Assembly (NCBI RefSeq): GCF_000400465.1 | Contig: NW_008806280.1 | Location: forward strand, 330,001-362,000 | Direction of reading: 5' to 3' | Length of the DNA: 32,000 nt | Origin: Wallemia ichthyophaga EXF-994 | Taxonomy: Eukaryota; Fungi; Basidiomycota | Part shown: piece after piece, positions 1 to 32,000 of the stretch | Layout of the letters: every line of letters begins with the position of its first letter | Numbering within the stretch: the stretch's first letter is position 1 | The notes under the pieces: generated by a model | Seen by the model: the letters and a program-made list of their open reading frames with translations, nothing else | The model's database searches: none | What the model was told of the DNA's origin: nothing | Program-made: the position numbers and the translations under genes

Positions 1-1025
1 GCGCATGTATCTCACCCTGAAGCGTGTCGACATATTTCTCTATATCCGACTGTAGGGTGTGAGATTGAGCAAGAGATTCCCTTACCTCCCCTTTATCCTC
101 CAACGCCTCCACTCTGGCCTGCAGACTGCGCATGCACTCTTCGTAGCGCGCGCGCAGACTGTCCGACCTCGAGCGCACACCTTCAGCATCGCCTAGCGCA
201 CTCTCACTTTCGCTCACAATACTCGCCAGCTCGTCTACGTCACCATTCAGGATACTCATCTCGTCCGCTGTCAAGTTGTGGTCGGCATCCGCATCGATCA
301 GCTGCGTCCAATGCACATGCACCGATGCGAGATGTGCGTTGAGAGTTGGGTGTATGTTCTGCCTAAACGCATCTAACCATGCTTCTACTCCCCGGAACTC
401 ATCTAGCAGTGCATATCGACTTGGGAGTGGTCCTGCGTTGAGGAGCATTGTGAGACATCGCAGCAAATTTTTCGACGAGTACCCTGCCTGTGTGAGCGAT
501 TGCTGGTACTGGTGCAGCGAGGTGATTATTGTGTTGAATACGTCTGTATCAACATACTCGGAGAAGGTGGAAGGGGTGTTGTGGTAGAAGGGAGAGTCTG
601 AGGAATGTGTGGTATGTGTAGTGTGTGTAGGCAGCTGTATAGCGTCTAGCTGCAGAGCAGATTCTTTAAGCTTGGCCAGGTAGCTGCTTGTGATGCTTTT
701 CAAGTGCTGGGCGGGTGTGTGAGATGACGTCATGTACACAAACCACACTGACTACGTCGATAGAGTTTATTTTAACGTATCGGGTGTGTAGCTGGTGAAT
801 CTGTAGCTGATTTGACTATTGTAGATTAGAAATATCACCAGTGCGCCACCCTCCACGCACTTGAAGGAGCTGATTACACCTTGTGATAACACAATCAAGG
901 TGACTATCCAACTGAGAGCATCTAGATTGATTAGATTTGACCACATCATGCGCTTGAATCATCAGCTTTTCAATTTTATTGAGATTTTGTATGTATTTCT
1001 TCGATTTGATCACAGCTTCAATCAT
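1..1025 (-). CDS. Atg17-like coiled-coil autophagy scaffold; multi-exon, runs off the left edge
   Basis: Manual splicing: exons 1025-861, 815-756 and 706-86 (possible further intron 85-50), with GT..AG introns of 45 and 49 nt, all phase 0. Protein MIEAVIKSKKYIQ...TFSEYVDTDVF...LTADEMSILNGDVDELASIVSESESAL...LRARYEECMRSLQARVEALE. These segments resemble my recollection of basidiomycete Atg17 (SKK N-terminus, 'LRDFVD', 'DxxELxxIxxE'). The ORF track misses the long exon because it has no stop before the window edge. Confidence 0.55.
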
Positions 1026-1491
1026 GGCGGGTGAGAATGAAGCGATTACGCTGGACGAAATCCTGCCTATAGACGATAGCATGATAGAATATACCGAGAA
1101 GAGGGATAGATTTGCTGATATGTTCGAGCGCAGTGTGAGCAGCTTCGAGGGGAATGTGATGATTCTCGACAAGTACTGGTACAGCGACGATAAAAAGCTG
1201 GATAAAGTTACGCAATTTCTCCCGCACGCTGCAGAATTCAAGCTGAACGGATTGTATTATAATAGCCAATTTGAAGGCTGCTTGAAGGCATGTTTAGAGT
1301 TGCTGGGAAAACACAGCGAGTTGAGCGATAACAAGGAGATAAGGGATATCGTGATGAGGTCATTGAATAGATTAGAGGGGAGTGTAAAAGATGGCTATGT
1401 GGATTGGCTGTGTAGTAGGTACCCTTCTATACTGGCTAATGAAGCTGGCGTAGAAGACTCCAAGTTGTATAGAAGTGTAAAAGAGTTGTAA
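1024..1491 (+). CDS. Hypothetical ~155 aa acidic, probably helical protein; start uncertain (991, 1024 or 1081)
   Basis: Open frame 979-1491 with globular composition (YYNSQFEGCLKACLELLGK...YVDWLCSRYP). A possible in-frame 42-nt intron lies at 1031-1072 (GTGAGA..TAG). No family recognised. Confidence 0.6.
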   Translation: MAGENEAITLDEILPIDDSMIEYTEKRDRFADMFERSVSSFEGNVMILDKYWYSDDKKLDKVTQFLPHAAEFKLNGLYYNSQFEGCLKACLELLGKHSELSDNKEIRDIVMRSLNRLEGSVKDGYVDWLCSRYPSILANEAGVEDSKLYRSVKEL

Positions 1492-1528
1492 TTTAAATTC
1501 ATTTCCTCGTTGTTCTCCTACTTCCATT

Positions 1529-2032
1529 ATGGCCGATAACAGCGTAATCGATACCCTCACGGATAATCTAATCAATGAGATTCTATTTGAAATTGTCTTG
1601 GAAGCTAAGACGACGAGTACCAAGATGGATCTTCAGCGACAACAGTTGCAGTCCTCGTCGCTGCCTTCGTTGCAGCAGCAGCAGCAGCAAACCCACTTGC
1701 AATCCAACAACCCACGCGCATCCGGCGTTTCAAAAGGTCAAGGCGATCCACTAAACCCCAATTTCGAATGCTTGATATGCAATAGGTGGATTTCGTGCAA
1801 CCGATACGCACCGCACTTGAACAATTGTCTAGGGTTGAGGGGATCTAGGGGATCTACGAGAGCGGCAGCGAGTGTGGCAAGTGGGGCAAGTCAGGCGAGC
1901 TCAACACACTCCAACACAACAAACAACACAGCAGCCACCCACAAGCCGCCTACCAAACACACCAACTCGCACAGCAACTCAAGTAAGTTTGACTACTTGG
2001 ACTTGAGCAGCGTTAACCGATTTACCATGTAG
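1529..2032 (+). CDS. SGF11: SAGA deubiquitination module subunit Sgf11
   Basis: N-terminal helix (LTDNLINEILFEIVLE) and Sgf11 zinc finger FECLICNRWISCNRYAPHLNNCLG. Confidence 0.9.
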   Translation: MADNSVIDTLTDNLINEILFEIVLEAKTTSTKMDLQRQQLQSSSLPSLQQQQQQTHLQSNNPRASGVSKGQGDPLNPNFECLICNRWISCNRYAPHLNNCLGLRGSRGSTRAAASVASGASQASSTHSNTTNNTAATHKPPTKHTNSHSNSSKFDYLDLSSVNRFTM

Positions 2033-2390
2033 TGGTGAATGTGAGTGGGAGTTTTTTCATTTGAATGTGAGTGGGAGTAACACACAGCTAACACACTACA
2101 GACACTCAAGCACACCAACAAACCACGCCAGTCGTCGCCGTTATCAAATACACCAACTCACACACAAGATTACCTCTTCAGCGATCTGCATAACATGTCC
2201 AAAGACCTCTTCTCTCCGAGTAACTCTGAAAGCTCAGCTTTGAGTTCACCGCCTAAGGGTGGGTCTAACACTGACACTTTGAGGCAGAGTGCGCAGAGTG
2301 CTGATAGTGCTGATATAGATTCATCCGGTTCAGAGGAAGAGTCTTTGTGATGCGTTTGAAAATGTGGAATGCACGAATGAAATCATACGT

Positions 2391-2436
2391 ACACATACTC
2401 ATACTCATACACATACTCATACACATACTCGCACTC
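2391..2436. repeat. Degenerate (ATACTC/ATACAC)n microsatellite 3' of the GST gene
   Basis: acacatactcatactcatacacatactcatacacatactcgcactc is seen directly. Confidence 0.85.
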
Positions 2437-2499
2437 AAATAAATAATGATACTCAAACTCATATTCTTACTGTAACATTACATCATACGACATCCTAGT

Positions 2500-3168
2500 T
2501 CAATTTTCCTTCTTCTGGTAGCGATAATCACCTGCTTTCTCGATAGCCTTGACGTATGAGGGGTGTTGATGGAGACGCTGAGCATAAGACTGCAAACCCG
2601 GGCCGAGGTTGTCAGCTCTACCGCCATAAACGAGTACATCTACCGAGAAAGCGAGCATAAAGTCGCTGATGGTAGGATTGCCGCGTGAGTCGCCATCGAC
2701 GAGCCAACCCTGCTTGTTGCTGAGCTGATTCTCGACGACATTGATAGCGCTTGCGAGATTAGGCTCAACCCACTGGCTCAAGATCATACGCGGAACGACG
2801 GCCATAACCGGACGAAGAAGAACGGGGATCTTCTCGATGGAAATGGACAGAACGAGTTTGAAGACGCAGAAACTCATTAGACTGCCCTCGATGTAGTGTT
2901 TCCAGAAAACATCATCAGGGGAAGTGTAGTTGCCAGCGCCATATTTAGACACAAGGTACTCGATTATAGCGCCAGATTCAGAAAGGCTGGTGGATCCATC
3001 GACGAGAATTGGCGCATGACCTAGTTTGTCGACCTGCTTCAACTCAGGTGGAGCTAAACCGGAGGGAAGGCGCTTGTAGGTCTTGAGATCGTACTCTATG
3101 CCGAGCTCCTCAAGGACCCAGATGATGCGTATTGAGCGGGAGTTTTCGAGGTGGTGGAGTGTGATCAT
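2500..3168 (-). CDS. GTT1: Glutathione S-transferase, Gtt1-like
   Basis: Intronless 222 aa. N-domain HHLENSRSIRIIWVLEELGIEY, LGHAPIL, LSESGAIIEYL; C-domain TISDFML. Confidence 0.9.
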   Translation of the reverse strand: MITLHHLENSRSIRIIWVLEELGIEYDLKTYKRLPSGLAPPELKQVDKLGHAPILVDGSTSLSESGAIIEYLVSKYGAGNYTSPDDVFWKHYIEGSLMSFCVFKLVLSISIEKIPVLLRPVMAVVPRMILSQWVEPNLASAINVVENQLSNKQGWLVDGDSRGNPTISDFMLAFSVDVLVYGGRADNLGPGLQSYAQRLHQHPSYVKAIEKAGDYRYQKKEN

Positions 3169-3670
3169 AGCAATTGTGATTTGTGATGGTGGTTGGTGGC
3201 CAAGTGGAGGGTGCGAATGGATACGTGATTAGGGGAGTGAGTTGAGTACATTATTCATGGCGGGTATTGCCGGCGTTGCCGGCGTTGATTTGTTCACTGC
3301 ATGCATCCTTGGCCCGGAAATACTTGGTTCGTTTGTCACCGTAAAAATTGAGTTTTAGGGGAGTGATATGATAGGGAAATGGGAGAATGAGACTGGTATT
3401 ACCCATTTATAGCCATTTATACAAACTCATGATGAAAATACCCCCCGATAAACCCAATCAGCCAATCAGAAGAGCAGTAATAGAAATAGGGGAGAGTTTT
3501 TAGCAGGTATTTTACCCCATCGAACGTGGAAACGGCGGGAGATTTATATTCGCTCAGGTACACCAAATAAAGTTGTTTCAGTTGGGCCTGGAATTGGCCT
3601 GATCGGTGGTGCCTTGGGAAGCTGGACAGAAAAATGGTTATCTTGGACCGCAACACCAGAAAAATAAGAA

Positions 3671-4090
3671 ATGGAGAATAGAAATAGACTTGTACAGAAG
3701 AGAACATCGACAGATACAATAAAGGCTGGAATAGGGATGCTGGGCAACCTACGCAGCAAGTCGTCGATGAGTAATGTGTCTATTGGCAGTGGCAGTGGGA
3801 GTAGTGGTAGCAGCAACTCCAGTCACTCCAGCCACCCGTATACTCACCGAACTCGAACACACTCACACTCCCCTTCAATCATTTCATTCAAATCATTCTC
3901 AGCGAGTTCCCAGCCAACCACTCCAACGACTCCAACGACTCCAAATATCCCAGTGTCAGCGATATCACCAATAGACTATCCAAATAGACCTCCACGCCGC
4001 TCCTCTAAAGCCCACTCAACCTCCACAACGCCAGATCCATTCAGCGCTACGAGCCAAAGCAGCTGGTTTAGTCCAGAGTTTAATCTCTAA
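3671..4090 (+). CDS. Hypothetical Ser/Thr/Pro-rich disordered protein (139 aa)
   Basis: ATG-initiated ORF with low-complexity S/T/P content, followed by an AT-rich 3'-UTR-like stretch. The N-terminus may be incomplete. Confidence 0.55.
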   Translation: MENRNRLVQKRTSTDTIKAGIGMLGNLRSKSSMSNVSIGSGSGSSGSSNSSHSSHPYTHRTRTHSHSPSIISFKSFSASSQPTTPTTPTTPNIPVSAISPIDYPNRPPRRSSKAHSTSTTPDPFSATSQSSWFSPEFNL

Positions 4091-4183
4091 ATGGATTACA
4101 AGCATTTATATACCCAAAGCATAACCACAGCATATATTTATATTATTTATTTGTAAACGCCTTCCTTATCGACGTTGACATTT

Positions 4184-5103
4184 ATGTCCCTGAGTTTCCG
4201 AGTTAGTTGGCGTGTAAAGTAATGGTTGTGGCTTTGGCTTATTTGCATACTAGGAAAATGATCCTGGCAGTGTTGAGGCCCTGCTGAATGCCTTGAAACC
4301 GAGCTTGGATACGATTAACAGCGGCGATGGTGCGAGTAGCAGCACAAATACCACACAAGCCACACAGGATTCTCATAAAATACAATCCACCCCTCCCCCA
4401 CAGCGAAACCTCGAAATTGACTCGTTGCTCGACTTACTAGGTACGTCTCCAGGAAGGCAGACGCAGACGCAGCAGAACCACGACAATATCGAAACTCGGC
4501 GGCACTCTTACGCGTCTGCGCCAATGCCAATGCCAATGCCAATTTCAGCTCCAGTGTCGGCGTCTGCGCCTGCACCTGCACCACAACCTCAGCAACACCA
4601 TCAACCTGAACAAACTAACCCTATCAGTATCGAAGAAGCCACCCAGCTCCGTTCAATGACATTTCCGCAAGCACTCATGCTCATACCCACCCTACCCGCT
4701 GAGAAAACGGAGAAATTGAAAAAGATACAGGCGCAGCAACACAGGATAGAGAAGAGTCTGCATTCAGAGTGGAGCGTGATGAATAGCAAACATGTCAATG
4801 CGCGTAAAGAGCTCGACCAGAAGATGGCACTTGCTCGTATCGACTTGAGCAGAGATGTGAGTAGACTAGATAGCGATTTCAAACGCAGAGAGGACGCTTT
4901 TAAGGCCAAGGCACAGGCAAGGTGGTATGATTTGGTGAGTGAGAATCTTTGTGGATGAAATTAGTCTCACCTCGTCACAGCGCCAGTCTCAACAATCTCA
5001 ACTAGAAGCACTACATATTCCCTGCTTTTACCAAACTGATGACAGCGGTGTGCTGTCTACGCAGGCTAAGATATTGAACGCTATTTTGTCGCAGCATGGA
5101 TAA
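4184..5103 (+). CDS. DUF2458-like fungal protein (3 exons)
   Basis: Exons 4184-4201, 4254-4934 and 4981-5103, with introns of 52 and 46 nt, both phase 0. MTFPQALMLIP, coiled coil KLKKIQAQQHRIEKSL and C-terminal QQSQLEALHIPCF resemble my recollection of DUF2458. Confidence 0.65.
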
Positions 5104-5121
5104 CCACGTACAAGCTATAAA

Positions 5122-6195
5122 CTACTTTTTCATGAAGAAGGAATTGAGACTGCTCTGTCCTTTTGATGTGGACTTTGATGGTGGTGGTGGTTTCGAAGGT
5201 GGTTTTGGGGCTGTTTTTGGTTTCGATTTGGAATTTGAATTGGGATTGGGATTGGAATTGGGCTCAGATGGTGCAGCGTCAATAGATGCACCCTCCTCAC
5301 CATCCTCACCCCCACTCACCCACTCATCCACATCCTCAGTCACCATGTAACCCTTTTCGTTCATCCGCGTCAAGCTCTTTGTCAGCTTGCGCTTTTTTGT
5401 CTTGTTGGTGTTGCTTTGTGTGGTGTGTTTTGACTGCGTGTCTGACTGGACATTTGTCTGCGCTGGCGGTGGTGCTTCTGGAGGTGATGAAATGATAAGG
5501 TCTTCCTCTTCGTCTGATTCGATAACACGGCGCTTGTTGGTAGCTTTCTTGGGGGGATTTGAGGGTGGAGCTGGTTGTGGTGGTTTGTTTTGTTTAGTGG
5601 GTTGTTTAGTGGGTTGTTTAGTAGGTTGTTTAACCTCCTGCTGCTTAACTGGCTTGGATTGCTTCTCCTGCTTGCTGTCTCTCTGTTTCACCTTCTCGCG
5701 CGCGTTAATCACGTCACCAAAGTACTCCAACTCGTAGTTGAGTATAGGAGTAAGATCAGCCAGCTTGAATGGTGATAACGCGTGAACGTAGATGGAGTGT
5801 TCTTCGTCATACCTCGAGCGAGAGGCTGGAGAGGTGAGGTTATATAAGGCGATGAGCACGCAACCAGTACTCACACTGCACAGTACTCAAGTCAGCGATT
5901 AGCTGCGATTGAATACCACTGCCCACTCTACCCGTAATTGCAATCACTGGGTGTAAAGAGGTGTTGTTGCGGTAGTAGTGTAGGAGATGGCTGGTGGGCG
6001 TCTTAAATGCAATCGATAATATTCATTACGTCACTTACTTTTTGGCTGCATTGATATGCTCACCAGTTGCATGACTCAGTATACGTGCTGTGACCTGGGG
6101 GAAGTGAGCATAAGCAAGAGGAACGAGAGAATACAAACCACGCTGCTATCATCTTTGAGCCATTTATCGAGTAATTTGTTTTGTATAACGCTCAT
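5122..6195 (-). CDS. POL32: DNA polymerase delta subunit 3 (Pol32/Cdc27)
   Basis: Exons 6195-6139, 6094-6039, 5990-5875 and 5825-5122 (introns 44, 48, 49 nt). N-terminal VTARILSHATGEHINAAK, NEKGYMVTED motif and C-terminal PCNA PIP box QSSLNSFF. Confidence 0.9.
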
Positions 6196-6219
6196 GGTGG
6201 TAGCTAACCAGCCGTTGTA

Positions 6220-8000
6220 ATGGACGATCACGGCAATCACGGCAATCACGCTAATCACGCCAATCACACTGGACAACGACGCTCACGCAGAATAAGCCTG
6301 TCTGCTCCGCCAGCCACTCCCAGCAGGACTGAGCGGAGTAGAGGCAGAAGTATTGGGTTTTATGTGGTGCAAGTGCTGCTGATACTCCCACTGCAATTTG
6401 TTAGCGTGTACAGCGTTGTCTACGTGATTGCTATGTGTTTTCCATCGATGGCTCCCCAGCGCAGTCTATTGATGGACATATACGCCCCACTAGAGGTGAG
6501 CGTATCAAGACGCATTGAGCAATCCGCTCACTCCTCTCTAAGCTCTTATTCTACGCTTGGATGTTCCTCTCCCACCGCCACATCCAGCGCATTTCTCTCC
6601 CGCCGCCCCACTTCACTCCCACTTTTGCCAAAGACGTCTTTATACGGATTCTCACCGATTTCAAAGCAGCAGACACGCGCCGCATCTCTGAGTGGGAGGA
6701 ATGTGATGGTGTTACAGACACGGCAGATCCTGCAGATCCTGCAGATCCTCTATCCGACGCCGCTGCCGACATGTCACGTCACCGAAGCCAAGACCACGAC
6801 CAAGACCGTGACGAGCATGCGCACCTCGAGCACCACCTGCCCAATTTGCCCTACGACGACCCCAAAGCCTTCGACTTCCGCGAGAAGGTGCGCACATGGT
6901 TCAGCATGGCAGAATGGGGTGCTATCACGCACACGGACATGCTCACATGGCTGAGCTGGTCGATGCTAGGTGTGCCACTATCACACCGCAACGTGCCCTT
7001 TCTGGAGGAATGCGCGAGGCTGGTGGAGCGACGCACCGGGCACGCGTTCCCGCTTGAGAGAACCCCAGGCTTGGCGCGTCCCACTATCATCAGACTTAAT
7101 ATCGACCCCGTGCGCACTAGGCACCGCCCACTCGCTTTCTATATCCTCCTCGCTGCGGCTCACTACCTCACTATCGCTCTCCTCCGCTGGCGATACCACG
7201 CGGGTGTGTGGATCGAGCGCGGCGTGGAGTATGTTGTGCGCGAGGGCAGAGTGAGCGTGGACAAGAAGGATGAGGACGGAGGCGGTCGCAACGACGCTGA
7301 AATCAACAGCAACGAAACACCCATCACTCTCATGCACGGGCTGGGATTCGGGCTGCCGCACTATGCGCGCACATTCGCATATCTCGCCGACAAGTTCCCT
7401 CAGCGGACGGTAGTCATGCCGCTGAACCCGTCTACGTCAATGCGAGTGTTCAGTGGGCGTTACTTGCGACCTATAACGCGAGAGGAGGCTAGTGAGGGGT
7501 TAAATGGGGTGTTGCGACGTGTTGGAGCGACCAGTACGGATATAGTATCGCATTCGTTCGGCACAATAGCACACACGCATATACTCAAAGACGCGCCGGG
7601 GCTCGTGCGCAAGAGCGTCTTACTCGACCCAGTCACTTTCTGCCTGTGGGAGGGCGACCTCTGCTACCGCTTCCTGTACAGAGTGCCGCAGACAGCGATG
7701 GAGCTGCTAATGCACTACTTCGTCGCTACTGAGACGGGGCTCGCTAATACCCTCCAACGAAGTTTCAGTTGGTCTTGTAACCTCCTCTGGCCGCACGAGT
7801 TGGAGCGTGGCGCTACTAAGATCTTTCTTGGCGGGGAAGACGCCGTTTTCGACAGCGCAAGAGTCTATGCTTATCTTAAAAGACACGGCTTGCAGGATGG
7901 ACGCAGCCTGCATTTTTTAGACGGCTATAGACACGGTGAATGCCTTCTCAGACAAAATGGCACGCTTGATGTCGTTTGCGAGTTTTTGAAGGGCGCGTAG
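6220..8000 (+). CDS. Membrane-anchored alpha/beta-hydrolase fold protein
   Basis: The two overlapping track ORFs join through intron 6496-6542 (47 nt, GTGAGC..CTAAG). N-terminal hydrophobic segment, LMHGLGFG oxyanion region, nucleophile elbow VSHSFGT, LLDPV, acid GEDAVF and His GYRHGE. Confidence 0.85.
6229..6267 (+). repeat. 9-bp coding tandem repeat (CACGSYAAT)x4 encoding HGNHGNHANHANH
   Basis: Seen directly. A second 9-bp triple repeat (GCAGATCCT)x3, encoding ADPADPADP, lies at 6723-6749 in the same gene. Confidence 0.9.
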
Positions 8001-8281
8001 GGGTGTGGAGTGGAAATTTAGATTTGTAAATGGATGTATTTTGCGCAATTTGTAAATTTTTAATGCCTTCTTTGTCTTGTCTGTTGCGATGGATAGATTT
8101 ACGGATTTGGAAGCGGGGAGTGGACGAGTAGTGCAAGTAGAGCGTATTGTATACGCCGACTCAGCCAGCCACTTAACCACAGCCAGCTACCACGAAAATG
8201 AGGTCATTGGCAATTTCCACAATTCCACAAAATGCCCCGCTTCCTCGTTGCTCCTCACCGTCACACAGGGCACAGAAGAAA

Positions 8282-9351
8282 ATGCAAGGATCTTCAGCGA
8301 TAAAGCTGCTGAGTGGTGTGTAGACAGCCAGAGCGAGTACCAATATTCACGACAACAGGCACATCCCACCACCAGCTATCACAGCTCATAGCGAAGCGGT
8401 GGGTGGAGAGCGAGGCGAAAAGAGAAGACTGCTTACACACCCGCCAGCCTCGGGCTTCCACTCTGCAGTGTAAAAGTAGAGCTCAATTCCGCCGGCGAGA
8501 CCAACGTCGCCCTCCAGGAGAGTGTGCGCGACGACGATGTCTACATAGTCAACACGGGCTGCGGTAATGTAAACCAGCACCTAATGGAGACAATGATAAT
8601 GATCCACGCTTGCAAAATAGCTTCCGCATCGCGTATCACCGCCGTTATCCCCCACTTCCCTTACGCGCGCCAGGATAAAAAGGACAAGAGCCGTGCGCCA
8701 ATTACGGCGAAACTTATAGCCAACATGCTGCAGAAAGCAGGCTGCGATCACGTTATCACGATGGATTTGCACGCTTCTCAGATCCAGGGCTTCTTTGACG
8801 TGCCTGTGGATAACCTCTACGCTGAACCTTCTACCCTGCAGTATCTGCGCGAGGAGTGCGATCTCGCCAATACTGTTATCGTCAGCCCTGATGCGGGTGG
8901 AGCTAAACGCGCAACTAGCATGGCGGATAAACTCGATCTCGATTTCGCTCTCTTTCATAAGGAACGCAAGAAGGCTAATGAGGTGTCGCGTATGATTCTC
9001 GTCGGTGATTGTAAAGGCAAGACGGCTATCCTCGTAGACGATATGGCAGACACGTGCGGTACACTAGGCAGAGCTGCTAAACATCTCGTAGAGGCTGGCG
9101 CTGAGAGAGTACTCGCCGTCGTCACTCACGGTATTCTCACAGGACCTGCCCTTGACGTTATCAGCGATAGCTGTTTAGAGAAAGTTGTCGTCACTAACAC
9201 TATGCCTCAGGAACAGAACCAGCTCGGGTGTGAAAAGATTCAGGTCATCGATATCTCACAAGTCCTTGCGGAAACTATCAGAAGAAGTCACTACGGTGAG
9301 AGTATCAGTGTGCTCTTCAGCAACCTCCCTTACACTGTCGGCGTCAATTGA
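8282..9351 (+). CDS. PRS: Ribose-phosphate pyrophosphokinase (PRPP synthetase, Prs2/4-like)
   Basis: Two short 5' introns (8316-8358 and a second starting GTGGGT near 8399) give [28 protein letters not shown]. Motifs [31 protein letters not shown] and [12 protein letters not shown]. An in-frame upstream ATG lies at 8198. Confidence 0.97.
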
Positions 9352-9557
9352 ATGAACCAACAAATAAATGGATTCTCCTTCTTTCCTTGCTCTTTAAAAG
9401 ATGATAATATGCATATTACACTTTGTGATAGAATGTCATGGGTGGGGTGGGTGAAAGGGGTGAGATGGTTAGATGGCAAGAGAATATGAGAGTGATGGGA
9501 TGACAGAGTGGCAGAGGATATACCAGGATATCACAGTCAGTAGCGCGTAAAGCCCTG

Positions 9558-11108
9558 CTAACTCGGTTTGGTGTTCAGAAGCGATAGAAGAGGATTGGAA
9601 GCCTGGTGGTGTGAGGGCGAGGCAGTCTGAGTAGCCTCTGCAGCCTGTTGGGGAGAGAGAAGAGAGAGAAGGCTTTGTTTGTGGTTGGGATCGTTTTTAT
9701 GGAGGTAGGAGGGGTGTGAGTGGGTGTTATTCACGCTATTCACGTTGTTAACATTTCGAGCACCATTCATACCTTGCAAGGGCTGCAAACTCTCCAACAA
9801 AGTCTGCTGCAAGTTTTGTGGTGGCTGAGTGTTGGTTATTCCCGAAGGAGGATGCATGATGGTAGACAGTTGGGAGTGGGAGTGCATCTTGGTCAAGTCG
9901 TGTGAGAGATGTGAGGACAAGTTGTTGACATTGTGTTGAATGTTGTGATGTGAGGGTGTGTTGGGTGTGTTGCCCGTGTTGCCCCGATGATCCAAACCCA
10001 TCTGCCTCTGCATGTCCATATCACCGACATGATCACCTTCACCCAAAACAAAATTGATTGGTACATTTGTGCTGGCGTTGGAGGGAAGTGAGGGGAGTGG
10101 AGGATTGCTCTGTACTGGAGGCATCTTGGGTGGCATGAGTGGGGGTGGGAAGGGTTGAAGGTTGGGTAAGGGAGCAGTGGAAGGAGTGGAGTTGGAGTTG
10201 TGGGTGGATTTGGGAGAATGCTGTAGAATCTGTAGTGGAGAGGAACCATTGTGTGCGTGTATGTCACCAGGTGCGGGCGTGCATTGAGAGAATAACCTGT
10301 CTACATGGGATAGTGAGACATTTGAAGTGGATAGTTTTGAGAAGAGGGAGTCGATGGGGTTGGACGTGGGCTCGTTGTCAGGGGAGAGTAAGGCGTTTGA
10401 ATTTGGTTTATGTCGCTTGATGAAAGATTTCAATCGACCGATAAAAGGGGTAATGAGGTAGAATTTAGATGAGGAGAGCTGTTTTGAATTCCTCTTCCAA
10501 GACGGCAGATCAGTAAGTTTAAACCACTCGATTTTAGAAATTTCCTTCCTTGTTTGAGTTTTGAAGGGGGTGTCCATAGGTACGTTTTGGATGATATACA
10601 GTCTGATTTTCTGGTCTTTGATGGCTACGTCAATGTAGTCAGTGTGTACGAGGCGAGTGGAGCAATCGAAGCCAGTTTCCTCGAGCACCTCCCTCACAGC
10701 ACATAGGTGGTGTGCTTCATCGAGGTTGATCTTACCCTTAGGGAAAGACCAGGCGGAGGATTGTTTCCAGCCCTTGACGAGGAGGCAGTGGGAGAGTTGT
10801 TGGTTGAGAATGATGGCCCCACACACGGGTACTCGTGTCTTGTAGCGGATGAAATCGGCGAAAGCTTTCTCGTGTCGATGGGATTGCTTGGAGAGGATTG
10901 GGCAGTGTTTGAAGAATTGCTGAGAGAATTGTTTGAGGTGGAAAGAGGGAAGTGAGGGCTCTAGCTCCCTAATGAAGTCCTCGTAATACCAATGGGCAGC
11001 TTCGACTTGGAAGCATAGCCGTTCAAGCGATTGCTGCTCTTGGACCGGCAGATTTATAATAAATTTTGTACTCAAATTGAGAAATATTTCATCCATCTTG
11101 GTTGTCAT
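9558..11108 (-). CDS. DCP2: mRNA decapping enzyme Dcp2
   Basis: BoxA (KFIINLP...LCFQVEAAHWYYEDF), Nudix box GKINLDEAHHLCAVREVLEETG, and a disordered tail with short leucine-rich helical motifs (LLESL, LLSLL). Confidence 0.95.
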   Translation of the reverse strand: MTTKMDEIFLNLSTKFIINLPVQEQQSLERLCFQVEAAHWYYEDFIRELEPSLPSFHLKQFSQQFFKHCPILSKQSHRHEKAFADFIRYKTRVPVCGAIILNQQLSHCLLVKGWKQSSAWSFPKGKINLDEAHHLCAVREVLEETGFDCSTRLVHTDYIDVAIKDQKIRLYIIQNVPMDTPFKTQTRKEISKIEWFKLTDLPSWKRNSKQLSSSKFYLITPFIGRLKSFIKRHKPNSNALLSPDNEPTSNPIDSLFSKLSTSNVSLSHVDRLFSQCTPAPGDIHAHNGSSPLQILQHSPKSTHNSNSTPSTAPLPNLQPFPPPLMPPKMPPVQSNPPLPSLPSNASTNVPINFVLGEGDHVGDMDMQRQMGLDHRGNTGNTPNTPSHHNIQHNVNNLSSHLSHDLTKMHSHSQLSTIMHPPSGITNTQPPQNLQQTLLESLQPLQGMNGARNVNNVNSVNNTHSHPSYLHKNDPNHKQSLLSLLSPQQAAEATQTASPSHHQASNPLLSLLNTKPS

Positions 11109-11124
11109 TTACACACCACCGACC

Positions 11125-11706
11125 ATGTCGAGCCTAACGCGTATAAGGAAGAATTATTTGAACAGTCTCTATAAAAATTTATTATCCAATCAAAACCTCT
11201 TGTTCTACCAGTTTAATAATTTCAATGTTTCTCAGTTGAGTGGGTTGAGGGGGGTTATAGACAGCGAGACGAATGGGAAGGCTTCGTTGACCGTAATCAG
11301 ATCGGGTGTATTTAGAGGATTATCCAGCGACCCGAACCTTAAGCAGCTCCTCACTGGCAACTGCTGCGTTGTGTCTTTCACCCATATAGACCCTCCAACC
11401 ATCAAATCCATTTTGCAGAAAACAGATTCAATCAAGTCCAATAGCAGGTTTAGACCGCTTCCCTTGTCCATCCAAAACACAGACACCATCCCCGCCAACC
11501 CAAAGATGCTCCTTCTTGGCGGTCACATCGGCAACGCCACCGTTGACCCATTCCACATCAGACACCTCGCTAACCTCCCTTCTTTGCCTCAAATACACTC
11601 CCAAATCCATTCCATCATATCAAACCCATCCGCCTCTATCCACTCACACATCTCCAACCCCTCCTCCCGCTTACACTCCCTCTTAAAATCCCATTCTCAG
11701 CAATAG
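11125..11706 (+). CDS. MRPL11: Mitochondrial ribosomal protein uL10m (Mrpl11-like)
   Basis: RKNYLNSLYKNLL..LLFYQFNNF, LTVIRSGVF, LLTGNCCVV, LLLGGHI..IRHLANLPSLPQIHSQI match the L10 pattern. Confidence 0.8.
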   Translation: MSSLTRIRKNYLNSLYKNLLSNQNLLFYQFNNFNVSQLSGLRGVIDSETNGKASLTVIRSGVFRGLSSDPNLKQLLTGNCCVVSFTHIDPPTIKSILQKTDSIKSNSRFRPLPLSIQNTDTIPANPKMLLLGGHIGNATVDPFHIRHLANLPSLPQIHSQIHSIISNPSASIHSHISNPSSRLHSLLKSHSQQ

Positions 11707-11856
11707 ATGTCTCATAAAATTTTCATCTTCGTTATTTCCTTATTTGTGCGGCGTGCGTGTGTGTTGTTGTGTGTGTCTGTGTAAGCGCCCACTCTCACCT
11801 CCTTCTACTCACCCATCTCTATTCCATCTCCTCCCTCTTCTCAACCACCATCATCA

Positions 11857-13572
11857 ATGACAACGCCTTCCAATCAAATTACTGAGTTTGTTGAGAGATA
11901 CAACGCTGCACAAGGCCAGGAACACTCACAAACACAATCCCATCCGCCCCACCAATCCCCCGCCATCAATCTCGCTCAACAACTCAAATCCCACTCCACG
12001 CAGCACCCACTAACAGATGCAGACGTTGCCTATCTATCCGCACAGCTCCACCCACTCCACCATCCTGGCGTATTCATGTACACCACCACCCTCTACACGC
12101 GACAGCTATTGAGTGACCTAGCAAACACACAAGGCACAAACACACATACCAACACTTCAATCGCCAGCCAATACCATTCCTCGCAGCACCACGCCCACAA
12201 CACTCCCACCGCCCATCTGCGAGTATGGGCTGAGGTAGTCGTAGAGCTATCTGAGCAGCTGCATGCACTGGCCAAGTTAATCGGCAGTGTAAAGTCGTCT
12301 CTACCCGCCCTCCACTCTCTCCTGTACTCCCTAACCGGTGGTGCGGTTAACGAGCTAACGGGTGTACACCGCGTATTTACGCAGGCGTGCATCGATGCAC
12401 ATATGCCGACGTACGCGATAGGAGTGGTGGAAGGTGCTTTGGCGCTGAGTAGCAGCAGCAGCAGCAGCAATTGCAGTCTCGAGATACCCTCATACACCCC
12501 TCTCACTTGCAACGACGCACTAGCGTTCCTCGCCAACGCTGCAACGGCGCTGCTCATGCTGGGGCGATTCGAACAGGCCCTGTTTGCTCTACAAATGGTC
12601 CTCGCTATGCCATTATCAACGTCATCGTCTTCAGCTGCCCCTTCTACTTGCTCTTCCTCTTGCATCCCGCCAGCCTTGCTCGACGCTGCCAAGCGCTCCC
12701 TCCTCACACAGCTCATTGTATACGGTACCATCACCCCCTTCCCCAAACACTGCGGTGGGGTTGAGCGCGCACTCAAGAAAACTGCACCCGCTTTTCACTC
12801 CCTCCTCGAAATCAGCATTGGCGAGAGAGACAAAGAGAGAGATTCCTTGGCGCAATCGCAGTCGCAATTGCAGTCGCAGTCGCAGTCACTCTCGCAGCCA
12901 CACACGCTCTCGTTCAACTCCCGCTCTCACACTACCATGCTGTATCTGGAGGTATTACGCAAGAACAGCACGGCTTTTGCGTCGGAGGGGGGTGTGAGTG
13001 AGGCTGCGAACGAGACTGAAGCGGCGCACCTCGCCAGACTCGCCCAAGATAGCCTGTGGGCGTCACTCGTCGCCTGCTACGCGGACGTGTACTCGTCTAT
13101 CCCCGTCGCCCATCTCGCAGCTGAGCTGGGTGAGTACGGTGAGCACGCGCACATCAGAGAAGACACGCACACGGACACACACCCACACTCACACACGTCC
13201 TCCCTCTCCCCCTTCCTCCAACGCATCGCGTCCGCCATCGCCCTCGGCAGGGTGCAGGCGCGCATCGACGGCGTTGCCCAGGTTGTGCATTTCGACGTGG
13301 GCGAGAAGAGTGAGACAAATACAAAGTCAGACGAGAAACTTGTCGGATCTCGCCTCGAATCAGCCATCAAACACTCTCTTATTGCCCAGCAACACGTGCT
13401 TGCGCTCGACCGCCACCTCGCTCTCCACCCTCTCTTTGTCAAGCATCACATAGCCAAGACTGAGCAGGGCGAGCGGCGAAGGAGGGACAAGGAGGGCGAC
13501 GAGGATGGCGAGCAGGAAAACGAAAAGGACAAAGATAGCGACGAAATGGTGCTGAGTGAAGGCGATGAGTAG
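11857..13572 (+). CDS. CSN3: COP9 signalosome subunit 3-like PCI protein
   Basis: LTGVHRVFTQACI (cf. LTSIHADLCQLCL), LLDAAKRSLLTQLIVYG (cf. MLEAYKKYILVSLILHG) and PCI winged helix YSSIPVAHLA...GRVQARID. Many low-complexity inserts. Confidence 0.75.
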   Translation: MTTPSNQITEFVERYNAAQGQEHSQTQSHPPHQSPAINLAQQLKSHSTQHPLTDADVAYLSAQLHPLHHPGVFMYTTTLYTRQLLSDLANTQGTNTHTNTSIASQYHSSQHHAHNTPTAHLRVWAEVVVELSEQLHALAKLIGSVKSSLPALHSLLYSLTGGAVNELTGVHRVFTQACIDAHMPTYAIGVVEGALALSSSSSSSNCSLEIPSYTPLTCNDALAFLANAATALLMLGRFEQALFALQMVLAMPLSTSSSSAAPSTCSSSCIPPALLDAAKRSLLTQLIVYGTITPFPKHCGGVERALKKTAPAFHSLLEISIGERDKERDSLAQSQSQLQSQSQSLSQPHTLSFNSRSHTTMLYLEVLRKNSTAFASEGGVSEAANETEAAHLARLAQDSLWASLVACYADVYSSIPVAHLAAELGEYGEHAHIREDTHTDTHPHSHTSSLSPFLQRIASAIALGRVQARIDGVAQVVHFDVGEKSETNTKSDEKLVGSRLESAIKHSLIAQQHVLALDRHLALHPLFVKHHIAKTEQGERRRRDKEGDEDGEQENEKDKDSDEMVLSEGDE

Positions 13573-13633
13573 AATGCACAATACACGGTCGACGGTCGTA
13601 CAAGTACACAACTTTATATTCATACATGTTTAA

Positions 13634-14509
13634 TCAAGTCTCCAACGCCAGCCTAGCCATGCTGTCGAGGACGCCGTCCACATTGAGCAGCGCCTCGCCC
13701 TTGGCCCTCCAATGTGCGTATACGTGGGGGATGTCGAACCAGGGCGTGGCAGTGTCAGCGTGTGGATCTACGCTGCGCACGTGTGTGTATGTCGACAGAT
13801 AGTGGCTGACGTTATTGCTCCCTCGTATATCGTCGAGCACGCCGAGAAGCGCGACGAGCATGCTGTCGGTGCTGCTCCCATCCCATGTCGACACCTGCAG
13901 CAAGTTCCACGGCTGGAACGCTGCCTTCTCGGCACTGTCGTCGACGAGGATGGTGTTGTACTGCGAGTACTGAGGGTGCTCTGCGTCTGCGTCTGAGCCA
14001 TCTGCCTCACTCCCATGCCACACCAACTCGAGATCCTTATACGTCTGCACCTTATTCTTGTAGTCGCGCGCGGACATGGACATATCCTCGCGTGTGTAGA
14101 CGGCCTTGAGGTGTTGTCTGTGGGTTGCGTTGAATGCACTGTCGACATACCGCGCCACGTTATGGCGCATCGCCGAGCTATAAACCATCACGTCAAACTG
14201 CCCGCGATGGTGGTCGAATAGCATTTTCTGGAGCTGGGCGAGGTGTGGGCGCTGCTTGTCGTTGCGCGATTTAGTCGCTATCAATGTGCCATTAAGATCG
14301 AATACGATGAGCTGCCTGCGTTTTTTCACTTGTGTCACTTGCGTGCGGGCCACGCGCTCTATGTAGCCGCTGCTGGGGCGCGGTGGTGGGAGCATCTCTG
14401 CGAGAACGACAAGTAGAAGGAGAAAAGAAATATCGCGATTAATGGACAAAGGCGCTAAAGTTGGTATAGGGCTGGGCGTGGGTGCGGGAGTGCTCGTCGT
14501 GCTCTCCAC
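13634..14509 (-). CDS. HAD-superfamily NIF/FCP1-like phosphatase (DLNGT variant)
   Basis: LIVFDLNGTL, RPHL, VMVYSSAMRHNV, KDLELVW and NTILVDDSAEKAAFQPWN. The true start is uncertain. Confidence 0.85.
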   Translation of the reverse strand: MESTTSTPAPTPSPIPTLAPLSINRDISFLLLLVVLAEMLPPPRPSSGYIERVARTQVTQVKKRRQLIVFDLNGTLIATKSRNDKQRPHLAQLQKMLFDHHRGQFDVMVYSSAMRHNVARYVDSAFNATHRQHLKAVYTREDMSMSARDYKNKVQTYKDLELVWHGSEADGSDADAEHPQYSQYNTILVDDSAEKAAFQPWNLLQVSTWDGSSTDSMLVALLGVLDDIRGSNNVSHYLSTYTHVRSVDPHADTATPWFDIPHVYAHWRAKGEALLNVDGVLDSMARLALET

Positions 14510-14604
14510 CCTCCTCTACTTGGCTTGGAAGAGAGACATCTATGCGAGAGCTACAGCTCACCGCGCAGAACATCTGGATGCAGTGGGGTTCTAGAACTAC
14601 CGCT

Positions 14605-14634
14605 TTCTTGGATTTTCTTGGATTTTCTTGGATT
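14605..14634. repeat. Perfect 10-bp triple tandem repeat (TTCTTGGATT)x3 in a divergent intergenic region
   Basis: Seen directly. Confidence 0.9.
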
Positions 14635-14859
14635 TTACTTGAATTCACCGCCCAAGATGAGCCCATTTGTTAACGCCCTGACAACCCCACGGCTAACCCC
14701 TGTCACAGACGTCACAACTGTCAAAACGTCGTACACATTCCCCGTCACAGTCACATCGGCGTTCCTTTAATTTAACTCTATTTTCTCTACATTTTTGCTG
14801 GAAAATCCCCCGACAGCCGTCAATTACATCAATATCTTTGGCCGGGCTAGACAGATGCA

Positions 14860-15486
14860 GTGGAATATAAAATGCAGTCTGAGTGTCTTCTTGCTTCAGT
14901 ACCCAGCAAATCACACAACTGCTCACAAATCGCCATGATAAACCCTCGCAACTTTATCTCAAACCATGCAAGACATTCCTCCAAACTCGACGACCTCCTC
15001 GACGAGGATCCATTCTCGAGCTTCGCAGAATTCCCGTCTCCGCCTCCTCGCGACGATGGACCACTGCGCCGCCAACTAAGCAAAGCCATCAGACAGTCAC
15101 TCCAGATCAGCAACTCACCGAGGACACCTGCAATGACATATAGCGAGAGTGAGGTGGGCGAGTGTGAGAGTGAGAGCGAGGAGAGCGATAATCAGGTTAT
15201 ACACTCGCGCACATGCAGTCCTACAGACTCAGAATTCAGTATGGATACTAGCAGCAGCAGTAGCTCATACTCATATTCGCTCAACGACCACCGCGATTAT
15301 CGCCCTATGACACCACCTCGCATCTCTAGTCTTGATTTCAACGCAAACACCAAGACATCGAAACCTCAGAAGCAACTGCTCAGCCCACTGAATATAACGT
15401 CGGATACTCGCAGGCCGGTTAGTCCGACCAAGGAGAAACTATCGCATGTCTCCAAGTCGCTCTTGTCCTTTATGGGAATGTTGTAG
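14860..15486 (+). CDS. Hypothetical Ser-rich disordered protein
   Basis: 208-codon ORF with an acidic/Ser tract and TP/SP motifs (RPMTPPR, RPVSPTK). The start may be a downstream Met. Confidence 0.6.
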   Translation: MEYKMQSECLLASVPSKSHNCSQIAMINPRNFISNHARHSSKLDDLLDEDPFSSFAEFPSPPPRDDGPLRRQLSKAIRQSLQISNSPRTPAMTYSESEVGECESESEESDNQVIHSRTCSPTDSEFSMDTSSSSSSYSYSLNDHRDYRPMTPPRISSLDFNANTKTSKPQKQLLSPLNITSDTRRPVSPTKEKLSHVSKSLLSFMGML

Positions 15487-15684
15487 GGCATTTGCGCACT
15501 TGCTCACTCATTCACCTTGTACTCTGGTCTTTTACTCGCAATACTCACCACGTTGATCGCATATCGCTAGCACTTTCTATGTTATTATATCGCTTATCGC
15601 TTATCGCTCATATAAATTGAATCAAAATGTATTTATATTTTATGTTTTGCTTTTCCTTTTGCTTTCTTTAATTACAATCATCAG

Positions 15685-17064
15685 ATGAGGTACTCGGCTA
15701 TCACCAGCGCAGCAAACACACTAAAGAGAACACCGCTATTCGACTGGCACGTTAGCATAGGTGGTCAGATGGTTCCATTTGCAGGCTGGGCGATGCCATT
15801 GCAGTACAAGGGTGTTGGACAAGGTAGGTTAAGTTGTATGTGTTAGTTGTACCTCTAAACTCCATAATCCAAATCAGTCGATGCGCACCACCACACGCGT
15901 AACCACGCTGGTCTGTTCGATGTATCCCACATGCAGTGAGTTGGCAGGTTATCAGATGACGATGATGTCATGACGATTTATGCGAACCTAACCCTTTTCA
16001 GGCAGATAGTTATCAAACAATCACCACACACGCACTCTTCTTTCATCCACTCTATCCTCCCTATCGCCCACACGCAGCCACTGCACACTTCCGCCTACAG
16101 CCTCATCCTCACTGACACTGGCGCGATAATCGACGACTGCATACTCACTAAATGGCGCGACGACGAGTATTACCTGGTTACCAACGCCTCCCGCGCCCAC
16201 TGTGTGCGTGAGTGGCTCGAGGGGCACAAAATGGCGTACGAGAAGCGTGAAAGCACCTCGAGCAACTCGAGTAACTCTGTCGTCCTCAAATACCTCGAGT
16301 CTCACTCGCAGGCTCTGCTCGCACTGCAGGGTCCCAGCGCCGCTGCCGTACTCGAGAACCACTCCGATGTCTCACTCAAGGATCTCCATTTCGGCAGGGT
16401 GAAGCAACATCTCAGACTCAGCGGCGGTGCTGTTGTACATCTCGCTCGCAGCGGATACACGGGCGAGGATGGTTTTGAGGTGTCGGTCGAGCAGAGAGAT
16501 GCGGTGCAGGTGGCAGATATGCTTGCTGACACGGCCCCTACTATGCCCATAGGATTGGGCGCACGTGATAGTTTGCGTCTCGAGGCCGGTATGTGTCTCT
16601 ATGGTAATGATCTGTGGGAGGGTGAAAGTGAGGGTGCTACCACTCCTACCACTCCTGCTGCCCCTCATCCTCTCTCCGTCGGCGAGGCGGGCTTGGCGTG
16701 GACAATTGCTAAAGACAGACGAACACGCGAGCAGGAAACACTCTTCCCAGGCTGGGATAAAGTCGTACCATCGCTCAAAGTGGCTAATATGCAAATACGC
16801 CGCGTCGGTCTGGTGATTGAAAAGGGCGCGGCTGCTCGTAGCAACTCGATCATTGAAGATGCTCATTCAGGTGCGTCCGTCGGCTGGGTGACTTCGGGCG
16901 CTCCTTCGCCAACTCTCAACCAGAATATCGCCATGGGATACGTATCCAAGGAGCTCTCCGCAGTGGGCACACCACTCGTCGTCAACGTCAGAGGCAGACA
17001 GCGCCGAGCGGAGGTGGTAAAAATGCCTTTCGTGGCTAGTAACTATTATCGTGGAAGTGAGTAG
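15685..17064 (+). CDS. GCV1: Glycine cleavage system T protein (aminomethyltransferase)
   Basis: Upstream exons give [35 protein letters not shown] and GLFDVSHM. Main exon has [32 protein letters not shown] and [10 protein letters not shown]. Confidence 0.97.
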
Positions 17065-17125
17065 GGTATATAATATGATAAGATATGTACAATTCGAGCG
17101 AAATCTATTCCAAACCTTAGCCACA

Positions 17126-17632
17126 TCATCCCCATGCGACTGATGTACTGTAATTAACTATGACGTGACCATCTGTACCGTAACATTTATAGAGATTTCC
17201 GATGCTGTCGTCTGGTGAAGGAGCAAAAGCTGAGTTGACGTAGCAGAAGACGGGACAATTAGAATTAGACAGTCCGCATTCTTTCCTGAGGAACTGAATA
17301 ACTGTAGAAAACTTATTTGAGTCTGATATCTTATAGAAATTCTGCTTCATTATCGGCGCTGCACCTATAGCTTTGAATCGTACAACCACCTTCCTGCCTT
17401 CTTTACGGCGATAAGCTTCTAATGCACGATGAGATGCTCCGATAACTCCATGCTCGTTATAGGCTGCCTCAATATCAGCGATATCATCAACGGCGCTGCG
17501 TTGGTTCTGCGTCGATGCAATTGACCGCGGCTGTGGACTTCCTATTGTGTCCAAGTTGGGTGAATTCTTAGGTGAGAATAAGGCCTCTGATGTTGGCAAT
17601 GGTGGCAGTGTTGGTGGCTCTCCGCCGCTCAT
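17126..17632 (-). CDS. ATG12: Ubiquitin-like autophagy protein Atg12
   Basis: VVVRFKAIGAAPIMKQ, VFCYVNSAFAPSPD and C-terminal NYSTSVAWG. First ATG at 17632. Confidence 0.95.
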   Translation of the reverse strand: MSGGEPPTLPPLPTSEALFSPKNSPNLDTIGSPQPRSIASTQNQRSAVDDIADIEAAYNEHGVIGASHRALEAYRRKEGRKVVVRFKAIGAAPIMKQNFYKISDSNKFSTVIQFLRKECGLSNSNCPVFCYVNSAFAPSPDDSIGNLYKCYGTDGHVIVNYSTSVAWG

Positions 17633-17733
17633 TAAGCTCTTGGTCGTTGGTGGAAGAGACGCAATTGAGGTAATCAGCACAATCAATAAACAAATAAGTC
17701 AAGACATTCAAATATTTACAAACAAGCTCCTGT

Positions 17734-20426
17734 TTAAATCGTTACTGTAACACAAGATGGTATGATACAACCATTCTGCTTCAATACAGCAATCAGCGTC
17801 AATGAGTTATCCACCAACTCGCCATCAATATCTCTCAGATTCGGTAATCCCACTATCAACTCCTCGTTCGAGATATAGTTGACGTATGCAGACCTCCACA
17901 CGGCCACCTCCTCATCATGCATACTCGTCTTGCCTTCCTCACCAAGATCCAGCCCCAGTCCTACTCCACGAGCTTTGCGTATCTTGCCCCCTAAATAAAT
18001 ATCTGCAGTGTCATTCGAGAAGACGTCAAAATTCTTGCCTATTACTTTGACAATGTCTACCATTTCACCCTCAATCTCCTCACCAGAGTAGCGACGCTTC
18101 GTGCGCACGTCGCAGTGCACCCAACTATCCAGATATGGTATCGCTATAGCTATAGCTCCATCCAGGTTCGTTCTCTTATTGAGTGTGTCGAGCGGAAGAT
18201 TCGCGCCAGGCGTGAATTCTGGTGTGTATATGTGGTGATTATGCACTTCTGTGTGGAATATTAGTGAATCTATTCAAATAATCGAAACAACTCAAATCAC
18301 CCACCTGCACATGACAACGTCCACAGAGCAATCTCGCCAACATCCAGTGACCAGGTCATGCCATCTTCAGCAAAGGCATCGAGATTGTTAGCATCATAAT
18401 GACTCGAACGCCTTTTGTTACGTCCACCTGACTCATTTGAGATAGACGAACGCCTTACACTCGTCCTTCTCGATCGAGGTTTGTATGAGACATCAGCCCC
18501 GCTCTCCTCATACATATCGTGCATGTCTGACTGGTAGCTAGTCCTCCTCGACTTGCTTGCTCCTTCCTGGTTATACTTGTAGTTGGAGTTGGAATTCTGG
18601 TTTTTATGTGGGAACTCAACAGGTCCTTCGTGTGCTTTAGGTGGAGTGATGAGACGGATTAGCTCGTCTACGCAGGTGAGATACATTCCTGAAGCCTCGA
18701 GATCGTTCCCATCTGTCTGACTAGGCGTCTGCGTCTGCGCTGCTAACTCCAACCCCACCTTGTTCAGCTGCACAGTGGGTTCTCCCAACACACTCCCCTT
18801 GATGCACCCCACTTGGCGATGCTGGTTCGCGTTACTGTCGAGACTAGAGCGACGACGCTGTTGCTCTACATTGCCGCCTCCCGTCACTGAGCTCCCTTTT
18901 CCTCCTCTCCTGACGATCAGTGGCGGCGACACTACACCGTGAGCGAGTGACTGGAGCACCACTACAGAGTTGGCGCGAATAGCTGTAGTGTACATCCCAG
19001 TCGGCAGCGCTCCCACAGGCGGCGTTGGCCAGTCTGATGGAACGTTTGGTAGTCTATCCTGGGCATACTCCGTGTCATACATCCAGATAATGAACGGATC
19101 CCAGTAATTGGCATCTGGAGTAAACGTAGCATTTCTCAGGTCAATACCCTCCTCATTGTTTATCTGATAATCACTACCTAATGGCCAGACAGCCGGTGTG
19201 CCAGTCACAGTGAGGTAGCGTGTCGACGATGTTTGAGACTTGGCTCTGTTATATAAGCTAACGAGACTACCGTGAAAAACGCAAATATCTTCATTTCGCT
19301 TTGGCTTTCTCTGCTTGGATGCTTTCGATATTATGTTCATATTTGGAAGTGAAAAACTGCCTTTGAAAGGGTTGCTCGATAGAAGCGATGGAATTATCAC
19401 TTGAGCATTGCAATTAGTTATTCTACGATCATCTGAGACTTCGCTGATGTGCAAATGCTTAGCTACCGCTTTCCCATGCATCATTCTGTTATTCGAGTTG
19501 TTGTCTGAAATGTCTGAGGTGTCGTCGTGTGAGTCTGATTTGTTAGAGTTTGGGGAAGAGGAGGGTGGCGTAAGCGGCATATTACCCGTTTGCGTTGCCT
19601 GGGTTACCTGGGAGGCCTGTGCTGGGTGTGATTGGAACTCTGTCCATTTCAAATCGCAATGGTGAGCTTCCCTGCTATTTCCAAGCTTCACTTCCACAGA
19701 TGGAGACAATTGTCCTAATGCATGAGATTGTCCGCTCTTCTTGTTGTTCATGTCGCTGTTCCAATTCTTGCCAATCAAACAAACTTGAGGAGGTGGAGCG
19801 ATGAATCTGTCATGTCAGCGCCTTCACCACACCAAACCACACCACACCTACCTCTTCTCATTCCCGTAACTCTTCTGTGCAGTCTGTGGTGTTGTAATTG
19901 AAATAATCTGCTCGCCAAAGTTCATGCGATGCGGTGCGTTGAGGAAGTTCTTTAGGGTGATAACGATGCGCGCACTAAGCTTTTCATCTTCTTGGTCGTT
20001 GTGACGGCTGACCTGTGCAGGGTGGTGTACCTGCTGCAAGTGCTGTTCCTGCTGCTCGTGCTGCGGTGGCAGTGGAGGAATAACGTTGGCAGGCTTAATG
20101 AAAGTATCTGAGGGTGCAACGACGCTAATGGAATGTCTGTTGGCGTTGCTCAGGCTGGCGAATGGGTGGCCAAAGTAACCAGATGGCGTCACCGGGGATT
20201 GTTGATCGACTGTGAAAGAGCTAAACGCTGAGCTTAAGGAAGGTACACTGCCACGATGCTTATTATACTTGTATTGTAGTGGCTGCTGAATATCCTCCGC
20301 CTCCACTTTAACTTCAGCCTCGGTTGCGCCTTCACCTGGACTAATTGATAAGGGATCATAGCCGTCGTACGACGTCGGTGGCTGTGCGTGATCTTCAATA
20401 CTGTAATTGCTGAAATTAAAGTCCAT
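17734..20426 (-). CDS. Fungal CSL (CBF1/Su(H)/LAG-1) family transcription factor (3 exons)
   Basis: Exons 20426-19852, 19806-18305 and 18248-17734 (introns 45 and 56 nt). AQKSYGNEKR|FIAPPP, YNRAKSQTSSTRYL, WDPFII, EPTVQLNKVGLE and C-terminal IPT-like VIGKNF...LIAVLKQNGCII. This joins three separate track ORFs. Confidence 0.9.
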
Positions 20427-20659
20427 CGTCGTTGTTGCTCAACCCGCCAATTAGTTTATTACTTCGTTTCCATCTTTCGGCGAGACGATTCTGAAACATT
20501 AATCTAGGCAATACAATAACTTAAGCCTTTTTTGATGGTGGATTTTATAAAGTATTTTGTTTTTTATATTTCTATATTCTACACTTGACTGCTTCTATCT
20601 GTGTTTCCTGGATATGTGTCACTCCCAGCAGCGTACCATTCCTAGCTACTTCTATTGCC

Positions 20660-22898
20660 CTAGCTGTCACCTTGATTATAAACCCTTCCAAGCCTACTCA
20701 AAGCCACCTAATCACTTGGTCAGATGAGCCTGTCTTAGATATTGATACTCACGTCATATGCCTCCATCAATGGTTCCACTTCCTTTGTCGTTGGCCTCAC
20801 TTTCTTCACTTGATGCTTAGCATTCTTCGTGTATCCCTTAAAGTATTTGGCTTCTTGCACTTCTACCAGCGTCCATGCTGTGCCAACCAATCCAGCTCGC
20901 GCTGTTCTACCGACCCTGTGGACATACTTGGGCATGTCAAGTGGTATGTCATAATTGATCACATTTTCAATACCCTGAACATCTATTCCTCTTGCAATTA
21001 CATCCGTTGACACCAACCTATTCATTTCATACGTCAGCATACGTCATTCTCTCTCAAAACACTCACATATCAACCTCGCCATCCTTAAACTTGGTAAGCA
21101 TCTTTTGCCTCTCTTGCGGTGAGAGATCACTGCTAAATGATGCCACTGTCGGTCCATTCCCCACTTGATCATTGAACAGTCGCAGAAGATGCATCAACCT
21201 CGTAGCACTCTCAACAGATTTCGTGAAACACAACGCCCTCTTTACACCCCTCTGGTAAAGCAAGTGCAGCAACATCAATGGTTTGTACGCCGTTTCGGAA
21301 ACTATCATACGTTCCTAGAAAGGAAATTGAGATTAGATTGACCTAAATTAATGTACTCCCAATATAGCATCTATAACTCACCTCTAATGTGGATGGAATC
21401 GCATAATCTTCCACCTTCTCGTTGCGAACAACGACGAACTTAGGATCGTTGAGATGCAAAGAGCGAATTTTTGATGGATCTGTTGTGAGTGTGGCTGAGA
21501 AAAGCATTTTTTGCACCTATTCTCAGTGAGCAGTGAAACGACAGAAAATTAAAATAAACTAACTCCTCGTTGTGGTCTTTCAAATGTCTCCATCAAATCG
21601 TGTTTGTTTGTACCACCCAATGCATCATGTGCATCTGTCCTTGGTGGTATTTTAATTGGTGTTGTTAATGCAATCTGAACTCTGTCTATCCACGATTGGA
21701 AAGACTGATTCATCAACCTGTCCGCTTCATCTATGACCTTGGAGGTATGTTGGCGGAGGGGTTATTTAAAAAGCACCAACTCACCAAAAACCTGAGATGC
21801 TGGACTGTGAAATTTGGGGTAGAGTTGATGTGATCGATAAGTCTACCCGGGGTTGCTATAAGTATGTCGACTTTAGAGCTGCCACCAGCAAAGCTTGAGG
21901 AGGTATTAGCTTGCGTACGAACTAATGAGATTTACCAACATTGTATCAGTTTGGCCAACGAGTTTGGCTTGTTCTTGTTGAAATGATTGCTGTCCAGTTA
22001 TCGTACCAATCTAGAGTATAGTGAGTAAATGTGTATAACAAAATCTCGCCAACTCGAATCCCACCTTGAGATCAGTGCCTTTTGCGAAAAGCTCAAATGT
22101 TTCTCGGACTTGAGAAACGAGATCGCGAGTGGGAAGAACGATAAGAGCTCTCAGACGTGTGACGATACGTCTTGAAAGAACTTCTACAATTGGTAGAGTG
22201 TACCCTAAAGTCTTTCCAGAGCCAGTTGGTGCAGATACGCAGATATCTCTTGGACTCTCAGCGGGATAAAGAGGGTGTCGTATACCATCATTCATGTCAC
22301 CTATGAGAAGTGGAATGGCAGCTAGTTGAACGGCAAAAAGGCTTTCAAAGCCGATTTGGATGAGACGATTGCTGAGTCTGCCACCTAAACCTAGAGTGTG
22401 GGCCTGGGTTGAAGGAAATGACTGATTTGCGTCTATCGAAATTTCATTTGCAAAGACATCAGGCAGACCGAGTTTCTTGAGATCTTCAGTTGAAGCTACG
22501 TTGAGATTCTGAGGTTCTGGGAAGGACAGCAACGGCAATTGAGGGGGTTGTTGAGGGATTTCCTGGGAAATCTCAGGGATATTGGGGATCTCAGGGTTTT
22601 CTGAGATTTCAGGCTTCTCAGGCTTTTCGATCTTCTCGTCGCGATCGCTGTCGCTACTATCACTGCTACTGCTTTCACTGCTGTCACTGCTATCACTATT
22701 ACTACTGCTGCTACTAATACCACGATCACCACCGCCAGATACCTTTGCATCCTGCTCACCGGGCTCAACTCTCCTTTTCTTCTTCTTAGGCGCAGCTGCT
22801 TGGTTTGCTTTCCTTCGTATCTTTTTCTTATTAAGATAGCGGAGTTTTGCGGCTGTTTTCTCCTTTTTGAGTGTGGGTGCGGGTGCTGCAGTGGTCAT
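20660..22898 (-). CDS. DBP6: DEAD-box RNA helicase Dbp6/DDX51 (multi-exon)
   Basis: Q motif [50 protein letters not shown] and [10 protein letters not shown] across short-intron exons. The last exon ends [15 protein letters not shown]. Confidence 0.92.
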
Positions 22899-23313
22899 CG
22901 GTGTAGAAGATGGAGGTGGAGATGAAGAAGAATAAGGGTGATGGATATCAATCTGAGTGTTCTTTGCTTTGCGAACTATGCGCTGTGTGTATCTGCTCAG
23001 GTTCTAGGTTCTGTTCAGCATACCAAATTAAGTAATTAAATTCAGGGCGTAGAAGCTTTAGAAGCTTGTGAAACTTGTAGAACATTTAAATCTAAGACAT
23101 TAATTGAATAATTTTAATTTTAAAGAAGAGATCGTGATTATCATTTCAGGAACTGATCCCGGCAATATCCCCGCGGAGTGGATTGGTGCTGCAATGTGAT
23201 AATGTGAGTATATTTTAGTTTGGATGTAAATTTAATCGTTGATTATCGAATGAACGTAAGCGAATTTGACTCCGAATTAATTAATGCAACTCAGGGATCA
23301 CGCTACCTGAGAC

Positions 23314-23320
23314 TATAAAT
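23314..23320 (+). promoter_or_regulatory. TATA box of secreted paralog 1
   Basis: CTATAAATATCAGC, 46 nt upstream of ATG 23367. An equivalent motif precedes both other paralogs. Confidence 0.7.
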
Positions 23321-23366
23321 ATCAGCGCACAGCCGACCTCTTATCCATCGACATCCAACTTGAATT

Positions 23367-23958
23367 ATGAAATTTTCTGCTTTAACCACTATCGCCACTG
23401 CTATTACCGCTGCCACAGCTGCTCCCGTTAAGAGAGTCGTTGGCACCGTTTCGTTCACAGATGCTATATCCAACATGAAGTTGAACTTGGTGACTAACGA
23501 CGCCTCCATCCCAGTTGGACTCAGTAACGGTGTTCTCACTGCAGATCAAGATCCTATCACTGTCGATTTTCTCCTAGGTGATTCTCAATTCATGAATTTT
23601 GAGAACACAGACAACACTAAGTTTGGTCGGTACAAATAGGCATCTTCAAACAACCACTAATCATTCCATAGGTCACATCGTTAACTCTGGAACACAACAG
23701 GCTCTCACAGTAAACTCACCTGGCGCTGCTCAAGGTCAAAACATCTACTTCTCTGAGAGCAGCATTTCCGATGACTCAAGTCAGATGCTTCAATACTGGG
23801 AACTGAATGCAGACATGCAAGTTAGATTCCTCGGTGCGCCAAAAGGTGCTGAATTCGGTCAAGGTCCATTCACTCCAGAGTCACAAAATGAAGGTGATGG
23901 CTTGGCAATTGCACTCAACACTAATACCGCAGCAAGTTTCGTCCTTGAGCAACAATAA
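23367..23958 (+). CDS. Small secreted acidic Cys-free protein, paralog 1
   Basis: Signal peptide, KR site, phase-1 intron 23626-23671 within KF-G-HIVN and conserved GPFTPESQNEGD. Confidence 0.9.
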
Positions 23959-24020
23959 ACCTTACATGAAACTCGCATTGAAATTTTTCAAACAACCCAA
24001 CTAAGTTAATCATCGGGACG

Positions 24021-24054
24021 ATCTCTTTTTAATCAACATCTCTTTTTAATCAAT
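24021..24054. repeat. 17-bp direct tandem duplication ATCTCTTTTTAATCAAY x2
   Basis: Seen directly between the convergent 3' ends of paralog 1 and the RNase III gene. Confidence 0.85.
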
Positions 24055-24258
24055 ATCAATTATCACAATCAAGATTACGAGATATCAACTCAACTTAACC
24101 TTGTTGATATCAATTTTTCACGATTTCCATGGAATTTCTTTATAAATAACTTTAATTTGTAACAAAGTATAATGCATTGTAGTGTGCTCAAGTTAAACTA
24201 ATTCAATAGAGGTTCTATGAGTAATCTCAACTTCAATATGAACAAAATCAATATACTT

Positions 24259-26415
24259 TTATTTCTTATCAGTCAACTCCTCAACGCATTTCAAACCATC
24301 TAGCGCCTCTTTATTCAAATAGCCATGCTTAATGTTTTCTGAGAATCCTTCTGGAATATAGTTTCCTGCTGCATCTGGTACATTGAGATGCTCAGCCATC
24401 ATAGCAGCGATTGTAAACCTTGCATTCTTCTTACTGCTACTGCTAGCTTCCGCGATCTTTTGCCCATCCATATGCAATATCGCAAACCAACTAGCAACAC
24501 CGTCGAGATTGCGATCTGTCTCACCAAATTCCCAATTCAACTTGTTACCGAATATCTTATTTATAGCTGTAGACCAATGTCCTTGCACTTCTCCTCTATT
24601 GCGCTCTTCGAATTCCCTTTGTACTGCTGTGAGATGGCACTTTACGAATGGTCCCAAGAGCTCTATAAGCCACGATCGACTGATTCCAGGCTCTCTGTCA
24701 CGAAACACCGCTCCTATATATGCTTCCATCGCATCTGCTTTCGTTTTCATTGAGTGATGCTGTACCTGTGAATCTTGATTCTTCAATTGCGTCGACACAC
24801 GCAGCTTTGACGGCAGGCCGTACATTTCCGCAAAGTATGATAGTATATTACCATTAACAAGCCTGTTACGCAAGCTCACCATTCCACCCGGTCTCAGCTG
24901 CGGGTGCTGTACAAAGATTGCCTCAGTCGTATGCACTTCTAGCACTGCATCTCCTAGGAACTCTAGACGCTCGTTATCGAATGATGTGTAACCCTGATGT
25001 GTTTCATTGTTAGCTAGTTTGTATAACGACGTGTAAAAAACCACTCACTTCTGGATCTTGCATGACGTTGAGTGGTGGATTAAGAGATCTATGAGTGAGT
25101 ACCTCAAACAGCGACACCTCAGTCAAAGCTGGTAACGGTGGTGGGTATGATGATGGAAACTCAGGCTGTACCTCAGTCTTCATTTCGTCGGATATAGGCA
25201 GGAGTTTACCGTGATCTAGATCGTACCTCGACATAGGTCTGTTTGGATTGAATTTGCCTTCATTCAACAATCCCTCTATAAACTCTGTTTTGGCATCAAT
25301 CGAGTGACTTGACTGCCAGCGCAAATTCTTGAGTGGTGGGCCTGCTTCTTCCTCCCTCTTTCTCTTCCGTGAGAGCTCTTCAGCCTCCCTCTTTCTTGCA
25401 GCTTCATCTTCCTTGTCCATGATCATTTTAGCCTCTCCAATCTCCCTTAACTCCTTGAGCTCCTTTTTCAAACCCTCTTCGCGTTCCTTGTATGTCATAG
25501 CCTGTTGTTGCATCTCTGAGTCAGCTCTCTCATACTTCCTTTTGTACTTGTCAACTTTCTTGAGCGTATCAGCTTTCGCCTTCTCAGCCTGTTGTAACTT
25601 CTGCTTGTACTCCCACTCAGCTTTCTCAGCCTGTTTCTTGTATGTTTCAAGCTCGAGATGTACCTCATTTTTATGCTTTTCAGAATGAACTGTTTGATGT
25701 CCTTGCTCCGTCTCTGCTTTCTCAGTCTGCTTTCTTCCACGTTTTTGAAGTGCTTCAGTTTTGAACTCTTCAGATCTGGAGATGCTTCCATTCCTGCCTC
25801 GATGCGAGACTCCCTCAGACGAAGTATCAGGTTCCCCCGTTGAGTTATTATAATACGTTTTGATACTATCTGCAGCGGTGTTTTGCTCCTTTTGACTGCT
25901 TTTGGCTGCTTCTGCAGCTTGTGCTTCCAGGTCTGCAACGTTCGGCTTCATCTCGGGTTGCGCTGTTCCTTGAGATTCGACAATGGCGGTGATGTTCGGA
26001 GTGATCACATCATAAAGCCATCCTTTGAGCTTATCGAATCCCATTTCCTTGTAGATAGCACCAATGAATCTGCATGTACATTAGACAGATATCTTGCACC
26101 CCTAAACAACGCACGCTAGAAGTATATTCGCCTTGTCGCGTATTTCGGGCAATGCTTTCAGTTGAGTTATCTTCAGATCCTCGGATATTGACGCAAGCTT
26201 AGGCTCAGAGATAATACTATGCAAAACGCTATTGAGATCTGCTTGCGCGTTCTTCGTTAATACGTAGTCCACCTGCATTCTATCAGACCATTCTACGCAT
26301 AGAAACCCACACTCACCACAAAAGACTGCAGGAGCGATCTACCGAGTGTGATCAGGCCCTGGTCGATTGCCAAGCACTGTATCACTATTACGGGCGATAG
26401 TGGAGGCAGTGACAT
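24259..26415 (-). CDS. 670-aa RNase III protein: degenerate RNase III domain + charged coiled-coil linker + intact RNase III + dsRBD-like domain
   Basis: Exons 26415-26317, 26272-26115, 26069-25049 and 24993-24259 total 2013 nt in frame. Introns are 44, 45 and 55 nt, GT..AG with CTGAT, CTAAT and CTAAC branch sites. The C-terminal domain has LPAL..THRS, NERLEFLGDAVL and KADAMEAYIGA. dsRBD-like W..GQKIAEASSSSKKNARF. Confidence 0.85.
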
Positions 26416-26578
26416 CCTTAATGCTTCGCCGGTGGTGGTGGTGATGGTAGGTTCGAAGAGAAGGTCTGTTTTGTATAGAGCTGAGATTGGCGAAATCAAA
26501 ATTATTTATATATTTAAGAACTTCAGTTTAATTTAGAATAGAAAAGGGACGTTTTTCTATTTAAAAAAATAAAAATTG

Positions 26579-26658
26579 AACCCCTGACGGGAATTGCACC
26601 CGCGACCCTCTGCTATCCTGACCGGAGGCAGATACGCTAACTTCTACGCCACAAGGGT
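26579..26658 (-). tRNA. tRNA-Arg(CCG)-like gene with a 7-nt intron and atypical D and T loops
   Basis: Cloverleaf: acceptor ACCCTTG/CAGGGGT, D-stem GCGT/GCGT (with G-U pairs), anticodon stem TCTGC/GCAGA, loop CT-CCG-G[TCAGGAT]A and T-stem GCGGG/CCCGT. Downstream T-runs could act as a Pol III terminator. Confidence 0.75.
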
Positions 26659-27151
26659 ATAACCGTTAGACTATTTCAGTCAAGTGTGTTTGCTTTCTCA
26701 GCTACAAATAACATACGTCTATAAAACGCTCAAAGGCAAAAATTTTCATCAGATGAAAGGCCTGGCAAGCTCTTTACGAGTTCTTCAAACCGCAATTAAC
26801 TACGCATCAAAGATACTCCAGTGGTTCAACGTAATTGAGAACCACCAACAATTTACACATTACGACGCTAGTCAAGAAACCCTTCCAGTAAATTCAGTAC
26901 CCCCTTTGACTCCTCATGCTTTAAGAAGTATTGATGCACGCAGTTTACAACATGTATCGTCTTAACAATATAATCAGATTTCATCATCATCATCAACGAA
27001 AGGCGTGGCTGAGCGAGTAACTCACACCTCATAATTCCATTAATTCCCTGCGACTAACGATATAATCTAGGAACCCCTCAAATCTTACAAAACAATTTAA
27101 AATTTCGTTCATTAAGTAAATCAATTACAACAGGAAGCAATCCTTTCAAAT

Positions 27152-28380
27152 CTATGTGAGAGTGTTCCTTATGGAATCTTTCTGCTGTTGATTGAGTGTC
27201 TTCGGTAGCTCGACATCCCAAACGACCCTCAAATCACCCTTCTTCTTTGCAGCATCCTTCTTGGAGATTGGCATGCCTTCACCATACTTCTTGGTGACAG
27301 AGCCAGGTTGTATTATACCGGAAGGTGGGTTGATTTCAATCAAACGACCATCGAGATGTCTTATCTTGAATGTCTTGCTACCGGTACCGCACATGGCATC
27401 GACCAAGCTGACCTTTTGGTGCACTTCCACGTCGTCGCCATCACGTTTGAATGTAGAGTGAGGTTTCTCTTCCACGACAAAGACTATATCCTGGAATTTA
27501 CCTTGACTAACTTCATTTCCTGAGGTGTTGAAACGAATTTTAGTACCCGCTTTCCATCCTGGCTTAACACTGAACTCCAGTATCTTATCCTCGCTCCTGC
27601 CTGAGAGATGCTTGCGTTGTATCTTGAGTTTCTTGTGCACGCCTGCGTAAAGGTCTTCTAAGGATATAGGCACGTTCTTGGTCCATTCTGAAGGACCCTC
27701 ATCTTTAGGAGGAGCTTTGGAGCGAGTGGAACGTGTGCTACCGCCCATACCAGGCATTCCACCGCCCATTCCACCACCACCCATGCCACCAGGCATGCCA
27801 CCGAATGAAGAGAATCCGCCAAAGTCATCGTCCATGGAAGAGCCAAAGCCGCTTCCCATACCACCCATTCCTCCCATTCCGCCTCCCATGCCACCTTTAC
27901 CGCCAAAGAGCATTTCAAAGATGTCCATTGGGTCACTGGCTTGGAAGCCACCTGGTCTACCGCCGCTGCTGGAGAAGTTGAATGATCCACCAGGGAAGGC
28001 ACCACCAGCATCGCCGAATCCTTCGAAGCCGGCGCCAGGTGATGGACCACCGCCACCTTTCAAGCCTTCTTCACCATCTGAAGGATGACGTTAGATTGGT
28101 TGATAGAGATGGAAGCAGACTCACATTGGTCGTAAATTGTTCTCTTGTTGGAGTCTGTCAATACCTCTGCAGCTTCAGACGCCTGCTTGAATTTTTCAGC
28201 AGCTTCGTCGGAGCCCTTGTTTCTGTGGAGGAGTATAATGAGTATACGCTGTTGGAGCGGGACTATAGCCACTCACCTATCTGGGTGGTACTTGAGAGCT
28301 GCCTTCTTGTAAGCCTTCTTTATTTCGTCTTCGCTAGCACTTTTGTCTACGCCTAGTAGTTTGTAGTAGTCTGCACCCAT
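27152..28380 (-). CDS. SIS1: Class B (type II) Hsp40 J-protein, Sis1-like
   Basis: [16 protein letters not shown]|RNK J-domain over two short introns, G/F- and G/M-rich regions with DIFEMLF, and [27 protein letters not shown]. Confidence 0.92.
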
Positions 28381-28778
28381 TTCTGCCTTGCGTTTCTGTC
28401 CAATCTTGGGCGAGTTTGTGGATTAAAGTTGATCGTTTTAGTTGAGAAGAGAATCTTATGATGTCAGCGTTTTTTGCTGGAAATTTCGGGAATACGTCAG
28501 AGACTTGAAGTGGACGAATTAGGTAATTCAAAAGATTTGTTTATTGTTCAAAGCGTATAATGTATTTACATTGTAAGCTACAAATTAATAGTTAATTACA
28601 GAAAGAGAGAAGTCTTGTAAATTTGATAAAAAAAAAATATGCTTTAGAAGATTGTGAGAGTGTTTATATAATAGTGTTCATGTAAGAATAATCATTGAAG
28701 AGATTTTCCAGAGCTTAGAGGATTTTATTTGCGTTTTTGTCATTTTTTGAAACGAATTGTCTCTGTCGCCACGACAGT

Positions 28779-29386
28779 CTACTTCTGTTCCAGAACGAGT
28801 TTCGCGTCGGTGTCCTTGTTCAGTGCAATTGCCAAATTATCACCCTCGTTCTGTGACTGTGGAGTGAGTGGACCTTCACCGTAATTGCCATCCTTTGGTT
28901 TGCCAAGAAATTTCACTTCCATGCTCTCGACATCCATTTGCCAGAATTGAAGCAGTTGGCTTGAGTTATCTGAGGTGCTGCTCGTTGAAAAGTAGACGGT
29001 CTGACCTAGGGCTACGCCTGGGGAGCTGGCCGTGAGTGCTTGTTGTGTCTCAGTGTTGCGAATATGACCTTGGTGTGTTAAAAAAAAAGTTTTCAAAATG
29101 CGCACAAAAACCCACCAAACTTTGTGTCGTCGGTGTTTTCATATCCCATATATTCAGAGTCGACCGGTAAAAAGTCGACGGTAACTGGATCGATATCTCT
29201 AGACACCGTAGCGAGAACGCTATTGGCCAATCCGACTTTCATTGAAACGTCCGAAGTGACGAGGTTGAGATTGAGGTTAGTTGCAGCTGCAGATTTGATA
29301 TCGAGTGTCTCTTGTCTCTTGTCAAACGCGGCAGCGGTGGCTACAGAGGCGAAGGTGGAGATGATAGCGATTGTTGAAAACTTCAT
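28779..29386 (-). CDS. Small secreted acidic Cys-free protein, paralog 2
   Basis: Signal peptide, DKR site, phase-1 intron 29070-29115 at the same KF-G-H position and GPLTPQSQNEGD. Confidence 0.9.
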
Positions 29387-29436
29387 GTTGAATTCTGTGA
29401 TGATTGCGATGGTTCAAGAGGAAAGTTCGAGGCTGA

Positions 29437-29443
29437 ATTTATA
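29437..29443 (-). promoter_or_regulatory. TATA box of secreted paralog 2
   Basis: Minus strand CTATAAATTCAGCC, 50 nt upstream of ATG 29386. Confidence 0.7.
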
Positions 29444-29855
29444 GCCATAGCTGTAGCGCTAGCCCTTGTGATCTACCTCAAATACGTCGCCCGTCAACAT
29501 CTGTACCTGATTCAAATTTATTAAACGCGGGCGCTGCCTGCGTTTTCTTAATAAGTTGGGCGGAATGGGTTGCTTATTAATAAGCTTTTCTTTATCAGGC
29601 TGAGCGTGTGTGGTTCGCTGCGATCGAAGATTTTGGAGAATCTAGTAAGGCAAGCGTGACGCAAACATCATACTTGTCCAGCCACTCAACAAATTCTGCT
29701 TTGTTATTAATCAGAAGCTTATACATGATCACAAATGGATCCAAGAAGTCGTGAAAATTAAATAGACAATGAAATGACGTGAGAAATTGTTCGTAAAGTT
29801 AAAATTTTTTGTTATTTGATATTTCTGAGAGAAAAGATTCTTTACCAGTGCTGCT

Positions 29856-30472
29856 TTATTCTTGCTGCTCCTGTAAAACGAATACAGCGTCAGTGTCCTC
29901 GTAAAGTCCAATGGCATTGCCATCGCCCTCGTTTTGAGACTGAGGGGTGAGTGGCCCTTCACCAAAGTCTGCGTCATCAGGTCTACCGAGGAATTCGACT
30001 TCCATGCTTTCTGTGTTGAGCTTCCAGAACTGAAGCATCTGGCTGGAGTTGTCTGCGGTCATGCTCTCCATCAAATAGACGTTCTGTCCCAGAGAGACGC
30101 CAGGTGATTGGACGGTCATGGACTCTTGAGTCTCACTGTTAACAAGGTGACCTAGAAGATGTCAGAGATTATCAAATTTACGAACACATACCACCCACCG
30201 AACTTTTCATTGTCGTCGTTATCGTTGTCGTATTCCATATATTGAGAGTTCACGGGTAGGAAGTTGACTGTGATAGGATCTTGCCCAGTGGTGAGAACGC
30301 CGTTGTTGAGGCCAATTGGGATTGAAGTGTCGTCACTGGTGACCAAATTCATCGTCATGTTTGATGCGACGGCATCTTGGATTTCAATTGAGCCGACTTC
30401 TTGCTGCCTCTTGACGGCAGCGGCAGCGGCGATGGCTGTAACAGAGGCAATCGAGGAAAGTGAGAAGTACAT
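29856..30472 (-). CDS. Small secreted acidic Cys-free protein, paralog 3
   Basis: Signal peptide, VKR site, phase-1 intron 30152-30198 at the same position and GPLTPQSQNEGD. Confidence 0.9.
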
Positions 30473-30513
30473 TGTGTAGTTGATGGTTGTTTACAAACAA
30501 GATAATAGGCTCA

Positions 30514-30520
30514 ATTTATA
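30514..30520 (-). promoter_or_regulatory. TATA box of secreted paralog 3
   Basis: Minus strand CTATAAATTGAGCC, 41 nt upstream of ATG 30472. Confidence 0.7.
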
Positions 30521-30764
30521 GGGCCAGCTTGGCATAATCACCCAGGTCAAACTCCCTTGGAAGTAGTCCGCTTACGATCATTCATTTCATGTTTATCTTC
30601 CCGTATAGTAAGCTAATTTATAAATATTAGCCACAGCCACAATCCCACGCCGCTCATAAGATCTGCCAAGAGTGTTTCAAGATCCCAAATAAATGAAAAA
30701 GAAGTGAGGCAATGCAAAATTCAGAATTTAATAAATGCTACACAATGAACTCCAACGACGTTAT

Positions 30765-31586
30765 TCAATCAGACTTTTTCAGCCACTGTGCAAAAGTCAA
30801 CAAACCCGGAAATTCTTCGCGCAGAGCAGGAATATTAGCTTTGTAACCATCCGATCTGAACCAGTAGAACATTTTAGAAAAGTCATTTGACAGCAGAGAT
30901 GGCGTGAAGCTAGGTAAATAAGCCTTCCAAGCTGGAGCGCCGTGTGCTGTATTATAAGCGTTCTGTATATCCGAGATAGACAACTCCTCTCCCGCCAGAG
31001 GAATAGATCTACCATTGTAGCGCTCCGGATGTTTGAGAGCGGTAGCTGCTACCCTACCTATATCGTCTACAGCGACAAGTTGAATTTTCTTGTCCAGAAT
31101 AGCCGCACTGAAAAGACCAATGGTGAGGAATGATTGCAGACCAGACTTCTTTGGGAAGTTGTCCATAAATGCTACTGGCTTGACTATTGTGTGGGGCAAA
31201 TTTGAATCTCTTATCATCTGCTCCACTTCGGCTTTGCTTTCGAAGTGTGGAACGTTGCTGCCTTTTGCGCTATCGACGCTCGTATAAACGACACGAATAT
31301 TGCGCTTCTTGGCCGCATCGATGAAGGCCTTCCCTTGGATGACTTCGTCGCTAGGTCCATTAGGGGCCATTGTAGTGACGAGGAAAGCAGCTTTGCAGCC
31401 TTCCATGGCATTGTATATTGTAAGACTATCCGTCAGGTCACCTTTGGCTATGTCGACACCCTCACCTTCCAGCTTCTTGGCTGCTTCTGAGGCTGGGTTC
31501 CTCACGAGAGCTCTCGTCTTCTCTCCTTTCAAGTGCTGGATAGTTGCATTTCCTTGCTGTCCAGTTGCGCCAGTGATTAAGTACAT
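30765..31586 (-). CDS. NmrA/HSCARG-like NAD(P)-binding atypical SDR
   Basis: LITGATGQQG Rossmann motif, ALVRNP, VVYTSV, VPHFESKAEVE, KPVAFMDNF and VAVDDIGRVAA. Confidence 0.92.
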   Translation of the reverse strand: MYLITGATGQQGNATIQHLKGEKTRALVRNPASEAAKKLEGEGVDIAKGDLTDSLTIYNAMEGCKAAFLVTTMAPNGPSDEVIQGKAFIDAAKKRNIRVVYTSVDSAKGSNVPHFESKAEVEQMIRDSNLPHTIVKPVAFMDNFPKKSGLQSFLTIGLFSAAILDKKIQLVAVDDIGRVAATALKHPERYNGRSIPLAGEELSISDIQNAYNTAHGAPAWKAYLPSFTPSLLSNDFSKMFYWFRSDGYKANIPALREEFPGLLTFAQWLKKSD

Positions 31587-32000
31587 TCTTGTATTTACTG
31601 ATAGTGTGAACTGGAAAGTGATGTGCGGGGGTGGTTACCGAACTCGGAATTCGATATTCGGCGCAAACAGCGCATCCATAGCGCTAAGTTATTCTGACTT
31701 GCACACACACAAACACCAACCCATAACAAGTACTGACTGGGAGATGTTTGCGTAAACTCTCACGGTGAATTGATCAAATTGGTCAATCATTCTGACTATT
31801 CAGGTCAAAATTCAGGTCATAAAATGAATACAAGAAAAGAATAGGCAGAATCAGCAAACTAAAACTTAGCTTGAGCAAGTCATTGATGGGATAGTCTTGT
31901 TGATTTGCCTAAATGATGCAACTATTACGATCTACTCGTTAGTGTAGACATCGCGATCACCCTCCCAAGATTGATCGAAGCCAGGTTTTTCATAACTCCA

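Follow-up and report, generated by a model that had tools for sequence, protein, structure and literature searches.

RNase III enzymes are divided into classes according to the number of nuclease domains per chain and the way in which these domains pair. A class 1 or class 2 enzyme is a homodimer in which each chain contributes one such domain, and class 3 and class 4 enzymes carry two active domains that pair within one chain. Fungal class 2 enzymes such as Rnt1p and Pac1 are nuclear or nucleolar and cut stem-loops capped by AGNN in the precursors of rRNA and snoRNA. In the yeast class 2 enzyme Rnt1p, the N-terminal domain is involved in nuclear localisation and in the interaction with other factors (Nicholson review, PMC3867540), and the work of Lamontagne et al., as cited in that review, describes an N-terminal dimerisation signal that is required for efficient cleavage. 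Degenerate RNase III domains occur in the trypanosome editosome, where the KREN1-3 and KREPB4/5 proteins bring together active and degenerate domains and for which single-strand cleavage has been proposed (PMC3867540). Additionally, the production of endo-siRNA in the basidiomycete Cryptococcus neoformans depends on Rde3, an RNase III other than Dicer, which provides an example of a PAZ-less, Rnt1-related basidiomycete RNase III that is able to act in RNA silencing, beyond rRNA processing (PMC6643885).

The gene analysed here was found in a 32,000-nucleotide stretch of DNA from Wallemia ichthyophaga EXF-994 (the window), at positions 24259..26415 of the minus strand, which also carries all of the features located below. 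It comprises four exons, and its stop codon occupies 24259-24261. A mechanical listing of open reading frames does split this locus, as the initial annotation remarked, into pieces of 68, 58, 344 and 261 aa; in-frame assembly of the four exons yields a spliced product of 2013 nt, corresponding to 670 codons plus the stop. Exon 1 (26317..26415) begins with the ATG at 26415, a start position common to the orthologues, and encodes aa 1-33, ending in phase 0 after LGRSLLQSFV. It is followed by intron 1 (26273..26316; 44 nt, GTGAGT..CAG), exon 2 (26115..26272; aa 34-86, with a phase 2 end), intron 2 (26070..26114; 45 nt, GTGCGT..CAG) and exon 3 (25049..26069; aa 86-426). Intron 3 (24994..25048; 55 nt, GTGAGT..CAG) brings the reading frame to a stop when it is left unspliced, and exon 4 (24259..24993) supplies aa 427-670 and the stop codon. 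All three introns thus have GT..AG borders, and the junction coordinates match exactly those of the four-exon, 670-aa model that had been proposed from the sequence.

The same protein is already present in the NCBI annotation as a W. ichthyophaga 'hypothetical protein' (P0001; 670 aa, 99% identity, 100% coverage, 2158-nt gene span), and for this reason the gene cannot be called hidden, as it had been. The NCBI annotation makes no mention of a second RNase III domain. The models from W. hederae (638 aa) and W. mellicola (593 aa) likewise fuse the N-terminal segment with an RNase III domain. In another Wallemia contig (L002), all three introns occur at matching positions, with lengths of 43 nt for intron 1 and 47 nt for intron 3 and with the position and phase of intron 2 conserved, and their removal gives a protein of 612 aa. 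Intron 2 keeps its position and phase in a 30%-GC relative (L004) as well.

The C-terminal part of the protein contains an intact RNase III domain (aa 396-545; 25141 to 24637, i.e., 24637..25141, spanning intron 3). Residues 407-525 match Pfam families PF14622 (E 1.8e-23; 83.5 bits against a cut-off of 35) and PF00636 (E 2.6e-21; 76.8 bits against a cut-off of 27). The signature NERLEFLGD is found at 433-441 and KADAMEAY at 511-518, so that E434, E437, D441, D513 and E516 are all retained, and the columns of the signature and of the metal-binding acids are near-invariant in an alignment of 45 sequences. The dN/dS of this domain is 0.06. Amongst PDB sequences, its best match is Rnt1p (5t16, E 8.9e-16). 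The nuclease domain is followed by a dsRBD-like domain (aa 566-629; 24385..24576), which has an alpha-beta-beta-beta-alpha order in the AF2 secondary structure and in which A617 and A622 fall in near-invariant columns, where the alignment consensus reads SKKxAE..AA. Searches of this region with Pfam dsrm gave no match even at E<=5. In Foldseek comparisons about 242 columns could be aligned to the nuclease domain plus dsRBD of Rnt1p (TMt 0.57-0.61), and Rnt1p chains had the top TM-scores among the matches covering both domains. The remaining C-terminal tail (aa 630-670; 24262..24384) is predicted by AF2 to form short helices and one strand. Judging from the sequence and the predicted structure, the C-terminal module would hold the sole competent active site of the protein.

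Structure prediction identifies the N-terminal residues 1-120 (25967..26415, spanning introns 1 and 2) as a degenerate RNase III domain, and sequence profiles lean the same way. Against PF14622 this segment reaches E 3e-6 and 27.8 bits, which is under the 35-bit gathering cut-off, and amongst PDB profiles it matches the Thermotoga maritima RNase III 1o0w with E 2e-6. Alignment of the N-domain profile to the C-domain profile by hhalign extended over 95 columns (E 1.6e-5, probability 79%). The initial annotation had paired a series of short motifs between the two ends of the protein; all of these fall inside the hhalign alignment, and a BLASTP comparison of the two domains (E 6e-5) recovers the last of them only. 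When 12 non-Wallemia matches to the N-domain from a profile search of 1.84 billion proteins were checked, 8 by Pfam and 4 by reading of the sequence, all 12 proved to be RNase III proteins and 11 of them carried the canonical active-site motif. An AF2 model built with three Wallemia sequences as sole input had a pLDDT of 83 and a pTM of 0.75, and the pLDDT of this domain was 83-97 across AF2 models. The best 50 Foldseek matches of the N-domain model in the PDB were all RNase III-family domains, with TM values of 0.64-0.70 (for example, 1jfz with TMq 0.64 and rmsd 2.2 A, and 2nug with TMq 0.70). The predicted structure therefore has the RNase III fold that had been suspected for these residues.

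The positions equivalent to the catalytic E/D/D/E are occupied in the N-domain by I22, R26, N82 and L85, as compared to E437, D441, D513 and E516 in the C-domain, so the earlier observation that four catalytic acids are lost in one domain and kept in the other was borne out. Non-catalytic residues stand at these positions in W. hederae, W. mellicola, L002, L004 and a Wallemia paralogue too, with neutral or basic residues taking the place of the acidic cluster (R/K/Q at the D44 position). Two helix motifs, LG and A-F/I-G-A, are retained in the N-domain; both pack at and near the dimer interface of RNase III. The dN/dS of 0.19 indicates that the dead domain is under purifying selection. Could the N-terminal exons instead lie outside the mature mRNA, or the N-domain be a non-functional relic? 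The Pfam score under the gathering threshold would fit such an artefact or decaying remnant, but we regard this explanation as highly improbable in view of the inclusion of the domain in three species-level annotations, the canonical splice sites with three positions conserved in L002 and one (intron 2) in L004, the dN/dS value, the confidently predicted fold and the conservation of the domain in the relative with 30% GC. Altogether, sequence, profile and predicted-structure evidence agree with the central claim of the initial annotation, namely that one chain combines a dead N-terminal and an intact C-terminal RNase III domain.

The two domains are separated by a region of mixed character. 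A linker (aa 121-213; 25688..25966) is mostly predicted to be disordered, with pLDDT <50 at 122-133 and 143-214 and a single low-confidence model helix at 131-155. Its length and sequence differ among species and it is acidic in the paralogue P0016; therefore, no conserved parallel coiled coil is evident. It leads into a long K/E/R-rich stretch (aa 214-318; 25373..25687) that AF2 models as a single helix with a pLDDT of about 90, which may be a coiled coil or a single alpha-helix spacer, and which is shorter in the orthologues. The RKRKR motif at aa 320-324 (25355..25369), conserved as K/R-KRKR across the Wallemia orthologues, is likely a nuclear localisation signal, as suggested by the motif itself. 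Finally, an ordered segment ahead of the nuclease domain (aa 336-395; 25142..25321; pLDDT 81-93) is conserved in the orthologues and in the paralogue. The pTM of the full-length AF2 model was 0.50.

Comparison to Rnt1p and Pac1 revealed both similarities and differences. Among solved structures, the C-terminal module is nearest to these enzymes by sequence (5t16/4oog, E about 1e-15) and, among the matches that cover the nuclease domain and the dsRBD, also by fold (TMt about 0.6). Additional shared features are a PPxLP motif ahead of the domain, a probable nuclear targeting signal and an N-terminal extension set apart from the nuclease domain. The sequence similarity to Rnt1p and Pac1 is, however, no greater than that to bacterial RNase III. 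In contrast to the single nuclease domain of class 2 enzymes, the Wallemia protein has a dead and an intact RNase III-fold domain, with about 270 aa, including the 105-residue helix, between them, and its dsRBD-like domain has diverged beyond the reach of Pfam dsrm. PF18497, the N-terminal domain of Rnt1p, had no match in the Wallemia protein at E<=1, whereas the yeast homologue (P0017) matches this family with E 2.7e-15. Among the best 40 domain matches, the Wallemia N-domain profile matched the nuclease domain of the yeast protein (230-341) and not its residues 74-153.

The reading that we favour, with a confidence falling a little short of even, is that of a nuclear Rnt1/Pac1-type class 2 RNase III of Wallemia which acts as a homodimer of C-terminal domains and in which the dead domain is an accessory module. 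The usual fungal N-terminal domain has given way to a dead RNase III-fold domain. By analogy to class 1 and class 2 enzymes, two C-terminal domains would form the canonical two-site cleavage valley, and the homodimer would cut both strands of stem-loops in the precursors of rRNA, snoRNA and snRNA. The dead domain, tethered through the long flexible and helical linker, may pair with itself or hold RNA or partner proteins, an accessory role that parallels the dimerisation signal in the N-terminal domain of Rnt1p. The signature helix NERLEFLGDAVLE of the C-domain is fully canonical, and gives no sign that this domain has adapted to an unlike partner.

Ball-and-socket contacts are formed at the RNase III dimer interface, as in the Aquifex structure, and F438 of the C-domain occupies the 'ball' position. 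At the corresponding place the N-domains have polar residues that differ between them (T, T, D, S, R, R), so that a canonical N:N dimer would be without both of these contacts and an N:C pair would keep one. This counts against the favoured reading, as does the variable linker. The same position bears on a second explanation, a pseudo-heterodimer of the dead N-domain and the active C-domain, formed within the chain or in a swapped arrangement, that would cut one strand per binding. Consistent with such a nickase are the polar 'ball' residue, which speaks against a canonical N:N dimer, the retention of the interface-associated LG and A-F/I-G-A motifs, and the neutral or basic residues in place of the acidic cluster, as would be expected of a site that holds a strand and does not cut it. 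The order of the domains (RNase III, RNase III, dsRBD) is that of Drosha and Dicer, and the dead-plus-active layout is common to both Wallemia paralogues. One precedent is the nicking of dsRNA by E. coli RNase III heterodimers in which one of the subunits is dead, and another is the proposed pairing of the editosome KREN nucleases with the dead KREPB4/5 (PMC3867540). On the other hand, the AF2 monomer model does not display a Drosha-like arrangement, as its Foldseek alignment to Drosha 6lxd covered 681 columns with a TMq of only 0.19 and an rmsd of 18 A, no better than a one-domain match, a result that neither favours nor disproves the N:C pairing; the pTM of 0.50 fits independent modules, and conservation of the roughly 270-aa linker is low. 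Additionally, rRNA and snoRNA processing in Wallemia would have to cope with the loss of double-strand cleavage, if there are no other class 2 RNase IIIs in Wallemia. We consider the pseudo-heterodimer rather unlikely, and of the two functions suggested initially for the dead domain, that of a module for dimerisation or substrate selection has at least the same likelihood as single-strand nickase pairing. The broader proposition that, in a free-living fungus, enzymes with dead:active pairing, in cis or swapped, have replaced the canonical homodimeric Rnt1-type RNase III and are natural single-site dsRNA nickases is doubtful.

The similarity to Drosha and Dicer consists of the two RNase III domains in cis and their order ahead of the dsRBD, and the C-domain matches Drosha RIIIDb (E 2e-15) as well as it does Rnt1p. 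Drosha and Dicer, however, use two active domains that dimerise intramolecularly, whereas the first Wallemia domain is dead and the linker is far longer and in part disordered. Searches of the Wallemia protein at E<=1 gave no Pfam families for PAZ, helicase, platform or the Drosha central domain. The editosome KREN and KREPB proteins share with it the combination of an active and a degenerate RNase III domain, but these are on separate polypeptides with zinc-finger and PUF modules in a large mitochondrial complex, whereas the Wallemia domains are in cis in a probably nuclear protein with a dsRBD-like domain. The N-domain model also matched mL44 chains (for example, 7o9m_c, TMq 0.63), and the W. 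mellicola N-domain had a weak match to PF22935 (E 8e-5). mL44 and mL57 exemplify the structural re-use of a dead RNase III fold; they differ from the Wallemia protein in being separate mitochondrial proteins with no active domain, while the Wallemia protein has an apparently intact nuclease domain, the KRKR motif and no evident presequence. Its identity as a mitoribosomal mL44 or mL57 was rejected due to the catalytically intact C-domain and the KRKR motif.

The dead N-domain was found in five orthologues, i.e., W. ichthyophaga, W. hederae, W. mellicola, L002 and the 30%-GC L004, and an exhaustive profile search of 1.84 billion proteins did not detect it outside of the Wallemia lineage. So far as these sequence searches have found it, the dead-twin layout is confined to Wallemia and its close relatives; together with the differences from Rnt1p, this supports the impression that had been given of an architecture unfamiliar in fungi. 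For named basidiomycete Rnt1 orthologues, the best 120 of 5691 matches to a Wallemia profile contained none, bacterial RNase III being dominant among them. A word-indexed search that recovered yeast Rnt1p among its matches at E<=1e-8 gave no Wallemia protein of the canonical Rnt1 type (PF18497 plus dsrm) at that threshold, and it is in word-indexed searches only that a separate Rnt1 of this type, or a Dicer, is missing from Wallemia. In the word-indexed search with the full-length protein, candidates were dominated by the K/E-rich linker, and it returned Wallemia proteins and a few Drosha-like matches. A neighbouring 1474-aa 'ResIII/DEAD/Helicase_C' gene was considered as a Dicer and rejected, since it codes for a DEAD-box helicase; the gene after it is of the CSL/LAG1 type. 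Literature searches on Wallemia with RNase III, Dicer or Argonaute found nothing relevant.

The second Wallemia paralogue (P0016) has its dead N-domain upstream of the annotated start and shares the N-domain, the pre-domain segment and the intact nuclease domain with the main protein (41% identity). It ends directly after the nuclease domain and is therefore, by itself, without a dsRNA-binding domain. Fragments of the paralogue are present in other Wallemia species. All of these features would suit a protein that works together with P0016-type tandem RNase III, through C1:C2 or N:C pairs having different substrate ranges. Either protein could nonetheless be self-sufficient (Mini-III, which also has no dsRBD, is active as a homodimer), and we judge such heteromers to be improbable. 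By analogy with Rde3, one of the two paralogues might have a role in silencing, although Rde3 differs in having one RNase III domain only, by the description in that paper (PMC6643885).

The catalytic domain of P0016 has an intron that coincides with intron 1 in alignment column and in phase (LGDTVLETIV|T as compared to LGRSLLQSFV|V), which fits an internal duplication. With the N-domain profile, bacterial RNase III scored 30-44 bits, above the C-domain of the paralogue (30 bits) and that of the main protein, and the protein's own C-domain was thus rejected as the closest relative of the N-domain. Since these scores favour bacterial domains, sequence similarity alone does not show the origin of the dead domain and the shared intron position is the sole pointer to a duplication. 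A duplication of the nuclease domain that preceded the split of the two Wallemia paralogues is the probable source of the dead domain.

The Wallemia enzyme falls between the established classes of RNase III, in that a class 2 catalytic module is accompanied by a dead second domain in cis, and this layout has been kept across the lineage and by both paralogues. As a small natural system it lends itself to asking what a pseudo-nuclease domain is for, be it dimerisation, strand holding or regulation, and whether a dead domain represents an intermediate between homodimeric and intramolecular RNase III. If the dead domain is only accessory, this would amount to a modest departure from Rnt1 that is specific to the lineage. 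If dead:active pairing is true, the protein would be a compact natural dsRNA nickase that could serve as a tool, and nuclear RNA processing in Wallemia would proceed via single-strand nicks or two independent bindings and not via concerted double cuts.

Wallemia ichthyophaga is a halophilic basidiomycete of the Wallemiomycetes. On the minus strand of the window, exons at 26415-26317, 26272-26115, 26069-25049 and 24993-24259 join in frame to 2013 nt (670 codons plus stop) across three introns of 44, 45 and 55 nt, all GT..AG. These boundaries are identical to the junctions of the initial annotation, and a mechanical ORF listing indeed breaks the locus into four unrelated-looking ORFs, as was described there. 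The protein had also been called hidden, which does not hold, and the gene model is not new: the top database match of the spliced product is a W. ichthyophaga 'hypothetical protein' of 670 aa (99% identity, full length), already annotated by NCBI from a gene spanning 2158 nt. The W. hederae model (638 aa) and the W. mellicola model, a 593-aa protein named 'ribonuclease III', likewise join this N-terminus and C-terminal domain in a single chain. In L002, a further Wallemia contig whose orthologue splices to 612 aa, all three intron positions match, with lengths of 43, 45 and 47 nt and diverged intron sequence. The splicing is supported by this comparative evidence and by independent annotation, and that the arrangement is an artefact appears very improbable.

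On the same strand, ~160 nt before the start codon of the RNase III gene, is a tRNA-Arg(CCG) gene (26578-26658, minus strand; Rfam tRNA 46 bits) whose anticodon loop is interrupted by a 7-nt intron; ARAGORN named its anticodon when introns were allowed and left it unnamed under default bacterial settings. The upstream neighbour (27152-28063, minus strand, and upstream) encodes a DnaJ/Hsp40 protein that includes a long region rich in Gly, Met and Phe, and NCBI models it as 371 aa with DnaJ and DnaJ_C. Another NCBI neighbour model of 1474 aa (~17126-22898, minus strand; L003 6519-8158), with Pfam ResIII/DEAD/Helicase_C and LAG1-DNAbind, appears to be a fusion of two genes. It was rejected as a Dicer, being instead a DEAD-box RNA helicase (ORFs 22011-22898 and 20735-21040) and, downstream, a CSL/LAG1-type DNA-binding protein.

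As far as sequence and prediction show, the N-terminal segment of the main protein is an RNase III domain. Residues 1-136 alone match Pfam Ribonucleas_3_3 at E 3e-6 with 27.8 bits, under the curated 35-bit cut-off, and the W. mellicola N-terminus gave a weak Pfam match to the degenerate mL44 RNase III family. The resemblance to the protein's own C-terminal RNase III domain, reported in the initial annotation, was recovered by hhalign, in which a profile of three Wallemia N-domains aligned with a C-terminal-domain profile across 95 columns (E 1.6e-5, probability 79%); against the PDB, the three-sequence profile matched T. maritima RNase III at E 2e-6. An exhaustive hmmsearch with the Wallemia N-domain profile against 1.84 billion representative proteins (E<=1e-3) returned 16 matches: four Wallemia proteins or fragments and 12 RNase III proteins. 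Eight of these 12 were scanned with Pfam and confirmed as RNase III. In six of the eight, the stretch matched best overlaps the RNase III domain that Pfam maps most strongly, while in the non-Wallemia proteins P0078 and P0085 it is, respectively, a second domain marked solely by an mL44-type model and an upstream segment unmarked by Pfam. The remaining four carry canonical NERLEFLGD and EALIGA-type motifs, as read from the sequence.

An AlphaFold2 model of residues 1-136 (pLDDT 83, pTM 0.75) was unbiased by RNase III sequences because its alignment consisted of three Wallemia sequences only. All of its best 50 Foldseek matches in the PDB were RNase III-family domains, with TMq up to 0.70 and an rmsd of 2.2 Å across 110 columns for 1jfz, so that the fold suspected for residues 1-110 was found in the predicted structure. 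They comprise bacterial enzymes (Aquifex, Campylobacter, Thermotoga and E. coli) as well as mL44, yeast Dcr1, Drosha and Dicer.

By PDB alignment and residue numbering, N-domain Q19, I22, R26, N82 and L85 align with C-domain E434, E437, D441, D513 and E516. The losses first reported for the N-domain (E>I, D>R, D>N and E>L) are thus correct, and the acids said to be kept in the C-domain (E437, D441, D513 and E516) are present. The C-domain gives a strong Pfam match (E 1.8e-23), and its NERLEFLGD and KADxxEAYIGA motifs are complete. Non-catalytic residues occupy the N-domain positions in W. mellicola (M, K, N, L), W. hederae, L002 and the W. ichthyophaga paralogue P0016 as well, and in L004, a much more divergent relative with 30% GC, where they are I, Q, N and L. 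At the level of sequence and prediction, each chain of the main protein has one competent active site.

Intron placement suggests that the N-domain arose by internal duplication of the nuclease domain, at a stage when the two paralogues had not yet separated. Intron 1, in phase 0 after LGRSLLQSFV, shares alignment column and phase with an intron in the catalytic domain of P0016 (after LGDTVLETIV), a coincidence unlikely by chance because ~360 codon-phase sites are possible in the domain. The origin cannot be read from sequence similarity alone, since bacterial RNase III domains score at least as high against the N-domain profile as the Wallemia catalytic domains. Between the main gene and L002, dN/dS is 0.19 in the N-domain, 0.06 in the active domain and ~0.2 in the linker; on the N-domain value, the dead domain is maintained and not decaying.

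P0016 (L001 3753-5173, GCA_004917865.1) is a second W. ichthyophaga gene of the dead-plus-active kind, 346 aa as annotated. Its annotated start falls inside the N-domain, within exon 2; the DNA upstream encodes the omitted first exon, MSIISLDKYFEAAVLPPLSPSIIVQCLEQEKWLVRIGEGLLNAFL, and then a FIGAIYRELSHDKLVKWLHDV segment. P0016-type ORF fragments starting FIGAINREL occur in other Wallemia species. The nuclease domain is intact, and because the protein ends directly after it, P0016 is without a dsRBD. At the position of the main gene's intron-2 acceptor, this strain has CAT instead of CAG. With the annotated acceptor, 30 nt further downstream, the conserved FIGAIYRELS is lost in frame; the discrepancy may reflect use of an alternative 3' splice site or of a non-canonical acceptor, or else an error in the sequence.

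The L004 orthologue (2190-4274; ENA metagenome assembly ERZ27248811, contig k119_77524; ~30% GC against 48% in the window) retains the dead N-domain (NFIRIGQIIL .. KSNALLCFITAIKEE); it also shares the phase-2 intron following 'LL', and seems to have no intron at the intron-1 position. In both L004 and L002 the gene next after the RNase III orthologue is a Questin_oxidase gene, which means that local synteny is preserved. The ortholog survey proposed in the initial annotation, made by hmmsearch of the 1.84 billion representative proteins at E<=1e-3, detected no such N-domain beyond Wallemia and this AT-rich relative; a structurally equivalent domain with a diverged sequence may exist elsewhere, for instance in Rnt1 orthologues of other basidiomycetes. 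P0078 (542 aa) and P0085 (805 aa), from Logan contigs of AT-rich organisms, are further uncharacterised proteins that join active to dead RNase III domains within a single chain. In P0078 an active domain (YERLEFLGDS..EDVFESFIGA) precedes a dead one (NERLNFLGNS..EQLFCSFVAA), with two dsRBD stretches by Pfam, the mapped one downstream of the dead domain; in P0085, a single active domain at the C-terminus is accompanied by several degenerate repeats. Given these layouts, the dead-plus-active arrangement may have arisen more than once.

In the full-length AlphaFold2 model of the main protein (mean pLDDT 79, pTM 0.50), the N-domain (pLDDT 83-97) is followed by a mostly disordered stretch (aa 122-213) with one low-confidence helix (131-155), a K/E/R-rich single helix (214-318), an ordered conserved segment (340-395), the nuclease domain and an alpha-beta-beta-beta-alpha unit (566-629). 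A KRKR motif directly after the long helix, conserved in all orthologues, is by its motif a likely nuclear localisation signal. Approximately 242 columns align by Foldseek to the nuclease domain and dsRBD of Rnt1p (5t16/4oog, TMt 0.57-0.61), which ranks first among PDB matches by sequence, too. Pfam did not recognise a dsRBD; A617 and A622 lie in near-invariant columns of a stretch whose consensus is SKKxAE..AA. The predicted architecture includes a C-terminal dsRBD-like domain and a dead RNase III fold on a long tether.

To cut dsRNA, an RNase III domain requires pairing with a second one. Two C-domains could pair for a canonical double cut, with the N-domain as an accessory. We lean tentatively towards such a homodimer, at somewhat short of an even chance, because the C-domain signature helix is fully canonical, no other Rnt1-type enzyme was apparent in Wallemia among E<=1e-8 matches of a word-indexed homologue search, and the Rnt1p N-terminal domain is reported to contain a dimerisation signal on which efficient cleavage depends (PMC3867540). 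A Drosha/Dicer-like domain order, the LG and AF(I/V)GA helix motifs kept in the N-domain, and neutral or basic residues in place of its acidic cluster would instead suit a pseudo-heterodimer in which the dead N-domain pairs with the active C-domain and one strand is nicked. The 'ball' residue of the ball-and-socket interface, a position we take from the Aquifex RNase III structure, is polar and variable across N-domains (T, T, D, S, R, R), which makes a canonical N:N dimer doubtful and also favours the nickase. Nicking of dsRNA is established for RNase III heterodimers in which one subunit is dead, and dead partners have been proposed for the editosome KREN nucleases (PMC3867540). Weak evidence to the contrary is that the full-length model fits Drosha no better than a single-domain match (Foldseek TMq 0.19, rmsd 18 Å), and we consider a nickase rather unlikely. 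Heteromers of the two paralogues seem improbable. By analogy with Rde3, a Cryptococcus Rnt1-related enzyme required for endo-siRNA production (PMC6643885), one of the paralogues could have a silencing-related role.

Rnt1p and Pac1 are closest to the C-terminal module, which is taken to work alike, but their class has a single nuclease domain and a PF18497 N-terminal domain, whereas the Wallemia protein has two RNase III-fold domains and gave no PF18497 match in the Pfam search. Drosha and Dicer share the layout of two RNase III domains in cis; both of theirs are active, and none of their other domains occur here. The active/dead pairing of the editosome is similar in principle, but the Wallemia domains lie in cis. 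Altogether, the tandem dead/active RNase III is a solid observation, apparently not described in the literature searched, and its interest would rise if the nickase reading were true.
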